This document shows, piece by piece, positions 1-64,000 of a stretch of DNA of 64,000 bases. Source of the DNA: an uncultured Gemmatimonadaceae bacterium (lineage in GTDB: Bacteria > Gemmatimonadota > Gemmatimonadetes > Gemmatimonadales > Gemmatimonadaceae); the NCBI GenBank assembly GCA_963790305.1, contig CAWBOC010000010.1, forward strand, positions 96,001-160,000. Direction: 5' to 3'. The translations under genes were made by a program, and so were the position numbers. How positions within the stretch are numbered: the first letter of the stretch is position 1; each line of letters starts with the position of its first letter. Under the pieces are notes generated by a model. It had not been told where the DNA came from. It did not search any database and saw only the letters and a list, made by a program, of their open reading frames with translations.

Positions 1-1
1 T

Positions 2-2053
2 CGCGAAGCCTACGACGCGTCCGCGGACACGGTCCGCTTCCCGCGCAGCGTCACCGCCGGACATGGTGCGTGGGCTGCGTCCAAGCTCTACCTGGGGCCC
101 TACCAGTCACGCGATCGCGCAACCGTACGCTTCAACGTCGGTGAATACGACCCCATCCTCGGCCGCTCGTATTACGAGATCGCGATGGAGTCCCGTTCCC
201 AGCACAAGTCGCAGGCGTTCGGCCGGCTCCAGCGGCGCGGCACGCAGCTCGATTGGCTCATGCTCGAGAAGTCGAGCACGGCCACGACGGCGAACGGCGT
301 CGCCGAGGCCTCGCCCTTCGATGGGCTCGACACGACGTGGGCGCGTCTACGCCCTGCGACCGCGCGTGCATCTCGCGAGGCCGCCGCCGCGCTGGACTCG
401 TTGCCCGCGGCGACCGCGGCTGCTCGCGCGACGCTCGATTTTCGACGTCCCGCGGCCGTGGTCCCCGCGCTCGCGCGCGTGCACCGACTGCTCGTGCGCG
501 TCCGCGAGGCACGCGTGGGCGACCCTGACGTCGACGCCTCGGTACGATCAGGACTGGCGCGCGTGACGCGCGCTCTCATCGAAGCCACTGGTGTCGCGCT
601 CGAAGCGACCGCGGAGCGAGCATCGGTGGCGCGTGGAGACAGCGTGCGCGTCGACGTAACGCTGCATGCGCGTGGCAATGTCCCGGTCAGCGTTACCAGC
701 GTACGCGTCGATGGGCCCGACGTGAGCGCCGCGGCCGTGCTTCGTGACGCTCACCAGACGGTCGCACCCGACAGCTCGGCCACCTGGCGCGGAACGGTGC
801 GCGGGGTGCGCCTGACGCAGCCATGGTGGCTCGCTCATGGCCGCCGCGGCGACCTGTTCGATGTGCCCCGAACCGAAGTCGCTCACCCCGAAAGCGAGCG
901 TCCAACCGCCGCGGTGGCGCGTGTCACGTTGGCCGTCGACGGCACGACGATCGAAGCGAGTGCGCCGGTGGTCCACCGCCGCGCTGATCCGGTTCGTGGC
1001 GACGTGCAGCGTCCGCTCGCGGTTGTTCCACCCGTCTCGGTCACGCTCGAGCGAGCGGTCGAGTTCGCGCGTGCCGGCGTGCCCCTCGAGCGCGTGGAGC
1101 GGGTGGAGCTGCGCTCAGCGCTGACCACGCCCACGGATGTCACGGTGACGCTCACGGTGCCAGGGGGCCTGACGAGCGATGGGGCGAAGCGGGTGACCCT
1201 CCCCGCCGGCGGAATACAAGCGGTGGAGCTGACCGTGCGAGGCACACCGCGCGCCACACGAGGTGAGATGACCGCCGTCGCCGAAGCACGCGGAGAGCGA
1301 TTCCGCGACGGATTCACCGAGATCGAATACGATCACATCACGCCGCAGCGGATGTTTCGGGAAGCGACGGTCGATCTGCAGGGTGTCGACGTGGCGCTGG
1401 CCTCGCGTCTGCGCGTTGCCTACATCCCCGGCGCCGGCGACAACGTCGCGCCGATGCTGCGCCAGCTCGGTGTGTCACTCACGGTGATAGAGCCGACCGC
1501 CGTTGGAACAACGGATTTTTCTCCGTATGCGACCGTCGTCGTGGGAACACGAGCCCACGAGTCGCACGCCGAGCTCATTCAGCATAACGGGCGACTGCTC
1601 GACTACGCGAGACGCGGTGGGACGCTGGTCGTGCAGTATGGGCAGTACGAGATGATGCAGCCCGGTATCATGCCGTACCCCATCACCATCAGCCGTCCGC
1701 ACACACGCGTTACCGTCGAGGAAGCGCCGGTGACCATCCTCGATCCCGAGCATCGCGCGCTCCGCACCCCGAATCGCATTGGCCCGCGCGATTTCGAGGG
1801 GTGGGTGCAGGAGCGCGCGCTCTACATGCCATCACAGTTCGACAGCGCCTACACGGCGCCACTCGCCATGAGTGATCCCGGCGAGCCGCCCTCGCGCGGG
1901 GCGCTGCTCGTCACGCCGTACGGTCGCGGACTCTACGTCTACACGACGATGGCATTCTTCCGGCAGCTGCCGGCGGGAGTTCCCGGGGCGGCCCGGCTCT
2001 TCATGAACCTTCTCAGCGCGAGAGCAGCTGAGCAGGCGCGCGTCATCCCATGA
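2..2053 (+). CDS. PIG-L/LmbE-family deacetylase with C-terminal Ig-like (NEW3) and glutaminase-like domains; 5' end outside window
   Basis: Frame is open from base 2. The motif GEYDPILGRSYYEIAMESRSQHKSQAFG and the C-terminal FFRQLPAGVPGAARLFMNLL are typical of long LmbE-like proteins. Confidence 0.8.
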   Translation, partial: REAYDASADTVRFPRSVTAGHGAWAASKLYLGPYQSRDRATVRFNVGEYDPILGRSYYEIAMESRSQHKSQAFGRLQRRGTQLDWLMLEKSSTATTANGVAEASPFDGLDTTWARLRPATARASREAAAALDSLPAATAAARATLDFRRPAAVVPALARVHRLLVRVREARVGDPDVDASVRSGLARVTRALIEATGVALEATAERASVARGDSVRVDVTLHARGNVPVSVTSVRVDGPDVSAAAVLRDAHQTVAPDSSATWRGTVRGVRLTQPWWLAHGRRGDLFDVPRTEVAHPESERPTAAVARVTLAVDGTTIEASAPVVHRRADPVRGDVQRPLAVVPPVSVTLERAVEFARAGVPLERVERVELRSALTTPTDVTVTLTVPGGLTSDGAKRVTLPAGGIQAVELTVRGTPRATRGEMTAVAEARGERFRDGFTEIEYDHITPQRMFREATVDLQGVDVALASRLRVAYIPGAGDNVAPMLRQLGVSLTVIEPTAVGTTDFSPYATVVVGTRAHESHAELIQHNGRLLDYARRGGTLVVQYGQYEMMQPGIMPYPITISRPHTRVTVEEAPVTILDPEHRALRTPNRIGPRDFEGWVQERALYMPSQFDSAYTAPLAMSDPGEPPSRGALLVTPYGRGLYVYTTMAFFRQLPAGVPGAARLFMNLLSARAAEQARVIP

Positions 2054-3078
2054 GGCGCGCGTGGCTGCTCGGCGCCGCGCTCATCGGGGCGTGCGGCGGT
2101 GACTCGGGGAAGACCGTCCTGACCGTCTATTCTCCCCATGGCAAGGACCTGCTCCAGCACTACGAGCAGGCATTCGAGCGGACCGACTCCACGGTGGATG
2201 TGCAGTGGGTCGACATGGGATCGCAGGAAGTGCTCGACCGCTTGCGCGCCGAAGCGGCGAATCCGCAGGCGGATCTCTGGTTCGGAGCGCCAGCGGAGAT
2301 CTTCGAGCGCGCAGCGAAGGAAGGGCTGCTCCAACCCTATCGCCCGACGTGGGTCAGCGCCGTGCCTGACGACGCACGCGATCCAGGGGACCTTTGGTAC
2401 GGAACGTATCTGACGCCGGAGGTGATCGGATACAACTCGGAGGCCGTGACCGACGCCGAGGCGCCGAAGGATTGGGACGATGTGCTGGATCCCAAGTGGC
2501 GTGACAAGATCATCATTCGCGATCCGATCGCATCGGGGACGATGCGCGCGATCTTCGGGGCGATCATCGCGCGCGAGGCCGCGCGCACGGGGTCGACCCG
2601 GGCGGGCTACGACTGGCTTCTGCGGTTGGACGCGAACACCAAGGAGTACACGCTCAATCCGACCATCCTCTACCAGAAGCTCGGCCGCCAGGAAGGCGTG
2701 GTCACGCTGTACAACATGCCCGACATGGCGACGTTGCAGCAGCGAACGAAGATTCCTGTGAAGTGGGTCGTTCCGGCGAGCGGTACGCCGGTGCTGGTCG
2801 AGGGAATCGCGGTCGTGAAGGGTGCCAAGCAGCCGGAAGTCGCGAAGCGTTTCTATGAGTTCGTGACAACCGCGGAGGCGCTGCGCCGCGCGGCGAATGA
2901 CTTCCTTCGCATTCCCGCCCGCACCGATCTCCCCGCCGATTCGCTGCCTGGGTGGATTCGAGACGCCAAGCGCACGATGAAGACGATGCCGGTCGACCGT
3001 CAGCTGCTCGCCGACTCGCTGGACGTCTGGATGCGCTACTGGGACGCCAACATCCGGAATCGCGGCAAGCGCTCGTGA
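2050..3078 (+). CDS. ABC transporter substrate-binding lipoprotein (Fe3+/thiamine AfuA-like)
   Basis: Lipobox IGAC, LTVYS and EAANPQADLWFG motifs; ATGA overlap with the upstream gene. Confidence 0.85.
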   Translation: MRRAWLLGAALIGACGGDSGKTVLTVYSPHGKDLLQHYEQAFERTDSTVDVQWVDMGSQEVLDRLRAEAANPQADLWFGAPAEIFERAAKEGLLQPYRPTWVSAVPDDARDPGDLWYGTYLTPEVIGYNSEAVTDAEAPKDWDDVLDPKWRDKIIIRDPIASGTMRAIFGAIIAREAARTGSTRAGYDWLLRLDANTKEYTLNPTILYQKLGRQEGVVTLYNMPDMATLQQRTKIPVKWVVPASGTPVLVEGIAVVKGAKQPEVAKRFYEFVTTAEALRRAANDFLRIPARTDLPADSLPGWIRDAKRTMKTMPVDRQLLADSLDVWMRYWDANIRNRGKRS

Positions 3079-4139
3079 CCGCCGCGACGTTGTCGCTGGT
3101 GGGAGTGACGCGCCGGTTCGGCGCACTCACCGCTGGCGGCACCCCCGCGGTCGACAAGCTCACACTCGACGTCCAGCAGGGCGAGCTCCTCGCTCTGGTC
3201 GGTGCGTCGGGCTCCGGCAAGACGACAACGCTTCGCATCATTGCCGGCCACGAAGCGCCTGACGAGGGGCGCGTGCTGCTCGAGGGCCGCGACATCACGG
3301 CGCTCCCTCCTCGGCGCCGCGGCTTCGGGATGGTGTTTCAGCACTACGCGCTCTTTCCACACATGACGGTGGGCGAGAACGTGGCCTTCGGCCTCGAGGC
3401 GCGAGGCATTCCGAAGGCCGAGCGTCGGGAGCGCGCGGCGCAGTCCTTGGCCAATGTCGGCCTCGGGAACGCGGGTCCACGACAGGTGCAATCGCTCTCG
3501 GGCGGCGAGCAGCAGCGTGTCGCACTCGCGCGCGCGCTGATCATCGAGCCCAGAGTGCTGCTGCTCGATGAGCCATTGTCGAACCTCGATCCGACGCTGC
3601 GGCGCACGACGCGCGACGAGCTGCGTGCCATGCTCCACCGGCTCGGCGTCACCGCGGTGTTCGTCACGCACGATCAGGAGGACGCCTTCGCCGTCGCCGA
3701 TCGCGTGGCACTTCTCGAGCGTGGGCGGCTCCTTCAGGTGGGCCGCCCGGAGGAGCTCTACGATCGGCCGGCCACGCGATCGGTGGCCGAGTTCATCGGG
3801 CGGGCGACGCTCGTCCCCGCGCGCATGAACGGTGATCGCGCCGTGGTGACGATTGGTGGGATCGCGCGCGAGGTGCGGGCGGCGCTACCGAATGGCCAGC
3901 CGGCTGAGGGGACTACCTTCGCGGTGTTGCGACCCGATGCCCTGGAAATAGTCACGTCACCCGCGCGAGATGACTGGCGCGGCACCATCGTCGAACGCCG
4001 CTTCGCGGGCGCTCTGCTCGCCTATCGGGTGAAGTTGGCCGAGGACGTCGAGGTGGAGGTGCACACGACGGAGCGCGGCCGCGAGATCGGGGAATCGGTC
4101 GCGGTGCGCGTGTCGCGAGAACCGGTGGCGGTCGTATGA
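3075..4139 (+). CDS. ABC transporter ATP-binding protein (PotA/FbpC-like, TOBE C-terminus)
   Basis: Walker A GASGSGKT, LSGGEQQR, LLLDEP; GTG start in a GTGA overlap at 3075-3078. Confidence 0.9.
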   Translation: MTAATLSLVGVTRRFGALTAGGTPAVDKLTLDVQQGELLALVGASGSGKTTTLRIIAGHEAPDEGRVLLEGRDITALPPRRRGFGMVFQHYALFPHMTVGENVAFGLEARGIPKAERRERAAQSLANVGLGNAGPRQVQSLSGGEQQRVALARALIIEPRVLLLDEPLSNLDPTLRRTTRDELRAMLHRLGVTAVFVTHDQEDAFAVADRVALLERGRLLQVGRPEELYDRPATRSVAEFIGRATLVPARMNGDRAVVTIGGIAREVRAALPNGQPAEGTTFAVLRPDALEIVTSPARDDWRGTIVERRFAGALLAYRVKLAEDVEVEVHTTERGREIGESVAVRVSREPVAVV

Positions 4140-5926
4140 CCGAAGGCGCGGGCGCCCCGCGGGCAGGGCGGAATTCGGATCAACGGCGGAAGACGCTTCG
4201 CTTTCCCGTACCCGTCATTGACCCGATTGCCGGAACACGGGGTCCATCCGCTTTCCGCGGTCCGCATTCGGCCACTTGGCTCCTTGCCGCCCCCGTCATC
4301 GCGATTCTCCTCTGGGCTGTTGTCTATCCCAACGTGTCCGTCATCGCCGGATCGCTGGCGGATGGCGCGCGCGCCTGGAAGGAGTTCTTCGCCAGCCCGG
4401 CCGATCGCGAGGCGGTCGTCTCGACGCTCATTGTCTCCGTCGGATCGGTCATCGCCGCCACGCTCATCGGGCTTCCGCTCGCGTTCCTGCTCGCGCGCTT
4501 CGAGTTTCGTGGCCGTCGCACGCTGAGCGCGATCGCGACCCTTCCTGCCGCACTCCCGCCACTCGTTGGCGTGGTGGCGTTCATGTTCCTCTATGGGGAA
4601 AGCGGCGTCGTCACGCGCGTGGTGCAGCACGCACTCGGCCTCGAGCGCGCACCCTGGTCGCTCACGGGCCTCTGGGCCATCGTGTTCGTGCACGCGTACA
4701 CGATGTACGTCTATGTCTTTCTGTTCGTGTCCGCGGGGCTCGAGCGCATCGACACGACCCTCGACGAAGCCGCCGAAGGCCTCGGAGCCTCGCGCGGCTT
4801 CCGGTTACGGCGCGTCACGCTTCCGCTCCTCACGCCGTCGATCGCCGGCGCGATGCTCCTCGTCTTCATGAGCGCCCTCGGCTCCTTCTCCGCGCCGTAC
4901 GTGTTCGGGGGTGGTATCCGCGTCCTCTCGACGCAGATCGTGGCGTCGAAGCTCAACGGGAACCTTGGCCTCGCCTACGCGGAGACGACCGTGCTCGCCC
5001 TTGCCGCGGTCGCCGGTCTGATCATCCTCCGTCGCTTCGAGCGACGACGCAGCTACGCCATGTCCGGCAAGGGCCGTCAGACGCGCGTCGTCGTGACCGC
5101 ACCGCTCGCGCGTGCGCTGCTGCCAGCGCTCGCGTTCGCGACCGTGGCGGTCCTGCTTCTGCCACACGCGATGGTGATTCTCGTGTCGTTCGCGCGCGAT
5201 GGAGCGTGGACGACGCAGGTTCTGCCGCCCGAGTATACGCTCGACAACTTCCGTCGAATGGCGACGGACCCCGCGCTCTGGGTCCCCATTCGCAACAGCG
5301 TATCGATGGCGTTGATCGCGACGGCGGCGAATGTCGTCATCTGCTTCGTCGCCGCGTACCTGATCGTGCTGCGAAGGTTCCCCGGACGTCGATTGCTCGA
5401 GCTCCTCGTCGCATTACCGTGGGCAATTCCCGCCACTGCCATCGCGATCGGGCTTGCCTCGACCTTCAATCGCGACGATCCGCTCACCCTGCGTGTGCTT
5501 CTGGTCGGCACGTTCTGGATTCTTCCGCTCGCGTACTTCATTCGCGGAATTCCTCTGGTGGCGACGGCCGTGGAAGGATCGCTCAAGCAGATGGATCCAT
5601 CCCTCGAGGACGCCGCGCATGGCCTTGGGGCCTCCTGGTGGATGGCGGTGCGCCGCGTGATCCTTCCCGCGGCGCGCCCGGGTCTGATCGCCGGCGCGCT
5701 ACTCGCCGCGGTGACCGCCGTCGGCGAATTCGTCGCGAGCGTCGTGCTCTACACGCACGCGAACCGCCCGATCGCGGTCGAGATTCTGGCGCAGCTGCGC
5801 AACCTCGCCTTCGGCACCGCGGCGGCGTACAGCGTTCTGCTGATCGGGCTCGTGCTCACCATTACGCTTCTCGCAAGGTGGACGGAGGGGAGAATGGGTC
5901 GGAGCAATGCCCCCGTGAACGTGTGA
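4136..5926 (+). CDS. ABC transporter permease (FbpB/ThiP-like, two permease repeats)
   Basis: Hydrophobic protein with two EAA loops (LDEAAEGLGAS, LEDAAHGLGAS). Confidence 0.9.
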   Translation: MTEGAGAPRAGRNSDQRRKTLRFPVPVIDPIAGTRGPSAFRGPHSATWLLAAPVIAILLWAVVYPNVSVIAGSLADGARAWKEFFASPADREAVVSTLIVSVGSVIAATLIGLPLAFLLARFEFRGRRTLSAIATLPAALPPLVGVVAFMFLYGESGVVTRVVQHALGLERAPWSLTGLWAIVFVHAYTMYVYVFLFVSAGLERIDTTLDEAAEGLGASRGFRLRRVTLPLLTPSIAGAMLLVFMSALGSFSAPYVFGGGIRVLSTQIVASKLNGNLGLAYAETTVLALAAVAGLIILRRFERRRSYAMSGKGRQTRVVVTAPLARALLPALAFATVAVLLLPHAMVILVSFARDGAWTTQVLPPEYTLDNFRRMATDPALWVPIRNSVSMALIATAANVVICFVAAYLIVLRRFPGRRLLELLVALPWAIPATAIAIGLASTFNRDDPLTLRVLLVGTFWILPLAYFIRGIPLVATAVEGSLKQMDPSLEDAAHGLGASWWMAVRRVILPAARPGLIAGALLAAVTAVGEFVASVVLYTHANRPIAVEILAQLRNLAFGTAAAYSVLLIGLVLTITLLARWTEGRMGRSNAPVNV

Positions 5927-5934
5927 GGGCTGAA

Positions 5935-6057
5935 AGGGGCAACTTCTGCAGACGTCAGGAATCAGAGGTCAGGTCTCAGCGGGCAGACACGGCGTTTGCC
6001 GCTATCTGACCACTGACACCTGACGTCTGATTCCTGACGTCTGCAGAAGTTGCCCCT
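5935..6057. repeat. Long palindromic element (family C) between convergent genes
   Basis: 32-bp perfect inverted repeat AGGGGCAACTTCTGCAGACGTCAGGAATCAGA (5935-5966 vs 6026-6057), extendable inward past one mismatch. Confidence 0.9.
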
Positions 6058-8095
6058 GACCGCTCTTCCGTGCCGCCGCGATGACCGAATCCCGATCTAT
6101 CCTCTCAAAACGCGGGACCGCCCCCGTGCTCGAATCCGCCGGCCTGAGCAGCCATACCTCTCGCTCCGGATGCTCGGCGAGCAGGAGCGTGTCCCGCTCA
6201 TGAAGATCCCGCGCGTACAGTGTCCCGTCCGAGCCCGCGAGGAACAACGGCGTCAGCAGCGTGAAGCCCCGGCGGTCGTCAGCGATCCGCTGCAGGCAGC
6301 GCGGGACGTACCGCGCGCCGGGAAGCACGCGCTCGCTGGCGTCGGGCGAGAGCGTCGATGGGACGACGCGCATGGAGTCGCGCATCAGCGGCGCGAATGC
6401 GTCGGCGGCGGCCTGACCGCGAACCCCTTGCTGTTCCAGCCGGGCCGCGCCCTGCTCGAGGAGGCAGGCATCGACGCGCGCATAGAGCCGCTCGGTCTGC
6501 GCTCGCGTTAGGCCGAGCGCCCAAAGTCGAGCAACGAGCTGGGAGCCCCAGCTCTCGCGAACGAATACCAGCCCCTGACGGACGCCCGCATCACGCGCGG
6601 CGGCGTCGGCGTCCCAGCGCATCGTCGTGAGCCCCGCCGCGTACTGGCGCGCGCGCTGCGGCACCAGCGACAGCGTCGCGATGGCCGCTGCCGCGGCGAG
6701 CGAATACACGGTCGTTCGCAGCGGGAGTCCATCCCCCAGCCGTTCGTGAATGAACGCGGGGAACCGCGCCGTCCACAGCGACAGGACCGGGGCCAACGGA
6801 TACAGGTACCGAGGGCCGAGGTAGAACCCGTCGTGCCAGAACGCGAAATAGATCGTGACGAGCAGAGCGCCGCTGCCTAACAGATAGCGGTCGAAGCGGT
6901 CGAGGCGTGGAGCGAGCGCGAGGGCGGCGACGGCCGGCAGCAGCGACGGAATCGGCCACTCGAAGAGGTATGTCTGAAGGCGGAGAAAATAGAGATTGAT
7001 GAGCTCGATCCCGCGAGCCGGTGAGTGGGAAGCACCCCACGGCGATGATCGAAACCCGAGCCCGTGCTCCCTCCCCCACAACATCTCGTAGCCGAGCAAC
7101 AACGGATCGCCTGTCGTGCGCGAATTGAACCACGCGAGCGCGAGGAGCGGGAGTGCGACTCCGACCCCTGCCACGCTCGCCTCGAGCCATCGCGCGCGCT
7201 TCCTGATCGCGCGCACGAGAAGCCATGCTCCCGCCGGCAGCGCGAACGCGACCGCATCGATCGGCCGTATCGTCGCGGTGAGGCCGAGGGCCAAGCCACA
7301 CACGAGTGCGGCGACCGGGTGTTGAGCGTCATCCTTCACTGCGTGCGCCAGCGCCGCGATCGCGATCATCAGGCACATCAGGGCAGTCGCGTGATTCATG
7401 TACGTCGCCGACATGAAGGCGACCAGCGGCGCCAGCGCGAAGAGCACCAGCGCGCCGACGCGTACCGTCACGTGTGACTCGGCCACGCGCAGGTAGATCC
7501 CGAACGCGGCGACGGCGACGCCACCGGCGATCGGCACGACGATCCACGGCGCGCCAACGAGCTCGCCCAGCATGAGCAGTGCGGAGTGGCCGGGCGGGAA
7601 GTGCGCGAAGGCGCGCCCCTCCGCCTCGACGCGGTGTATGCCGCTGAAGAATTCCGGGTGCGAGCCCACCGCCGTCGTCAGACGGCCCTCACCGAAGATC
7701 CGCGCTTGCCACACCTGGAAGATCTCATCCACGAGCAGCGGCCTGGCGTCGAACACCAGATGCGCGATGAGCGCGTACACGACGACGCTCACGATCGCCA
7801 AGCCGGCGAGCATCACCGCCGGCGAGCGATCGAGCGTGACCGCGAAGCGCGCACCCAGGCCGTCGTGCCACAGGGCGGGGATTCTCCGCGAGGCGATCGC
7901 GAGCACGAGACCGATGCCGATCGCCAATGCGCTGCCCGTGACCCATGTGGACGCGACGGGGGCGTACCACGGAGCGTGATGTCCCCCCGCCAGCCAGTTC
8001 GCGACTGGAAGAAAGCCGAGCACCGCGATCGCCACAGCAATGGCGAGCGCGAGCGGATCGAACGAGCGAGTATGTGGATGCGGAGGTCCCTGCAT
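6002..8095 (-). CDS. GT-C fold (ArnT/PMT-like) integral membrane glycosyltransferase
   Basis: Many TM segments, first-loop acidic motif LLVDE, GPRYLY motif. Start is uncertain (8095 vs 8203). Confidence 0.65.
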   Translation of the reverse strand: MQGPPHPHTRSFDPLALAIAVAIAVLGFLPVANWLAGGHHAPWYAPVASTWVTGSALAIGIGLVLAIASRRIPALWHDGLGARFAVTLDRSPAVMLAGLAIVSVVVYALIAHLVFDARPLLVDEIFQVWQARIFGEGRLTTAVGSHPEFFSGIHRVEAEGRAFAHFPPGHSALLMLGELVGAPWIVVPIAGGVAVAAFGIYLRVAESHVTVRVGALVLFALAPLVAFMSATYMNHATALMCLMIAIAALAHAVKDDAQHPVAALVCGLALGLTATIRPIDAVAFALPAGAWLLVRAIRKRARWLEASVAGVGVALPLLALAWFNSRTTGDPLLLGYEMLWGREHGLGFRSSPWGASHSPARGIELINLYFLRLQTYLFEWPIPSLLPAVAALALAPRLDRFDRYLLGSGALLVTIYFAFWHDGFYLGPRYLYPLAPVLSLWTARFPAFIHERLGDGLPLRTTVYSLAAAAAIATLSLVPQRARQYAAGLTTMRWDADAAARDAGVRQGLVFVRESWGSQLVARLWALGLTRAQTERLYARVDACLLEQGAARLEQQGVRGQAAADAFAPLMRDSMRVVPSTLSPDASERVLPGARYVPRCLQRIADDRRGFTLLTPLFLAGSDGTLYARDLHERDTLLLAEHPEREVWLLRPADSSTGAVPRFERIDRDSVIAAARKSGQGQLLQTSGIRRQVSVVR

Positions 8096-8218
8096 GCGCG
8101 AGGTGGACGAGCCACACGCTCCGTCTGCAACCGGGGGTTGCTTGCCTCGCCCCCGGGACTGCTTCCTCGTAGATTGGGGAGCAGGAAATCCGCGCGATTC
8201 CACAGCTGAGCCACCGAC

Positions 8219-10216
8219 ATGGCCCCCGAGCTCTCGCTAGGCACGGGCGACGACTTTTCCGCGCGTCTAGGGCGTCTCGAGGCCCTTCTCGATGCGATCC
8301 CGGCACCGTTGGCGGTGCTGGATGTACCATCATCGCGCCTGGTGTTCACGAACCGTCGGTTCGTCGAGCTCACCGGTGTCGACGCGTCGGTCTCGAAGGC
8401 CCGCACCTTCCGTCAGGCATTTCCCTCGATGGAAATCGACCTGCGCGAAGCCGTCGCCGAAGCGAGCCAGGGGCAGATTCAGCGTGCGCTGCGCATGACG
8501 GTCCGTAATGGACCGCGCATGCGCGTGCTCGAAGCCGTCTTCCGCGCCCTGGGCGACGAGCGACCGGCCCACGAGGTCGTGTTCGCCGGCGTCGATGTCA
8601 CGGAGCGCGAGCAGCTACGCGAAGACCTGGCGCACCTGGTCGGGCAGCTGACGTCCATTTTCGGCGTGATTCCCAATGCCGTGCGAGTCTTCGACGTCCA
8701 TGGCAACGTCGTTCGCGCCAACGCCCAGGCCATGCGGGACTGTGAGCTGGGCGCTTCCTCGACGCTCCTCGATCAGATCGAGTGCGAGGAACCATACACC
8801 CTGGACGACGTGCCGGTCGATCTCGAGCGCCACCCGACATCTCGCGCGCTTCGTGGAGAGCGCGTTCGCTCCGAGATGCTGCGGGTTGCGCGGGGATCCT
8901 CCACATCGCGTGTGATCGAGGTGAGCGCGAATCCGCTGCATGATGATCTTGGCGAAGTGCGCGGCGCCGTCACTGTCGAGCGGGACGTCACCGACCGCCT
9001 CGCGCTGCTCCGCGAGCTCGAGGAGAAAGCGAAGCAGATCGACCAGCTGTATGCGCGTGCCTCGACCGAGACGGAGCGGCTCGAGCGCATGGTCGGTGAG
9101 CGCACCGCCGAGCTGCTCGCGATTCAGGAGCGTCATGCGCGAGAGCGCCGCCTCGCCGCCATCGGCCAGCTCGCCGCCGGCGTCATGCACGATGTGAACA
9201 ATGCGCTCAACCCGATCATGGCGGCGGCGTACCTGCTCGACCGGCATGCCGATGACCCGAACGCCGTCCGTGAATACGCCGCGCGCATCGCGAAGGCGGC
9301 CGAGACCGGAGCCGCGACGTCGGCGCGCGTGGGCCGGTTCATTCGACAGGATCCGCTCGACGAAGGGAGCGAATCGGAGCTCGACCTCGGCACGCTGGCC
9401 GGGGAGGTCGTGGCGATGATGCGGTCGCTGTGGGCCGAGCGCCAAACGGGCGGTCCGATCCAGCTCGAATTGCGGCTCGCGTCGGCGCCAGCGGTCGGTG
9501 TGGCCGGCGAAGTGCGCGCGGCGATCATGAACCTCATCCACAACGCGCTCGATGCAACCGTCGATGGAGGCACCATCACCATCGAGACGCGCACCGACGG
9601 CGTCGAATCCATCGTCGAGGTCGGCGACACGGGAGTCGGCATGACCGAGCACGTGCGTGAGCATGCATTCGAGCCGTTCTTCAGCACCAAGGAGGCGACA
9701 GGGAGCGGACTCGGCCTCGCCGAGGTGTACGGGATCATGAAGCGCCATCGTGGATCCGCCGAGATCGTGAGTCACCCCAATGCGGGCGCCACGGTGCGGC
9801 TTCGCTTTCGCGCGCACGCGACCCCGACGCGGGAATCCACGCTGGCGGTGGCTTCTCCAGCGTCCAAACGTCGCATCCTTCTGGTCGAGGACAATGACGA
9901 CGGCCGCGAGTTCCTGAGGCTCATCCTGCAATCCCACGGGCATCACGTGGAATCCGTCGCGACGCTCGGCGAAGGCCTCTCGCTGCTCGAGGCATCCACG
10001 TCGTCCCCATTCGAGGTGCTCATCAGCGACATCGGGCTCCCCGACGGCAGTGGCTGGGACCTCGTGCGAAAGGCGAGGGCGCGCTGGCCTCACATGCGCA
10101 TCGGTGTCGTCACCGGCTGGGAAGGAAACCGGTCGACCACGACCGAGGCGGACTTCGTGCTGCGCAAGCCCATCCCGCCGGCTGAGCTCGTTGCGCTCGT
10201 TGCACCCACATCATGA
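8219..10216 (+). CDS. Cytoplasmic hybrid histidine kinase PAS-PAS-HisKA-HATPase-REC
   Basis: H-box HDVNNAL, N-box NLIHNALDA, DTGVGM, FEPFFSTK, GSGLGL; C-terminal REC (LLVEDN, SDIGLPDG, KP). Confidence 0.9.
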   Translation: MAPELSLGTGDDFSARLGRLEALLDAIPAPLAVLDVPSSRLVFTNRRFVELTGVDASVSKARTFRQAFPSMEIDLREAVAEASQGQIQRALRMTVRNGPRMRVLEAVFRALGDERPAHEVVFAGVDVTEREQLREDLAHLVGQLTSIFGVIPNAVRVFDVHGNVVRANAQAMRDCELGASSTLLDQIECEEPYTLDDVPVDLERHPTSRALRGERVRSEMLRVARGSSTSRVIEVSANPLHDDLGEVRGAVTVERDVTDRLALLRELEEKAKQIDQLYARASTETERLERMVGERTAELLAIQERHARERRLAAIGQLAAGVMHDVNNALNPIMAAAYLLDRHADDPNAVREYAARIAKAAETGAATSARVGRFIRQDPLDEGSESELDLGTLAGEVVAMMRSLWAERQTGGPIQLELRLASAPAVGVAGEVRAAIMNLIHNALDATVDGGTITIETRTDGVESIVEVGDTGVGMTEHVREHAFEPFFSTKEATGSGLGLAEVYGIMKRHRGSAEIVSHPNAGATVRLRFRAHATPTRESTLAVASPASKRRILLVEDNDDGREFLRLILQSHGHHVESVATLGEGLSLLEASTSSPFEVLISDIGLPDGSGWDLVRKARARWPHMRIGVVTGWEGNRSTTTEADFVLRKPIPPAELVALVAPTS

Positions 10217-10256
10217 CGACGTTCGATTCATGCCTACTCTTGCTTCCGACAGTCGC

Positions 10257-10871
10257 ATGACAGACGTGGCGCCCCTGATTCGCGTCCTCGTTGCCGAAGA
10301 TGATGAGAACGCGCGCGCGCTACTGGTGGAGTTGCTGCGCGAGCTTGGTCACGACGTCGTCGCCGAGGTGGGAACCGGCGAGCAGGCGATCGCCAGCGCC
10401 CGCGCCTCGCGTCCCGACGTCGTGCTCCTGGACGTTCACATGCCCGGCCAGTCGGGGATCCAGGCCGCCGAGGCCATCGCGAACGAAGTCGACGAGGCAG
10501 GCGTTGTATTGTTGACGGGCGACAGCTCCCTCTCGTTGAGCGACCGCGACGCGGTCGCGACGTCGGCCATCGCGTTCCTCGCCAAGCCGGCGTCTCCCCG
10601 CGTCATCGACTCGACGGTTCGACTTGCCGCGCGACGCGCTCGCGAGCTGGTGAAGGCGCGGCGGGATGTGATCGCCGCGCGCCGCGAGCTGGAGAATCGC
10701 AAGATCATCGAGCGCGCGAAGGGAATCCTGATGCGCCGCACCGGATCATCGGAGCAGGAGGCCTATCGTATTCTGCAGCGCACGAGCCAGGACCGCGGCG
10801 AGCCGATGGTCGACATTGCGCGCGCGGTCATCGACAGCGAGCCGAGCCCTTCGAATCCGGGACGAAAGTAA
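10257..10871 (+). CDS. REC-ANTAR response regulator (NasT/PdtaR-like)
   Basis: REC (VAEDD, LLDVHMP, KP) followed by the ANTAR signature LENRKIIERAKGILM...SEQEAYRILQRTS. Alternative start at 10230. Confidence 0.9.
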   Translation: MTDVAPLIRVLVAEDDENARALLVELLRELGHDVVAEVGTGEQAIASARASRPDVVLLDVHMPGQSGIQAAEAIANEVDEAGVVLLTGDSSLSLSDRDAVATSAIAFLAKPASPRVIDSTVRLAARRARELVKARRDVIAARRELENRKIIERAKGILMRRTGSSEQEAYRILQRTSQDRGEPMVDIARAVIDSEPSPSNPGRK

Positions 10872-10898
10872 TCGGGGCCTAACCGACTTTTCGAACGT

Positions 10899-12152
10899 AT
10901 GAAGTCGCACCTCCCTCACGTCGTCATCCTCGGCGGCGGATTCGGCGGCACGCGCGCCGCACGCGGGCTCCGCACCGCACCCGTGCGCGTCACCCTGATC
11001 GATCGCACGAATCATCACGTCTTCCAGCCGCTGCTGTATCAGGTCGCGACCGCGGGGCTGGCGGGAAGCGACATCGCGTCGCCGATTCGTTGGATGCTGC
11101 GACGCCAGCGCAACGCCACGGTCCTCATGGCCGAGGTGACAGCCGTGGATCCGGAGCGGCGCGTGGTTCGGCTGGACCATGGCGAGGAACTGGCGTATGA
11201 CTACCTCATCGCCGCGACTGGGGCACGCCACTCCTACTTTGGCCACGGAGAATGGGAAGCGCATGCGCCCGGTCTCAAGAGCCTCGAGGACGCGCTGGAG
11301 ATTCGCCGTCGGTTTCTCGTCGCGTTCGAGATGGCGGAGAAGATCGAGGACTCCGAGGAGCGGCGCGCCCTGCTGACGTTCGTGCTCGTCGGAGGCGGTC
11401 CAACCGGCGTCGAGCTCGCCGGCGTCATGCAGGAGATCGCGCGCGCCATGCGCAGCGATTTCCGACGGATCGACACTCGTGGGACGCGCGTCATCCTGCT
11501 CGAGGGCGGGCCGCGCGTTCTTCCATCCTTTCCCGAGTCGCTGTCGGCGCGCGCGCGAGCGGATCTGATCGACCTGGGTGTGGAGGTGCGGACGAATGCG
11601 CTCGTCACTCGCGTCGAGCCCGGAGTCGTGTGGGTCGGGGATGAGCGGATCGCGGCCCGCACGGTCTTCTGGGCCGCCGGCAACGAGGCGTCGCGCGTCG
11701 GCCAGTCGTTAGGCTCGCGTCACGATCGGGCGGGACGCGTCGAGGTCGAGCCCGATCTTTCGGTGTCGGGGCACCCCGAGATCTTCGTCGTCGGCGACCT
11801 GGCCATCGTCACCAAGGACGGTAAGCAGGTCCCCGCCGTCGCCCCCGCGGCCATGCAGATGGGTTCCCTGGCCGCCCGGAACATCCGCCACGATCTTCGC
11901 GGCGACCCACGGGTATCATTTCGATATCGCAACAAGGGCGATCTGGCCACGATCGGCCGCTACAAGGCCATCGCCGATTTCGGAACGTTCCACGTCACGG
12001 GGCGGCTCGCATGGTGGTTCTGGCTGTTCGTTCACATCATGTATCTCGTCGGCTTCCGCAACCGCCTGAGCGTGCTGCTCCAGTGGGCGTACGCGTATTT
12101 CACCTACCAGCGTGGCGTGCGGCTCATCACCCCGGACTCGCGTCTCTGCTGA
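10899..12152 (+). CDS. ndh: Type II NADH dehydrogenase
   Basis: GGGFGG, FQPLLYQVAT, GGGPTGVELAG, WAAG, and C-terminal HIMYLVGFRNR. Confidence 0.9.
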   Translation: MKSHLPHVVILGGGFGGTRAARGLRTAPVRVTLIDRTNHHVFQPLLYQVATAGLAGSDIASPIRWMLRRQRNATVLMAEVTAVDPERRVVRLDHGEELAYDYLIAATGARHSYFGHGEWEAHAPGLKSLEDALEIRRRFLVAFEMAEKIEDSEERRALLTFVLVGGGPTGVELAGVMQEIARAMRSDFRRIDTRGTRVILLEGGPRVLPSFPESLSARARADLIDLGVEVRTNALVTRVEPGVVWVGDERIAARTVFWAAGNEASRVGQSLGSRHDRAGRVEVEPDLSVSGHPEIFVVGDLAIVTKDGKQVPAVAPAAMQMGSLAARNIRHDLRGDPRVSFRYRNKGDLATIGRYKAIADFGTFHVTGRLAWWFWLFVHIMYLVGFRNRLSVLLQWAYAYFTYQRGVRLITPDSRLC

Positions 12153-12487
12153 GAGCGCTGGTAGCCGCCGCGCTCCCCGCGGCGCTGCTCGCCTGCGGCG
12201 ATGCGCCCTCCGGCCCATCGAACACCGGTGTTCCGGTGGCGCGCGTCATCATCGTTCCCGATAGCGTCTCGCTTCCGCGCTCTCAGACGATGCGTATCGA
12301 GGCGCTCCTCGTGGACGCGGCGGGGAATGAGCTGGGCGGTCGTACGATTCTCTGGACCAGCTCCGACACGATGCGTGTGAAGGTGGCGTCGGGTGGAACG
12401 GTCACCGCCGCCGACGTCGGCTGGTCACTCGTGCGGGCGTCGAGCGAGGGGAAGGTGGATAGCGTCAAGGTGATAGTGACCCAATAA
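12149..12487 (+). CDS. Small lipoprotein with one bacterial Ig-like (Big_2) domain
   Basis: Lipobox LLAC, then WTSSDT...VASGGTVTA...G...VRASSEGK typical of Big_2. Start inferred at a CTG overlapping the ndh TGA. Confidence 0.65.
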   Translation: MRALVAAALPAALLACGDAPSGPSNTGVPVARVIIVPDSVSLPRSQTMRIEALLVDAAGNELGGRTILWTSSDTMRVKVASGGTVTAADVGWSLVRASSEGKVDSVKVIVTQ

Positions 12488-12549
12488 GGCGCTGGAAAAG
12501 CGCTGGGGCTAGCGCCAATCCAGCGCTGTCCCAGCGCTATTCCAGCGCT
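12488..12549. repeat. Palindromic GCGCTGG/CCAGCGC repeat cluster (family A variant) between convergent genes
   Basis: Two GCGCTGG units followed by three CCAGCGCT units. Confidence 0.65.
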
Positions 12550-13853
12550 CCTTGTTTCTTCAGCGCTTCTCCCGCGCCTGTGTCTTCCGGCACCTTCACC
12601 GCCAGGAGCGCTGTCGACGCCACGAGCGCGGCGGAAGCGAAAAACGGGATGTACGAGCCTGCCTGTCCCAGGTGCGCATGGCCCAGGTCCCAGACCGTTC
12701 CGGCGAAAAGCGCGTACAACACGCGCGTGATGTTGCCCACCGTCTGCTGCAGCCCCATGTACAGCCCACGCTCGTGATCGCCGACCACCTGCGAGAGCAT
12801 CGCCGTCACGCACGGGAAGAGCAGCGTCGCGCCGAGGGGCAGCAGGGCGGTCGCGATCGCCAGCGTCACGAGCGAGCTCGTGAAGGGCATCACCACGAAG
12901 CCTAACGCGAGCGAGATGATTCCCAGGCGTGTCGTGCGCGCCTCCCCGACGCGATCGATCACCTTCCCGAGCAGGCCAATACGGAACACGACGTTGAGCA
13001 CGCCCAGGTAGGCGAAGAACGGGCCGATCGTCTTCTCCGTGATCCCGTGGCGCTCCATCAGAAAGAACGGCATCACCCCCGACAGCGTGAGCCCGTAGAA
13101 CGCGCCAATCGCGATGGCGTATACCCAGATGAATCGCTTCGCGAAGTCGGGGTTCGGGTGCGTGAGGCTCGCCGCGCCCTGCGCGCCGAGCGTCCACCGC
13201 GTCACCAGCGTGACGGGCCAGACGGGAGCGATGCGCCACACCCCTTTGACCGTGGCCCACTGCTCCCGGCGCGCCTTCGCCTTTGCCGCCGCGCCGTGCG
13301 ATTCGCCGAGGAAACGCGACGCGAAGGCGATGTTCAGGAGACAGACCGCGGCCGCGATCAGTCCCGGCGCGTGGCGTCCCCATGTCGATGCCGCGGAGCC
13401 GATGAGCGGGCCGATCATGACGCCGACGTTGGTCGCGGCGGACAACCATCCCAGCCCCTTCGCGCGATTCTTCGGCTCGACGACGTCCGACACGTATGCC
13501 TGGATGACGCCAACCGTTCCGCCGCCAGCGCCCTGAATAATGCGCGAAACGAACAGCAGCCACAGCGAGTCCGCGAAGGCGAACACGACGTAGGCGACGG
13601 CGGATGCGGAAAGGCCGATGATGAGCGCCGGCTTGCGTCCATAGCGATCGGAGACGCGTCCCCAAAGCGGGGCACTGATGAGCTGGGCGATGAGGAACGA
13701 CGATCCCAGCCATGCCATCACGAAGCCGGTCGCGCCGAGGTCCTTCGCGTAGAAGGGCAGCAGCGGCAACAGCATCAGTACGCCCACCATGTCCATGAAC
13801 GCCGTCAACATCAGGACGGCGAGGCCGGCGGGAATGGCGGACGGACGCTTCAA
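12537..13853 (-). CDS. MFS transporter (DHA1/TetA-like)
   Basis: Motif A WGRVSDRYGRKP; about 12 TM segments. Confidence 0.9.
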   Translation of the reverse strand: MKRPSAIPAGLAVLMLTAFMDMVGVLMLLPLLPFYAKDLGATGFVMAWLGSSFLIAQLISAPLWGRVSDRYGRKPALIIGLSASAVAYVVFAFADSLWLLFVSRIIQGAGGGTVGVIQAYVSDVVEPKNRAKGLGWLSAATNVGVMIGPLIGSAASTWGRHAPGLIAAAVCLLNIAFASRFLGESHGAAAKAKARREQWATVKGVWRIAPVWPVTLVTRWTLGAQGAASLTHPNPDFAKRFIWVYAIAIGAFYGLTLSGVMPFFLMERHGITEKTIGPFFAYLGVLNVVFRIGLLGKVIDRVGEARTTRLGIISLALGFVVMPFTSSLVTLAIATALLPLGATLLFPCVTAMLSQVVGDHERGLYMGLQQTVGNITRVLYALFAGTVWDLGHAHLGQAGSYIPFFASAALVASTALLAVKVPEDTGAGEALKKQGALE

Positions 13854-13860
13854 AAGGGCA

Positions 13861-13978
13861 AGGCGCTAAAAGGCGCAAAGGCGCGAAAGGCGCGAAAGGC
13901 GCTGACGGCGTAACGTGGCTCACGCATCAACATCATGGATGAATTGCCTCTAGCGCCTCTAGCGCCTCAAGCGCCTCA
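13861..13978. repeat. 9-mer tandem/inverted repeat element (family A)
   Basis: AGGCGCNAA-type tandem units (13861-13910) facing GCCTCTAGC units (13946-13978). Confidence 0.75.
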
Positions 13979-14863
13979 GTCTTCCGTCTTGCCCAGCGCC
14001 GCCGGCGGGGTCGACCGCGCCACGAAACCACCCACCGCGACAATGGTGAGAACATAGGGGATCATCTGTACGAACTGGCTTGGGATCCCCTGCATGCCCT
14101 GAAGCTGAATCTGCAACGTCTCCGCGGCGGCGAAGAGCAGGCATGCGAGGCCGGCGCGCACCGGCTCCCATCGCCCGAAGATGATCGCCGCCAGCGCAAT
14201 GAACCCGCGTCCAGCGGTCATCGAATCGGTGAACTGGTGCTGGTCGAGCGCCAGATACACGCCGCCGAGCCCCGCGAGAATTCCCGAGAGGGCGACCGCG
14301 AGATAGCGGACCCGTCGGACGGGAACGCCTAACGTCTCGGCCGCGGCGGGATGCTCGCCGACCGCGCGCACGCGCAGGCCGAACGGCGTGTAGTGCACCA
14401 GCCACGCGACGGCGGGAATCGCCATCAGGCCGAGCCACACCAGCGGGTTCCGCAACAGCGCTCCCGTCAAGCTCACCGCATCCCCGGTGATGCCGAAGCC
14501 TGGCACGCGTGGCGAGTTCGACGAGCTGTCGAACGCCATGAGCAGGAAGAACCGCGTGAGGCCGACGGCGAGCAGGTTGATCGCGATGCCCGTGACGATC
14601 TGGTCGGCGCGATACCGGATCGAGGCGACCGCGTGGATCAATCCGAACAGCAACCCCCCGCCGACGCCACACAGCACGCCGATCCACGGGCTGCCGCTGT
14701 AGAAGCTGCCGAGAGTGGCGGCGAACGCGCCCGTCAACATGAATCCCTCGAGCGTGAGGCTCACCACGCCCGCACGCTCGGCCACAACCCCCCCTGAGGC
14801 CGCGAACAGGTAGGGGATCGCGATGCGGATCGTCTGGGCAATGAAGGCGGCGATCTCGCTCAT
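13976..14863 (-). CDS. Nucleoside/simple-sugar ABC transporter permease II
   Basis: ERAGVVSLTLEGFML, GLRVRAVGEHP, GRGFIALAAIIFGRW. True start MSEIAAF at 14863 (ATGA overlap). Confidence 0.9.
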   Translation of the reverse strand: MSEIAAFIAQTIRIAIPYLFAASGGVVAERAGVVSLTLEGFMLTGAFAATLGSFYSGSPWIGVLCGVGGGLLFGLIHAVASIRYRADQIVTGIAINLLAVGLTRFFLLMAFDSSSNSPRVPGFGITGDAVSLTGALLRNPLVWLGLMAIPAVAWLVHYTPFGLRVRAVGEHPAAAETLGVPVRRVRYLAVALSGILAGLGGVYLALDQHQFTDSMTAGRGFIALAAIIFGRWEPVRAGLACLLFAAAETLQIQLQGMQGIPSQFVQMIPYVLTIVAVGGFVARSTPPAALGKTED

Positions 14864-15927
14864 TCGGCGACTCCGCCTCTCGCGCCGCGCACCAGCCGCC
14901 GAACCTCCGGCACCGCCGCGGCCACCGCGAGGATGACCACGCCCTGAAGCACCTCGACCATCTGCTTCGGCACCAGCGCGTGAATCGCCAGCCCACCCTG
15001 CGACAGGGTTGCGAAGAGGAAGGCGGCGATGATGACGCCTAACGGGTGGTTCCGGCCGACCAGGGCGACCGCGATCCCGAGAAAACCGGCTCCGGCGCCG
15101 AATCCTTCCTCGTAGTAGTGCTTGTAGCCGAGGACGTAGTTGATGCCGCCGAGTCCGGCCAACGCCCCGGAGATGACGAACGCCTTGATCCAGACGGTGC
15201 CGACCCGCACGCCTCCATATTCGGCCGCGTCCGGCTGAAGACCGACCGCGCGCAGCTCGTAACCGGCGCGGGTGCGGAAGAGCATCCAGCCCACGACGGC
15301 CGCCGCGACGATCGCGATGAACAGTGAGACGTTGACGGCCGATCCGTGGAACGGCGACACCCAGTCCATCAGCCGCGCCACGGTCCCCGCACGCATATCG
15401 GGCGTGTGCAGCGTTTCCGGAACGTGAAGGTGGGACGCCACGATCCAGTTGAGCAACGCCAGCACGATGAAGTTCAGCATGATCGTGACGATCACTTCGT
15501 GCGCGCCGAAGCGTGCCTTCATCACGCCGGGAATCGCGCCGACGAGCCCGCCGGCCGCGAGGGCCGCCGCAATGCACAGCGGGATCGCCAACACCCCCGG
15601 TGTGCCAGCGGGCAGCACGAGGCCCATGACTGCGGCGGCGAATCCACCCGCCGCGAGCTGCCCTTCGCCGCCAATGTTGAACAGCCCCGCGCGGAGGGCA
15701 ACCGAGACCGCGAGGCCCGTGCAGATGAGCGTCGTTGCCTTGTAGAGCACCTGGCCGAAACCGTACCAGTTTCCCCAGGTGCCGCTGAGCATCAGGCGAA
15801 ACACCGCGCTTGGCGACTGCCCAACGAGGATGATGAGAATGTCCCCGACCACCAGCGCCACGAGCAGTGCCACGAGTGGCGGCAGCAGGGCTTCCTCCAC
15901 GCGCCGGCGCGCGACGGTCGTCGTCAC
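14860..15927 (-). CDS. Nucleoside/simple-sugar ABC transporter permease I
   Basis: GLFNIGGEGQ, HEVIVTIMLN and GFLGIAVALVGRNHP motifs. Confidence 0.9.
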   Translation of the reverse strand: MTTTVARRRVEEALLPPLVALLVALVVGDILIILVGQSPSAVFRLMLSGTWGNWYGFGQVLYKATTLICTGLAVSVALRAGLFNIGGEGQLAAGGFAAAVMGLVLPAGTPGVLAIPLCIAAALAAGGLVGAIPGVMKARFGAHEVIVTIMLNFIVLALLNWIVASHLHVPETLHTPDMRAGTVARLMDWVSPFHGSAVNVSLFIAIVAAAVVGWMLFRTRAGYELRAVGLQPDAAEYGGVRVGTVWIKAFVISGALAGLGGINYVLGYKHYYEEGFGAGAGFLGIAVALVGRNHPLGVIIAAFLFATLSQGGLAIHALVPKQMVEVLQGVVILAVAAAVPEVRRLVRGARGGVAE

Positions 15928-17513
15928 GCGGCGGGTCTCGTCGTGTCGGTCGCGCCCGTCATCAGGGGACCGAGCCGTTCCTCCGTTGCTTCGCGCCGCG
16001 GGAGCGTGGCCACGATGCGGCCGCCGTACATGACGGCCACACGATCGGCGAGCGCGAGAATCTCGGAGAGCTCCGCCGAAACGAGAAGAATGGCCTTGCC
16101 TGCCTCACGAGCGGCTCGAATCTGGGCGTGGATGAACTCGATCGCGCCGACATCCACTCCGCGGGTAGGCTGCGATGCGAGAAGAACCGCGTAGGCGCCG
16201 CCCATTTCGCGCGCAATGACGATCTTCTGCTGATTGCCGCCCGACAGTGAGCGGGCCGGGAGCACCCCGTCGGGTGGGCGGATGTCGAAACGCCGGATCT
16301 CGTCCTGGGCGTTGGCGCCGATGCGCGCGTCGTCGAGGGTCCATGCGTTCCGCACACCGCGCGCGTACTTGTGCTGATCCCCCAGGATGAGATTGTCGGC
16401 CACGGAGTAGTCGAGCACGAGCCCCCGGCGATGCCGGTCTTCGGGGATGTGGGCGAGGCCGGACTCCGTGCGCTCGCGGACCGAAGCGTTCGTGACATCC
16501 CGCTCCCCGAGCTTGATCGTTCCCTCGCCGACGGCGCGCAGGCCCGCGATCGCTTCGATGAGCTCGGTCTGTCCGTTTCCCTCGACGCCCGCGATGCCGA
16601 GGATTTCCCCCGGGGCGACGGTGAGCGAAACGCCGTCGACGGCGCGGAGGCCGCGGTTCATCACGACCAGGTTGCTCACGAGCAAGGAAGATTGCGGATT
16701 GCGCGCGTGCCCTTGGGGCAGGGCGGACTCAGGTGACGACAGCTCATCATCCGCAATCCGCAATCGCACGTCGCGTCCAACCATCGCGCGCGCGATGCTG
16801 TCCGGTGTCGCCTCGCTCGTCTGCATCCGCGCCACCGTCTCACCGTGACGCATGACGGTGATGCGGTCGGAGATGTCCATGACCTCGTCGAGCTTGTGCG
16901 TGATGAGCACGATCGTCGCCCCATCGTCGCGCAACCGGCGCAGAACGCCCCACAGCTCCTTCACCTCGAGCGGCGACAGGACGGCCGTCGGCTCGTCGAG
17001 GATGAGAATGCGCGCCCCACGGAACAGCGTCTTGAGAATCTCGACGCGCTGCGCTTCCCCCACTGAGAGCTCGCCGACGAGACGCTCCGGTTCGACGCGC
17101 AGTCCATACTGCTCGCCGATCCGCCGCACGTCGCTGAGCGCCCGTGCGACGTCGAGCATCGCACCGCGCACCGGCTCACGGCCCAGGACCACGTTCTCGG
17201 CGACCGTGAGCGTTCGGACGAGCATGAAATGCTGGTGGACCATTCCGACGCCGGCCTTGATGGCGTCGGCGGTGGACCAGCCAGTGACGTCGCGCAGCTC
17301 ACCGTTCGGCGCCGCGATCTCGATCGTGCCGGCGTCGGGGGCGTACAGGCCCGCGAGCAGACGCATGAGCGTCGACTTCCCCGCGCCGTTCTCGCCGACG
17401 AGTGCGTGGATCTCCCGGCTGCCGACTTCCAGGCTGGCACCGCGATTGGCGTGAACGGGACCGAAGGACTTGTGGATGCCGCTCAAGCGAACGGCGAGCG
17501 CGGGTCCCGTCAT
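15924..17513 (-). CDS. Nucleoside/sugar ABC transporter ATP-binding protein (two ABC domains)
   Basis: GENGAGKST, GMVHQHF, LSGGNQQK, QPTRGVD. Start MTGPAL at 17513. Confidence 0.9.
   Translation of the reverse strand: MTGPALAVRLSGIHKSFGPVHANRGASLEVGSREIHALVGENGAGKSTLMRLLAGLYAPDAGTIEIAAPNGELRDVTGWSTADAIKAGVGMVHQHFMLVRTLTVAENVVLGREPVRGAMLDVARALSDVRRIGEQYGLRVEPERLVGELSVGEAQRVEILKTLFRGARILILDEPTAVLSPLEVKELWGVLRRLRDDGATIVLITHKLDEVMDISDRITVMRHGETVARMQTSEATPDSIARAMVGRDVRLRIADDELSSPESALPQGHARNPQSSLLVSNLVVMNRGLRAVDGVSLTVAPGEILGIAGVEGNGQTELIEAIAGLRAVGEGTIKLGERDVTNASVRERTESGLAHIPEDRHRRGLVLDYSVADNLILGDQHKYARGVRNAWTLDDARIGANAQDEIRRFDIRPPDGVLPARSLSGGNQQKIVIAREMGGAYAVLLASQPTRGVDVGAIEFIHAQIRAAREAGKAILLVSAELSEILALADRVAVMYGGRIVATLPRREATEERLGPLMTGATDTTRPAA
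16690..16765. repeat. Family B palindromic heptamer element inside the ABC ATPase linker
   Basis: 14-bp perfect inverted repeat GATTGCGGATTGCG / CGCAATCCGCAATC. Confidence 0.75.
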
Positions 17514-18547
17514 CGCGTGCTCGGCACCTGGATGCGACCGGCGATGATCTCCGCCTTGATCTGTTCGACCCGCGCAATCACGTCCGCCGGAATGAGAGCG
17601 CGGTTGTTGTCGTCGTAGATGTAGCCGACGCCACCCTCCTTCAGCCCGTACGAATAGATGCCCCCCTGAAACGTTCCCTCGCGGGCCCGGCGAATGGCGT
17701 CGAAGGTCACCGCGTCGACTCCCTTGACCATCGACGTCATGATGTGCCCTGGCGCTTCGCTGTACTGATCGGCATCGACGCCGATGGCGTACTTGCCTGT
17801 CTGCCGCGCCGCCTCGAACACACCGAGTCCCGTCGAGCCCGAGGCATGGAAGATCACGTTGACACCCGACTGGTACTGGCTGAGCGCGAGCTCCTTCCCT
17901 TTGCCGGGATTGCGGAAGGCCTCCGGCGTCACCCCGGCGTACTGGGCGATCACCGTGCAATCGGGGCAGACGTGCCTAACGCCGGCACGAAACCCGGCCT
18001 CGAACTTGTGGATGAGCGGGATATCCATGCCGCCCACGAAGCCCACGCGCTTCGATCCGCCGGCGAGCACCGCGATCGCGCCGACGAGGAACGAGCCTTC
18101 CTCCTCGCGGAACTTGAGCGCCGCGAGATTCGATGGCGGCTGAACGACAGTGCCCTGCTCGTTGACGGTCACCGCGTAGTCGACTCCGGCGAACTTGACG
18201 GCCGGATACTCGACGGCGAGATCGGTGAGATCATCGGTGAAAATGAAGCCGACGCCGATGACGAGGTCCATCCCCTGCGCGGCGAGCAATCGCAAGCCCG
18301 CCTCCCGATCGCTCCCCTCACCCGGCTCGATGAAGCGGATGTCGGCGCCCAGAACGGCCTTCGCGGAGTCCGCTCCCTTGTAGGCGCCGTCGTTGAACGA
18401 CTTGTCACCCCGTCCGCCGACGTCGAACACGACCCCCACGACGACGGCGGCCGAGTCCGACTCGGCAACCGCGCCGCGCGGCTGCACGAAGAGCAATGCA
18501 ACGTGGGCGACGAGCAATACCGCGATCAGGATGAGAAGACGGCGCAT
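17510..18547 (-). CDS. BMP/PnrA family ABC substrate-binding protein
   Basis: GGRGDKSFND, FREEEGSFLVG, AIGVDADQ. Confidence 0.9.
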   Translation of the reverse strand: MRRLLILIAVLLVAHVALLFVQPRGAVAESDSAAVVVGVVFDVGGRGDKSFNDGAYKGADSAKAVLGADIRFIEPGEGSDREAGLRLLAAQGMDLVIGVGFIFTDDLTDLAVEYPAVKFAGVDYAVTVNEQGTVVQPPSNLAALKFREEEGSFLVGAIAVLAGGSKRVGFVGGMDIPLIHKFEAGFRAGVRHVCPDCTVIAQYAGVTPEAFRNPGKGKELALSQYQSGVNVIFHASGSTGLGVFEAARQTGKYAIGVDADQYSEAPGHIMTSMVKGVDAVTFDAIRRAREGTFQGGIYSYGLKEGGVGYIYDDNNRALIPADVIARVEQIKAEIIAGRIQVPSTR

Positions 18548-18657
18548 GGGTCGCTACGTGAAAGTGGGGCGCGGGCGGTCCAGAATCTGATCGACAGACG
18601 AGGGGGGAGGGAAGAGCGCCGTTCGCGCGACCCGACTCTTGCTATCTTGTCTCCCCC

Positions 18658-20187
18658 ATGCCTGAGCGCCTGCGCACTCGTTTTCTCGTTGTCGGGAGCG
18701 GCATCGCCGGCCTCCACACCGCCTGGCGCGCCGCCGAGGACGGCAACGTGGTTCTCCTCACCAAGCGGTCGCTCTTCGACAGCGCCACCGCCTACGCGCA
18801 AGGAGGCATCGCCGCGGCGCTCGGCGCCGGGGATTCCCCGGCGCTCCACCGCCGTGATACGCTCGCGGCGGGAGCAGCGCTCTGCGACCGGGAAGCGGTG
18901 GAAGTGCTTGTCGAGGAAGGGCCGGCCCGCGTGCAGGAGCTCTTCGCGGCCGGGGCCCGGTTCGACCTTGCACCGGGCGGGCGCTTCAAGCTCGGCCGCG
19001 AAGCGGCCCATTCCCGGAACCGGATCGTACATGCACACGGCGATCAAACGGGGGCCGAGGTCGCGCGCACGCTCATTGAGCGCGTGCGTGAGAGCGAGCA
19101 TGTCGACGTGATCGAGGCCGCGCGCGTTCTCGACCTCATTGTGCGTGATGGAGAATGCCTCGGGGTCCGTGCCAGCGTGTCAGGGCGCCCGGTCGAGATC
19201 ATCGCCGACGCCACGGTGCTCGCGACCGGTGGATGCGGACAGGTCTATCGCTACACGACGAACCCGGTGGTCGCGACGGGCGACGGGTATGCGATCGCAT
19301 GGCGCGCGGGCGTCCGCCTCGTCGACATGGAGTTCGTGCAGTTCCACCCGACGGCGCTCGATACGCCGGAGAATCCGCTCGCACTCATCTCGGAGGCGGT
19401 GCGCGGGGAGGGCGCGGTGCTTCGCAACGATCGTGGTGAGCGATTCATGAAGAAGCGGCACCGCCTCGCCGACCTCGCGCCACGTGACATCGTCGCGCGC
19501 GAGATCTTCCGCGAACAGCGACCGGCGCGCGCGCGCGGGAAGCCGCGCCGCGTCGTCCTCGACGCGACAGAGCTCGGCGAATCATTCATGCATCGCTTTC
19601 CTGGAATCTTTGCCCTCTGTGAGGCTCGCGGGATCGATCCGCGTCGCGATCTGATCCCGGTCACGCCGGCAGCGCACTACATGATGGGCGGCATCGTCAC
19701 CGACCTTGCCGGACGCACGAGCATGAAGCGCCTGTACGCGTGCGGCGAAGTCTCGAGCACGGGGGTGCATGGCGCGAACCGGCTTGCGTCGAACTCACTT
19801 CTCGAGGGATTGGTGTTCGCCGAGCGAGTGGCACGGGACGTTCAGCGCGCTGAGCGGGTGCAACGAATTCCGCGTGCGGGCTCGTGGGAGGTTCCGCCGC
19901 TCGTTGACCGGGGGGCGGCGCAGGTAGCTTCCGATGACGTCCGCAGGACGATGTGGCAGCACGCGGCGATCGATCGCTCTGCGCGGGGCCTCCGTACCTG
20001 TCTCGAGGATCTGGCGTCCATCGAATCGCGCCTTCCTCAAGGGGCGACGGAGGAGCTCAACCTGGTTCAGTCGGCGCGGCTCATCGCCCAGGCGGCGCTG
20101 ATGCGCGAGGAATCCCGGGGTGGGCACTTTCGGTCGGATTTTCCGAAGGCGAAGCGGTCGTGGGCGGGAAAGCACATCTTGTGGTGA
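18658..20187 (+). CDS. nadB: L-aspartate oxidase
   Basis: GSGIAGL, AQGGIAA, EAAHS, EFVQFHPT, GVHGANRLASNSLLEG; clustered with nadA and nadC. Confidence 0.95.
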   Translation: MPERLRTRFLVVGSGIAGLHTAWRAAEDGNVVLLTKRSLFDSATAYAQGGIAAALGAGDSPALHRRDTLAAGAALCDREAVEVLVEEGPARVQELFAAGARFDLAPGGRFKLGREAAHSRNRIVHAHGDQTGAEVARTLIERVRESEHVDVIEAARVLDLIVRDGECLGVRASVSGRPVEIIADATVLATGGCGQVYRYTTNPVVATGDGYAIAWRAGVRLVDMEFVQFHPTALDTPENPLALISEAVRGEGAVLRNDRGERFMKKRHRLADLAPRDIVAREIFREQRPARARGKPRRVVLDATELGESFMHRFPGIFALCEARGIDPRRDLIPVTPAAHYMMGGIVTDLAGRTSMKRLYACGEVSSTGVHGANRLASNSLLEGLVFAERVARDVQRAERVQRIPRAGSWEVPPLVDRGAAQVASDDVRRTMWQHAAIDRSARGLRTCLEDLASIESRLPQGATEELNLVQSARLIAQAALMREESRGGHFRSDFPKAKRSWAGKHILW

Positions 20188-20238
20188 AGAGCGCCTACTC
20201 TCCTTGCCCCAACGTCTCGGCCCGCATACGCTCCTCCC

Positions 20239-21231
20239 ATGAGCCACGATCTACCGGCCGAGATCCGCTCGCTCGCCAGGGAGCGCAACGCGGTCATCCT
20301 TGCGCACAACTATGAGCGCCCCGAGGTGCAGGACGTCGCCGACTTTGTCGGCGACTCGCTCGGACTCTCGCGCGAGGCAGCCCGCACCTCGGCCGAGGTC
20401 ATCGTCTTCTGCGGTGTCCACTTCATGGCGGAGACGGCGGCCATCCTCTCCCCCGAGAAGGTCGTGCTGTTGCCCGATCTCGCCGCGGGATGCTCGCTCG
20501 CCTCGACCATTGACGGCGAGCAGCTGCGTGCGTGGAAAGACGAGCATCCGGGCGCGGTGGTCGTGTCGTACGTCAACACGACCGCCGAGGTGAAAGCGGA
20601 ATCCGACTATTGCTGCACGTCGGGAAACGCGGTCGAGGTCGTGAACTCGATTCCCGCCGACCGCGAGATCCTTTTCCTCCCCGATCTGTTCCTCGGCGCT
20701 CATGTGCGGCGCGTCACCGGTCGCGAGAACATGCACGTGTGGCTCGGGGAATGTCACGTGCACGCCGGCATCAGTCCGGAGAACATCGCATTACAGCGAA
20801 CGATGCACCCCGAGGCCGAGTTTCTCGTCCACCCCGAGTGCGGATGCTCCACCAGCGTGCTCGAGGCGATGTCGGCCGGCGACGTCGACGCCAACGGTGT
20901 CCACATTCTGTCGACGGAAGGGATGATTCGGCGGCCGGCGGTTTCGCCGGCGCCGGAATTCATCGTCGCCACCGAGGTCGGCATCCTGCACCGTCTACGC
21001 AAGGAGAATCCCGAGAAGCGCTTTTTCGCCGCGAACGATCGCGCGAGCTGCGCCTACATGAAAGTGACGACGCTGCCGAAGGTGCTCGAGTCGCTGGAGA
21101 CGCTCACTCACCACATCACCGTTCCCGCGGACGTCGCGGCGCGCGCATACCGGGCCATCGAGCGCATGATCTCGATCGGCGGCCCGGCCCCGGCGCCCCT
21201 GCTGCCCGGCGAGGACGATCCGGGCGAATGA
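20239..21231 (+). CDS. nadA: Quinolinate synthase
   Basis: [38 protein letters not shown]. Confidence 0.95.
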
Positions 21232-21232
21232 C

Positions 21233-22171
21233 ATGATGAATCAGGAACCGTCGGAGCGCGCGCAACCGCCGCGCCGCGTCACGCCGCTGGCCGTCACGCC
21301 GGTCCAGATGCCTGACGAGCTGCTCTTTCCACTCACGCGGGGGGCAGTGGAGAAGCTGGTGCACCGCGCGCTGCTCGAAGATGGCGCCTATACCGACATC
21401 ACCACGATCGCGACGGTGCTGTCGAATCGACGCGCGCGCGGGACGCTCGTGGCACGGCAGTCGGGCGTCGTCGCCGGCATCCCACTCGCGCTCGAGGCGT
21501 TTCGGCTGGTCGATCCCAAGGTGTCCATTCGCATCGACGTCGAGGACGGGATTCCCGTTGCGGCAAATCATCCGGTGTTGTTCGTCACCGGCCATGCGCG
21601 CGAGATTCTGTCCGCTGAGCGGGTGGCGCTCAACTTTCTCGGGCGCCTGTCGGGCATTGCGACGCTCACCGCTCGGTACGTCGACGCGGTCGCTGGGACC
21701 AGGGCGCGCATCGTGGACACGCGCAAGACGACGCCGGGATGGCGCAAGCTCGAGAAGTACGCCGTACGCGCCGGTGGCGGCCTCAATCATCGCATGGATC
21801 TCGCGACGGGCGTCCTCATCAAGGACAATCACCTCGCGGCCGTCGATGGGGATGTCGCGTTGGCGGTGCGCCGCGCACGAGAGAAGGCTCCGGCTGGGAT
21901 GCGCATCGAGGTCGAGTGCGAGCGCCCCGAGCAGGTCGAGGCCGCGGTCACCGCCGGAGCAGACATCGTGATGCTCGACAACATGCACATCACCACGATG
22001 CGGGAATGCGTGCAGCTGGTGAACGGCCGCGCGATCGTCGAGGCGTCGGGAGGCGTCACGCTCGAGTCGGTTCGCGCGATCGCCATGACCGGCGTCGACT
22101 GGATATCCATCGGCGCGCTCACGCACTCGGCGCCCTCGTTGGATGTTGCCCTGGAGTTCGATCCGGCGTGA
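21233..22171 (+). CDS. nadC: Nicotinate-nucleotide pyrophosphorylase (carboxylating)
   Basis: DTRKTTPG, NHRM, LIKDNH, MLDNM, EASGG, ISIGALTHS. Confidence 0.95.
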   Translation: MMNQEPSERAQPPRRVTPLAVTPVQMPDELLFPLTRGAVEKLVHRALLEDGAYTDITTIATVLSNRRARGTLVARQSGVVAGIPLALEAFRLVDPKVSIRIDVEDGIPVAANHPVLFVTGHAREILSAERVALNFLGRLSGIATLTARYVDAVAGTRARIVDTRKTTPGWRKLEKYAVRAGGGLNHRMDLATGVLIKDNHLAAVDGDVALAVRRAREKAPAGMRIEVECERPEQVEAAVTAGADIVMLDNMHITTMRECVQLVNGRAIVEASGGVTLESVRAIAMTGVDWISIGALTHSAPSLDVALEFDPA

Positions 22172-22821
22172 GCACGCTGCTGATCACGGCGCTTTTGCTT
22201 GGCGCCGCGCACTCCTTCGCCCCCGATCATCTGGCCGCCATCGGCGTCTTCGTGAGCCGAAGACCGCACTGGAGGCGCGCCCTCGCCGTCGGCGCACGCT
22301 GGGGAGTGGGACACTCCCTGGTGATCCTGATTGTCGGCGGGGCCCTCGTGCTCACCGGATGGCGCTTTCCGGCACCGATGGCGCCCTGGGTCGAGCGAAT
22401 CGTCGGTGTGACGCTCGTCGTCGTCGGTGTCGTTGCGCTCGTGCGCGCCTTGCGGGTTCACGCCCACCGGCATGAGCACGACGGCGTCGCGCACTGGCAC
22501 CTGCATTCGCACCGCCGCTCCGAGGAGCACGACCACATCCATCATGCAGCGCTCGGGATGGGGATGCTCCACGGTCTCGCCGGGACGGGCGCACTCGTGA
22601 TCGCGCTGCCTCTCGCGGCAACCGAGTCCGCGCCCCTCGCCCTGGGCTACCTTCTCGCGTTCGGCATCGGGACCACGCTCGCAATGGCTGCCTTCGGCGT
22701 CGCGGCTGGATGGGTAGTTCGCGGCGCTGGGCGCCCGTCCCCATCACTCGTGCGTGCGACTTCGTCGGTCGCCGCGCTGGCCAGCGTGGTCGTCGGCGTG
22801 TGGTGGGTCATTGCCGCCTGA
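22168..22821 (+). CDS. UreH/HoxN-like (NiCoT-related) His-rich membrane protein
   Basis: HSFAPDHLAA, WGVGHS, His-rich loop HAHRHEHDGVAHWHLHSH, GMLHGLAG; GTGA overlap with nadC. Confidence 0.8.
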   Translation: MSTLLITALLLGAAHSFAPDHLAAIGVFVSRRPHWRRALAVGARWGVGHSLVILIVGGALVLTGWRFPAPMAPWVERIVGVTLVVVGVVALVRALRVHAHRHEHDGVAHWHLHSHRRSEEHDHIHHAALGMGMLHGLAGTGALVIALPLAATESAPLALGYLLAFGIGTTLAMAAFGVAAGWVVRGAGRPSPSLVRATSSVAALASVVVGVWWVIAA

Positions 22822-22954
22822 CGAGCCACCCCCCGAGCCGGAAGAGATCTGTGAGGTCTGCGGGTCGGTGGACGTGGTGTGGATGCAGTGCAAGCTGTTA
22901 TGCAGGAACTGCGGGTCGATCGTCAAGTCGTGCGCGGATCTGAGGCGGGTTTGA
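22811..22954 (+). CDS. Cys-rich zinc-finger-like microprotein (about 47 aa)
   Basis: CEVCG-x8[10 protein letters not shown]5-CADL. TTG start overlaps the upstream gene end; 3' end overlaps yyaL. Confidence 0.6.
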
Positions 22955-25007
22955 ACGGCGAAGACGTCGTAGCAGCCTCCTCCAGCAGCGACCTCAGCCT
23001 ACCCGGATCGGAAGTCGGCTCCGAGCAGAGATAGTGACGGCACACGTACCCCGTGGCGCTTCCGTCTCTGGCGACGCGGTCCTCGAGGAGCGCCACGGTG
23101 GCTCCTTCACCGGGGGCACCGCCGGCCAGGACGAGCGCGGGCAGATACTGCCGAGCCACCTCCGCCGTGAGCGCGCGAAAGTCCTCACGTTGCGGGTCGC
23201 CAACGATCGCGACTTCAGTGGCACCGTTGATCGCCAGATCGGCTGCACCTAACAAGTACCCGAACGCGGCCCCGTGCTGCGCCAGTGGAGCGGCCAGGGT
23301 CTCGAGCATCCACGTCGCTCGGCGCTGCATGTCGGAGTCACGAAAGAGCTCGGCAAGGCGCAAGAGAAGCTCGACTGCGAGAGAGGTCCCGGCGGGGGTC
23401 GCGTTGTCGGTCACCTCGCGAGGGCGGGTGATCAACCGCTCGTGGTCGTGCGCCGTATCGAAGAACATGTTGGCGCTTTCGTCCCAGAAGGACGCGACCA
23501 TCGCATCGCCCAGTAGGCGAGCCCGCGTGAGCCACGAAGCGTCGAACGTGAGCTCGTAGAGCGAGAGAAACGCCAGCGCGACGGCCGCATGGTCCTCGAG
23601 AAAACCAGCGATGCGCGCTCGCCCATCTTTCCACGAGCGAGAAACCTTGTTCTCCTGAACCAGCTCGCGCGCGAGAAACTCGCCGGAGTGTAGTGCCGCG
23701 GCACGCCAGTCTTCGCGGCCACCCACACGAGCACCGTCGGCCAGGGCACGAAGCATGAGGCCGTTCCACGATGCGAGCACTTTTTCATCGCGTCCCGGCC
23801 ACACGCGCGCCGCCCGGCGCTCGTACAGCTTCGCCCGTGCTCGGCGAACCGCGTCCTCCAGGTGGGAGCGCTCAATGCTCTCCCGTGCAGCGACCGCGGA
23901 GGGCTCGTTGGGCACGTGAAGGATGTTGTGTCCCTCGAAGTTTCCACCCGGGCTCACACCCCAATACTTCGAGACGAGTGCGGCGTCTTCCCCCACGACT
24001 TCCTCGAGCTCGGCAGCACTCCATACATAGAACTTGCCTTCCTCACCCTCGCTGTCGGCGTCGAGCGAGGAGTAGAAGCCGCCCTCGGGTGAGCGCATTT
24101 CCCGAAGGGCCCAATCGATGGTGTCCTCCGTCACGCGTCGGGTCTCGTCGTCGCCGGTGGCCTGCCAAAGATGAACGCCGAGGCGCGCCAGGAGCGCGTT
24201 GTCGTACAGCATCTTCTCGAAGTGCGGCACCAGCCACACCGCGTCGACTGCATAACGATGAAAGCCCCCGCCCACCTGATCGTATATCCCGCCGCGTGCC
24301 ATCCGTCGGAACGAGTGAGTGGCGATCTCGAGGGCGTGCGACGTCCCGGTGCGACGCCAATAGCGCAGCGAGAAGTCGAGCGCCATGGCCTGCGGGAACT
24401 TGGGTGCCCCTTCGAATCCCCCCTGGCGTGCGTCGTACCGCTGCGCGATCGAGCGCCAGGCGCGGTCGAGCAGGGCGGGGCTGAGCCCACCGGTACTGCG
24501 GGGAGCGGTCGTGGCAGCAACGTAGATGCTCTTGAGCTGCTCCCCGGAGCGCATGACCTCCTCGCGCCGGGTGCGATACGCATCCGCCACCCCGGCGAGG
24601 ACGCGCCGGAACGACGGCATCCCCATGCGATCGTCGGGCGGGTAGTACGTGCCGCCGAAGAATGGCACGCCCTCGGGCGTGAGAAACATCGTCATCGGCC
24701 AGCCGCCATGTCCGGTCATTGCCTGGACGGCGCTCATGTAAATCCCGTCGAGATCGGGACGCTCTTCGCGGTCGACCTTGATGTTGACGAAGTGATCGTT
24801 CATGACGCGCGCCGTCGCCTCATCCTCGAACGATTCGCGCTCCATTACGTGGCACCAGTGACAGGCCGCGTAGCCAATGCTGAGAAGAATCGGCTTGTCC
24901 TCGCGCTGTGCGCGCTCCAGCGCCTCGCTGCCCCACGGGTACCAGTCGACCGGGTTGTGGGCGTGCTGAAGGAGATAGGGACTCGTCTCGTGAGCTAGTC
25001 GGTTCAT
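22923..25007 (-). CDS. yyaL: Thioredoxin-domain / six-hairpin glycosidase-like protein (YyaL/SSP411 family)
   Basis: [46 protein letters not shown]. Confidence 0.92.
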
Positions 25008-25012
25008 GCGGC

Positions 25013-25102
25013 GCGGAATGCGGAATGCGGATTGCGGATGGGGACTGCTTGCCTCATGGTGTCATCACGCATGCCGCATTCCGCAATCCGCAATCCGCAA
25101 TC
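25013..25102. repeat. Family B palindromic heptamer element (GGAATGC/GGATTGC) between divergent genes
   Basis: Tandem GCGGAAT/GCGGATT units facing CCGCATT/CCGCAAT units. Confidence 0.8.
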
Positions 25103-25107
25103 AGACC

Positions 25108-26482
25108 ATGCCCCTCGCTCCTGAGCTCGACCGCTTCCTCGCTGACAACGATGGTCGCATCCACGACGAGCTGTTCGAGTTTCTCCGCATTCCCAGCGTC
25201 AGCGCTCGCTCCGAGCATCGGCCGGATACGCTGCGCGCTGCGGAGTGGCTCGCGGCGCGAATGCGCGACGTGGGGCTCACCACCGAGGTCGTGCCAACCG
25301 ACGGACATCCGATCGTCATCGGTGAATGGCGCAAGGCGGGCGAGGGCGCGCCCACGGTGCTCATCTACGGACACTACGATGTGCAGCCCGCGGAACCGCT
25401 CGAGCTCTGGGAGTCGCCGCCCTTCGAGCCAACGGTGCGGCGCGGGCGCATCTATGCGCGCGGCGCTGTCGACGACAAGGGACAGCTGTATCTACACGTC
25501 AAGGCGCTCGAGGCGCATCTCCGCACTCGCGGCACGCTCCCCATCAACGTGATCGTTCTCGCGGAGGGCGAGGAGGAGATCGGCAGCCCGAACCTCGCCA
25601 CCTTCGTCGAGACCCAGGCCAAACGGCTCGACTGCGACGCCGTCGTCATCAGCGACTCGTCGATGTTTGCGCCGGGCCTGCCCTCGATTCTGTCGTCCCT
25701 GCGCGGGATGACCTATCTGCAGATCGACCTTCAGGGCCCGGCGGTCGATCTGCACTCCGGGTCGTACGGCGGTGCGGTGATCAATCCCGCCACGGCACTC
25801 GCGCGCATCATTGCGAGCTTTCACGATGAGAACTATCGCGTCGCCATCCCGGGCTTTTACGACAAAGTGCGTGAATGGTCACCGGACGCTCGCGACCGAA
25901 TCCGCGCACTCCCGTTCGAGGAGTCGAAGTTCGGCGACGAGGTCGGCGCGCCCGTCGCTTGGCGGGGAGAAGGGTCAGTCGACGCTGGAGCGCATCTGGA
26001 CTCGCCCAACGTGCGAGATCAACGGGTTGCTGAGCGGCTACACCGGCGAGGGCGCGAAGACCGTTCTGCCGGCGACGGCGATGGCGAAGGTGAGCTGCCG
26101 CCTCGTCCCCGACCAGGATCCGGATGAGATCGCCACGCTCGTGCGCGCGCACGTCGAGCGCGTGGCGCCGCCTGGCGTCACGGTCACCATCCGCGCGCTG
26201 CACGGCGGGCGGCCATGGCGCGCGGACCTCAAAGGCCCGCTGTACGACGCCGCCCGCCGTGCGCTCGCGGCGGCTTTTGGACGAGAACCCGTCATCGTCG
26301 GCGAAGGCGGATCCATTCCCGTCGTCGGGGACTTCGAGCGCATTCTCGAGGCGCCTGTTCTCCTGGTCGGATTTGGGCTTCCGGGGGAGAACGCGCACGC
26401 TCCGAATGAATGGATGAGCGACGAGAACTTCGTGAAGGGAACGCGCGCGATCGCTGCACTCTGGGACGAACTGCGGGCCTAA
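25108..26482 (+). CDS. M20 family dipeptidase, interrupted by a +1 frameshift near 25952
   Basis: YGHYDVQP, RGAVDDKGQ, EGEEEIGS and DLHSG in one frame; RPTCEING, EGGSIP and AHAPNE in the next. Removing one C from CCC 25951-25953 restores EVGAPSLGGEKG. Confidence 0.85.
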
Positions 26483-26519
26483 AATCGGGCTGAACGACCG
26501 GACGGGCCTCGAAAAGGGC

Positions 26520-26552
26520 TTGACGCGGGCTGTAATTTAGGCTATCCTAAAT
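26520..26552 (+). promoter_or_regulatory. Sigma70-type promoter overlapped by a DtxR/MntR-like operator
   Basis: TTGACG (26520-25)-17 bp-TATCCT (26543-48); perfect inverted repeat ATTTAGG-N4-CCTAAAT at 26535-26552. Confidence 0.7.
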
Positions 26553-26670
26553 CTGCCGTTATCTGTTACTAATTCTGCCTTTCGGTCCGTCTATTAGGTG
26601 GTTGAACCGGATAGCTGAACTCACAATACGGCGCGAACGCTGGTCGTAGCGCGTAGCGCATCGGATCCAC

Positions 26671-27708
26671 ATGTCCAAGGACTCGCCCCTCTCACGTCGC
26701 GCCCTGCTCAAAGCGGGCGCACTCGGCACAGTGGCAGCCGGCGGTGCCGCAGCCCTCCGCACCCTTCACGGCGTGGCCGAGGCCCAGCAGCGCGTCGACA
26801 CGACCGGCGGGCGCGCGGTCGTGCACGGATCGCACGACGCCATGATCGCGGTCGGCGAGCTGACTCCCGGCCAGTTCGACCCCACCGCCTTCCTCACCCA
26901 CTTCGATTACGGGACCGTCTCCCGCCTGCCTAACGGCCAGACGTTGCGCGAGTATACGATCGTCGCCGAAGATCGGGAGATCGAGGTCGCCCCGGGGGTG
27001 TTCTACCCGGCGTGGACCTACAACGGCCAGGTTCCCGGTCCGACCATTCGGTGCACCGAGGGTGACCGCGTACGCATCCACTTTACGAATAACGGCAAGC
27101 ACATCCACTCGATCCACTTTCACGGAATTCATCCCGCGAACATGGATGGCGCATTCGAGATGATTCCGCCGGGTGAGCGGTACGTCTACGAGTTCGACGC
27201 CGAGCCGTTCGGGCTGCACCTGTATCACTGCCACACCGTCCCGATCAAGCGCCACATCCACAAGGGATTGTACGGCGCATTCATCATCGATCCGAAAGAG
27301 GGCCGCCCAGCGGCGAACGAGCTCGTGATGGTGATGAACGGGTTCGACACGAACTTCGACAACGAGAACGAAGTTTACGCCGTGAACACGGTGGCCTTTC
27401 ACTATCAGAAGCATCCGATTCCGATCAAGCTCGGCGAGCTGACACGGGTGTATCTCATCAACATTACCGAGTTCGATCTGCTCAACTCGTTGCACATTCA
27501 CGGCAACATGTTCCGGTTGTACCGCACCGGCACGAGCCTGACGAACTCCGAATTGACCGACATCGTGACGCTCGGGCAGGGTGAGCGCTCGGTGCTGGAG
27601 TTCACGTACAAGTTCCCGGGCCAGTTCATGTTTCACGCGCATCAGAGCGAGTTCGCCGAGCTCGGGTGGAGCGGGATCTTCCGCGTGGAGGAGCCCGCCC
27701 GTGTCTAG
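26671..27708 (+). CDS. Tat-exported two-domain multicopper oxidase
   Basis: Tat motif SRRALLK; HSIHFHG and YHCHTVPIKRHIHKGL in domain 1; SLHIHG and MFHAHQ in domain 2. Confidence 0.88.
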   Translation: MSKDSPLSRRALLKAGALGTVAAGGAAALRTLHGVAEAQQRVDTTGGRAVVHGSHDAMIAVGELTPGQFDPTAFLTHFDYGTVSRLPNGQTLREYTIVAEDREIEVAPGVFYPAWTYNGQVPGPTIRCTEGDRVRIHFTNNGKHIHSIHFHGIHPANMDGAFEMIPPGERYVYEFDAEPFGLHLYHCHTVPIKRHIHKGLYGAFIIDPKEGRPAANELVMVMNGFDTNFDNENEVYAVNTVAFHYQKHPIPIKLGELTRVYLINITEFDLLNSLHIHGNMFRLYRTGTSLTNSELTDIVTLGQGERSVLEFTYKFPGQFMFHAHQSEFAELGWSGIFRVEEPARV

Positions 27709-28906
27709 CGCCTCTAGCGCGTCTAGCGCCTCTAGCGCCTCTAGCACTCGTACGAACCGCCTCCTCCTCGGGCTCGGGCCGCTCGCGCTGCTCGCGCTGC
27801 TCATCTTCGCATTCCTCAAGGTCGGGCCGCTGGGCGTCTTCCGCGCCGCGTTTCCCCCGGTCGAGGAGCTGACGATCGAGCGCGTGACGCTGCCGAAGGC
27901 GGGAGAGATGGTCGTGCACGTCGTCAACGGCGGTCCCGAAGCGGTCACGGTGGCCCAGGTGCTCGTCGATGACGCGTCGTGGCTCCATTACATCGATGGT
28001 GAGCGCACCATTAGCCGGCTCGAGCGTCGCGCGATTCGCATCCCGTACCCGTGGGTCGAGGGCGAGCCGCACGTCGTGCGTCTCATCACCAGTACCGGTC
28101 TCACCTTCGATACGACGATCGAGGTCGCGACGACAACCCCGACTGCCAATGCGCGATACCTCACCACGTTTGCGCTCCTTGGCGTGTACGTCGGTGTCAT
28201 CCCGGTGTTTCTGGGACTCCTCTGGTTTCCCTTTCTGCGGACGGCGAGCCGCCGCTGGCTCGACTTCTTCCTGTCACTCACCGTTGGCCTGCTGATCTTT
28301 CTCGGGGTCGACGCGTTCGCTGAGGCGCTCGAGACTTCCGCGCGCGTCGCGGGCGCCTTTCAGGGCCTCGGCGTCGTCTTGTTAGGCGTGCTCGGAACGC
28401 CCCTCGCGCTCGCCGCGATCGGCCACCGCAATCGCGGGACAGGGAAGGGAACTTCCGCGTTTCACGTCTCGCTGTTGATCGCCATCGGCATTGGCTTGCA
28501 CAACCTCGGTGAGGGTCTCGCGATCGGGGCCGCCTACTCCACCGGCGCGATCGCGCTCGGCACCTTCCTGATCATTGGCTTCCTGCTACACAACACGACG
28601 GAAGGGCTCGGGATTCTCGCGCCCATCGCGACCGAGCGGCCGAGTATCGCGCGGCTCGCGATGTTGGGAGCGATCGCGGGAGTGCCGACCGTCCTCGGTG
28701 CCTGGATCGGCGCCTTTACGTACTCGCCGCTGTGGACGACGCTGTTCTTCGCGGTCGGCGCGGGTGCCATCGTGCAGGTCGTGTGGGAGCTGATCAAGCT
28801 GTTCTCCCGTCGTTCCGAAGGCGGCCTCACCGCGCCGTTGAATGTCGCTGGAGTGATGGCGGGGCTGCTGATCATGTACGTCACCGGTCTCCTGGTTCCC
28901 GCATGA
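27701..28906 (+). CDS. ZIP family metal transporter with an N-terminal extracytoplasmic domain
   Basis: HNLGEGLAIG and HNTTEG ZIP motifs; GTG start overlapping the oxidase stop. Confidence 0.88.
   Translation: MSSASSASSASSASSTRTNRLLLGLGPLALLALLIFAFLKVGPLGVFRAAFPPVEELTIERVTLPKAGEMVVHVVNGGPEAVTVAQVLVDDASWLHYIDGERTISRLERRAIRIPYPWVEGEPHVVRLITSTGLTFDTTIEVATTTPTANARYLTTFALLGVYVGVIPVFLGLLWFPFLRTASRRWLDFFLSLTVGLLIFLGVDAFAEALETSARVAGAFQGLGVVLLGVLGTPLALAAIGHRNRGTGKGTSAFHVSLLIAIGIGLHNLGEGLAIGAAYSTGAIALGTFLIIGFLLHNTTEGLGILAPIATERPSIARLAMLGAIAGVPTVLGAWIGAFTYSPLWTTLFFAVGAGAIVQVVWELIKLFSRRSEGGLTAPLNVAGVMAGLLIMYVTGLLVPA
27704..27747. repeat. Tandem 9-mer TCTAGCGCC (family A) at the oxidase/ZIP junction
   Basis: About 4.5 tandem copies; translates as SSASSASSASSASS in the ZIP frame. 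Confidence 0.85.
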
Positions 28907-29718
28907 GAATCCGTTCGCTCGCGGCCGTGGCGGCATGCGCGCTCGCATCGGTGGTGGACGCGCAGGTGGCAGGGCAGAGCACCGGCCCCCGGCCGCCGGT
29001 CCGCGACAACAGCTTCCTCGTCGAGGAGGCGTACAATCAAGAGGCGCGCGTCGTTCAGCACGTCAGTGTGCTTTCAGTGACGCGCGAGAGTGACGGCTGG
29101 GAGTATGGGTTCACGCAGGAGTGGCCCGCGGGCAGTCAGCGCCACCAGCTGAGCGTCACCGTGCCGATCGTGAATGCGGCGGATGCGACCGGCGTTGGCG
29201 ATGTCGCCCTCAACTACCGGTACCAGCTCGCCTTCGACGACGCGAGCGGCAATGCCGTGGCGCCGCGCGTGAGTCTCGTGCTTCCCACCGGGGACGCCGA
29301 GCAGGGGCGCGGGACGTCGTCGTTAGGTCTTCAGGTGAATCTGCCGGTGAGCTGGGGATGGCACCGTACCTTTGTCACGCACTGGAACGTCGGCGGGGCG
29401 TGGACGCCATCGGCCCGCGCACCGTCGGGGGGAAGAAGTGCCACGCGCGATGTCACGGCGGCCGCCAGCGCGATCTGGCTGGCGAGGCGCGCGGTCAACC
29501 TGATGCTCGAGTTCGCCTGGGCGCGTGAAGAGTTCGCCGTGGGAGCCGATGCACGCGTTGCGGAAGAATCGGCCTGGATCTCGCCGGGCGTGCGTGCCGC
29601 GATCGATTTCCCCAGCGGTCTCCAGATTGTTCCCGGTCTCGCGTTTCCCATCGGCATCGGTCCGAGCGATGGCGAAAAGCGCGTGCTGGTGTACCTCAGC
29701 TTCGAGCACGGCTTCTAG
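28903..29718 (+). CDS. Putative outer-membrane beta-barrel transporter (MetA-pathway/SphA-like)
   Basis: Signal peptide, DNSFLVEEAYNQE, alternating strands, LPTG turn, C-terminal YLSFEHGF; ATGA overlap. Confidence 0.7.
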   Translation: MRIRSLAAVAACALASVVDAQVAGQSTGPRPPVRDNSFLVEEAYNQEARVVQHVSVLSVTRESDGWEYGFTQEWPAGSQRHQLSVTVPIVNAADATGVGDVALNYRYQLAFDDASGNAVAPRVSLVLPTGDAEQGRGTSSLGLQVNLPVSWGWHRTFVTHWNVGGAWTPSARAPSGGRSATRDVTAAASAIWLARRAVNLMLEFAWAREEFAVGADARVAEESAWISPGVRAAIDFPSGLQIVPGLAFPIGIGPSDGEKRVLVYLSFEHGF

Positions 29719-29850
29719 GGGTCAGGAGTCAGGGGTCAGGGATCAGGGGATGTCGGGGGAAGCGGTGCCAGGAGAGCGACGTGTCGTTCCCTCCTGCGAC
29801 CCAACCCCTGCCCCCCCTGATCCCTGACCCCTGACTCCTGACCCCTAGAA
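29713..29850. repeat. Family C palindromic heptamer element between convergent genes (likely bidirectional terminator)
   Basis: 37-bp perfect inverted repeat of AGGGGTC/AGGAGTC/AGGGATC units that includes both TAG stop codons. Confidence 0.9.
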
Positions 29851-32800
29851 ACGCCATTCCCGAATCACGAACGCGCCCAGGATGTTCTTGCGCGGCGGGT
29901 CCGCCTGGGCGGCGAGCGTCGGCTCACGGATGAGATACCGAGGTACGTAGCTCATCTCCAGGCGGAGCCCCTTGGGCATCCGGTGCACGAGACGAATACC
30001 AAACGGGTTCTTGTTCGCCGGCTGCGCCTGAATGGCGACGAACGTTCGGCTGCGATTGATGTACTTGCCTGCCTCGATCTCGGTGAGACTGAGCGAGCTG
30101 ATCACGCTATTCGACGACAGCTCCGCCGGGACGTCGGCGGGTGTGAGTCTGAACTCGTCCGTCCCTAACGAGCGCGCCGCGTCCTGCTCGAGCTCGTTCG
30201 TCAGCACGTCCAGCGCCGTGCCGGCCAGCTGACGCGTGGCAATGCTGGCCACCGCGCCCGCCAGCTCGCCACTCCCCGATGACTGTCCCGAAAGCGCCGA
30301 TCCCTGGGCGGTCAGCAGTGACGATGACGACTTGCCGAATGCGAGATAGCTCAGCAGGTCGGACTGCGAGATCGGCGGTTGCGCGGTGCTCTCGAGCGTG
30401 AGCTTCGGATTGCGCAGGGTTCCGCCGATGATCACCTGGATGTCGAGCGCCCCGGACCCCACGAGCGAGACCTCGTGGATGGCGGTGATCTGCAACATCG
30501 GGTTGATCTCGGGATCGCCAATGAAGGTCGCCGAGCCGCGGTTGATGACGAAGCGCCGGCCCATGAACTCGTACGTCCCCTGGTCGGCGTTCACCACCCC
30601 CTCGAGCGTGAGGGCCTGCTTGCTGCGGTCGACGTGAATCGTGAGTGCGCCATACCGCTCGGGCGTGTACACCTCGACGTTCGCCTCGGGCGATCGCACC
30701 CAGGTGTCGCGCGACACGTTGAGCGTGACATCCACGCGCAGGTTGTCCATCAGCGGTGACTGCCCCGGCAAGACCTCGCGCTCGGCGATGATCGAGGTAT
30801 CCACGACCGCGAAGACCGCGGGGTCATCGGCGTTGATGACATCCTTTCCGTCGGACTTCGGGATGTAGATGACGCCGTTGCGGATGTTCGCCGTCCCGGT
30901 GACGTACACGGCGTCGAAGGGTCCCTCGATGCCGATGTTCGCGTCCGCGTTGATGCGTCCCTGCTCGTTGTCGAGCACGCGTGCGTTCGTCGCCACCAGG
31001 CGCAGATCGAACGAGGGGCGCGTGAGCTCCGCGACGCCAATGCCGCCGCGGATGCGGATGGGACCGTTCGCGCGCCCAACGAGCGAATCGATGACAATGG
31101 TGTCGCCGTTGAGCCGCACCAGCCCATTGATGTCGCGCATCGTGACGCCGAGCGGCACGATCCGGAACGACGCGAAGTCGAGGGCCATCAGCCCCGTCAG
31201 CTCCGGCGAGCGTGGCGTGCCTCGCGCGGTGAGCACCCCCACCAGCTCCCCGCGCACCTCGCTGATCGCGTCGGTGAACTTGGGCAGCACATCCAGCGGA
31301 AGCGAATCGGCGCGGAGCTCGAATTCCAGCGGCCGGTCGAGCAGTCGCGGGCCGGTGACTCCGGCCAGCGCGAGGTTCACCGGGATGACGCCCTCGGCGA
31401 CCGCCACCGGCGTGCCGTTGCCCCGCAGCATTTCGGCCTGCGCGTCGAGCACTTCGTCGGAGTAGGTCAATCGCGCACGGACGTCCGGCACCACCGTGCC
31501 CCGATACGATACGCCCGTCACGCCTAACGCCGCACGCACTCGCGGGTCGCGCGTCGTTCCCTCCACCCGCGCCACGACCTGGAGCACGCCGGTCGCCTCG
31601 ATGTCCGACTGCAACAGCTCGACGACATGCGACACCTCGAGCCCGGAGATCTCGATGTCGAGACGGGCCGTCCCCTCGGTGGGCACGAGTCCATTCACGT
31701 AGATGCGGCCGCGCGTTCCCTGGCGAAGATCGAGCGCGAGAATCTCGACACCACGGCCTCCCCAGCGGACGGTGCTCGGACGCGCCGACACCCAGGTCGT
31801 CGTGTCGAATCGGAGGTGCAGTTGATCGAGGTGCACTTCGCGGTGATCGGTGTGCAGCGCGAAGCTGCCGCTCAATCGATAGTCATGCGACTCATGCTGA
31901 TGAATGGCGACGTCGATCTTGCCGGTCGTCCCGCGTGCCGTGATACGGGCTTCGACGCTGTCCAGCGCAAACCCCGCTGCCTGCACCGTGTCGAGCGAGA
32001 GCGCGGCGGCGATGGTGGCCTGTGGAGTTCGCGCGGCGATCCATCCATACTCCACCCGTCCGCGCCTGACGGTATTGCCGCTGATGGCGAGATTCTCCAC
32101 CGCCGCTCGCCCGCGCAGGTCGAAGCGCTGGAGGTTTCCCCGAATCGTGCCTGCCGCCGCAACGCTCCCGGCGAGCGAGTCGCGACGCACACTCGGAACC
32201 GAGTCGACTTTGAGCGTGGGCGCTGGAGTGCCCATTGCCGCCCGCTCGACTTCGGTCGCGCGCGCCACGAGCGCCGAATCCTCCCGCGCCTGCTTGATCG
32301 CCTTCATTCGGCGACCGGGGCGAGGGGCGACAATGGCCGTGTCCTGTCCCGGCAGCCATCGCGCCAGTCCGGAGATCGAATCCACTGTGACGCGGTACGA
32401 GAGCTCGCCGGTGCGCTCGGCGACCAGCCCGAGCGTGCCGCGAATGTCCGCTCGCGCGAATGAGGTGTTCACAGTGACCGGCTGCACCGTCGCCATGCCG
32501 TCAGCGATGGTCACGCGTACCCGGGCCGAGTCGAACGACACGCTATCAATGGCCGAGCCGCGAAGATCGGCAGCGATCGTCGCGCGCATCGTGCGCAGAT
32601 CGCTCCCCGCCCCGCGAATGCTCGCGACGCCACTGAGCGAGGTCCGCGGCAAGGCGGTGGCGACCGTCTGCAGGTTGAAAACGGTGAGCGTTGCCTGCGC
32701 GTCGTAGCTTGGCGTTCCCTGCATGTCGAGCCGCGCCACGGTCAGCAGCTTCCCGCCGTCAGGGAGCCGCAGATCTGCCCGGACCGACAGATCATTCAGG

Positions 32801-34431
32801 CTGCCACGGGCGCGAATGGGTCCGACGGCACTGCCCTGTAGCCCCAACCCGGGTGCGAATCGGCCGACGGTCACCAGCGACAGCGGCCGTGCGCGCAAAT
32901 CGACATCCATCCACGTCGTTCCGCGCATCGCCACGACCCCACGCCCGGTGAGGTGTGACCGCGCGCCGCGGTCGACGTGCTCGAGATCCATGGTCGCCGT
33001 TAGGCGCGTCGTCGTGGAGCCGTCGAGCATGGCCGTGCCCGTCACGATCCCACCGATCGGGAGATTGGGGACCGCGATGCGGGCCAGATCCACCTGCACC
33101 GGCGCGAGTCGCAGGCGCAGTCCGCGCGCACGCACTTCGCCTTCACCGAAGCCGACCAGACCACGGGCAACCACGCGGCTGCGCCCATTGACGGCATCGT
33201 CGAACGTGACGTCGCCGTCGACCGTCATCGCGCTCGTGGTGCCATCGAGCGACGCGCGTCCCCCGATGGTGCCGCGGCGGGGAATGTCGAGACTCGGAAC
33301 GAGCTGCTCGATGAGGCGGGTATCGAAGCTGGCGAACGTGAGGTGCGTGTCGTGAAAGCGCGCATCGGTCTCCGTGAGGGTGAGTCCGAAATCGCCCCCG
33401 ACCCGTGATGTCCCGGACCGAATGTCGGCGTTGCGGGCGACGTAGTCGCTGGGACCCTCATCGCGCATGACCATCTGGAAGTCGAGCGTACCACTGCCCT
33501 GCGATGGCAGTCGCGGATAGAGCCACCGGAGGTCGGCGAGTGCGATCGGAGCACCCTGAAGGGCGAGGCGCAGCTCCTGCGTGTCGATCCCGTATCGCCC
33601 GTCGCCGGCGATGTTCGAGCCAGGGAGTACGATCTTCACGTCATCGAAGCGCAGCGTGTCATTAATGACGTAGAACGTCCCTTCGACATCGCGAATCTCC
33701 GCGACCGGTGGCCGGAAAATGGCCGCGATTCCGCTGAGCGCGGTGACCTGGATGGCGATTCCGCTCGAGTCCGGATCTTCGAGGCGAAGCCGCGGCATCG
33801 TCGTGTTGATCTGCCGGAAGTCCATCACCTGCTGATAGCCCTTGCGTGCGCGGACGACGTGCTGGCGCGTGCCGCCCTCGAGAGCGGTGGCGATCACGCG
33901 CTCGCGAGCGGGTCCGACCAGGTCCCCGTCAGGCTTCCAGGGTGTGCGCACGATGAAGCGCCCACCGATGACTTCGACGTCGTTGAACGCAACCCAATCA
34001 CCGAAGCCTGGGCCCTCATTCGGTTTGTCGGGAGTCGTGTCTTCGGGGAAGATCGACTCGAAGTTCCAGTCTTCGTCCTCGAGCTTGTCGAAGATCACGA
34101 GCGGGCGCACGAGGCGAAGGCTGTGCAGCTGGATGCGCTTCCGCGCGAACGCAATGAGGCGATAGTCCGCGACCACGGTGTCGGCGGTCACGAATGGTCG
34201 CCCCGCGGTATCGGCGATCGAGAAGTCGGTCATCACGACGCCATCGAGCAGGTTGCCGCCAATGCCGCCGATGCGAACCTGCCCGTGCACCATTTCGCTC
34301 AGCGTTTGAAGCGTGAAGCGACGCACTCGCTCTCGGCCGAAGTCCGTCATCGTGAACAGCAGCACGCCCGCGACGGTGAGCACCGCGATCGCCCCAATGG
34401 CGAGACCGATTCCAACCAGAACGCGCTTCAT
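29845..34431 (-). CDS. tamB: Translocation and assembly module TamB-like protein
   Basis: About 1530 aa, N-terminal anchor, beta-taco-like repeats, C-terminal DUF490-like region (GTLRNPKLTLES...SQSDLLSYLAFG); adjacent to an Omp85 gene. Confidence 0.82.
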   Translation of the reverse strand: MKRVLVGIGLAIGAIAVLTVAGVLLFTMTDFGRERVRRFTLQTLSEMVHGQVRIGGIGGNLLDGVVMTDFSIADTAGRPFVTADTVVADYRLIAFARKRIQLHSLRLVRPLVIFDKLEDEDWNFESIFPEDTTPDKPNEGPGFGDWVAFNDVEVIGGRFIVRTPWKPDGDLVGPARERVIATALEGGTRQHVVRARKGYQQVMDFRQINTTMPRLRLEDPDSSGIAIQVTALSGIAAIFRPPVAEIRDVEGTFYVINDTLRFDDVKIVLPGSNIAGDGRYGIDTQELRLALQGAPIALADLRWLYPRLPSQGSGTLDFQMVMRDEGPSDYVARNADIRSGTSRVGGDFGLTLTETDARFHDTHLTFASFDTRLIEQLVPSLDIPRRGTIGGRASLDGTTSAMTVDGDVTFDDAVNGRSRVVARGLVGFGEGEVRARGLRLRLAPVQVDLARIAVPNLPIGGIVTGTAMLDGSTTTRLTATMDLEHVDRGARSHLTGRGVVAMRGTTWMDVDLRARPLSLVTVGRFAPGLGLQGSAVGPIRARGSLNDLSVRADLRLPDGGKLLTVARLDMQGTPSYDAQATLTVFNLQTVATALPRTSLSGVASIRGAGSDLRTMRATIAADLRGSAIDSVSFDSARVRVTIADGMATVQPVTVNTSFARADIRGTLGLVAERTGELSYRVTVDSISGLARWLPGQDTAIVAPRPGRRMKAIKQAREDSALVARATEVERAAMGTPAPTLKVDSVPSVRRDSLAGSVAAAGTIRGNLQRFDLRGRAAVENLAISGNTVRRGRVEYGWIAARTPQATIAAALSLDTVQAAGFALDSVEARITARGTTGKIDVAIHQHESHDYRLSGSFALHTDHREVHLDQLHLRFDTTTWVSARPSTVRWGGRGVEILALDLRQGTRGRIYVNGLVPTEGTARLDIEISGLEVSHVVELLQSDIEATGVLQVVARVEGTTRDPRVRAALGVTGVSYRGTVVPDVRARLTYSDEVLDAQAEMLRGNGTPVAVAEGVIPVNLALAGVTGPRLLDRPLEFELRADSLPLDVLPKFTDAISEVRGELVGVLTARGTPRSPELTGLMALDFASFRIVPLGVTMRDINGLVRLNGDTIVIDSLVGRANGPIRIRGGIGVAELTRPSFDLRLVATNARVLDNEQGRINADANIGIEGPFDAVYVTGTANIRNGVIYIPKSDGKDVINADDPAVFAVVDTSIIAEREVLPGQSPLMDNLRVDVTLNVSRDTWVRSPEANVEVYTPERYGALTIHVDRSKQALTLEGVVNADQGTYEFMGRRFVINRGSATFIGDPEINPMLQITAIHEVSLVGSGALDIQVIIGGTLRNPKLTLESTAQPPISQSDLLSYLAFGKSSSSLLTAQGSALSGQSSGSGELAGAVASIATRQLAGTALDVLTNELEQDAARSLGTDEFRLTPADVPAELSSNSVISSLSLTEIEAGKYINRSRTFVAIQAQPANKNPFGIRLVHRMPKGLRLEMSYVPRYLIREPTLAAQADPPRKNILGAFVIREWRF

Positions 34432-34432
34432 A

Positions 34433-36689
34433 TCAGAACGCCTGCCCAATCGAGAGGTGGAGCGTCAACCGGTCGGCCACCTGCCGCCATCCTTTTTTCT
34501 TGGCATCCTCGAGCGGATCGTAGGCCTTCGTCTGCTGGAGAGGGACGATGCGACGCACGCCATTGTCATCGATCACCTCGGTGACGATCGGAAGATTCTC
34601 GGCCAGTCGAGGCTTTACGCCGAGGTCTACACGAATGGGTCCGACCGGCGTCGTGTACCGAAACCCGAAACCGGGTGTGACCGCGCTCGTGCCGCGCGTG
34701 AGCGTTGAGACATCGCCCTCGCCGACGACGGCGGCGTCGACGAAGACCGCCATGTCGAGGGAGCGCCAGATCCCGAAGCGATACTCGACGCTGCCCTCGA
34801 GCAGGGTGCTGCCACCGACGGGGCGAGGCTCGAAGTCGCTCGAATGGGAGGGCAGTAGCTTCCTCGCAGCTGCCGCTCATCAGCTCCTCGCGCGTGCACA
34901 GCGGAGGAAGCGTGGTGGTGTCGTTGACGACCCGGGGGTTCAGCACCTTGCCCGGATCGAAGGTAAGCACGCGAGGTCCGAGCTGATTCTCGCCGTATCC
35001 CCGAACCGACTGTGATCCCCCCGCGTAGAAGCGCTTTCGGGGGTGCAGGATCAAGTTCGTGGTCGACGCCTCTCCGGTGAGCGCTTCCGACGCACTCCCG
35101 AGCGCTTTGACCCAGCCACCACGCACGCGCCAGGAGAGCACGGCGTGGCGGCCGAATGGATGGTACCGGCGATACTCCCCCGACACGCGATTGTAGCGAT
35201 AGTCGGACATGGTGAACGCCGACGCGTGCTCGACGTCGGCGCGCGCGAAATACCCGCGGCTCGGGTCGAGCGGGTCGTCGCCGCGATCCGTCAAAAGCGA
35301 CAGCGCAAGCGGCGACATCCGTTGACGCGCACGCAGCGCCACGATATCGCTCGGATCGCAAATTCCGAAGTTCTCGCAGAAATACACGTCGCTGGCTTCG
35401 ACCCGCGTCAGCTCGAACCGATACGTCAGGCTGATCGGTGCCCGCGTAGCGAGCATGCGCGTGAACGTCGCGCTCGTGCCGAATCCCTTCTCGACGAAAA
35501 TCCCCGGAGCGCTGCGGCAATGCGTAAACGCACTCAGGCCCAGTGTATTCCGGGGAGACTGGAACCACGGCTGTGTAAAGTCGGCGCTCGCCTGCCAGGT
35601 GGGCGAGAAGTACTGGTCGGCCTCCCGGTCCGCGACCGGCCGGCGCAGGACTTCCTGAAATGGGAAGCGCGCGTTCAGCGAATTGGCCAGGAGGTTCCCG
35701 ACCGCCGCGCGGAAATCGAGCCGCCTCCCACCGCCGAACCAGTTGTATCTCGTGAGGCGGCCTTCGACCTGGCCGAATTCCAGTGTACTGAATCCCGCGC
35801 TCGCGCGAATCTCGCGCAGCGGGGCCTCTTGTACCGTGATCTCGATGTGCTTCACGCTGTCGCCCTGTGGCGGGACGATGATCACCGCGCGCCGGAACAG
35901 GTTCGACTCGTACAGATTGCGCTGGCTGGTGGTGATCTCGTTCCGCTTGTAGAGACGGCCTTCCCGCAGGGTAAGCGAGTTGCGAATGGTCCGTTCGGAC
36001 ACGCGCTCATTGCCGCTGATGGAGATTTGTCCGATGGTGGTGGCCCATTTCGGCTCGACGGTCGCGCGAATGCTGGCAGACTTCGCGGCCGTATCGACCA
36101 CGATCGTGTCGACGCGCGCGTCGGCGTCTCCGTATCCCTTGTCCCAAAGAGCCGACTCGAGAAAGAAGACGCTCGAGTCGAGCGCGATGAGGTTGAGCGG
36201 ATCGCCGGCGCGCACCTTCATCGCGCTCCGCACTTCGTTGTCGTTGAGCACTTCGCCGGGACGCTCGACGCGGATCGAGCTCACGCGAGTCGGCGGCCCT
36301 TCAGTAACTCTGAACTCGACGCGTACCCCCCCTTTTTTCGGGGTAACTACGGTATCGACCTGGGCATCGCGCCATCCGCGCTTCCAGTAGAACACGCGGA
36401 TGCGAAGCATGTCGCGCCGCAGCTCGGTGCGATCGAGGTAATGCCTGTCCTTGAACAGACTCCAGTTGCTCACCCAGCAGAAGGGCGTGAGCAGCAGACT
36501 GCGGCAGCGCGTCTTTTCAGTCTCGATGCTCTCTTCGAGGTCGTCCTTGCTCACCGACTCCACGCCCGCCCACTTCAAATCCTTGACCTCGGGCGCTTCG
36601 CGCTCGTCTCGCGCCTGCGCACCCATCGGTGTTCCGCCGGTGAGGCAGACAAGCAATGCGATGAGGCTTGCCAGGGCGAGGCGAGTCAT
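34433..36689 (-). CDS. Omp85 (TamA/BamA-like) protein with POTRA domains, interrupted by a +1 frameshift near 34843
   Basis: POTRA motifs (ISGNERVSERTIR) and FYAGGSQSVRGY; the C-terminal barrel GFGFRYTTPVGPIRVD...HLSIGQAF lies in the shifted frame. Removing one base restores LPSSDFEPRPVGGSTLLEGSVEYRF. Confidence 0.85.
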
Positions 36690-36725
36690 GGGGTCCGGAA
36701 ATGCAAGCCCTGCGCCCAAGAAAAT

Positions 36726-36810
36726 GAGGCGCTAGAGGCGCTAGAAGCGCTAAAGGCGCTGGAGGATAACCCCCAGCGCCTCTAGCGCCTCTAGCGCCTC
36801 TAGCGCCTCA
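36726..36810. repeat. Family A palindromic 9-mer element downstream of rho
   Basis: About four GAGGCGCTA-type units, a short loop, then about four TAGCGCCTC units. Confidence 0.85.
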
Positions 36811-36814
36811 GCCG

Positions 36815-38302
36815 TTACAGCCCCGCGAGCAGCGCGTCGTTCCCCGCCGTGCCGGCGATGCGCTTGATCAACCACTCCATCGCCGACTGCGGCGGCATCT
36901 GTTGGAGACCGCGGCGCAGCGTGTAGACGTTGTCCAGCTGATCCGGACGGAAGAGCTTCTCCTCGCGCCGCGTTCCACTCGTCGCGATGTCGATCGACGG
37001 GAAGATACGCTTCTCGGACAGTGACCGATCGAGCTTGATCTCGGAGTTGCCAGTCCCCTTGAACTCCTCGAAGATCACGTCATCCATGCGCGAGCCCGTC
37101 TCGACGAGCGCGGTGGCGATGATCGTCAGCGAACCGCCGCCGTGCTGCGGTGCCACCGAGCGCGCCGATCCGAAGAAGGCCTTCGGGCGCGCCATGGCCG
37201 TCGCGTCGAGACCCCCTGAGAGGGTGCGACCGGTGCCACGCTCCACCGTATTGTGTGCCCGCGCGAGCCGCGTCAACGAGTCGAGCACGATCACGACGTC
37301 CTTGCCATTCTCCACCAGCCGGCGCGCGTGCTCCAGTGTCATCTCCGCGACATCGACGTGTCGCTCGGCGGGCTGATCGAAGCTCGACGCGATCACCTCA
37401 CCGCGCCCCCACTCGATCATCTCGCTGACTTCCTCGGGGCGCTCATCGACCAGCAACACCAGCAGCGTCGCCGTCGGATGATTGATGGCCACACCCTCCG
37501 TGATCGCCTGCAGCAGCATCGTCTTTCCGGCACGCGCAGGCGCAACGATCAGCGCGCGTTGGCCGAACCCGATCGGCGCGATGAGGTCGATGGCGCGCCG
37601 CGTGAGCTCTGGGCCCCCCTTCGCGGGCTTGCCCGTCTCGAGGACGAGTTTGCGCTCCGGATAGGACGCGACGAGCGACGAGAATTCCGGCCGGCGCAGT
37701 GCCAACGTGGGATCGTCACCATTGATCGTCCGCACCTCGGCCACCGCCATACGTCCGCGATGGTCGCGACCGACCGTCGCGTTCACCATGTCGCCGCGGC
37801 GAAGGCCGAGCTGCCTGACGAGGTGCGGCGGCACGAAGGCATCGGCGGGGGTGGGGAGATAACTCTCCGCCGCCCGGCGAATGAAGCCGCCGTCGCGTGA
37901 CGGGTCGAACCATCCTTCCGCATCGCCCTCGGCGACAATGACCGCTGGCACCGGAGCGCCGCCGCCATGCTCGGGGCGAGGACCGCCGCGTCCGCGACCG
38001 CGTCGTCCACGCCGTCCATTCTGACCAAATCGATCACGCCCACCCTGGTGCTGCGGTTGCTGACCGGGATGTCGCGTCGGAGGGGGACCGCCCGGCGTGG
38101 GGACGTTCTCACTCGACGGAATGCTAGGCGGCGCGGTCGGAGCGGGCGTGCCATTGTCGCGCTCCGGCGTATCGCCGTCCGGTAGCGCTGACGCGTCGTC
38201 ACGGTAGGGATTCACTTCCATGTCATTGGCCTCGAAGGTGGGACGAGGCTGCGCTGGGCGCGGGCCGCGCCCACGACGGGGCGGGCGTCTGCGTTCGTTC
38301 AT
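36815..38302 (-). CDS. rho: Transcription termination factor Rho with a low-complexity N-terminal extension
   Basis: APIGFGQRALIVAPARAGKT, LVDERPEEV, LDSLTRLARA, TLSGG, ETGSRMDDVIFEEFKGTGN. Confidence 0.95.
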   Translation of the reverse strand: MNERRRPPRRGRGPRPAQPRPTFEANDMEVNPYRDDASALPDGDTPERDNGTPAPTAPPSIPSSENVPTPGGPPPTRHPGQQPQHQGGRDRFGQNGRRGRRGRGRGGPRPEHGGGAPVPAVIVAEGDAEGWFDPSRDGGFIRRAAESYLPTPADAFVPPHLVRQLGLRRGDMVNATVGRDHRGRMAVAEVRTINGDDPTLALRRPEFSSLVASYPERKLVLETGKPAKGGPELTRRAIDLIAPIGFGQRALIVAPARAGKTMLLQAITEGVAINHPTATLLVLLVDERPEEVSEMIEWGRGEVIASSFDQPAERHVDVAEMTLEHARRLVENGKDVVIVLDSLTRLARAHNTVERGTGRTLSGGLDATAMARPKAFFGSARSVAPQHGGGSLTIIATALVETGSRMDDVIFEEFKGTGNSEIKLDRSLSEKRIFPSIDIATSGTRREEKLFRPDQLDNVYTLRRGLQQMPPQSAMEWLIKRIAGTAGNDALLAGL

Positions 38303-38688
38303 GCAACCATGTGTGTCGTGGTGAATTCTCGGTGGACACGTCCATGCGGATCGTGTCCCGTACTTCCTATGGAGCTTGTCGTGAGCGCGCCGCTGCACGC
38401 GGCTGTTCCAGTCGCTCTGGTGCATGGCCGTCATGGCGACGCACCGGTCCTGCTTCCGTGCTGTTGTCGACGACGTCGCGGAACCACGGACAACTCACGC
38501 GCTTCCGGCGCTTGCTCAGCGCAACCCGAGCGGCTCCGCGCCTGCCGTGCGGCGCTGCTCGTCCACTTTGGGATGGCCGACGCGCACCGGCGGGTCAGCC
38601 ACCACCAACTTCACTTCCCAGGTCGATTTACGCAACTGCCAGCTTCCGGGCCCTCTCCAGGGGCGAGAAGTGTGCCCAAGGCACCCCC

Positions 38689-38928
38689 TCATTCCTCCTT
38701 CTCCCTCAACGCGTCGAGCTTTCGGGAAGACGCAATCACGCGCCTGGCGAGATCGACGATACGTCTCACCGAGTCTCGCTGCTCCTCGTTGAGAGTGGCG
38801 TCGAGCTCCAGGAGCTGCGATTCCGCCAGCAGCGCGGCGAGTGGGTTGTTCATCTCGTGCTGCACTCGGCCTACCGCGTTCGATAGCTCCATCACCCGGC
38901 TGGTCTCGCTCAGCTTGTGCTCGCTCAC
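38689..38928 (-). CDS. Stand-alone HisKA (DHp) domain protein, 79 aa
   Basis: H-box VQHEMNNPLAALL followed by a second helix; no HATPase domain. Confidence 0.75.
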   Translation of the reverse strand: MSEHKLSETSRVMELSNAVGRVQHEMNNPLAALLAESQLLELDATLNEEQRDSVRRIVDLARRVIASSRKLDALREKEE

Positions 38929-39040
38929 GCGTCAGGCTCCGGCCGCTTTCGGTCAAGGTCCCCGCACAATGACGACGCATCGTCGCATTCGTCAGTCGAG
39001 GGTGACCTCGGCTGGTGCTTCTGCATAACTTACGCCTTCC

Positions 39041-39628
39041 ATGACACGCGCCGACGTTCACACCGAGATCACCGCCGCCGTCGATGCCTATCGGGAGGAC
39101 GCGAACATCGCCCACCTCCTCGAGCGCATCGAGGACGTCGCGCGTACGGCCGATCCCGACACGCTCGCGTCAGCGGTCGAGCCGTTCCGGGCAATGCCCG
39201 AGGTCGCGGGCCCGGCATATGAGCACATCGTCGCCGCCAAGCCTGACGACGCGCATGCACTGGTGATTCTCGCCAACGCCTACTGGCTCGCGGGCCGCGG
39301 GCCGGAGCACGTCGCGGAGCTCGCCTCCCGCGCCATCGCGGCCGATCCGACGCATCGCGGTGCCTGGCACCTCTGGGCACTGACCGAGAGCGATCTTCGC
39401 TCTCGTGTGAGCCGCTGGCACCAGGTCGCCGAGCGCTTTCCGGGTGACCAGCTCGCTCGCGCGAACCTGGCCGACAACGCGGCCGCACTTGCCTCGACCG
39501 CTCACGATCGTGAGGCACTCGACCTGGCGATTGAGACCTATGGTGGACTGCTGGCCCTGGCCGAGCGGGAGGAGGAGCGTCAGGCGTTGGGGCGCGCGAT
39601 CGAGACTCTGCGAGGATGGCGGTTGTGA
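39041..39628 (+). CDS. All-helical TPR-like hypothetical protein
   Basis: PDDAHALVILANAYW...AIAADPTHRGAW resembles a TPR; coding-like codon usage. Confidence 0.65.
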   Translation: MTRADVHTEITAAVDAYREDANIAHLLERIEDVARTADPDTLASAVEPFRAMPEVAGPAYEHIVAAKPDDAHALVILANAYWLAGRGPEHVAELASRAIAADPTHRGAWHLWALTESDLRSRVSRWHQVAERFPGDQLARANLADNAAALASTAHDREALDLAIETYGGLLALAEREEERQALGRAIETLRGWRL

Positions 39629-39688
39629 ATGCGGAAGGCGGAATATCGTTGACGGTCAAGAACCTTCCGCATTCCGTATTCCGCTTTC
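39627..39688. repeat. Family B palindromic heptamer element between convergent genes
   Basis: GAATGCGGAAGGCGGAAT ... CCTTCCGCATTCCGTATTCCGC. Confidence 0.75.
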
Positions 39689-39695
39689 TACTTAG

Positions 39696-40091
39696 CTACG
39701 CGCTCGCGTCTCTCACTCGCGGCGCCATTTTCGCCAGCTCACCGGTGAGCTCCTGCAGCTCGAACGGTTTGTGAAGCGCCTTGCAGCCGCACGCCTCGAT
39801 GAGCTCGAGCGCGCGCTCACTGGTGTCACCAGTGGTGAAGAGCGTGCGATAGCGCAGGTGCGGCTGGATCGATGCGGCGAGCTCGAACAGCACGTCCCCA
39901 CGCAGGTCGGGGATGCGGAGATCGAGCACGAGGAAGTCGAAGTGTTCAGCGCGGAGGAGCGTGTGGGCCTGCTCGCCAGCCTCGACGGCAATGACGTCAT
40001 AGCCGGCGCGCCCGAGGGCGATCGTCAGCGCACGACAGATCGTCGGTTCATCATCGACCACGAGTACACGCAACCGTTCATTGAACCGCAT
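39696..40091 (-). CDS. Single-domain response regulator (receiver only)
   Basis: VLVVDDEP, LVLDLRIP, TTG, HKPF; start overlaps the AraC gene end. Confidence 0.88.
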   Translation of the reverse strand: MRFNERLRVLVVDDEPTICRALTIALGRAGYDVIAVEAGEQAHTLLRAEHFDFLVLDLRIPDLRGDVLFELAASIQPHLRYRTLFTTGDTSERALELIEACGCKALHKPFELQELTGELAKMAPRVRDASA

Positions 40092-40875
40092 TCGTTCGCT
40101 CTCCTCGCCGTGCCAGCCGCGCCGTGAGCAGCGCGACGAACTCGTCTGGTGGTACACTTTGCCGCAACGTGGTCGGCGTGAGCCCCGTGGCTGCTCGAAC
40201 CTGCCGTGCGAACAGCCGAGCCGATCCGTAGCCGAGCCGCTCGACCACCTCGTCCAGCGAGCGTCCCGGGTCCTGCATGTAGAAGTACGCGCGCAACAGT
40301 CGCGCGCCCAGCACCAGCATCCTTGCCGAAGCCACTCCGGCGCGTTCGAGCCACCGGTCCAGCGCCCTGCGGTTCATCGCCGCGGCCTTGGCGAGATCGT
40401 TCACATCCCTGAACTGCTGCGGTACCCGAAAGAGCCGCTCGACGGCTCGCGCAAGCTCGGCGGGGACAGTCGCGAGCGGTCGCGCGAGCAATGCGAGCAC
40501 CGCATCACTCATCGCGTACGCCGGCTGCCGCTCCAGGAGATCGCGGAAGCGGCGCGGCTCGTCGTCGAAGTTCCGGAGGACGACGTGCCGCACGCCCAGC
40601 TTTGCCAGCTCGACCGTCGCCCCGAGCGTTTCCGGAGCGAGGATCGTGTAGATCACTACTGGGAGCGAAGGGAAGTCCCGGATCAGACTCCGGAGCTCGT
40701 CCAGTCGCACCGTTCCCTCGGCCCGTGGATCGGCAACGAGCAGATCCACCGGCTTGCGTCGCACTTCGTCCTCGAGCTCATCCCACCGATCGACGGTGAT
40801 GACGTGGTGCTCGCGGCCGAGGACGATTCGCAGGTGGGACAGCAGAAGGGGAGGGAGACGGACGACGACGTTCAC
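40078..40875 (-). CDS. AraC-family regulator with a degenerate receiver-like N-terminal domain
   Basis: C-terminal double HTH (VNDLAKAAAMNRRALDRWL ... SLDEVVERLGYGSARLFARQVRAATGLTP); N-terminal DLLVADP...PVVIYT. Confidence 0.85.
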   Translation of the reverse strand: MNVVVRLPPLLLSHLRIVLGREHHVITVDRWDELEDEVRRKPVDLLVADPRAEGTVRLDELRSLIRDFPSLPVVIYTILAPETLGATVELAKLGVRHVVLRNFDDEPRRFRDLLERQPAYAMSDAVLALLARPLATVPAELARAVERLFRVPQQFRDVNDLAKAAAMNRRALDRWLERAGVASARMLVLGARLLRAYFYMQDPGRSLDEVVERLGYGSARLFARQVRAATGLTPTTLRQSVPPDEFVALLTARLARRGERTNAVQ

Positions 40876-40889
40876 GCCATCGGATTACG

Positions 40890-40954
40890 TGTCCTAAAAG
40901 TGCACATCGATGTCTCAAGATGTGCGTTTACCGATGGACGCGTAACCGTACCTT
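40890..40954 (+). promoter_or_regulatory. Tandem operator (21-bp period) plus candidate promoter of the 44-aa peptide gene
   Basis: TGTCCTAAAAGTG (40890) and TGTCTCAAGATGTG (40911), then TTTACC-16-TACCTT. Confidence 0.55.
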
Positions 40955-41004
40955 GCGTGACAGTTGCAACCCCCCAGTTACAACTCTTCCCGCGAGGTCA
41001 GATC

Positions 41005-41139
41005 ATGTCCCGCCGCCGCCTCTCTCTCCTGGTGCTCTCCCTCCTGACGTTCGCTGTCGCTGCCTGCGCTGACGTGACTGCGCCGGAACCGAGCAGTGAT
41101 TGCGCGATCACCTCAGGCTCCGCCGGCAAAACCTGCTGA
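41005..41139 (+). CDS. 44-aa micro-lipoprotein / secreted peptide precursor with a C-terminal Cys loop
   Basis: GAGGT RBS; MSRRRLSLLVLSLLTFAVAA-CADVTAPEPSSDCAITSGSAGKTC; lipobox VAAC; own intrinsic terminator. Confidence 0.8.
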   Translation: MSRRRLSLLVLSLLTFAVAACADVTAPEPSSDCAITSGSAGKTC

Positions 41140-41160
41140 CATTAGTTCGTTCCAATCTTC

Positions 41161-41193
41161 AGGCCGCGGACTGCCATCCGCGGCCTTTTTTTT
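41161..41193 (+). terminator. Intrinsic terminator after the peptide gene
   Basis: AGGCCGCGGA-ctgcca-TCCGCGGCCT 10-bp stem followed by a T7 run. Confidence 0.9.
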
Positions 41194-41198
41194 CAGGG

Positions 41199-42440
41199 CT
41201 ATCCAGCGACTCCGGCCAGCTCGCGCATGCTACGAACCGCGGTTGCCACGCGTTCCACTTCGGGCGTGGGCTCGGGAGCATTCGCGATGATAACCACTCC
41301 CGCCTGGTCGAGCGACTGAAGACTTTGCTCGGCGCGGAAGAGTGCCTGGTTCATCCCGTGGCGCTCCGCCAATTCAACGGCGCGCAGTAACGCAGCTCGC
41401 GCGGCCGAGACGTTGCCGAACATTCGGTAACCCTCGCCAACATAACAGTAGTAGTGACACGCCAGCGTCGCCGGTAACGTCGCGTCCGCAAGCTCACGGC
41501 GATACTGCTCGAATACCGGCTCCCGCCCGTCGACGGCAGCGCATTCCAAGAGGTTGATCGTCGCCACCCAGCGCGTATGCTGCTCCTGAGCAGTGGCAGC
41601 GAGGATCAGATAGGCATCACGCGCGGCGTCGCGCAGTCCCAGCTCGAAGAACGCGGCGGCAATGTCACCCAGCACGCGGTCGCGCGAGGCGGCGTCCGTG
41701 TATCCTTCGAGAGCCTGGTATCCCAGCGTGACAGCGAGGTCGTATTGTCCACGCCGGAACGCGATGTCTGCACGGTCGTGCAGGGCGATCGAGCGGATCT
41801 CGCCACACCGGTTGGCATCTGCCTCGCGGATCGTATCATCGAGAAGCGTTTGCGCGTACGGCAGATTGCCACGCTCGATCGCAATCTTCGCCTCGTTGAC
41901 TCGCGCTCGCAGCACGTTCACGATGTCGCTCGCCATCGCGGCCGCGCACCCCGCACGCGCATACGCCGCCGTCGCTTCATCCCATTCAGCGAGGGTACGG
42001 AGACACGCACCGAGCTGCATGTTCGCGGCGATCACGATGTCGGCTTCCTCGACCGGATGCGCGTGCGCGATCACCGTTTCATGGACGTCGGCCGCCAGCT
42101 CCCAGCGTCCCTCGAACTGGAGCGCCCGACCATAGGCGAGGAGCCGCGGTGCAATCAATGGCACGCGGACCGTTCGTGAGGTTTCCATCGCGTCCACGAT
42201 GCTGGCGAGGATAGACCGTGTCGCCGAACCAAGATCAATGGCTTCGATGGCCTCGCGCACCGCCCGCAGGCCCCACGCGTCGGCCGCGACCACGCTCGGC
42301 CCTTCGACGAGCCATGCATCGAAGAGACGCAACGTGACCAAACCGGCGCTCGTCAGGCGCCAGTCCGCGCTGCCTTCCTCGGCGCGCGCAAGCGCTTCGA
42401 AGAACGGCAGGTGCTGGAGATTGGGCTCGCTCATGGTCAT
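41199..42440 (-). CDS. Cytoplasmic tetratricopeptide-repeat protein (about 410 aa) with an uncharacterised helical N-terminus
   Basis: Repeated TPR-like helices (LGACLRTLAEWDEATAAY, RADIAFRRGQYDLAVTLG, IAAAFFELGLRDAARDAY, VGEGYRMFGNVSAARAAL); no signal peptide or evident HTH. Confidence 0.8.
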   Translation of the reverse strand: MTMSEPNLQHLPFFEALARAEEGSADWRLTSAGLVTLRLFDAWLVEGPSVVAADAWGLRAVREAIEAIDLGSATRSILASIVDAMETSRTVRVPLIAPRLLAYGRALQFEGRWELAADVHETVIAHAHPVEEADIVIAANMQLGACLRTLAEWDEATAAYARAGCAAAMASDIVNVLRARVNEAKIAIERGNLPYAQTLLDDTIREADANRCGEIRSIALHDRADIAFRRGQYDLAVTLGYQALEGYTDAASRDRVLGDIAAAFFELGLRDAARDAYLILAATAQEQHTRWVATINLLECAAVDGREPVFEQYRRELADATLPATLACHYYCYVGEGYRMFGNVSAARAALLRAVELAERHGMNQALFRAEQSLQSLDQAGVVIIANAPEPTPEVERVATAVRSMRELAGVAG

Positions 42441-42494
42441 TCCGAATCCTTATCGACGTGATCGGACTTTCTGCCATTATGCGCTATGAAATTG

Positions 42495-42554
42495 ACGAGG
42501 GTCATAGGGCGCCGCAACGACACTTTTGAGACACGGAGCGCATGAATCCAGACA
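42495..42554 (-). promoter_or_regulatory. Tandem operator (21-bp period) upstream of the TPR gene, same motif as at 40890
   Basis: Minus strand: TGTCTGGATTCATG (from 42554), then TGTCTCAAAAGTG (42533-42521), followed by TTGCGG. Confidence 0.55.
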
Positions 42555-42734
42555 CTTGTACCGCCAACACCACTGATTCAGAGGCGCGATCTACGCAGAA
42601 TATCGACGGTGACCAGAAAGACGACGCATCCAACTCCCTCCTGTACGGGTTATCTTTCGTTCGCCACCCCGCACACGCATCGCCGGCTCGATCGTCCTTA
42701 GGACAGCGCGACCTACCACCCCTCAAGGCGCACC

Positions 42735-43778
42735 ATGTCCACTTCCGCAGCTTTCGGCGTCCCCGCCGCTCAGACCGCGTCGCCCCTGCGCGGCTGGCAG
42801 ACCACCACCGCACCCTATCGAGCGAGCAGCACCGCTCGGGCCGCGGTTCAGCTCTGCACCACGATCCTGCCACTCGGCGCGCTGGTCGCGCTCATGTACG
42901 CGATGCTCAATGTCTCGTACTGGATAACGCTCGCGCTGGCCGTTCCGGCCGCCGGCTTTCTGGTACGCACGTTCATCATCATGCACGACTGCGGGCACGG
43001 GTCGTTCGTGCCCTCGCGACGCGCCAACGAAGTCATCGGGTTCATCACCGGCGCGATCACGCTCACGCCGTTCGCACAGTGGCGGCGCGACCACGCGCTG
43101 CACCACGCCTCGTCGGGGGACCTTGACCGACGGGGGCATGGCAATGTGCTGACGCTGACCGTCGAGGAGTACCTGGCAAGATCACGGTGGGGACGCCTGA
43201 AGTACCGCCTGTATCGCAACCCGATCACGCTGTTCATCCTCGGGCCGATTTTCCTCCTCTTCGTCCGGCACCTGCCCGCGGCGGGGATCGCGCTGACGAC
43301 GAAAACGAAGATCGAATCCCGCGCCACTACCGCGGCCATCGTGACGATGGTCGTCGGATTCGCACTCGCGATTGGATGGAAGGCCGTGCTCCTCGTCTAC
43401 GGACCGATCATCCTCATCGCCGGCGCGACCGGGAACTGGCTCTTCTACGTACAGCACCAGTTCGAAGATGCGTATTGGGAGGCGCACGAGGGATGGGATT
43501 ACGCCGAGGCCGCGATCAAGGGCGCGTCCTATTACCGGCTGCCGCGCGTCCTCGAGTGGATGACCGGGCGCATCGGGCTGCACCACGTCCATCACCTCGA
43601 CCCGAAGATCCCCAACTATCATCTGCGGCGTTGCCATGATGAGAACGGGGTGCTTCAGGCGGTGACCGTGCTCACGATTCGCGAAAGCATCCGGACGGCG
43701 TCGTTGAAGCTGTGGGACCCCGAGCATCGCCGCATGGTCGGTTTCCGCGCGCTGCGATCGCGCCGCGCGGCCGCGTAG
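42735..43778 (+). CDS. Membrane fatty acid desaturase (Des-like)
   Basis: Three His boxes: HDCGH, HALHH, HHVHH. Confidence 0.92.
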   Translation: MSTSAAFGVPAAQTASPLRGWQTTTAPYRASSTARAAVQLCTTILPLGALVALMYAMLNVSYWITLALAVPAAGFLVRTFIIMHDCGHGSFVPSRRANEVIGFITGAITLTPFAQWRRDHALHHASSGDLDRRGHGNVLTLTVEEYLARSRWGRLKYRLYRNPITLFILGPIFLLFVRHLPAAGIALTTKTKIESRATTAAIVTMVVGFALAIGWKAVLLVYGPIILIAGATGNWLFYVQHQFEDAYWEAHEGWDYAEAAIKGASYYRLPRVLEWMTGRIGLHHVHHLDPKIPNYHLRRCHDENGVLQAVTVLTIRESIRTASLKLWDPEHRRMVGFRALRSRRAAA

Positions 43779-43866
43779 TCGAGCGCCTCAGGCGCTGCTC
43801 ATTGAATGCACGGAAGCGCGCCACGTACCCGAGTACGTGGCGCGCTTCGTTGTGCCCGGACAATCG

Positions 43867-44040
43867 TTAGGTCGTACCCGAGGCGTCGGGCGATGCCTTC
43901 CCGGCGGGCGCTGGTGCCGGCACCGGCGGCGTGGCGCCGTTCGGTGACGCGTTCTTCAGCTCTTCCGCCTCACGACGTTCGCGATCGCGCTGGGCAAAGG
44001 CGCCGAACCCGCCCTTTTTCGTTTCTTTCGGATCGAGCAT
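43867..44040 (-). CDS. 57-aa hypothetical disordered microprotein
   Basis: GGGGAG RBS before the ATG; MLDPKETKKGGFGAFAQRDRERREAEELK...; strong upstream promoter. Confidence 0.5.
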   Translation of the reverse strand: MLDPKETKKGGFGAFAQRDRERREAEELKNASPNGATPPVPAPAPAGKASPDASGTT

Positions 44041-44173
44041 GATACGCTCCCCGGTCGTGCGCCGAGCTCGCGTGCCCCGACGATAGCCGTGTCTGGAGAG
44101 GACGCGATGACCGATCCCGATGGTGGCCCGCTCCTCTGGCGAGCGAGCACACCCCGACCTCCGCGCATGGCGT

Positions 44174-44224
44174 ATATTAACGTGTGGTATTACTATTGTC
44201 AAACGTAATCACGGGCGTTATTAT
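44174..44224. promoter_or_regulatory. Divergent sigma70 promoters with overlapping -35 boxes
   Basis: Minus: TTGACA (44202-44197)-17-TAATAT (44179-44174). Plus: TTGTCA (44196-44201)-17-TATTAT (44219-44224). AT-rich island in GC-rich DNA. Confidence 0.75.
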
Positions 44225-44247
44225 TAACCTTCAGTCGGAGCGAGGGC

Positions 44248-44478
44248 GTGATCCGTTTTCACCTGGCGTCGGTCCTGAAGAAAAAAGGGTGGACCCCGTA
44301 CCGCCTCTCGCAGGAGACGGGACTCACGGTTCCCACCGCGTATCGGCTGGCCGATCCGAAGCTCGAGTTCGGTCGCTTTACCGCCGATACACTCGATCGC
44401 TTGTGCGAGGCCCTCGACGTCCAGCCTGGCGATCTGCTCGAGTACGTGCCGACCAGGAGCCGCAAGCGCCGCAGCTGA
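44248..44478 (+). CDS. Cro/C1-type (HTH_26, YozG-like) transcriptional regulator
   Basis: TPYRLSQETGLTVPTAYRL HTH and TLDRLCEALDVQPGDLLEY. Confidence 0.85.
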   Translation: MIRFHLASVLKKKGWTPYRLSQETGLTVPTAYRLADPKLEFGRFTADTLDRLCEALDVQPGDLLEYVPTRSRKRRS

Positions 44479-44554
44479 GCCGCGCGCAGTCCGCTCCCGA
44501 TGAGCCGCGTCGGCGGAACCGTCCGCTACGCCTTCGATCCTCGCAGGAGGTCCC

Positions 44555-45112
44555 ATGAAAGCCAATAGAGCCCCCAGAACCGGCAACGCGCCGTTGAAGA
44601 GCACTACATCGAACGGCAGGAGCGCCCAGCCAACGCCGGCCGAGGAAGGGCCGTATCGCGCCGAGCCCCGCCGTGCGAATGCGCGCCGCGGTGAGAGCAG
44701 CATTCTCGAGACCGCAGCCGAGCGCGGCACGTTCCGCACGCTGGCCGGCGCGATTCGAAGCGCTGGGCTCGTCGACCTCATGAGCGGAAAGGGTCCCTTC
44801 ACCCTCTTCGCGCCGACGGACGAGGCGTTCGCACGCATGCCACAGTCGGAGCGCGAGACACTGCTCAACGACAAGGCGTCGCTCGCCGAGGTGCTGACAT
44901 ATCACCTCGTGCGTGAGCGTGTGAAGGCGCCGACGGTGGGCACCCCGCGCACGGCCACGACCGTCAACGGCGGCAAGATCACGATCACCGTGAAGAACCG
45001 CGGCTTCAGGCGGCGCGGCTTCAAGGTCAATGAAGCGAAGATCGTGAAGACCGAGATTCTCGCGTCGAACGGCGTGATTCACGCGATCGACAGCGTGCTG
45101 ACCCCGCGCTAA
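44555..45112 (+). CDS. Fasciclin (FAS1) domain protein
   Basis: GPFTLFAPTDEAF and NGVIHAIDSVL. Confidence 0.9.
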   Translation: MKANRAPRTGNAPLKSTTSNGRSAQPTPAEEGPYRAEPRRANARRGESSILETAAERGTFRTLAGAIRSAGLVDLMSGKGPFTLFAPTDEAFARMPQSERETLLNDKASLAEVLTYHLVRERVKAPTVGTPRTATTVNGGKITITVKNRGFRRRGFKVNEAKIVKTEILASNGVIHAIDSVLTPR

Positions 45113-45116
45113 CGAA

Positions 45117-46196
45117 TCACGGTGCGGACGGCGCCCGGCCGTCCGCACCGGCGTTCGCCGCCAGCACGCGTGGCGACGCAACCGTACGCGCATCACCGTC
45201 CGACACATAGCGACGCCCCGGCTTTTCCAGCCAGTCCAGCGTGCGCTCCAGCGAGTTCCCCACGATCTGCACGCGTTCCAGCTTCAACGCATTGAACGCA
45301 GGATCGAATGGACTCGGCACCGGTCCGCCGGCCACGAGGAGCACCGCGGTGTGGTCATAGGCAACGGTGCGCTGCGAGCGCCCGTCCGTCCACGACCCCT
45401 TCGCGGCCAGCGCCTCATTCTTCGGCCACAGGCCTAACGGCAGCGCCAGCGTGCGGACCCGGTACCCCGGTACCGCCGAGTCGACGGCCAGCGCAAGGCG
45501 CGCAATCTGCTCCTGGACGACGGCATCGTCGTACTTCGACAGCTGCGCGTGCCAGAGCGTGTGGTTGCACAGCTCGAAGCCGCGCTCGGCGAGAAACTTG
45601 AGCTTCGCATGACGCCAGGCTGTTTTCTGCCCCTCGATGTTCCGATCGCCGAAGAACGCGCGCCCAGCCTCGGCGCCCGAGAGCATACAGAACGTCGCCT
45701 TGCTCTCCCAATCGGGGTGTGCCTTCTGAAAATCCAGCCAGATCCCGACCGCGCTCGTCGAATCGATCACGAGCTCGCCGTTGCGTTCGATGTAGCGAAA
45801 CTGTGAGGGCGACGCGTCGTCGAAGGTGAACACCACCGGAGAGAGGCCCCGCGGGAGATCGATGCGCCGGTCGACCAGCTCAGCCACGGTGATCGGGCGG
45901 TAGCCACGTTCGTAGAGGAGCTCCAGGTCGCGGCGGAAGCGCGTGTGCTCGCGCTCCCAGCGGCCTTCAGTGGCGCCGATGAGATGGTATTCGAGGATGG
46001 GGATCCGCCCCAGCTCATTCGGCACCCGGTTTCGCGACGCCGAGTCGAGGGCAACCATCGCACGGGCTGCCGCCATCTCATTGGATGGCGCATCCGGCGC
46101 GTCGTTCGGGCGGGCTTCTGTTCTGCTGCATCCCGATGCGAAGAGGGCAATCGGGAGAACGGCGGCAAGCCGCCGGTACGACGAATATGGATTCAT
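45117..46196 (-). CDS. Polysaccharide deacetylase (NodB-type) lipoprotein
   Basis: IPILEYH, VFTFDDA, NHTLWH; lipobox-like ASGC. Start at 46196 inferred. Confidence 0.8.
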   Translation of the reverse strand: MNPYSSYRRLAAVLPIALFASGCSRTEARPNDAPDAPSNEMAAARAMVALDSASRNRVPNELGRIPILEYHLIGATEGRWEREHTRFRRDLELLYERGYRPITVAELVDRRIDLPRGLSPVVFTFDDASPSQFRYIERNGELVIDSTSAVGIWLDFQKAHPDWESKATFCMLSGAEAGRAFFGDRNIEGQKTAWRHAKLKFLAERGFELCNHTLWHAQLSKYDDAVVQEQIARLALAVDSAVPGYRVRTLALPLGLWPKNEALAAKGSWTDGRSQRTVAYDHTAVLLVAGGPVPSPFDPAFNALKLERVQIVGNSLERTLDWLEKPGRRYVSDGDARTVASPRVLAANAGADGRAPSAP

Positions 46197-46197
46197 G

Positions 46198-46234
46198 GAG
46201 GCGCTGAAGGCGCTAGAGGCGCTGAAGGCGCTGG
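46198..46234. repeat. Tandem 9-mer (family A)
   Basis: GAGGCGCTG/AAGGCGCTA-type units, four copies. Confidence 0.75.
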
Positions 46235-46362
46235 TCGTGATGGAAAGCACATCCGCGGTTGGTTCCCGCCGAATCGGAAACCTGCGGCCGGCGCCGGTGG
46301 TACTATTGATGGAAGCGGCTCGTCTGACACTCGTCCTCGCGCCGCGACCCTGATCCACTCTG

Positions 46363-48507
46363 ATGACGTTCATCGCCTCTTTTCAGCAACGCGTTCGGAC
46401 GTTCCGCGAGCGCTGGCGTAGTGACCCGGCGCACCCACCACGGGAGTGGATGCGCGAGCAGTGGCAACCGCTCGCGGTCATGGGTGTGCTCGTGCTCACC
46501 GTGCTCGCCTTCGATGCATGGCTGGCGAGCTGCGGCTTCGCGGGATGCCCCTCTTCGGCGGACATTCGGCGCTTCCGTCCGGTCGAGGGAAGCGAGGCCA
46601 AGGATCGATCCGGCCAGCCGTTGGGGCGGCTCACCTCAGTTCGCCGGATCAACGTCCCACTCGCCGATGTGCCTCGCCACGTTCAGCAGGCGTTCGTCGC
46701 CACCGAGGACCGACGCTTCTACGAGCACAACGGGCTCGACTGGCGCGCGGTCATGCGCGCCGTCGGCCGCAACGTGACGTCGTTGGGACTGCGCGAAGGG
46801 TTCAGCACCATCACAATGCAAGTCGCGCGGAACACCTTCACGTCGCGCATCATCAGCGAGCGTTCGCTGCGCAAGAAGCTGCTCGAGCTGCGGTTCGCGC
46901 GGCTCATCGAGCACAACCTCACCAAGCCGCAGATCCTCGAGCTCTATCTCAACGTCATCTACCTCGGGAACGGGACGTACGGGGTGGAGGCGGCAAGCCG
47001 GGATCTCTTCGGCAAGAGTGTGAAGAAGGTGACGCTCGCGGAGGCGGCGGTGTTGGCGGCGCTGCCGAAGGGCCCGTCGTCATACACGCCGAGGAAGGCG
47101 CCTGAGCGCGCGAAACGCCGGCGCGATCTGGTGCTCACGCTGATGGCGCGGGAAGGCTACATCGACTCGATAGCGGCCCGCCGCGCCGCCGCGCAGCCGA
47201 TACGCGTCGCAAAGCAGGAGTGGCGGCCCACTGGCACCGACTCCTACGCGCTCGATGCCATCCGAAGCGCGGTCGATTCGCTGCTGGGAAGCGAGGCGCT
47301 GGAATCCGGCGATGTCACCGTGTACACGACGATCGACGCCAACGCGCAGAAGGCTGCCGAGCGCGCCGTCGCCAAGCGCGCGGCGTACATCCAGGACCGC
47401 GAGCACGCCTGGTACGGGCGGACGAACGGCGTCGTACAGGGTGCGATGATCGCACTGGATCCGCGCACCGGTGATGTCCGCGCCATCGTCGGCGGCCGAC
47501 GGTACGAGCGGGGCGGCTTCAACCGCGCCCTCTCCGCGCGCCGCCAGCCCGGCTCCGCGTTCAAGCCATTCGTGTACGCCGCGGCGCTCGCTGCGGGGCT
47601 CTCCCCCGCGACGATGGTGGACGATGACCCGGTCGAGATCGTCGGCGACGATGGTCGCATCTGGACACCGGCCAATCACGGCGACGAGTACAACGGGCGC
47701 ATCACGCTTCGCCGCGCGCTCATGCGATCGGCGAACGCGGCGACGGTGCGCGTGAGCCGCGCCGTCGGCGAGCAGCGCGTCGTCTCGGCCGCCCGCAAGA
47801 ACGGCATTACGAGCCAGCTCGATCCTGTGCCATCGATCGCGTTAGGTGCGCTGGAGGTCACGCCGCTCGAGTTGGCGCTCTCCTATGCGCCGTTCGGCAA
47901 CGGAGGGTATCGCGTGAAGCCGCGGCTCATCCAGCGCATCGAGTCCTCGGATGGACGCGTGCTCTGGAAAACGGATGCCCTACGCGATCTGGTGATGGAC
48001 CCCCAGGACGCCTACATGATGACGTCGATGCTGCGCTCTGTCGTCGACCACGGTACCGCGTACGCCGTGCGTGAGTGGGGCGCGCGTGGTCCAATCGCCG
48101 GCAAGACGGGCACGACGAATGACGGTGCCGATGTCTGGTTCGTCGGCTACACCCCGACCGTGGCAGCGGCGTTCTGGTTCGGTCACGACCAGCGCGTGTC
48201 GCTCTCGGGCGACATGAGCGGCGGCAGCGCTGCCGCGCCCGCGTGGGCCGAGTTCTTCATCAATGGATGGCGGGAGCGAGGCGAGGGTGGCGAATGGGAG
48301 CCGCCGCCGGGAATGGTGTCGCGGCAAATCGATGCGTTCACGGGCGAGCTGGCGGGGCAGTGGTGTCCCGCTACGCAAACGGAGTGGTTCAAGCCCGGCA
48401 TGGAGCCCACCGAGTACTGCCGCGAGCATCCCGAGCCGGAAGAGACGTGGGCGGAGGACGTTGGCGAACGAATCGCGACGACGTTCAAGAAGATCTTTCG
48501 CTTCTAA
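46363..48507 (+). CDS. Class A penicillin-binding protein (PBP1A family)
   Basis: EDRRFYEH, GFSTITMQ, LYLN (transglycosylase); SAFK, SAN, KTG (transpeptidase). Confidence 0.92.
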   Translation: MTFIASFQQRVRTFRERWRSDPAHPPREWMREQWQPLAVMGVLVLTVLAFDAWLASCGFAGCPSSADIRRFRPVEGSEAKDRSGQPLGRLTSVRRINVPLADVPRHVQQAFVATEDRRFYEHNGLDWRAVMRAVGRNVTSLGLREGFSTITMQVARNTFTSRIISERSLRKKLLELRFARLIEHNLTKPQILELYLNVIYLGNGTYGVEAASRDLFGKSVKKVTLAEAAVLAALPKGPSSYTPRKAPERAKRRRDLVLTLMAREGYIDSIAARRAAAQPIRVAKQEWRPTGTDSYALDAIRSAVDSLLGSEALESGDVTVYTTIDANAQKAAERAVAKRAAYIQDREHAWYGRTNGVVQGAMIALDPRTGDVRAIVGGRRYERGGFNRALSARRQPGSAFKPFVYAAALAAGLSPATMVDDDPVEIVGDDGRIWTPANHGDEYNGRITLRRALMRSANAATVRVSRAVGEQRVVSAARKNGITSQLDPVPSIALGALEVTPLELALSYAPFGNGGYRVKPRLIQRIESSDGRVLWKTDALRDLVMDPQDAYMMTSMLRSVVDHGTAYAVREWGARGPIAGKTGTTNDGADVWFVGYTPTVAAAFWFGHDQRVSLSGDMSGGSAAAPAWAEFFINGWRERGEGGEWEPPPGMVSRQIDAFTGELAGQWCPATQTEWFKPGMEPTEYCREHPEPEETWAEDVGERIATTFKKIFRF

Positions 48508-48626
48508 CGAGGGGTCAGGAGTCAGGGGTCAGGGATCAGGGGGTGTCAGGGGAAGGTTCGAGGAGAAGGGCTTTGCACTGTCCTGAAACCTTCCCCGTGA
48601 CACCCCCTGATCCCTGACCCCTCGTT
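48506..48626. repeat. Family C palindromic heptamer element between convergent genes
   Basis: Left arm shares 33 identical nt with the 29717 element (AGGGGTCAGGAGTCAGGGGTCAGGGATCAGGGG); inverted right arm. Confidence 0.9.
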
Positions 48627-49876
48627 CAAACGACTCCTATCCGTTCAGTGGCGCTGAACCCGGGGAAGAGGGCCGACGCATCCACCGCGCCCAGATGTGA
48701 CCTAACGACTTCGCCGAACACTGAACGGAAATCCGTCGTGAGCGCCAGGTCGCGGCCCTCGTAGAGCTGTTCGCGCGCGAGCCCGGGCCACCGGCCGTAG
48801 ACCTTCCCGCCCTTCACCGAGCCGCCGAGTACGAACATCGCTCCGGCGTGCCCATGGTCCGTTCCCCCATTTCCATTCTGCCGCGCCATGCGACCGAATT
48901 CGGTCATCGTCAGGATCAGCACGTCCGCCATGCGATCGCCAAGATCGGAGGTCAAGGCGGCGACGGCGCCTGCGAAATCACCCAAACGGTTCGCGAGCTG
49001 GCCCGTCGCCCCGCCCTGATTCACGTGAGTATCCCAGCCGCCTACGTCGGCGAACGCGATCTCGAGACCGACGTCCGCCTTGATGAGCTGCGCGATTTGC
49101 AGCAGGCGCTGCCCGAACTGCGAGCGCGGATACACCGCCCCGTTCTCCGGGCGATAGCGTTGCGGGTTCGCCGCACGCAGCATCTTCACGGCATCGAAGG
49201 TCTCCGCACCGGCGCCATGGATAATGTCGGCGCGTCCGGTACGGTACAGCGCTTCGAGACGCTCGGCGTCAGAGCCGGCTGCGCGAATCGTGAAGTCATT
49301 CAGCGACGACATCGCGATCACGGGCGCGGGGCCGGCGAGAATGCGTGGAGTTTGTTCCGTCATCGTCACGGCCCGGAACGGCGCCACGGCCTTCGCGTCG
49401 CACTCGGCGCACGTTCCCCGGGCTGCCAGGTACCGGTTGAGCCACCCGTCCGGCGTGTTCTTCAGATCCGGGGTCCCGCTCTCCATGTAATCCTGCGCGT
49501 CGAAATGCGAGCGCGTGGCGCTGGGACTACCGACGGCGTGGATGGGTGCGAGCATACCGCGCTGATATAGCGGCTGCAGTGGTGCCAGCGCGGGGTGCAG
49601 GCCGAAGAATCCGTCGAGGTCGAGCGCCGCCTCCGCTCGCGCGCCGGGTCGCGGAATCGCGATCGTCGGCCGTAGCGCGTAATACTCGGCGTCGCCATGC
49701 GGGACGACCATGTTGAGCGCGTCAGCCGCGCCGCGCTGGAAGAGCACCACGAGGATCTTTCCCCGCGCAGCCCCGCGCAGCTCGGTGGCGAACGCGGTAC
49801 GTCGGAGAAAGGTCGGATTGAGCCCGAGGGTGACGAGCGCGAAGGCGCCAGACCGGAGGAAGACTCTACGTTGCAT
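48626..49876 (-). CDS. DUF1501 family Tat-exported protein
   Basis: QRRVFLR Tat-like motif, RSHFDAQ, GGWDTH, TEFGR, GTDHG. Confidence 0.88.
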   Translation of the reverse strand: MQRRVFLRSGAFALVTLGLNPTFLRRTAFATELRGAARGKILVVLFQRGAADALNMVVPHGDAEYYALRPTIAIPRPGARAEAALDLDGFFGLHPALAPLQPLYQRGMLAPIHAVGSPSATRSHFDAQDYMESGTPDLKNTPDGWLNRYLAARGTCAECDAKAVAPFRAVTMTEQTPRILAGPAPVIAMSSLNDFTIRAAGSDAERLEALYRTGRADIIHGAGAETFDAVKMLRAANPQRYRPENGAVYPRSQFGQRLLQIAQLIKADVGLEIAFADVGGWDTHVNQGGATGQLANRLGDFAGAVAALTSDLGDRMADVLILTMTEFGRMARQNGNGGTDHGHAGAMFVLGGSVKGGKVYGRWPGLAREQLYEGRDLALTTDFRSVFGEVVRSHLGAVDASALFPGFSATERIGVV

Positions 49877-49882
49877 AAGAAG

Positions 49883-49903
49883 GCGAATGCGGAATGCGGA
49901 TTG
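49883..49903. repeat. Single-arm family B heptamer tract
   Basis: GCGAATGCGGAATGCGGATTG between DUF1800 and DUF1501. Confidence 0.55.
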
Positions 49904-49906
49904 TTG

Positions 49907-51685
49907 TTAACGCCGTTGGAATTCTGGCGCGCCTAACGCGAGGCCGATGATCTCCTTCAGACCATCGAGGTTCACCGGTCGGGAGAGCGGATCGCGGCGA
50001 TTCCGCCCTGCCGGTGCCATCTCCTCCTCCACGAGCGTTGGATCGGGGGCGAGCTCGGTCGTCGCGAGCGGGTTTTCCCCCCGCTCGAGGATTCCGCGGG
50101 ACTCGACACTTGCTTCGCCGCCGAGAAATCCCGCAATTACCCCGTCGACCTGCGCGGCGCGCGGAACGGAGGACAGCTCAGCGTATCGCGGCCATCGCTC
50201 CGGGCGCGCGCTCGGAATTGCGCCGCCCGCCATCGCCAGGCCGAAGTTGATTCGATTGAGGATGGCGCCAGTGTTGATCCAGGCGTCGCCCCGCTCCGGC
50301 CACCCGTTCGGAGCCTGGTGCAGAAACAGCGGCTGCCCAAGTCGCGCGACCACCTGGGCGGACCGGGCCGTCATGTCAGGAGTGGCGTTCATCACGCGCA
50401 GTGCACTCACGACGAGCTCGAATGGCGACTTCACCTTCGCGCGATACGCAGCCGACGCAAAGAACTCCTGCGATGTCACGATCGTGCGCACCACCTCGCG
50501 AATGTCGCCCTGAGTTCGCCGGAACGTCTCCGCCGCGCGATCCACGAGCGAGGCCGGGGGATCATCACTCACGAATCGCCGCGCAAGCTTGGTGGCAATG
50601 AAGCGCGCGGTGGACGGGTGCGCTGTCAGGATATCGAGGACCGTCTCGCCATCCTCCATCCCGTGCCCCGCGCCGATTCGCTGTCCCAGGATCACCTTCT
50701 CGCCGGCATCGTGCATGGCCGACCGGAAAATGAATCCCCCGCTCCGGCGCGGCTGCTCCAGCGTCCACCCCGTGAACGCACGCGCCACGTTGATGATGTC
50801 CTGCTGCGTGTAACCGCCGTCGACGCCAAGGGTGTGGAGCTCGAGGAGCTCACGGGCGTAGTTCTCGTTGAGGCCACGGCGGCGATCAGCGGGAATGCGG
50901 ACTGCGGATTGCGGATTGCGGATTGTGCGACGACGTCTCGCAGGCTGGCGATCGCATTCCGTATTCCGCATTCCGCATTCGAGGCTAGGTCTTCCCTCTT
51001 CGACGGAGCTTTGCCAGTTGTCGAGGTAAAACAGCATTGCCGGACTCTTCGCGACCGCGCCGAGGAGGTCTCGGAACCTTCCGAGCGCGTGCGGTCGGAT
51101 GGCTTCACGCTCGTATGCCGCGATGAAGTACCGCTCCGGTCCCTTGCCGGCGAAAACGGTAAAGTGATTCTCCCAGAAGTCGACCATCACCTCTTCGAGC
51201 TGGCGCTCGCTCGCAACCGCGCGCGCTACCTTGGCGATCTGCATCTCGGCTAAAACGCGGCGGGATTCCTGGCCGGCGCGCCGGAGCTCGAGCGAGTCGT
51301 CGCGCGACATGTCGGTGCGGCGCATCTGCGCCCGCACGACCTGCGGCGGTGGGTACCGTTCGAGCAGCTCCCGCGACGACAGCGAGAGCGTTGGCAGATC
51401 ACGAACGATGCGCTCCACCGCCGTGTCGCGGATGCGCGAGGGCTGAAGCTGGAGCGCGATCCACTGATCGACCCCGATCGCTCGCACGCGGTCGACATCG
51501 CCGGGCCGTGCGCCGAACGCAAGCCGGTTCAACGTGTGTCGGACCTGCTGGTCGGCGGTCTGCTCGCGCGGCTCGGTCGCAATCGCGGGCTCCGGGGCGC
51601 GGACGCCGTCGGACGACCCCGCTGGGGCACAAGCGATCCCGACTCCAGCAATGAGACCAAGCAGCCCACGTCGTACAGAAGTCAT
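49907..51685 (-). CDS. DUF1800 family protein
   Basis: LNRLAFG, FWENHF, PAMLFYLDN, NENYARELLELHTLGV, PEFQRR; upstream of DUF1501. Confidence 0.9.
   Translation of the reverse strand: MTSVRRGLLGLIAGVGIACAPAGSSDGVRAPEPAIATEPREQTADQQVRHTLNRLAFGARPGDVDRVRAIGVDQWIALQLQPSRIRDTAVERIVRDLPTLSLSSRELLERYPPPQVVRAQMRRTDMSRDDSLELRRAGQESRRVLAEMQIAKVARAVASERQLEEVMVDFWENHFTVFAGKGPERYFIAAYEREAIRPHALGRFRDLLGAVAKSPAMLFYLDNWQSSVEEGRPSLECGMRNTECDRQPARRRRTIRNPQSAVRIPADRRRGLNENYARELLELHTLGVDGGYTQQDIINVARAFTGWTLEQPRRSGGFIFRSAMHDAGEKVILGQRIGAGHGMEDGETVLDILTAHPSTARFIATKLARRFVSDDPPASLVDRAAETFRRTQGDIREVVRTIVTSQEFFASAAYRAKVKSPFELVVSALRVMNATPDMTARSAQVVARLGQPLFLHQAPNGWPERGDAWINTGAILNRINFGLAMAGGAIPSARPERWPRYAELSSVPRAAQVDGVIAGFLGGEASVESRGILERGENPLATTELAPDPTLVEEEMAPAGRNRRDPLSRPVNLDGLKEIIGLALGAPEFQRR
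50892..50980. repeat. Family B palindromic element in-frame inside DUF1800
   Basis: GGAATGCGGACTGCGGATTGCGGATTGCGGATTG ... GCATTCCGTATTCCGCATTCCGCATTC. Confidence 0.85.
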
Positions 51686-51695
51686 CGTCGGATAC

Positions 51696-51739
51696 CCTCG
51701 AGCACCTTGAGCACCTCGAGCACCTTGAGCACCTCGAGC
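51696..51739. repeat. Tandem 9-mer CCTYGAGCA (family A variant)
   Basis: About five tandem copies alternating CCTCGAGCA/CCTTGAGCA. Confidence 0.8.
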
Positions 51740-51822
51740 CTGCAGTTCAATAGACGCCCGGCTCGATGGTTCGTTAATCGACCTCCGATGGCCCTCGATT
51801 TGCGCCCAGCCGCACGTGGAGG

Positions 51823-52902
51823 ATGCCAATGACCCGACATATCATACCGCTTTTGGTGCTCGCCGCGGCCTGCTCGGTGGAGAAGGCCGATCGCGACGCG
51901 ACCGACACGACCGCCACGCCGCCGCCGGCGGATACCGTACCACGCGCCGATACCGCGCGCGGTGTCGTGTTCGACACCACCCCGGCGATGGCCGCGACAG
52001 ACTCCGGCAACGTGCTCATGGGGCCCGAGGAGATACGACGCGGCGGAGTAGTGGTGGCCGTGGCGCAGGGGCTCACGATCGAAAGCCCGCGATGCGCATG
52101 GAAGGGCGCCCCGCTTCCGTGCTACCGGACTCCCGCCGGCGTACGCGCGCTCGTACCGCTGCCCGCCGATGAGCCCGGCGGCCGGTACGCTTTGGTCATC
52201 GAACGACCAGCCAGCCGCATTACCCGGGAGGTGACGGTCGCGGAGTCCAACTTCGAACAGGAGCTCATTTTCCTGGACGACTCGATTCACGCGCTCCTCA
52301 AGCGGGGGCGAGACATCGCGCGCGATGCGCGTGCCGTTCGCCGCGTACTCGAGACGGAAACCCCGGAGCAGCATTGGTCGGGCGCGTGGCGAATGCCCCT
52401 CGAGGGTGGGAAGTCATCGAAGTATGGCGTCGAGCGGTTCTACTATCGCGCGTCCGATTCCACGCGGGTGGTCCGGCTCGAGCCGTCGGCCCGTGCCCGC
52501 GGATCATTCGGCGCCGACACGGTGTCTGCCGCGCAGGACGTGCCGGCCTGGCGTCACGCCGGCGTCGATATCGCCGCTGCCCGTGGAACGAGCGTTCGCG
52601 CACCACAGGCTGGCGCCGTCGCCGAAGTTGGAGATTACGTACTGACCGGCAGGACCCTCATATTGGACCATGGTCAGGGAGTGCACTCCGCGTATTTCCA
52701 CCTCGATACTGTCCTCGTCCGTGAAGGCGATGTGGTGCGAAGGGGCGCGACGCTCGCGCGCGTGGGCGCCTCGGGGCTCGCCACCGGCCCGCACCTGCAC
52801 TATGGGATCTACCTTCACGGGAAGGACGTGGATCCGGCGGTCTGGCACGCGATCGCGGCCAGCACGCTCGATCCAGGCGCCGCTCGCACCGCGCCTCGTT
52901 AG
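51823..52902 (+). CDS. M23 family metallopeptidase lipoprotein
   Basis: Lipobox LAAAC; HAGVD, YFHL, TGPHLHY. Confidence 0.9.
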   Translation: MPMTRHIIPLLVLAAACSVEKADRDATDTTATPPPADTVPRADTARGVVFDTTPAMAATDSGNVLMGPEEIRRGGVVVAVAQGLTIESPRCAWKGAPLPCYRTPAGVRALVPLPADEPGGRYALVIERPASRITREVTVAESNFEQELIFLDDSIHALLKRGRDIARDARAVRRVLETETPEQHWSGAWRMPLEGGKSSKYGVERFYYRASDSTRVVRLEPSARARGSFGADTVSAAQDVPAWRHAGVDIAAARGTSVRAPQAGAVAEVGDYVLTGRTLILDHGQGVHSAYFHLDTVLVREGDVVRRGATLARVGASGLATGPHLHYGIYLHGKDVDPAVWHAIAASTLDPGAARTAPR

Positions 52903-52926
52903 GGTCTGTGTCGACCGGGGGCGCTC

Positions 52927-54135
52927 GTGAAGCGCCACCCGGTCGCTGTCGTTCTCCTCACCGTCTTCGTCGACCTCCTCGGGTTCGGCATCGTTCTGCC
53001 GATCCTGCCCTTCTACGCACAGCGGTACGGCGCATCGCCAGTGCAGATCGGGGCGATCATCGCCGCGTTCTCGCTGATGCAGTTCCTTTTCACCCCGGTG
53101 TGGGGCCGCGTCTCCGACCGCGTGGGCCGCCGTCCCGTCATTCTCGTCTCACTCTTCGGCTCGGTCGCGAGCTACCTGCTCTTTGCCCGCGCCGAGAGTG
53201 TCCTTGCGCTGCTGGGGTCTCGCATGCTCGCTGGCGTCGCGGGGGCCAATCTCGCCGCCGCGCAGGCATACATCGCCGACGTCACCACTCCCGAGACGCG
53301 CGCACGCGGCATGGGTTGGATCAGTGCCGCCTTCGGGCTCGGGTACATGCTCGGCCCCCCAATCGCCGCGGTCGTCAGCGTCCGGTGGGGCGTGCACGCG
53401 CCGGGCTACGTCGCGGCGGCGCTCGCCTTCATCAACCTCGTGCTCGCGCGCCTGTGGCTGCCCGAGGCAGTTCCAACCGCCGACAAGTCGCTCATGCACC
53501 GCACGTTCGACCCGCGCCTGTTGCACCGCGTGCTCAAACGACCGGTGCTGGGCGGCGTGACGCTTTCCATGACGGCCGTTGCGCTGGCGACCTCCGGCGT
53601 GACGGCGATGCTCGCACTCTACCTGCAGGCGCGCTTCGCGTTCGACGCGACTCATACCGCGTGGGTATTCTCGCTGATCGGACTGACCTCGTCGGCGATC
53701 CAGCTCGGTCTCGTTCATACCCTCGTCACGCGGTTCGGCGAGAGGCGGATCTCCATCACCGGGATCGCGCTGCTGGCCGTTTCGCTCCTCGCGATCGCCC
53801 TGGCCCCAACGCCTGGGATCCTCCGAGTCGTGATGGTGCTCTACGCCGTCGGCTTCGCTCTCACGGGTCCGAGCGCTCTGAGCCTGGTCTCACGGGCGGC
53901 CAGTGAGGGCGAACAGGGTATGGTCATCGGCGTTGTCCAGTCGCTGGGGGCCCTGGCGCGGGTCGTCGGCCCGATGGCGGCTGGCGTCGCCCTGGGGCGC
54001 CTGGGCGCCGGCGCCCCCATGGTGGCCGGCAGTATCGTATGCGCGTTGGCGAGCGTCTATATGTGGCATCATCTCCGTCCCAAATCCCGCGCCGGCGAAG
54101 TGGCCGGACCCGCCGCTCTCCCTGTTGGGGACTGA
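52927..54135 (+). CDS. MFS transporter (DHA1/TetA-like)
   Basis: WGRVSDRVGRRP, AQAYIADVT, GYMLGP. Confidence 0.9.
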   Translation: MKRHPVAVVLLTVFVDLLGFGIVLPILPFYAQRYGASPVQIGAIIAAFSLMQFLFTPVWGRVSDRVGRRPVILVSLFGSVASYLLFARAESVLALLGSRMLAGVAGANLAAAQAYIADVTTPETRARGMGWISAAFGLGYMLGPPIAAVVSVRWGVHAPGYVAAALAFINLVLARLWLPEAVPTADKSLMHRTFDPRLLHRVLKRPVLGGVTLSMTAVALATSGVTAMLALYLQARFAFDATHTAWVFSLIGLTSSAIQLGLVHTLVTRFGERRISITGIALLAVSLLAIALAPTPGILRVVMVLYAVGFALTGPSALSLVSRAASEGEQGMVIGVVQSLGALARVVGPMAAGVALGRLGAGAPMVAGSIVCALASVYMWHHLRPKSRAGEVAGPAALPVGD

Positions 54136-54168
54136 AGGACGACGCAGTCCTTTCCGCTCCGAGGCATC

Positions 54169-57100
54169 GTTATCCGCATCGACGACCTGACGAAGCTGCC
54201 GCTTCGTAGCGCGTTCATCGAGCAGCTCACGGCCGCGCTCGAGATCGCGTCGGCCACAGGCCAGCCGGTGTCGCTGCTCGTCATCGACATCGATCTCTTC
54301 AAGCTGGTGAACGATACCTACGGTCACCTGCAGGGAGATCGTGTGCTCGTCGAGATCGCGGAGCTGCTGCGGCAGAACCTGCGCGCCGACGACCTGGCCG
54401 CTCGTTATGCGGGGGATGAGCTCGTCGCTCTCCTGCCGAATACGCCGGCCGACCGCGCTCGCGAGGTCGCCGAGCGACTGTGTGCCGCCGTGCGCGGACA
54501 TGCCTTCCAGGTGCGGGACCGCGACGAGCGTCTGTCCACCAGTATCTCGATTGGCGTCGCGACCTCTCCGGAGAACGGTGTCGACCCGGACGCGCTGTTC
54601 GCGGCCGCTGACCGCGCGCTCTATCAGGTGAAGCGACAAGGGCGCGACGGTGTCGCCGTCGCGACCGCCGGTGCAGCCGACAGCGGTCATCTGCCCCTCG
54701 GAATTGAGCGGTTCGTGGGTCGCGTGAACGAGCTGCGTCAACTCGTGAGACTGCTCGACAATGCGAAGGCGGGGCGTCCGGCCATCGTCGCCATCGCGGG
54801 CGAGGCGGGCATCGGCAAAACGACGTTGCTGCGCCAGCTCGAGCCCGAGGTCCGACTGCGGTCGGGCTCGCTTGTCATCGGACGAGGGCGCGAGGCCGAC
54901 GTTCAGCCGCCCTATGCTCCGTGGGCGGAAGTACTGTCGGCCATTCGCCGAACCACGCCGCAAACCGATCGAACGTGGCACGAGCTCCCGCATCTCGTGC
55001 CCGCACTCGCCGCGAGCGACCGGCCGGCGCCGGGCTCGCGCGTCGGCAGCAAGTACATGCTGCTCGAGGAGATCTCTGAGTACGTGCGAACGGCGGCGCG
55101 CGACCGCCTGCTCGTCATCGTGCTCGATGACGTCCAATGGGCGGATTCAGCCTCGTGGGACATGCTCGAGTTCCTCGTCGGACAGCTCGGATCCGAGCAC
55201 CTGCTCATCTGCCTGACGATTCGTGCCGAGGAGATGCAGGGGGAAACTCTCGAACGTCGCCGCCGACTCTCGCGCAATGAGCGCTTTCGCGAGCTCACCC
55301 TGTCTCGCCTCGCGCGTGACGAGCTCAAGCAGTGGCTTCAGGCCGCCTTTCATCGACAGGAGATCGGCCGCGAGCTGCTCGCGTTCCTGTACCACCACAC
55401 CGAGGGTAATCCACTCTTCGTCGTTCAGGTGCTGCGTACCCTGGTCGAGGAAGGTTCGATCTGGCACGATCGCGACCATTGGGAGTGGCGCCCCGTGTCG
55501 GAGCTCCGGCTCCCGGTCGCGATCACCGACCTCATCTCGCGGCGTCTCTCGCGCCTTTCTGCGAAAGCACAGGCCGTCCTGACGACCGTGGCCGTCATCG
55601 GCCGCGAGTTCGATCTCGACCTCGCCATCGAGGCGAAAGCGGGCACCGAGGCGGAGCTGCTCGACGTGATCGATGAGGGAATGCGGGCCTCGGTGCTTCA
55701 GCCTACCGCGGCGCGGGGAGGCGATCGATACGCGTTCGCCCACGTCCTCATGGCCGAGGTCCTCACCGAGTCCGTGAACGCCCGCCGCCTGCGGCGGATG
55801 CACGAGCAGGTCGCTCAGGCCATGGAGCGTCTGACGCCTGACGCCATTGCCGAAATCGCGACGCATTACGACCGCGGTGGGGTTGGAACCAAGGCGTACG
55901 AGTATGCCATGCTCGCCGCCGAGCGTGCGCGACTCGTGTACGCCCACCAGGAAAGTGCCGACTTCTTGCGCATCGCCGAGCGTAACTCGAGCTCTGCCGC
56001 CCAGCTGGCCGAGGTTCGTGTGCGGCGGGCCGAGGTCGCTGAGTCGGTGGGTCGTTATGAAGAAGCCGAAGAGATGTGTGATCTGGCCATCGAGTGGTTC
56101 ACCGGACAGGGAGAGAGCCGGCGCGCGATCTCGCTGCGCCGGATGCGAGAACGGGTGCGGGCACTGCTTGGCCAGCCGAACGCGAGGACGCTCGAGCACT
56201 GCCTCGCCCTCGATGCAGAAGCTCTGGCGCACGGCTTCGACGACGAGCGCGTTTCGCTCCTCACCATGATCTCGCAGACGTACGGCCGCCTCGGCGACCG
56301 CGTCGAGGCGGAGCGCGTTGCCGTTGAGTGTGTTCGCATCGCCCAACAACTCGGGGATCCGCTGCGACTGGCGGAGTCGCTCAACCGCCTCGGGATCACG
56401 CTGGCGCAGGACGAGCCGGCCCGCGCCATCGAGCACTACGAGCGTGCGCTGGCCCTCTTCGAGCGCGCCGGAGACCTCGTGGGACAGGCGCGATGCCGCA
56501 ACAACATGGGCATCGTGTACTCGAGCCTCGGCAAGTGGCAGCGCGCGACGGACGAGCTCACCGCATCGATGTCGCTGGCGCGGAGCGCGGGCACGCCCGA
56601 GCAGACAGGGACCGCCGGGATCAACCTTGGCGTCGCCCATCTGAAATGCGGCGATTTCGAGCGTGCGCGCGAGCTGTTCGGTGAGGCGCTCGCGATCTTC
56701 GCGGCGCAGAAGAGCACCGAGCGACAGCTGTACGCGCTGTACAACCTCGCGCACCTCGATCGCGAGCGTGGCGAACATGCGTCGGCGCGCGAGCTGTACG
56801 ACGTGGTGCTCGGCATCGCACGAGGGATCGGCCAATCCGATGTCGAGCTGGGCGCACTCGCCGGCGAAGGGCTGGTGCTGCTGCGCATGGGATTGGTCGA
56901 CGATGCCCGCGTCTCGCTCAATGACGTGGAAGCGCGGATGCAGGCGCGGCCCGACTGGTTCCAGGGACGCGAGCTTGCGGAGGCGCTTCGTGTCCGCCTC
57001 GCAGCGCTCGAGTCCATGACCGGTGCAGTGTCAATGTTCTATCGCGCGCTCGCGCTCGCCGAGACGACCGACTTCTATGGCGCGGCGTGGCTCATCGCAG

Positions 57101-57234
57101 AATGCGCCGACATCCTCGATGCACACGACCGCGCGCTGCTGCGCAGCTCCGTGAATCGTTTCGCCCCGCAGGTGAAGAGCCAGGGCTATCACGGGATGAG
57201 CCGTCGATATACCGAACTGCTCTCTCGGGAATAA
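54169..57234 (+). CDS. GGDEF + AAA/STAND ATPase + TPR signalling protein
   Basis: DDLT...IDIDLFKLVNDTYGHLQGD...AGDEL; Walker A GEAGIGKT; LDDVQWAD; GNPLFV; C-terminal TPRs. The domain begins before the first canonical start (54268), so the start is uncertain. Confidence 0.85.
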   Translation, partial: VIRIDDLTKLPLRSAFIEQLTAALEIASATGQPVSLLVIDIDLFKLVNDTYGHLQGDRVLVEIAELLRQNLRADDLAARYAGDELVALLPNTPADRAREVAERLCAAVRGHAFQVRDRDERLSTSISIGVATSPENGVDPDALFAAADRALYQVKRQGRDGVAVATAGAADSGHLPLGIERFVGRVNELRQLVRLLDNAKAGRPAIVAIAGEAGIGKTTLLRQLEPEVRLRSGSLVIGRGREADVQPPYAPWAEVLSAIRRTTPQTDRTWHELPHLVPALAASDRPAPGSRVGSKYMLLEEISEYVRTAARDRLLVIVLDDVQWADSASWDMLEFLVGQLGSEHLLICLTIRAEEMQGETLERRRRLSRNERFRELTLSRLARDELKQWLQAAFHRQEIGRELLAFLYHHTEGNPLFVVQVLRTLVEEGSIWHDRDHWEWRPVSELRLPVAITDLISRRLSRLSAKAQAVLTTVAVIGREFDLDLAIEAKAGTEAELLDVIDEGMRASVLQPTAARGGDRYAFAHVLMAEVLTESVNARRLRRMHEQVAQAMERLTPDAIAEIATHYDRGGVGTKAYEYAMLAAERARLVYAHQESADFLRIAERNSSSAAQLAEVRVRRAEVAESVGRYEEAEEMCDLAIEWFTGQGESRRAISLRRMRERVRALLGQPNARTLEHCLALDAEALAHGFDDERVSLLTMISQTYGRLGDRVEAERVAVECVRIAQQLGDPLRLAESLNRLGITLAQDEPARAIEHYERALALFERAGDLVGQARCRNNMGIVYSSLGKWQRATDELTASMSLARSAGTPEQTGTAGINLGVAHLKCGDFERARELFGEALAIFAAQKSTERQLYALYNLAHLDRERGEHASARELYDVVLGIARGIGQSDVELGALAGEGLVLLRMGLVDDARVSLNDVEARMQARPDWFQGRELAEALRVRLAALESMTGAVSMFYRALALAETTDFYGAAWLIAECADILDAHDRALLRSSVNRFAPQVKSQGYHGMSRRYTELLSRE

Positions 57235-57361
57235 CGACCGCGTCTCGCCGGACAGCGTGACCGAATTGCGCCTGCGACAGATGGCGGCGCTATTTCGTGA
57301 AAATCCCCTAACGACACTTCTGGCTTGGAGTTGTGCGCACTGCGAAGTGGCGGTGCCATCG

Positions 57362-57377
57362 TGGTATGCGCCCTGCT
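57362..57377 (+). promoter_or_regulatory. Candidate sigma54 -24/-12 promoter
   Basis: TGGTATGCGCCCTGCT has GG-N10-GC spacing upstream of the lipoprotein gene. Confidence 0.3.
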
Positions 57378-57432
57378 TTTCCCAGGGCCACAGGTAGTAG
57401 TCCCCCCGGACTCTCTTTCGGAAAAGGTTCGC

Positions 57433-58080
57433 ATGCTTGCTCGCCATATTCGCTGGAGCACGTTGATCGCCCTGGTGGCCATTACGGCTGCCTGTGCCGA
57501 CGACTCCGTGTCACCGCTGTCTCCGAAGACGGATCGGCTGCCGGGCGGAGCCCCGAACATGCTGATCGTCATCAATCAGATGGCTGCCGACGAGCGCTCC
57601 GGTGAATTCACGGTCGATCAGGGCGGCGGCTATTTCCGCATGGGCAAGCACGGAATCGTGTTCCCGCGCAACGCCATCTGCGATCCGGCGCGGTCGGAGT
57701 ATGGACCGCACGCGTGGGACAACGAGTGCCCGGTTCTGCGTGAGCCGATCCGGATTCGCGCCGAGCTTCGCACGCAGGATGGTCGCGAGTGGGTCGACTT
57801 CACGCCCGAGCTTCGCTTCCGCCCGTCGCGCAATCCGTACGAGTGGGTGTGGATCTACATGCTCGTTGGCAGCGCGCAGTTCAACGAGTCGCTGAACATT
57901 CTCTGGTCACCGGCGATTGGTATCCCGGGCATCGACGAGTCGCTGCAGGATCCGACGCAGCGCACGTACGTGGCGGGTGGGTACGCGTACCGTCGCATCA
58001 AGCACTTCAGTGGGTACAACGTGACGTCCGGACGCGCGGTGTCCGACAATGCCGCACGAGAGGTTTCGCCGGACCAGTAA
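57433..58080 (+). CDS. Lipoprotein with a beta-rich ZU5-like domain and a C-terminal HFS motif
   Basis: Lipobox TAAC; GG...IVFPRNAI (ZU5-like start); DFTPELRF; RRIKHFSGY. Confidence 0.75.
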   Translation: MLARHIRWSTLIALVAITAACADDSVSPLSPKTDRLPGGAPNMLIVINQMAADERSGEFTVDQGGGYFRMGKHGIVFPRNAICDPARSEYGPHAWDNECPVLREPIRIRAELRTQDGREWVDFTPELRFRPSRNPYEWVWIYMLVGSAQFNESLNILWSPAIGIPGIDESLQDPTQRTYVAGGYAYRRIKHFSGYNVTSGRAVSDNAAREVSPDQ

Positions 58081-58129
58081 CCAATGGGTGGTGGGGTGGG
58101 GTGGTGGGGATGCGGGGCGTGGCCGACGG

Positions 58130-58825
58130 TCACGCCCCGCTTATCATGTAGCCCACACCGCGCACGGTACGAATCAGCGGCTGCGCCTTGTCGTCGCCGA
58201 GCTTCTTGCGCAGGTAGTTGATGTACACGTCGACGACGTTCGTCGCGGGGTCTACCTCGTACTTCCACACGTGTTCGGCGATGAGCGATCGCGATACGGC
58301 CTGGCCGGCGTTGCGGACGAGAAACTCGAGCAGCGCATATTCCTTCTGCGTCAGGTCGATCTCGCGTCCGCTTCGCTCGACACGTCTGGTGAGGGGATCA
58401 ATGGTCACGTCGCCCGCACGAAGGGTGTGATCCGCCGCGAGGGACGCACGTCGCAGAAGCGCTTTCACGCGGGCAATGAGCTCGGTGAGGTCGAATGGCT
58501 TCGGCAGATAGTCGTCGGCGCCCGCTTCCAGCCCGCTCACCTTGTCCGAGACCGTGCCGCGCGCGGTGAGCATGAGAATCGGAGATCGAAATCCCTTCTC
58601 CCGCAGCTCGCGCGTCACAGAGACGCCGTCGCGATCGGGCAGACCGACATCGACGAGCACCACCTCTGGACGTTGCGAGAGCGCAAGCTGAAGCCCACTC
58701 TGTCCATCCGATGCGCTCTTCACCGAAAAGCCGGCGCCCCCGAGGACGCGCTCGACGGCGGACCGCACGTCGGGATCGTCCTCGATCAAGAGGATCGTGT
58801 GCGCCTGAGTACCGGAATCGCTCAT
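58130..58825 (-). CDS. OmpR-family response regulator
   Basis: LLIEDD, LVDVGLP, GADDYLPKPF, LTQKEYALL, TNVVDVYINYLRKKL, IRTVRGVGY. Confidence 0.93.
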   Translation of the reverse strand: MSDSGTQAHTILLIEDDPDVRSAVERVLGGAGFSVKSASDGQSGLQLALSQRPEVVLVDVGLPDRDGVSVTRELREKGFRSPILMLTARGTVSDKVSGLEAGADDYLPKPFDLTELIARVKALLRRASLAADHTLRAGDVTIDPLTRRVERSGREIDLTQKEYALLEFLVRNAGQAVSRSLIAEHVWKYEVDPATNVVDVYINYLRKKLGDDKAQPLIRTVRGVGYMISGA

Positions 58826-58869
58826 AGTCGGAGAAACATGACCGCGTCTGCTCGGCGAGGCAACGTGCA

Positions 58870-58943
58870 GAGGTCGTCGAGGTTGTCGAGGAGATCGAGG
58901 TGAAGCGACGACCCTCGATCACCTCGACAACCTGAACGACCTG
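58870..58943. repeat. Palindromic 9-mer element (GAGGTYGTC variant)
   Basis: GAGGTCGTC GAGGTTGTC GAGGAGATC GAGG ... CCTCGATC ACCTCGACAACCT. Confidence 0.7.
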
Positions 58944-58998
58944 TTGTTCCAACGTTATGCACTTTTAACGAATCGGAAGGCAGACTATTCTTCCGCCC

Positions 58999-59445
58999 AT
59001 GCTCCGCGACCGTTTGCTGCGTGGTGTGTGGATCGGACTTGTGGCAGCGGCGGCGACCGCGGGGGCACTGGTCGGCTTCGGCTGGGTGCGAGGCTCGCCG
59101 GTGCAGCCGCTGAACACGATCGCCCACGTGCTGGTTGGAAGCCGCGCCTTCTACGTCCGCGAGGCGCATCCTCTGGTGACACCGGTGGGGATTCTCGTGC
59201 ACGCCCTCTCGCTGATCCTCTGGGGGATGCTGTTCTCACTGGCAGTGGGGCGGCGACGCGGCGCGTGGCTATGGGTGGGCGCGGTCCTGTTCGCCGTGGC
59301 GGTCGCCGCCATCGATTTCCTGGTTCTTCCGGCTCGCCTCTCACCAGGGTTCGAGGCAGTGGTCACGCGCGGCGAGATCATCGTCATCTACGCCCTCATG
59401 GCAGCCGCGATGGGGATCACGGCGGGAAGCCTCCGCGAGAGCTAG
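58999..59445 (+). CDS. Four-TM hypothetical membrane protein
   Basis: Four hydrophobic segments; GILVH motif. Confidence 0.7.
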   Translation: MLRDRLLRGVWIGLVAAAATAGALVGFGWVRGSPVQPLNTIAHVLVGSRAFYVREAHPLVTPVGILVHALSLILWGMLFSLAVGRRRGAWLWVGAVLFAVAVAAIDFLVLPARLSPGFEAVVTRGEIIVIYALMAAAMGITAGSLRES

Positions 59446-59683
59446 GCGAACGCCCCTCGTCATTTCCTCCATTGTCTCCCCCTCGCGACATTGTGTCCGA
59501 CGTCCCACGCTCGGTCACACTCGCGTCACGCGTCACGGTGCCCGGAACTTTCCATGGCGCATTGTGTTGCACCATAGGGCAACGACGCACGCGGGACGGC
59601 CTCGCTCTTGCCAGTAGCGTGTGTGAGTTGCTCGTGACGTGGTGTGCATGACGCACTCGGTGAAGGTTCTCATGGAGGGGAAG

Positions 59684-60214
59684 ATGGATGTCCTCGTAAT
59701 GCTCGAGGATGGCCCCGACGAGTCGCCGGTGCTTGCGCGGGTGGATTCCGTTCCGGCCATGGTCTCGACTGACCATCGTGCCCGGGAGGTCGTGACGCTG
59801 TACGGCACGCCCAAGGCGGAGTACCTCACGCTCGCACTCGCCGCGGCGGTGGAAAGCCACCGCACGGCTGGCTATGGGTCGGGTGCTTTCCGACACCTCG
59901 GCGTTTGGTCCGAGCGCGGTGCCGTGGGGGATGCGGCGTGGCGCGACGAGATCACCGGCGAGCTGCTGACCCGCGACGTGGACATTCCGTTCGCGGTGTT
60001 GAGCGAGACAGCGATTCGGCTCAAGGAGACGTGTGGCCCGATGATCGGTCGACTCGTCGCCGGATTGGGGATGCCGGATTGGCCAGAGGGAACGTGGCGA
60101 GCCATCAGCTTCCGGCTCGACGCGATGGTGGACCCGGCCGCGTTCGAGGCGGACGAGATCCTGGAAGTGCTTCGCGAAGCGGATGGCCTTACCTACGAGT
60201 ACGAGGGAGACTGA
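59684..60214 (+). CDS. Hypothetical cytoplasmic protein
   Basis: GGAGG RBS before ATG 59684; coding-like codon usage; followed by a terminator. Confidence 0.65.
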   Translation: MDVLVMLEDGPDESPVLARVDSVPAMVSTDHRAREVVTLYGTPKAEYLTLALAAAVESHRTAGYGSGAFRHLGVWSERGAVGDAAWRDEITGELLTRDVDIPFAVLSETAIRLKETCGPMIGRLVAGLGMPDWPEGTWRAISFRLDAMVDPAAFEADEILEVLREADGLTYEYEGD

Positions 60215-60253
60215 TCGATCACTCTGATTCGTCCGACCATGCGCGGCAACGCG

Positions 60254-60290
60254 AAAAGGGCCATCTCAGTTCTGGGATGGCCCTTTGTTT
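60254..60290 (+). terminator. Intrinsic (possibly bidirectional) terminator
   Basis: AAAGGGCCATCTCAG-tt-CTGGGATGGCCCTTT followed by GTTT. Confidence 0.75.
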
Positions 60291-60333
60291 GGGGGTCGGG
60301 GATCGGGGATCCCTGACCCTCACTCCTACCCCT
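60291..60333. repeat. Degenerate family C element
   Basis: GGGGGTCGGGGATCGGGGATCCCTGACCC. Confidence 0.5.
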
Positions 60334-60367
60334 TGACTGACCTCCACCCGCCTCGCACGCTCAGAGC

Positions 60368-60626
60368 ATGCCCCGTCCCACGTCCCGGAACTCCCCCAAT
60401 CGATCGTCAGGCAGCGAGCGGCTCTTCTCTGACGCGGCTGGGCGGTTGTGGAGCGCGGCCTTTTCCACGACCAGGCAGGACGCGCTCGTCTTCTCCTGCC
60501 TGAGTGACGCGCGCGCGCCCACGCGCGCTCTCGCCGCACCGCCACGGTTCCGCCTGTCCGACGCCACCGACGACGACCTTCGACAGAATGCTCTCGGAGG
60601 CACCGGAGGTCGGACGCCTGATGTAA
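60368..60626 (+). CDS. Small hypothetical protein with a probable +1 frameshift at 60587
   Basis: RLFSDAAGRLWSA...LVFSCLSDAR...DDDLRQ. Removing one A gives MLSEAPEVGRLM-stop just before a repeat element. Confidence 0.45.
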
Positions 60627-60644
60627 GTCGGCATTATTTCCCTG

Positions 60645-60752
60645 AACGTCCGAAGACGTCGGGGTTCAGACGTAGGGAGTCAGGTATCGGGAACCGTTGC
60701 GGTTCACTGACATCTGATCCCCGACGTCTGACTTCTGACGTCTTCAGACGTT
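60645..60752. repeat. Palindromic element related to the 5935 element
   Basis: AACGTCCGAAGACGTC ... GACGTCTTCAGACGTT arms with internal GACGTC/TCAG heptamer-like units. Confidence 0.75.
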
Positions 60753-60767
60753 GCCCCGGGTTTTGAC

Positions 60768-60796
60768 TTGCCCTCCCTCGTGCCCCGGGGTACCAT
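60768..60796 (+). promoter_or_regulatory. Candidate sigma70 promoter of the EF-G paralogue
   Basis: TTGCCC-17-TACCAT. Confidence 0.45.
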
Positions 60797-60841
60797 AGCC
60801 GACAGGGAGTCTCGGTAACGCGGCGAACGAGGAATGCGCCT

Positions 60842-62950
60842 ATGAGGGAATACAGCAGCTCGGAAATTCGGAACGTCGCGGTCGTTGGACATGGAGCGAG
60901 CGGGAAGACGAGCCTCGTCGACGCGCTCGCTTTCGTTTCCGGGGCAAGCAAGCGTCACGGTTCAGTGCGCGACGGCACCGCGCTCACCGACTACTCGCCC
61001 GAGGAGGTCGACCGCAAATACTCCATCAACCTCGGCATCGCGCACGCCGAGTGGATGGATACGAAGGTCAACCTGATCGACACGCCCGGCTATCTCGACT
61101 TCCAGGGCGACGCGGTGTCGGGCCTCGCTGCCGCGGACGGGGCGCTCTGTGTCGTGAGTGCCACCGCCGGCGTCGAAGTCGGAACCGAGAAGATGTTTCG
61201 AGAGGCGGTCGACCGGGGCGATCCGGCGCTCTTCGTCATCACCATGCTCGACAAGGAGCATGCGAGCTTCGAGCGGACCTATCAGGACATCAAGTCGCGA
61301 CTCACGGGCAAGGTCATCCCCGTCGAGATTCCCATCGGCGAGGGTCCGAAGTTCCGCGGCGTGATCAACCTCTTCGCGAAGAAAGCATACGTTTACAAGC
61401 AGGGCGCGAAGAGCGCGGAGTACGACGAGGTGGACATTCCCGAGGAGGAGCAGGGTCGGTTCGATCATTACTACCAGGAGCTGATCGAAGCGATCTCGGC
61501 GACCGATGACACGCTCCTCGAGCACTATCTCGAGGGCAACGAGATCGGGCGCGACGAGGCGATTCAAGGAATGAAAGAGGCGATGAAGCGCATGGACCTC
61601 TTTCCTCTGTTCTGCGTCTCGGCGGACAGCATGATCGGAGTGCGCGCGCTCCTCACGGAGATGGTTCAGCTGATGCCGTCGGCGTACGAAATGGAGGAGA
61701 TTCACGCGTTCAAGGGGGCGGAAGGCGACAAGACGGTCGAGATCCACGCCAAGGATGACCGTCCGTTCGCTGCGCTCGTGTTCAAGACCATGAGCGAGCC
61801 TCACGTGGGCGACGTGTCCTTCTTCCGAATCTTTCAGGGCGTGGTCGTGAACGGGCAGGAGGTCTACAACGCGACGCGTAACGGGGTGGAGAAGCTGAAT
61901 CACCTGTGCGTGGCGCAGGGGCGCGATCGTGCCGAAGTCACCAAGCTGCACGCCGGCGACATCGGCTGCGTGGCGAAGCTGCGCAACACGCATACGAACG
62001 ACACGCTCTCGACGAAGGACCATCCGGTGCGCCTGCCGCAGATCCAGCTGCCCGAGCCGCTCGTCGCGATGGCGGTACACGCGACTGCGCGCGGCGACGA
62101 GGAGAAGCTCCAGGCCGGGCTTCATCGCCTGCACGACGAGGACCCGACGTTCGAGACGCGATACAACGCCGAGACGCACGAGACTGTGATCTCGGGCATG
62201 GGCGAGCGGCATCTCGAGGTGGCGATGTCGAAGCTCAAGCGAAAGTACGGGGTGACGGGGGAGATGTCGAAGCCCAAGGTGCCGTACCGTGAGACGTTGA
62301 TGGGGAAGGGAGAGGGGCAGGGTCGCCACAAGAAGCAGACGGGGGGGCGTGGGCAGTTCGGAGACTGCTGGGTGCGCATCGCGCCGCAGCCACGGGGCAA
62401 AGGCTACGAGTTCGTCGATGAGATCGTCGGCGGCTCCATCCCGCGAAACTTCATTCCGGCGGTCGACCGGGGAATTCAGGAGGCGGCCGTCCGGGGAGTC
62501 CTGGCGGGATATCCAATGGTGGATTTCCGCGTGGAGCTCTTCGATGGCTCGTACCACTCGGTGGACTCGAACGAGATGTCGTTCAAGATGGCCGGCATTC
62601 TGGCGTTCAAGACCGTCGCGCCGAAGTGCCGGCCCGTTCTTCTCGAGCCGCTCGATGAGGTGGAAGTCATGACGCCCGATACCTACATGGGTGACATCCT
62701 CGGTGACCTCTCCTCGCGCCGCGGCCACATCCTGGGCTCTGAGCCGTTAGGCGACGGGCGCGGCACTCGCATTCGGGCGATCGTGCCGCAGTCGGCGCTC
62801 CACCTGTACGCGACCGACCTGCATTCGATGACCCACGGGCGCGCAACGTTCACGCGGCGGTTCAAGGGCTACGAGCAGATGCCGCCCGACGTCGCGCAAC
62901 GGGTGATCGCCGAGTCCTCGAAGGAAACCAGGGAGATGCAGGAAGTCTGA
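60842..62950 (+). CDS. fusA: Elongation factor G paralogue (EF-G2-like)
   Basis: GHGASGKT, DTPGYLDF, GMGERHL, KKQTGGRGQFG, DGSYHSVDS. G2 is RKYSI and G4 is TMLD (divergent); not in the str operon. Confidence 0.9.
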   Translation: MREYSSSEIRNVAVVGHGASGKTSLVDALAFVSGASKRHGSVRDGTALTDYSPEEVDRKYSINLGIAHAEWMDTKVNLIDTPGYLDFQGDAVSGLAAADGALCVVSATAGVEVGTEKMFREAVDRGDPALFVITMLDKEHASFERTYQDIKSRLTGKVIPVEIPIGEGPKFRGVINLFAKKAYVYKQGAKSAEYDEVDIPEEEQGRFDHYYQELIEAISATDDTLLEHYLEGNEIGRDEAIQGMKEAMKRMDLFPLFCVSADSMIGVRALLTEMVQLMPSAYEMEEIHAFKGAEGDKTVEIHAKDDRPFAALVFKTMSEPHVGDVSFFRIFQGVVVNGQEVYNATRNGVEKLNHLCVAQGRDRAEVTKLHAGDIGCVAKLRNTHTNDTLSTKDHPVRLPQIQLPEPLVAMAVHATARGDEEKLQAGLHRLHDEDPTFETRYNAETHETVISGMGERHLEVAMSKLKRKYGVTGEMSKPKVPYRETLMGKGEGQGRHKKQTGGRGQFGDCWVRIAPQPRGKGYEFVDEIVGGSIPRNFIPAVDRGIQEAAVRGVLAGYPMVDFRVELFDGSYHSVDSNEMSFKMAGILAFKTVAPKCRPVLLEPLDEVEVMTPDTYMGDILGDLSSRRGHILGSEPLGDGRGTRIRAIVPQSALHLYATDLHSMTHGRATFTRRFKGYEQMPPDVAQRVIAESSKETREMQEV

Positions 62951-63025
62951 GGCGCTAGAGGCGCCAGAGGCGCTAAAGGCGCTAGAGGGTGCAGCGCCTC
63001 TGGCGCCTTTAGCGCCTCTAGCGCC
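62949..63025. repeat. Family A palindromic 9-mer element
   Basis: Four GAGGCGCTA-type units facing TAGCGCCTC-type units. Confidence 0.85.
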
Positions 63026-63050
63026 GTCTTTTCCAAAAACGGAGGTCTTC

Positions 63051-64000
63051 ATGAGTTCTCGAATGTTTGCCCTGCTGTGCCTCTTCGCTCCGGTCGCGCT
63101 CGGTGCCCAGACGACCGGCACCGTCCAGGGCACCGTCACGGACGCGGGCAACGGACAACCACTTGCCAGCGCGCAGGTGAGGATCGAGGGCACCGCGATG
63201 GGTGCGCTCTCGGATGCGTCCGGGCGCTATACCATTCCGAGCGCCCCTACGGGGCGCCGGGTCGTGATCGCGCGCCGCATCGGGTATGCGGAGGCGAGAC
63301 GGGAAGTCGACGTTTCGTCCGCCGCGTCCGCGACGGCGGACTTTTCCATGACCGCCAGCGCGACGACGCTGGGTGAAGTCGTCGTCACCGGGACCGCCGC
63401 TCCGACCGAGCGGCGCGCCATCGGGACGAGCATCGCCAGCGTCGACAGCACGGCGATCAGCAAGTCGAATGCGGTCACCATCGATCAGGCATTACAAGGA
63501 AAGATCGCCGGTGCGCAGATCGTACAGAACTCCGGGACGCCGGGTGGGGGAGGCGTGACCGTGCGCCTGCGCGGGACGAGCTCCTTCATCTCCGGCTCGG
63601 ACCCGCTGTATATCGTCGACGGCGTCATCATCGACAACAGCTCATCGACGCTGCGTGATCTCGGCTCCCGCGGCAACGTGCAGAATCGACTGGCCGACCT
63701 GAACCCCGCTGATATCGAGCGCATCGAGGTGATCCGCGGCGCGGCCGCGGCGGCCCTCTACGGCTCCCGCGCCAACAATGGCGTCGTTCAGATCTTCACC
63801 AAGCGTGGCACCGCGGGACGTTCGCGCATCAGCCTGCACAGCCGCGTCGCGCAGAGCGAGCTTCCGACCAAGCTGCGCATCAACGACTATCCCTTCGACA
63901 TTCAAGGGAACCCGGTAACCCGCGTCGATGCGCAGGACCTGATCTTTCGTGACGCCCTCACGATCGAGAACAATCTCAGCGTCGATGGCGGGAACGAGCA
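63051..64000 (+). CDS. SusC/RagA-type TonB-dependent receptor (3' end outside window)
   Basis: GGAGG RBS, signal peptide, carboxypeptidase-regulatory-like domain, EVVVTG, PLYIVDG, DIERIEVIRGAAAAALYGSRANNGVVQIFTKRG. Confidence 0.92.
   Translation, partial: MSSRMFALLCLFAPVALGAQTTGTVQGTVTDAGNGQPLASAQVRIEGTAMGALSDASGRYTIPSAPTGRRVVIARRIGYAEARREVDVSSAASATADFSMTASATTLGEVVVTGTAAPTERRAIGTSIASVDSTAISKSNAVTIDQALQGKIAGAQIVQNSGTPGGGGVTVRLRGTSSFISGSDPLYIVDGVIIDNSSSTLRDLGSRGNVQNRLADLNPADIERIEVIRGAAAAALYGSRANNGVVQIFTKRGTAGRSRISLHSRVAQSELPTKLRINDYPFDIQGNPVTRVDAQDLIFRDALTIENNLSVDGGNE

Follow-up and report, generated by a model that had tools for sequence, protein, structure and literature searches.

A conserved lipopeptide, TPR and AraC gene cassette in the diderm phylum Gemmatimonadota as a candidate peptide-signalling system

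RRNPP-type systems are described in Firmicutes and their mobile elements (PMC10075063, PMC9765709). The locus presented below belongs to a different host phylum, the double-membraned Gemmatimonadota. In enterococci, lipoprotein signal peptides are processed to release sex pheromones, which the cytoplasmic protein PrgX senses. Among AraC-type regulators, InvF works with SicA, a TPR chaperone whose availability depends on substrate secretion, and MxiE-IpgC is a further pairing of an AraC/XylS activator with a TPR chaperone. Entericidins are very small lipoproteins that adopt an amphipathic helix and have a function of their own. Analysis of a 64,000-nucleotide stretch (the window) from an uncultured Gemmatimonadaceae bacterium uncovered a lipobox micro-ORF flanked by TPR and AraC genes; since shared control sites tie these genes together, their sequences make the cassette a good candidate for peptide signalling. 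All elements that an initial annotation had listed were found where it had placed them. Its interpretation of a Rap-Phr-like circuit was upheld in part: a conserved, co-regulated cassette of micro-ORF, TPR and AraC genes is supported by sequence comparison, and the RRNPP-specific similarity and covariation of the TPR protein are not.

The TPR gene (41199..42440, reverse strand) encodes a cytoplasmic, all-helical protein of 413 aa that matches TPR_12 and consists of N-terminal helices (residues 11-87), approximately seven TPR pairs (93-378) and a C-terminal helix (model pLDDT 91.7). Profile searches returned no HTH match, and no signal peptide was seen by eye; the convergent, HTH-less TPR protein of about 410 aa and its Rap-like size and architecture were thereby borne out. 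A kinship with RRNPP receptors was not, as these were structurally no closer to the protein than unrelated TPR proteins, and profile and sequence searches placed none of the cassette proteins in an RRNPP family. Of its 732 homologues, all named ones derive from Gemmatimonadota. Among 301 genomes from this phylum, 114 contain the protein. The cassette itself occurs in many soil Gemmatimonadota.

Comparative sequence evidence indicates that the unannotated 44-codon ORF between the TPR and AraC genes (41005..41139, forward strand) is a real gene. Its 44-aa product carries a signal peptide with a lipobox (..FAVAA-C), then a Pro/Ala/Thr tether (ADVTAPEPSSD), and two Cys that enclose a loop of 10 residues (C-AITSGSAGKT-C). 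It is a predicted prelipoprotein, from which processing would yield a lipid-anchored mature peptide about 23 residues long. Equivalent ORFs elsewhere share this plan, with a generic Pro/Ala/Thr tether followed by a variable loop of 7-11 residues, mostly closed by two Cys, and a mature part of 19-44 residues (median 25). An SD-like motif precedes 72 of 72 such ORFs in Gemmatimonadota loci, and 71 of the 72 start with ATG. Conservation is strongest in the signal peptide, synonymous sites included (pS 0.21 vs 0.65 in the loop). Downstream lies an intrinsic terminator that reads in one direction (41161..41194, forward strand; 10-bp GC-rich stem at 41161-41186, then T8), the stem pairing of which is kept through compensatory changes in the window's genus; a strict hairpin with a T-rich tail was detected at 35 of 72 loci. 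The claim of an exported-peptide gene with its own terminator is thus well founded. The product matched no Pfam or NCBIfam family (Pfam to E 0.1), and the window's own peptide was absent from a collection of 5.8 billion proteins.

Synteny of the three genes in relatives, on which the initial annotation had staked its module, was found at nearly all loci. A lipobox micro-ORF lay between the TPR and AraC genes in 20/20 relatives' loci fetched first, and an equivalent ORF was present in 72 of the 73 public Gemmatimonadota loci in which 230 nt or more of sequence follows the TPR gene; AraC adjoined TPR in 67 of 68. The lipopeptide ORF thus recurs beside these genes, whereas the Cys loop is missing from 9 of 72 peptides, a point that counts against the signalling circuit proposed below. 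In the multi-copy genomes G311, G128 and G085, all eight TPR+AraC pairs own a peptide ORF, each a different one. Moreover, the TPR and AraC trees contain matching paralogue lineages, with patristic distances correlated at r 0.85. Sequence comparison thus shows TPR, peptide and AraC to be the core unit, inherited and duplicated together.

The AraC/XylS-family regulator (40078..40875, reverse strand; HTH_18, E 2.9e-12) was described initially as carrying a pseudo-receiver, and its N-terminal domain agrees with that description. The Pfam receiver match is weak (E 0.013), and the AlphaFold2 model shows a clean (beta-alpha)5 receiver fold over residues 2-115 (pLDDT 87.5), with FixJ, PorX, RcsB and the FleR receiver (TM 0.76 on target) as best structural matches. 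The domain lacks the beta1 acidic pair and retains Asp49; D49, Y76 and D105 are invariant in 51 sequences. Coupled to this gene, as had been noted, is a single-domain receiver (REC; 39696..40091, reverse strand; Response_reg, E 1e-15), the two genes overlapping by 14 nt at the REC ATG and the AraC stop codon. Inspection by eye of the window sequence alone identified the canonical phosphorylation residues DD, D, T and K; the best NCBIfam match, CpdR, falls far below that model's cut-off. The stand-alone DHp protein is likewise genuine (79 aa; 38689..38928, reverse strand), with a HisKA match above cut-off (E 2.3e-8, 34.4 vs 26.9 bits), the H-box HEMNNPL and, by profile search, no kinase catalytic ATP-binding (CA) domain. 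The second small TPR-like protein (195 aa, cytoplasmic; 39041..39628, forward strand) exists as an ORF; its family assignment is weak because the TPR_16 match (E 7e-4, 20.4 bits) lies below the 32.7-bit cut-off. Across the 61 loci whose downstream DNA spans 3 kb or more, REC follows AraC in 58, the small TPR protein is a neighbour in 52 and the DHp protein lies beside the cassette in 45. All three are common neighbours, yet they are missing from secondary copies, and therefore the proposed module contracts to the TPR-peptide-AraC core.

An operator common to the peptide and TPR promoters had been proposed, and the evidence for it proved stronger than claimed. Both promoters contain TGTCCTAAAA-type direct repeats 21 bp apart, conserved across genera and positioned about 112 nt upstream of either start codon. 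Operator 1 (40889..40932, forward strand), which faces the peptide gene, consists of GTGTCCTAAAAGTGCAC and ATGTCTCAAGATGTGCG directly followed by a -35-like TTTACC, and begins 14 nt from the AraC start codon. Operator 2 (42512..42555, reverse strand), which faces the TPR gene, comprises GTGTCTGGATTCATGCG and GTGTCTCAAAAGTGTCG at 21-bp spacing and then TTGCGG. Such an arrangement, with direct repeats at 21-bp spacing abutting a -35-like element, is classical for AraC/XylS activators. The window contains just two matches to RTGTCY-N15-RTGTCY, one at 40889-40915 (+) and one at 42529-42555 (-), where 0.05 would be expected, a count that is post hoc because the pattern was derived from these same two sites; the independent control is the comparison of gap lengths across related loci. 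There, TGTC-N17-TGTC precedes 34/64 TPR genes and 40/70 peptide genes, whereas control gaps of 12-16 and 18-23 nt were seen at no more than 7/64 and 1/70, respectively. The operator consensus ends in TTTACC or TTG. On the peptide side the operator lies 108-118 nt before the ATG in 39 of 40 occurrences (152 nt in the remaining one), and on the TPR side 98-131 nt before it in 31 of 40. A genome-wide matrix scan yielded just three strong sites, two of them the cassette's: operator 1 scored 60.7, the highest of 8.6 million positions, and operator 2 scored 31.1.

Sequence variation within the genus sets part of the cassette apart. Relative to the nearest relative, L023, the flanks retain 88-95% DNA identity and TPR 72%; identity drops from the 3' half of the peptide gene onwards, and the low stretch ends near TPR codon 47. 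Among seven genes, TPR is the most divergent at synonymous sites in 22 of 28 genus pairs, reaching 0.49-0.50 in the two closest genome pairs vs 0.10-0.29 for the flanks. AU tests, for groups named post hoc once the trees were known, rejected the clades of the flanks when given TPR data (p 0.003 and 0.005) and the clade of TPR when given flank data (p 1e-137). Peptide loop type tracks the TPR tree, uniting the window with L021 and L023 with L024. These results support an allelic divergence island of peptide loop and TPR body, in conflict with the trees of flanking genes, that by analogy resembles pherotype loci. The anticipated peptide-TPR covariation did not emerge in specific form: partial Mantel correlations were r 0.14 for peptide and TPR controlling for AraC (p about 0.03) and r 0.27 for peptide and AraC controlling for TPR (p about 0.0005). 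L061 and L077 are a counter-example, with 67% identical TPR proteins and 91% identical peptides.

The best reading, which we hold tentatively, is a self-contained, autoregulated feedback circuit of peptide, TPR and AraC. The AraC-type regulator would bind the tandem repeats, activating the peptide and TPR genes, and may repress its own gene, since operator 1 lies so near its start codon. The Rap-sized cytoplasmic TPR protein would sense the peptide loop once this had been exported, freed from its anchor and taken up again, a return made non-trivial by the lipid anchor, the disulfide loop and the outer membrane. The host genome encodes Lgt, two LspA copies and three Opp-type binding proteins; no cassette-linked protease or importer was found at the locus. 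The TPR protein might then relay its occupancy to the regulator, with the latter's non-phosphorylatable receiver-like domain as the point of entry, giving a positive-feedback, strain-specific (pherotype-like) signalling loop, to which the co-transcribed REC protein and the DHp-only protein of the primary chromosomal copy could add a phosphorylation input. As neither specific covariation nor elevated RRNPP similarity was found, quorum or contact signalling is something that we infer.

The peptide could instead be an output, although we regard this as rather doubtful: AraC, with the TPR protein as a co-regulator sensing some other cue, would switch on an envelope lipopeptide that never meets TPR. 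We are equally doubtful that the lipopeptide serves as a membrane-tethered protective, adhesive or antagonistic loop, and that the variability of loop and TPR reflects surface-exposed diversification alongside a generally fast-evolving TPR protein. Tiny lipoproteins with their own function do exist, such as the entericidins, but a Pfam search to E 0.1 gave the peptide no similarity to that family. The third strong operator lies about 134 nt upstream of the gene for a 575-aa lipoprotein without a Pfam family, so that the non-regulatory operator targets are all lipoproteins; this target is nevertheless strain-specific, as it was not found in the eight same-genus genomes. The tether motif C-x-x-P-T-A-P recurs in 7 of 268 large lipobox ORFs of this genome, in which Pro, Ala and Thr dominate positions +5 to +9; the tether is therefore a generic lipoprotein N-terminus and the loop alone is special, as would suit an effector. 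So would the rapid divergence of TPR even with a constant peptide, and dN/dS below 1 (0.07-0.16 for TPR and 0.27 for the peptide loop, with no sign of positive selection, which likewise counts against the signalling circuit). Against an effector stand the retention of a peptide gene by each duplicated TPR+AraC pair and the asymmetry of the island, for which hitch-hiking on the loop alone is hard to invoke: its boundary within the peptide gene is sharp, and it extends across 1.2 kb of the TPR body.

We consider it improbable that the 44-aa precursor, whose export is necessarily post-translational, is first bound by the TPR protein in the cytoplasm, and no less improbable that export drains this precursor so that free TPR acts on AraC as co-activator or anti-activator, a logic like that of InvF and SicA. 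Co-encoded and co-regulated AraC regulator, TPR protein and small exported product would fit such a switch, and no route back across two membranes would be needed. The TPR protein also faintly matches the SycD/LcrH chaperone model (E 0.01, 15.6 bits), but far below its 104.8-bit cut-off, and has 413 aa vs roughly 160 aa for class II chaperones. No type III secretion context was seen among neighbouring genes, the regulator has its own receiver-like domain, and a purely intracellular circuit leaves deep allelic lineages and inter-strain recombination without a reason. That the genes share no function and are just conserved as neighbours close to rho and bamA, the small ORF being a by-product of conserved regulatory DNA, is highly improbable: synteny could be partly inherited gene order, because the DHp-small TPR-REC-AraC-TPR block adjoins rho and a bamA-like gene in many relatives, but locus, ORF and operator counts contradict this reading, the trio also being present as extra copies at sites not beside rho, in every case with a peptide ORF, the signal peptide, lipobox, SD-like motif and stop codon being kept in 72/73 loci despite DNA divergence, and the operator being equidistant from the two start codons.

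Compared with known systems, the cassette combines familiar parts differently. Like entericidins, it has a lipobox precursor of 40-50 residues and a Gly-containing mature peptide; unlike them, this peptide bears a Cys loop rather than an amphipathic helix, is tied to a TPR and AraC pair and matches no Pfam or NCBIfam family. With enterococcal pheromones it would share the derivation of a peptide signal, sensed by a receptor in the cytoplasm, from a lipoprotein precursor; theirs is a signal-peptide fragment of an ordinary large lipoprotein, whereas here the short mature part varies. The proposed likeness to InvF-SicA lies in an AraC-family activator with sites beside the -35 element and a TPR protein dependent on an exported protein. 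In contrast to that system, no type III secretion system lies near the cassette, the TPR protein is larger by a factor of 2.5, a Sec/SPII lipoprotein precursor of 44 aa takes the place of the exported partner, and the regulator bears a receiver-fold N-domain, contact between TPR and AraC being putative. From Rap-Phr and RRNPP(A) systems the cassette differs in that its peptide gene is convergent with the receptor gene, its product would be lipid-anchored, because the precursor has a lipobox, and usually disulfide-looped, and output would use a separate AraC regulator with a receiver-like domain rather than a receptor HTH, Spo0F or ComA. The likenesses are nonetheless extensive: a cytoplasmic, all-helical TPR protein of about 400 aa without an HTH, as in Rap, beside an exported-precursor gene of about 40 codons; a variable C-terminal precursor part as the candidate signal; several paralogous cassettes per genome with differing peptides; and pherotype-like allelic divergence limited to the 3' half of the peptide gene and the body of the receptor.

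The gene block lies in a window of about 66% G+C and is bounded by rho (36815-38434, minus strand) on one side and by a fatty-acid desaturase gene (42735-43778, plus strand) on the other. First in window order after rho is a gene for a 79-aa protein with a HisKA domain alone (34.4 bits against a cut-off of 26.9), which ends after the second helix and has no catalytic HATPase domain; judged by its domain content, it is a DHp-only protein and not a kinase. The block also encodes a small TPR-like protein of 195 aa, with a weak, below-cut-off match to TPR_16 (20.4 bits); a single-domain receiver (REC) with the canonical residues, as read in the window sequence only; and an AraC-family regulator whose HTH_18 match (E = 2.9e-12; 47.1 bits against a cut-off of 33.6) corresponds to the C-terminal double helix-turn-helix of AraC/XylS regulators. 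The REC gene starts 14 nt ahead of the AraC stop codon. On the strand opposite to the AraC gene lies a micro-ORF of 44 codons (41005-41139), and convergent with it is the gene for a 413-aa TPR protein (TPR_12). Gene calls and domain matches thus place every element listed in the initial annotation between rho and the desaturase gene.

The rho ORF itself is 539 aa long, with an Arg/Gly/Pro-rich N-terminal extension ahead of an RNA-binding domain that begins only at residue 173. In a bamA-like ORF (34566-36719, minus strand), the final ~90 residues are Arg-rich, unlike a beta-barrel end, which could reflect a frameshift or an ORF overrunning its true stop. Between this gene and rho, two arrays of 9-nt units face each other, GAGGCGCTA in 4.4 copies and its reverse complement AGCGCCTCT in 3.9 copies (36726-36765 and 36775-36809); together they could form a long hairpin. 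A comparable array occurs at 46198-46233.

The product of the micro-ORF reads MSRRRLSLLVLSLLTFAVAA followed by C-ADVTAPEPSSD-C-AITSGSAGKT-C. Its gene was proposed to have its own terminator, and a 10-bp GC-rich hairpin followed by T8 does lie on its 3' side, with stem pairing kept by compensatory changes within the genus; a strict hairpin with a T-rich tail is found in 35 of 72 loci. In 13-kb regions around 20 TPR homologues of relatives (including the unpublished genome G015), the TPR and AraC genes were adjacent in 20/20, and a small ORF with a signal peptide and lipobox, convergent with the TPR gene, lay between them in 20/20. A second, independent set comprised 80 public loci, of which all but two were from Gemmatimonadota MAGs; those two bore the labels Actinomycetota and simply 'bacterium'. 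Here a lipobox micro-ORF was present in 72 of the 73 loci having at least 230 nt downstream of the TPR gene, locus L109 being the sole exception. The predicted recurrence of the micro-ORF beside TPR and AraC genes is thereby confirmed. The Cys loop ascribed to it is less constant: two further Cys around 7-11 residues occur in 63/72 peptides, but none in the other nine.

An SD-like motif precedes the start by 4-18 nt in 72/72 micro-ORFs, and 71/72 begin with ATG. Precursor length is 39-64 aa, and the mature peptides (68 distinct sequences) measure 19-44 aa, with a median of 25. All 72 ORFs, having been picked by a regular expression for the lipobox, show the features of lipoproteins (an Arg/Lys n-region, a hydrophobic core and the lipobox [LVI..][AST][AGS]C) and are predicted substrates of signal peptidase II. 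The host genome encodes Lgt and two copies of LspA; the two LspA genes stand in tandem outside the window (contig C9 of the window's genome, 60874-61826, minus strand). The peptide has no Pfam family at E up to 0.1 and no NCBIfam family, and membership of the entericidin family was rejected for want of a match to that family's profile within the same Pfam limit. A collection of 5.8 billion proteins yielded six matches, unnamed or 'hypothetical', with the window's own copy absent; the micro-ORF is thus essentially unannotated. The C-x-x-P-T-A-P motif after the lipobox Cys is not peculiar to this peptide: it recurs among the larger lipobox ORFs of the host genome (7 of 268), in which Pro, Ala and Thr dominate positions +5 to +9. 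The motif is a generic tether, leaving the C-terminal loop as the specific part of the peptide.

Metatranscriptome contigs from three soil runs, derived from relatives 90-95% alike, cover 39777-41152, a stretch comprising REC, AraC, the intergenic region and the whole micro-ORF. These contigs fit transcription of the region, but they are unstranded, drawn from relatives and open to DNA carry-over; the absence of cover over the TPR gene is uninformative because that gene is too divergent for the likeness filter. Soil contigs run from the AraC 5' end across the spacer and through the micro-ORF (40746-41152), and one ends at 41152, just ahead of the terminator hairpin. At this hairpin, an Rfam scan of 38400-42900 gave only a sub-threshold match to suhB/mmgR, at 22.3 bits against 41 (E = 0.23), which was taken as chance.

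The 129-bp spacer between AraC and peptide genes is better conserved in genus alignments than the mature part of the peptide, and a conserved block is also found upstream of the TPR gene. Each of the two upstream regions carries a pair of direct repeats with a spacing of exactly 21 bp. By a post hoc count, RTGTCY-N15-RTGTCY occurs in the window only at 40889-40915 (plus strand; site 1, before the peptide gene) and 42529-42555 (minus strand; site 2, before the TPR gene), with 0.05 occurrences expected. Across loci, TGTC-N17-TGTC was found upstream of the TPR gene in 34/64, of the peptide gene in 40/70 and of both in 25/54, whereas control gaps of 12-16 and 18-23 nt gave at most 7/64 (TPR) and 1/70 (peptide). 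The operator motif said to be common to the two promoters is thus borne out, both by its two sites in the window and by the specificity of the 17-nt gap. On the peptide side, the first repeat precedes the ATG by 108-118 nt in all but one of 40 occurrences (152 nt in the remaining one); on the TPR side it does so by 98-131 nt in 31 of 40, the others falling at 69-72 nt or in a run of 7-nt-spaced matches at 209-244 nt.

The operator consensus, TGTCCTAAAAnTGCACAT-nnn-TGTCCnAAAATGTGC, is followed immediately by TTTACC (peptide) or TTG (TPR), read here as putative -35 elements. Direct repeats about two helical turns apart beside a -35 element are the classical arrangement of AraC/XylS activators. 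Purely from its adjacency, we infer that the neighbouring AraC regulator binds the tandem repeats; it is also likely to be autoregulated, since site 1 begins 14 nt from its start codon. When the whole genome (8.6 million positions) was scanned with a position-weight matrix, the cassette sites scored 60.7 and 31.1, one further site 31.4 and the next best 13.5. The third site is located outside the window (contig C5, 344620-344663, minus strand; locus L121), ~134 nt upstream of a gene for a 575-aa lipoprotein without a Pfam family. Neighbours of that gene include an S41/PDZ peptidase and a TonB-dependent-like outer-membrane protein. None of the eight same-genus genomes yielded the lipoprotein gene; as it is not conserved in the genus, it was set aside as a regulon-defining target.

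The modelled AraC protein (pLDDT 87.5) contains a (beta-alpha)5 domain of CheY fold over residues 2-115, for which the best Foldseek matches are response regulators. Across the 51 sequences compared, the Asp after beta3 (Asp49) never varies, L-P/S-P replaces the acidic pair after beta1, and Arg stands instead of Lys after beta5 in most. The Pfam Response_reg match reaches 16.1 bits against a cut-off of 30.2, and the phospho-acceptor pocket (acidic pair, Asp, Thr/Ser, Lys) is incomplete. Because Asp49 is invariant while the acidic pair is replaced, 'pseudo-receiver', as the initial annotation had it, is a fair name.

Synteny of the three genes is equally well kept in relatives, as had been anticipated: AraC is adjacent to TPR in 67 of 68 loci having at least 1300 nt, alongside the peptide counts. 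Where at least 3 kb was available, REC was a neighbour in 58/61 loci, the small TPR protein in 52/61 and the DHp-only protein in 45/61. Named homologues of the window TPR all come from Gemmatimonadaceae or Gemmatimonadota MAGs. A profile search (E 1e-20) detects the TPR family in 114 of the 301 genomes sampled from the phylum, which include the unpublished G015, G102 and G217. It occurs in 39/69 and 70/125 genomes of two families of the window's order and in 2/6 and 2/47 genomes of two other families, with no match at this threshold in the eight further families of the sample. One locus labelled 'uncultured Actinomycetota' (L056, CAVXJL010000012.1) carries the full cassette with rho, a TPR protein 66% identical to the window's and a peptide signal sequence nearly as in the window's genus; the contig probably belongs to Gemmatimonadaceae and was mislabelled or misbinned.

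In some genomes, TPR-family matches number as many as five. In three of these (G311, G128 and G085), 8/8 TPR-AraC pairs enclose a lipobox micro-ORF, each with a different peptide, the remaining matches being one solitary TPR gene, one pseudogene and two partial genes. The secondary copies lack REC, the small TPR protein and the DHp-only protein, which marks the trio of TPR, peptide and AraC genes as the core unit. The same paralogue lineages appear in the TPR and AraC trees (L129 with L133 and L102; L130 with L134; L131 with L136), and TPR and AraC patristic distances correlate with r = 0.85.

The TPR protein yields an all-helical AlphaFold2 model (pLDDT 91.7) with helices over residues 11-87 at the N-terminus, about seven pairs over 93-378 and a C-terminal helix; no signal peptide is visible by eye. 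Foldseek placed LGN/Pins top by E-value and the Rap of pLS20 best by TM-score (0.52-0.58). Structural comparison gave 25.7 for APPBP2, about 25 for APC subunits, 24.4 for Rap of pLS20 with Phr* (321 residues, model 24-362), 24.3 for MalT domain III, 23.9 for phage phi3T Rap, 22.5 for RapF, 22.4 for NprR, 20.5 for AimR and 19.5 for RapH-Spo0F. The likeness to Rap suggested earlier thus holds for size and architecture, but the structural match is no better than to unrelated TPR proteins. A protein atlas search returned unnamed Gemmatimonadota clusters only. Assignment to class II type III secretion chaperones (SicA/IpgC/SycD) was rejected (TIGR02552 at 15.6 bits against a cut-off of 104.8; 413 aa against ~160), and a search of longer proteins at E 1e-10 turned up no fusions of the TPR protein, a result that counts, though weakly, against a specific peptide-TPR link.

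Within the genus, identity to the window proteins is 88-96% for AraC, 88-98% for REC and 71-85% for TPR; the TPR positions that vary at this level fall in residues 61-100, 181-260 and 341-380. The relative closest in its flanking genes, L023, matches the window's DNA at 88-95% identity in the flanks and at 72% in the TPR gene; identity falls from the 3' half of the peptide coding sequence onwards (0.58 in the bin at 41100) and has recovered near TPR codon 47 (0.91 in the bin at 42300). Of seven genes compared, TPR tops the pS ranking in 22 of 28 genus pairs, reaching 0.50 and 0.49 in the two closest genome pairs against 0.10-0.29 in the flanks. Because synonymous divergence is raised too, TPR divergence does not reflect relaxed constraint alone. 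In the peptide gene, pS is 0.21 for the signal peptide, 0.56 for the tether and 0.65 for the loop. No sign of positive selection was seen in dN/dS (0.07-0.16 for TPR, 0.27 for the loop), which speaks against a specific peptide-TPR link. Flanking genes group the window with L021 and L023, and L024 with L025; the TPR tree instead pairs the window with L021 and L023 with L024, and loop types agree with it. In AU tests on groups chosen after the trees had been seen, TPR data rejected the flank clades (p = 0.003 and 0.005), and flank data rejected the TPR clade (p = 1e-137). Pherotype loci show islands of old, exchanged alleles, and by this comparison the peptide-loop/TPR island appears to resemble them.

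Of the readings considered, we favour a peptide-TPR-AraC feedback circuit, to which we give somewhat less than an even chance. In such a circuit, the AraC regulator would act at the tandem sites to drive expression of both the peptide and the TPR gene; the loop of the exported lipopeptide would be released, re-imported and then sensed by the Rap-sized TPR protein, which would in turn control the AraC regulator via its receiver-like domain. REC and the DHp-only protein, encoded beside the primary copy, would add a phosphorylation input. For re-import, the three SBP_bac_5 (Opp-type binding protein) genes of the host genome are no more than permissive. Alternatively, the lipopeptide may be an output effector, a product switched on by the regulator, which we consider possible though rather unlikely. 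The generic tether fits this alternative, as does the third operator target, also a lipoprotein. So does the weak covariation of peptide and TPR: the specific pairing expected from the initial annotation did not emerge, partial Mantel r for peptide distance being 0.14 for TPR and 0.27 for AraC (52 cassettes, namely 51 loci and the window). Peptide distance thus tracks AraC distance at least as well as TPR distance, and some pairs share near-identical peptides, yet have TPR proteins only 67-74% identical. An output effector nevertheless leaves the island's run through the TPR body unexplained. An export-coupled partner switch following InvF-SicA logic, as set out in the available part of PMC10761746, is quite improbable and ranks lower, since allelic exchange among strains speaks for cells interacting with one another, not for a loop confined to one cell.

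Whatever the mechanism, the analysis defines an unannotated micro-lipoprotein family, together with a family-specific operator and a three-gene cassette found in over a third of the sampled genomes of the phylum and compact enough for direct tests by reporters, synthetic peptides and footprinting. As described in the available portions of two papers (PMC10075063; PMC9765709), RRNPP/RRNPPA systems belong to Firmicutes and their mobile elements; the term 'Gemmatimonad' is absent from those portions of both the RRNPP_Detector paper (PMC10075063) and the RRNPPA evolution paper (PMC9765709). Literature searches on Gemmatimonadetes peptide quorum sensing and on Gemmatimonas AraC/tetratricopeptide returned nothing on the cassette. 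If the feedback circuit were of the Rap/Phr kind, the lipopeptide could act through release and re-import, or through contact or vesicle transfer between kin. The cassette might then be the first pheromone system with a cytoplasmic, Rap/Phr-like receptor outside Firmicutes, at work in a soil phylum whose cells have two membranes; its pheromone would be disulfide-looped and anchored as a lipoprotein, loop and TPR would form exchangeable strain-specific pherotypes, and a genome could hold several private channels. We regard this as doubtful. A convergent or related system in Gemmatimonadota, if real, would alter the picture of TPR-receptor peptide signalling as a Firmicutes trait and offer a first way into cell-cell or envelope signalling in a soil phylum that is abundant but little studied.

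Set beside RRNPP(A) systems, the cassette shares a TPR-type superhelix, apparently cytoplasmic and, at 413 aa, within the usual ~300-450 aa, and an adjacent gene for an exported propeptide, with signal-peptide precursors of 39-64 aa in 72/73 loci. Homology to the receptors of that group (Rap, Rgg, NprR, PlcR, PrgX, AimR) did not appear in sequence profiles, which gave generic TPR matches only. The two also differ in their signals: that of RRNPP(A) is short, linear, unmodified and released, whereas the cassette peptide has a lipobox Cys in 72/72 cases, with lipidation predicted, and two further Cys in 63/72.

Follow-up and report, generated by a model that had tools for sequence, protein, structure and literature searches.

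A predicted 44-residue prolipoprotein fills the variable peptide slot of a conserved REC/AraC/TPR cassette in Gemmatimonadales

In the 64,000-nucleotide stretch of DNA analysed here (the window), from an uncultured Gemmatimonadaceae bacterium, a gene for a predicted micro-lipoprotein occupies the "peptide slot", the variable position in a cassette conserved among Gemmatimonadales. From left to right, the cassette reads as a stand-alone receiver (REC) gene and a receiver-like/AraC gene that both point leftward, the rightward peptide gene, and a leftward gene for a cytoplasmic TPR protein, and these genes are inherited and duplicated as one unit. Since the micro-lipoprotein fills the peptide slot, it is a candidate signalling peptide in a Gram-negative phylum. 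The locus carries these features:

39696..40157, minus strand: stand-alone receiver (REC) protein, 153-aa ORF as listed (Pfam Response_reg, 1e-15)
40078..40875, minus strand: receiver-like domain plus AraC-type HTH regulator, 265 aa, divergent from the micro-ORF (Pfam HTH_18, 2.9e-12)
40890..40920, plus strand: tandem half-sites TGTCCTAAAA / TGTCTCAAGA, 21 bp apart, candidate operator of the AraC-type regulator
40949..40955, plus strand: conserved TACCTTG block (TAnnTTG), possible promoter element
40994..40997, plus strand: Shine-Dalgarno-like GAGG, 7 nt 5' of the ATG at 41005
41005..41139, plus strand: micro-prolipoprotein CDS, 44 aa plus stop (ATG 41005, TGA 41137-41139)
41005-41064, plus strand: predicted signal peptide, part of the micro-prolipoprotein CDS
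41065-41067, plus strand: lipobox Cys21 codon (lipobox V-A-A-C)
41065-41136, plus strand: predicted mature 24-residue peptide, with Cys33 and C-terminal Cys44
41161..41193, plus strand: intrinsic terminator with a 10-bp stem, 6-nt loop and T-run (hairpin and fold test)
41199..42440, minus strand: cytoplasmic all-helical TPR protein, 413 aa, convergent with the micro-ORF (Pfam TPR_12)

Translation of 41005-41139 on the plus strand gives MSRRRLSLLVLSLLTFAVAACADVTAPEPSSDCAITSGSAGKTC, a product of 44 aa. Sequence inspection showed an N-terminal basic n-region (RRR), then an uncharged h-region and a lipobox with Cys21, which is the pattern of a lipoprotein precursor (basic n-region, uncharged h-region, lipobox Cys at 15-35). 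Every element named in the original prediction, from the ribosome-binding site, n-region, h-region and lipobox to the 24 mature residues with Cys33 and Cys44, is present in the sequence. A GAGG or GGAG lies 5-8 nt 5' of the micro-ORF start at all 14 of the printed loci, and the host genome encodes Lgt (PF01790, one match, 8.2e-51) and signal peptidase II (LspA; PF01252, two tandem matches, 3.2e-37 and 2.4e-32). The ORF had also been described as the tail of a 352-aa shadow ORF. Indeed, it is in frame with the ORF at 40081-41139, itself antisense to the real AraC-type gene, and relatives do not preserve this long frame, their open frame measuring just 58-112 aa. That the micro-ORF is uncalled held as well: among the proteins listed, identity to it does not exceed 82%, whereas the TPR protein next to it has a 100% match in the collection. 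Gene callers overlook this gene, which went uncalled here while its neighbour was called.

A short lipobox ORF by itself is not beyond chance in this GC-rich host genome, in which a loose lipobox regex matched 326 ORFs of at most 60 aa, so the case that the micro-ORF is real comes from conservation and not from the lipobox pattern alone. Strong matches or orthologues were present in all eight same-genus genomes. The dN/dS calculation that the prediction had proposed gave 0.09-0.53, below 1 in all 28 genome pairs, and variable sites were most frequent at the third codon position (17, 13 and 30 of 44 at positions 1, 2 and 3). Residues D23, T25, P27 and C33 are invariant and C44 is kept in at least 90%; pN/pS reached 0.58 in the loop versus 0.17-0.21 in other parts of the micro-ORF. 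Length changes among relatives preserve both the frame and the final Cys, and the micro-lipoprotein family covers two families of the order, with its residues conserved and its DNA diverged. That the ORF arose by chance or marks a small RNA has next to no probability: lipobox-like short ORFs are common and the first 45 nt at the 5' end show nucleotide-level conservation, yet the codon-position pattern, the dN/dS values, the preserved frame and the residues kept across two families all argue against it, as does the 5' RNA fold (z = -0.68, not above shuffles), which likewise gives no structural cause for the silent-site conservation. Judged by its pattern of conservation, 41005-41139 is a real gene for a predicted 44-aa prolipoprotein.

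The stem plus T-run noted 3' of the ORF proved to be the gene's own terminator. The hairpin at 41161-41186 has 10 pairs, eight of them G-C, with the T-run directly after, and its folding (z = -3.09) was equalled by one of 200 shuffles. Counted without a shuffle control, a hairpin of -12 kcal/mol or below follows the ORF in 28 of 32 cassettes, nine of which have a T-rich tail.

Each of the 51 cassettes that we inspected (the profile-hit set, the profile-miss set and the window, hand-chosen and not random) holds a 39-63-aa lipobox ORF between the divergent receiver-like/AraC gene and the convergent TPR gene. The gap held a lipobox ORF at each of the 33 loci (31 distinct places) where both flanking genes are present, and also in 19/19 cassettes among 20 further TPR loci that were picked because the peptide profile had missed them. 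Conversely, 68 of 74 near-full-length micro-ORF matches lay within 400 nt of a TPR match, with a median gap of 29 nt. The AraC, REC and TPR genes flank the ORF at every locus of the genus, as they do, at 29-39% identity, in distant genera; the REC gene adjoins at every genus-level locus and at 15 of the 20 further loci. Paralogous copies within one genome have the same flanking genes, and the cassette recurs up to five times in a genome. The TPR family was found in 153 of 401 phylum genomes, at up to five copies per genome, and in 0/16 genomes of genus g47, whose genomes in the sample are closed and single-contig. From these sequence matches the cassette appears widespread in Gemmatimonadales soil bacteria, across two families of the order. 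The peptide gene is its only non-regulatory gene. Pfam-scanned neighbours in the window were TamB, Omp85/POTRA, Rho, a small TPR protein, REC, AraC, TPR, a desaturase, a deacetylase, PBP, DUF1501 and DUF1800; a histidine kinase beside the ORF was found neither among these ORFs nor at related loci, which gave REC, AraC and TPR homologues only.

The regulators themselves combine familiar domains. The REC translation shows the motifs VVDDE, LVLDL, FTTG and HKPF, and its true start is probably further in than that of the listed 153-aa ORF. In PDB profile searches, residues 8-123 of the AraC-type regulator matched the CpaE receiver-like domain (8e-6) and HupR1, and residues 141-240 matched AdpA, VirS and GadX. 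In the receiver-like domain, D49-P50 and S70-L71-P72 are invariant and strand 1 lacks the acidic pair.

Upstream of the micro-ORF, a generic repeat finder returned nothing in the intergenic region; the tandem half-sites emerged only with a fixed-period scan and a motif count. The arrangement TGTCNNAANA-N11-TGTCNNAANA occurs at only two sites in the 4.3-Mb genome, one being 40890-40920 and the other, at G000:C5:344632-344662, lying upstream of a 575-aa lipoprotein. Repeats with a 21-bp period scored 13-16/18 in 14 of 33 rows, a level reached by 0/200 shuffles, and in relatives the second repeat ends at an equivalent position, 62-93 nt 5' of the ATG. Within the genus of the window itself, the direct repeat is degenerate (9/18 matches, ungapped, reached by 72-166 of 200 shuffles). 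The TACCTTG block is kept at all genus-level loci and recurs as TACCTTG at L012 and L013 and as TACGTTG at L015; by comparison with the -7 motif of Bacteroidota, it may be a promoter element.

The TPR protein has no visible N-terminal signal peptide, and its AF2 model (pLDDT 92.5) is an all-helical TPR fold. The best prokaryotic fold matches were NprR (Z 22.2), Rap of pLS20 (21.6), RapH-Spo0F (21.1) and RapI (21.0), but eukaryotic LGN outscored them (Z 25.7) and OGT, MalT and APC subunits reached 19-21, so that the modelled fold does not discriminate an RRNPP-type receptor from other TPR proteins. Sequence profiles gave generic TPR matches only (RapJ at E = 0.005; the LcrH/SycD model at 15.6 bits versus a cut-off of 104.8). 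A complex prediction for the TPR protein with the 44-aa precursor, run without controls, returned a score of 0.00 and a mark of 0.32, which speaks neither for nor against binding.

The search for small lipobox ORFs by profile, also proposed at the outset, bore out a family: the A1 profile found 237 database proteins at E <= 0.01 among 559 candidates, 41-73 aa in length, and the ORF is conserved at homologous loci. The 120 proteins listed carry few source names, being labelled "hypothetical protein" or as generic lipoproteins. A lipobox followed by exactly two later Cys, 7-11 residues apart, is present in all 121 proteins (the window's and the 120 listed), the lipobox as scored with a PROSITE-style pattern written as a regex, and 119 of the 121 carry the neck. 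In the window's peptide the Cys spacing is C33-x10-C44. The Cys loop that the original prediction emphasised is thus real for this peptide and its clade but not for the whole family: 34 of the 51 cassettes have it and 17 do not. The loop is clade-specific; the universal elements are the lipobox, the T-[AG]-P neck and a short tail that varies. The mature part spans 17-41 residues in the family, and the C-terminal tail is its variable part, differing even among paralogous cassettes within one genome; in the relative L070 the tail is a tandem repeat, ESQGSNN-V-ESQGSNN. The N-terminal neck of the mature 24-residue peptide, C-A-D-V-T-A-P, is generic, since the form C-[AS]-D-x-T-[AG]-P is carried by 17 of 495 candidates in the host genome and also heads larger lipoproteins, the profile matching through its positions 1-31 within ORFs of 300-1500 aa.

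Known families gave little for the peptide. Pfam and NCBIfam scans returned no match above cut-off; a Pfam scan at E <= 10 gave only a PEP-CTERM noise match, with no MgrB and no entericidin, and the LptM model reached 11.5 bits, below its cut-off of 27.7, with the match confined to the signal peptide. A protein atlas held only unnamed "hypothetical protein" clusters (best score 0.91, low recognition), and the host genome has no paralogues of the micro-ORF beyond signal-peptide-level matches. A limited literature search on Gemmatimonadetes small lipoproteins/TPR and on RRNPP found no description of the peptide family or the cassette.

We tentatively favour, at somewhat less than even confidence, the reading in which the peptide is the cassette's cognate regulatory ligand, by analogy with RRNPP systems. 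Judging from sequence features, Sec would export the 44-aa precursor, Lgt would acylate Cys21 and signal peptidase II would cut, leaving a 24-residue lipopeptide whose C33-x10-C44 pair may close into a disulphide loop in the periplasm. The AraC-type regulator would bind the 21-bp-spaced tandem half-sites upstream and drive the peptide gene. The TPR protein would have the peptide as its cognate ligand, the active form being either the processed C-terminal tail after release and re-uptake or the unexported precursor, and would modulate the receiver or AraC proteins, closing a loop of feedback or autoinduction. The fixed place of the ORF between three regulator genes favours a role as ligand or signal; this much of the proposed lipid-tethered loop ligand stands, although the loop is not universal. 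Against the ligand reading, no importer, peptidase or other protease was found linked to the cassette, and the peptide and TPR genes are arranged convergently. Moreover, because the organism is diderm, a re-imported signal must leave its lipid anchor and cross two membranes.

The known RRNPP(A) systems (Rap-Phr, NprR-NprX, PlcR-PapR, PrgX-cCF10 and AimR-AimP) likewise pair a small gene, encoding a propeptide of roughly 40 aa that Sec exports, with an adjacent gene for a cytoplasmic all-TPR protein, involve receiver-domain partners (compare Rap acting on Spo0F and ComA) and come as several paralogous cassettes per genome, with different peptide tails and a variable C-terminal part; Rap-Phr and other Bacillota cassettes work by a similar feedback or autoinduction logic. 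In contrast to those systems, the host phylum here is diderm, and the peptide gene runs toward the TPR gene and away from that of a separate AraC-type regulator (a different order from rap-phr operons). In addition, an HTH domain is absent from the TPR protein, all propeptides are lipoprotein precursors, and the sequence-profile link to RRNPP families is not significant. The available text of PMC9765709 counts 211 of 2,734 RRNPPA propeptides as predicted SPII/lipobox substrates, and that of PMC11343458 records tandem propeptides in RRNPPA systems. RRNPP(A) is described as a Firmicutes/Gram-positive group in the sections available from PMC10075063, PMC9765709 and PMC12998947; within the searched text of the first two, Gemmatimonadota are not mentioned and Gram-negatives are not discussed, the one match being a reference title.

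More doubtfully, the cassette could be the first case, within a Gram-negative (diderm) phylum, of a family of peptide-pheromone/TPR-receptor communication systems, one that uses lipoprotein-type propeptides: a lipid-tethered precursor would be cut behind the T-[AG]-P neck, and its short clade-specific tail, disulphide-cyclised in many clades, would be read by a cytoplasmic Rap-like TPR protein acting on the stand-alone receiver and the receiver-like AraC activator, with several orthogonal channels per genome. Ribosomal peptide signalling with cytoplasmic TPR receptors is presented, in the literature as far as sampled, as a trait of Bacillota and their mobile elements, and a conserved multi-copy peptide/TPR/AraC/REC cassette would open the question of TPR-peptide signalling for a poorly studied Gram-negative phylum. 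The set of parts is small and testable: one 24-residue peptide, three soluble proteins and one operator.

A related logic is known from type III secretion, where the pairs IpgC-MxiE and SicA-InvF consist of a TPR chaperone and an AraC-type activator, and a secreted protein titrates the TPR protein, coupling transcription to export. The cassette shares with these pairs the combination of a TPR protein and an AraC-family activator, and its secreted protein would titrate the former. It differs in that secretion-system genes are missing, the substrate would be a 44-aa Sec/SPII precursor and the LcrH/SycD score is far under its cut-off, as given above.

The main rival, unlikely but appreciable, is that the peptide acts in the periplasm as a feedback or sentinel element like MgrB or NlpE: switched on by the AraC-type response regulator and lipid-anchored, it would modulate an unlinked histidine kinase that feeds the REC proteins, its disulphide reporting periplasmic redox or lipoprotein-sorting state. 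MgrB, as described in the excerpt available from PMC8404706, is a 47-aa membrane-anchored protein of the PhoP regulon that inhibits PhoQ and depends on periplasmic C28 and C39, a C-x10-C spacing identical to that of the window's peptide. Both would be envelope-anchored peptides of 44-47 aa with two periplasmic Cys, and the gene in each case is apparently under a response regulator; the operator-like repeats upstream and the receiver-domain proteins of the cassette fit this reading, which suits a diderm cell and makes cell-to-cell signalling and re-import unnecessary. On the other hand, the anchor would be a lipid rather than a transmembrane helix, the peptide has no sequence match to MgrB or any Pfam family, no histidine kinase belongs to the cassette in the window or at related loci, the Cys pair is missing from 17/51 cassettes, and the tightly linked cytoplasmic TPR gene, which abuts the peptide gene, is left unexplained. 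Such an analogue of MgrB or NlpE with a lipid anchor would represent a new class of small regulators in the envelope.

Rather improbable is that the peptide is a regulated envelope micro-lipoprotein of the ordinary kind, a lipopeptide with a structural, protective or surface-active function whose gene is simply a target of the neighbouring regulators. AraC-type regulators are often divergent from their targets; in addition, larger lipoproteins share the neck, and the second operator-like site precedes the 575-aa lipoprotein. Entericidin A/B and LptM/YifL are also lipoprotein precursors of about 40-70 aa, but no such family model matched above cut-off and their genomic context is different. Moreover, an ordinary lipoprotein would hardly be expected as the sole non-regulatory gene of a unit duplicated up to five times per genome, with tails that diverge between paralogues, and 17-41 mature residues are very few for a structural protein.

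The original prediction had also pointed to the signal peptide as a source of pheromone. In such a scheme, a site-2 protease would free a hydrophobic hepta- or octapeptide (about LLTFAVAA) after the SPII cut. This we regard as quite improbable. The enterococcal precedents, cAD1 and cCF10, are pheromones from lipoprotein signal peptides (PMC4173765, in the text available), and they share an LspA-processed lipobox precursor and an RRNPP-type receptor logic with the proposed system; their precursors, though, are full-size lipoproteins whose mature part is irrelevant to signalling, whereas here the mature part is 24 residues and conserved. The signal region is unusually conserved within the genus (codons 1-15: pN 0.038, pS 0.088), but the low pS continues across the intergenic region into the AraC gene, so it reflects constraint on the nucleotides rather than a signal at the peptide level. 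Conservation also extends to the neck and the Cys pair of the mature part. Within the ligand reading, the variable tail and its tandem repeat in L070 point to the tail rather than LLTFAVAA as the putative signal.

The further suggestion of a RiPP-like precursor, with Cys residues modified by a dedicated enzyme, found no support. Although the peptide is short, contains Cys and has a leader-like N-terminus, that leader is a typical lipobox signal; from 29.8 to 51.8 kb of the window, the ORFs scanned with Pfam include no maturase, radical-SAM, cyclase, peptidase or ABC-exporter gene (three had no Pfam match); and the genes conserved beside the ORF across cassettes are regulators only, so this origin can be given almost no weight.

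The window's close relatives come from soil metagenomes. A scan of genome contigs named as carriers uncultured Gemmatimonadaceae MAGs and one MAG labelled Actinomycetota, only close relatives being named because a narrow alignment was used. In soil RNA-library runs, contig depth over the TPR gene was near zero, from which absence cannot be read. The 5' 100 nt of the micro-ORF were covered by contigs 90-95% alike in two of four such runs, which we take as a hint of expression; one of these contigs extends into the loop codons of a relative. The contigs carry no strand or end information and may include DNA.

The 44-aa prolipoprotein ORF first noted from sequence alone (the micro-ORF) lies among the following features:

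29845-38434, minus strand, upstream: TamB (1534 aa), an Omp85/POTRA protein (717 aa) and a Rho protein (539 aa)
Behind the AraC-type gene: canonical stand-alone receiver (REC)
Left of the micro-ORF, divergent: AraC-type regulator, 265 aa, C-terminal half HTH (Pfam HTH_18, 2.9e-12)
40081-41139, plus strand: 352-aa open frame with the micro-ORF as its 3' end, an antisense shadow of the real AraC-type gene
41005-41139, plus strand: micro-prolipoprotein coding sequence, ATG to TGA, translation MSRRRLSLLVLSLLTFAVAACADVTAPEPSSDCAITSGSAGKTC
41161-41186, plus strand: terminator hairpin, 10-bp G+C-rich stem followed by a T-run, fold z = -3.09 versus shuffles
Right of the micro-ORF, convergent: TPR protein, 413 aa, no visible signal peptide

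Farther downstream in the window are a fatty-acid desaturase, a polysaccharide deacetylase, a class-A PBP and a DUF1501/DUF1800 pair.

All elements that the original prediction had listed for 41005-41193 were present: a ribosome-binding site (GAGG, 7 nt 5' of the ATG), a basic n-region (RRR), an uncharged h-region, the lipobox V-A-A-C with Cys21, a 24-residue mature part with Cys33 and a terminal Cys44, and the stem with its T-run. The ORF was also correctly described as the tail of a 352-aa shadow ORF, a frame open for just 58-112 aa in relatives. It appears to be uncalled in this genome, as had been claimed, because no listed protein was more than 82% identical to it while its TPR neighbor was in the collection at 100%. 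The lipobox pattern by itself was not beyond chance: a loose regular expression matched 983 ORFs in the genome, 326 of them of 60 aa or less. In a GC-rich genome this pattern alone is insufficient, and it is conservation that sets the micro-ORF apart from chance. Among 60 relatives searched, each of the 8 genomes from the same genus (8/8) had a strong full-length match (E from 1e-17 to 2e-11; a contig end interrupts one of them), and other genera gave weaker ones. The dN/dS check proposed with the prediction gave 0.09-0.53 in all 28 pairs of the eight complete genus-level sequences, variable sites at codon positions 1, 2 and 3 numbered 17, 13 and 30 of 44, and the frame and final Cys were maintained through length changes in relatives. 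These data showed that the micro-ORF is a genuine gene for a lipoprotein-type peptide and is conserved; that it is no gene at all is hardly conceivable.

The small-ORF profile search that had also been proposed recovered a family. A profile of 12 peptides, run against a 5.8-billion-protein collection, gave 559 candidates, 237 of them at E <= 0.01. The 120 family proteins among the matches listed were 41-73 aa long; those named by their source were "hypothetical protein" or carried JGI labels such as these (Lpp, LolB, "predicted small secreted protein"), the NCBI-named ones being from Gemmatimonadaceae MAGs. Together with the window peptide, 121/121 had the lipobox pattern and exactly two further Cys, spaced 7-11 residues apart (8 in 93/121), and 119/121 had the neck C-[AS]-D-x(1,2)-T-[AG]-P after the lipobox. 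Pfam and NCBIfam scans of the window peptide gave no family match, and it has no place in any curated family. Judged by its sequence features, it is predicted to be a lipoprotein precursor of the general bacterial type. The genome encodes Lgt plus two tandem LspA genes (PF01252), which lie side by side at G000:C9:60874-61826 in the window's own genome. The signal peptide and neck (C-[AS]-D-x-T-[AG]-P) also head far bigger lipoproteins, for example at G000:C5:863555 (minus strand). Profile matches to positions 1-31 fell inside ORFs of 300-1500 aa in a 401-genome phylum sample, and the neck was found in 17/495 loose lipobox candidates of this genome; this segment may serve as an N-terminal module or sorting signal of lipoproteins that is typical of the phylum.

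The micro-ORF kept its position between the divergent AraC-type gene and the convergent TPR gene in every genus-level locus, in distant genera and in a second family, with identities as low as 33% (AraC) and 29% (TPR). In each of the 33 loci that had both neighbors, a small lipobox ORF occupied the gap; these loci are 31 distinct places, L024 being the same as L015 and L026 the same as L019. The cassette otherwise consists of regulators only. In PDB profile searches, the HTH half of the AraC-type protein matched AdpA, VirS and GadX, and its N-terminal half was receiver-like (CpaE receiver-like domain, 8e-6; HupR1); the phospho-acceptor position of this half carries an invariant D-P, and its strand 1 has no acidic pair. 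From the best 90 peptide-profile matches in the 401-genome sample, 74 were near full length, and 68 of these lay within 400 nt of one of 150 listed TPR-family matches (median gap 29 nt); the other six may adjoin TPR genes that are broken or were not listed. The TPR family occurred in 153/401 genomes (family f1, 49/93; family f2, 93/166; few elsewhere), with up to five copies per genome, and the Cys-loop peptide profile matched 120/401. Paralogous copies within one genome had the same arrangement around each, showing that the cassette was duplicated as one unit. The 60-relative, 401-genome and adjacency counts include unpublished genomes G015 and G217, and the TPR count also G102; no conclusion hangs on any of these alone. 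At locus L045 (G242:C10), the TPR gene seems fragmented, with no match reaching E <= 1e-30, and a long tail extends the slot ORF to 63 aa. Locus L058 (1152-4014) carries the same cassette in a MAG labelled "uncultured Actinomycetota": its AraC-type protein is near-identical to the window's by eye, its micro-ORF ends ...CPVTSGTGTRKDC, its TPR gene falls into two ORFs (256 and 225 aa), and the label or binning looks wrong.

The Cys loop is clade-specific. At 20 extra TPR loci, taken from genomes or places without a peptide-profile match, the AraC gene was present in 19, and in all 19 a lipobox ORF of 39-54 aa filled the slot; the Cys pair occurred in just four of them. The others ended in short hydrophilic tails, such as ...AC followed by TRTDATGPSDQ..FEGQGANN or by TNPTGPKPAGD..SSGV. 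Counting the window, the loop was present in 34/51 cassettes and absent from 17/51, in a non-random sample of which one set was picked by profile match and the other by profile miss; clade-specificity does not depend on L014, a loop-less cassette from unpublished G015. All slot peptides share the lipobox and a T/G-P neck, and all end in a short tail of variable sequence. This C-terminal tail differs between clades and between paralogues, and within the genus it was the fastest-evolving part (pN/pS: tail 0.58, signal 0.17, neck 0.21). The slot peptide at L070 (G380:C3) has the tandem tail ESQGSNN-V-ESQGSNN, and its sister cassettes have single-copy ends such as ..ETQGSNN, ..EGMGSNN and ..EGQGANN.

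Many cassettes have a pair of direct half-sites, repeated at a 21-bp period, 5' of the micro-ORF; tandem half-sites 21 bp apart are the classical AraC-family arrangement. They matched each other at 13-16 of 18 positions, a score reached by 0/200 shuffles in 14/33 rows; the second ended 62-93 nt 5' of the ATG, and clades had the core TGTC-N2-AAAA in common. The window genus has a degenerate repeat, TGTCCTAAAA / TGTCTCAAGA, with 9/18 ungapped matches, which is not above shuffles. Just two sites in the 4.3-Mb genome fit TGTCNNAANA-N11-TGTCNNAANA, one of them at window 40890-40920. The other, at G000:C5:344632-344662 (L081, minus strand), is about 100 nt upstream of an ORF for a lipoprotein of 575 aa, which contains the motif HEYGH (HExxH) and matches no Pfam family; this may be a second target of the regulator, and the lipoprotein is possibly a protease.

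The AF2 model of the TPR protein (pLDDT 92.5, pTM 0.85, about 21 helices) gave LGN/Pins as top Foldseek match, with further matches to MalT domain III, Rap of pLS20 and NprR. VIA rescoring gave Z 25.7 for LGN; the best prokaryotic chains were NprR (22.2), Rap of pLS20 (21.6), RapH-Spo0F (21.1), RapI (21.0) and RapF-ComA (20.5), and OGT, MalT and APC subunits scored 19-21. Sequence profiles gave generic TPR matches only (RapJ, E = 0.005). The modeled fold is compatible with an RRNPP-type receptor without singling it out.

By analogy, we tentatively favor, at somewhat less than an even chance, a cassette that works on the same principle as Rap-Phr and the other RRNPP systems: the AraC-type regulator would bind the half-sites and control expression of the peptide, which, as such or after processing, would be the ligand of the adjoining TPR protein, and the TPR protein would act on the receiver proteins. 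The literature reports that 211/2,734 RRNPP-type propeptides are predicted lipobox/SPII substrates (PMC9765709) and that tandem propeptides are known in RRNPP-type systems (PMC11343458). The cassette resembles those systems in architecture and logic but differs in gene order, in its separate AraC regulator and in its diderm host; because of these differences, and because the TPR fold is non-discriminating and both the ligand role and peptide import are putative, it is not assignable to RRNPP. Literature searches, including the text of RRNPP surveys, found no description of this cassette.

The main rival, a periplasmic feedback or sentinel peptide, is rather unlikely; it would require no re-import across two membranes. 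MgrB, a 47-aa inhibitor of PhoQ from the PhoP regulon, has essential periplasmic C28 and C39 with the same C-x10-C spacing as the window peptide (PMC8404706); an MgrB-like role leaves both the tight TPR linkage and the Cys-less cassettes unexplained. A plain regulated envelope lipopeptide seems improbable, and a pheromone cut from the signal peptide, for which Enterococcus offers a precedent (PMC4173765), quite improbable. The RiPP-like precursor of the original prediction did not hold up and can practically be set aside, because there is no maturase gene among the Pfam-scanned neighbors.

Within the genus, a zone of low silent-site divergence covers window 40480-41050. pS was 0.088 in micro-ORF codons 1-15 vs 0.58 in codons 16-33 and 0.61 in the TPR gene; it ranged from 0.15 to 0.30 in the AraC gene's N-terminal half, and the 129 nt between the two divergent genes were almost invariant. 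Simple 5' RNA structure does not account for this zone.

Soil RNA-library runs contained 5-9% of the sampled words of window 39700-42440. In four runs from four studies that were compared with the window, contigs 90-95% alike, from close relatives, spanned REC, AraC and the intergenic region, and in two of the four they also covered the 5' 100 nt of the micro-ORF (run X2, record 15, 40746-41104; run X7, record 18, 40850-41103), a hint of expression from contigs that lack strand and end information and come from libraries possibly containing DNA. The X7 contig continues for 134 letters, the start of which is identical to the loop codons of the related locus L005.
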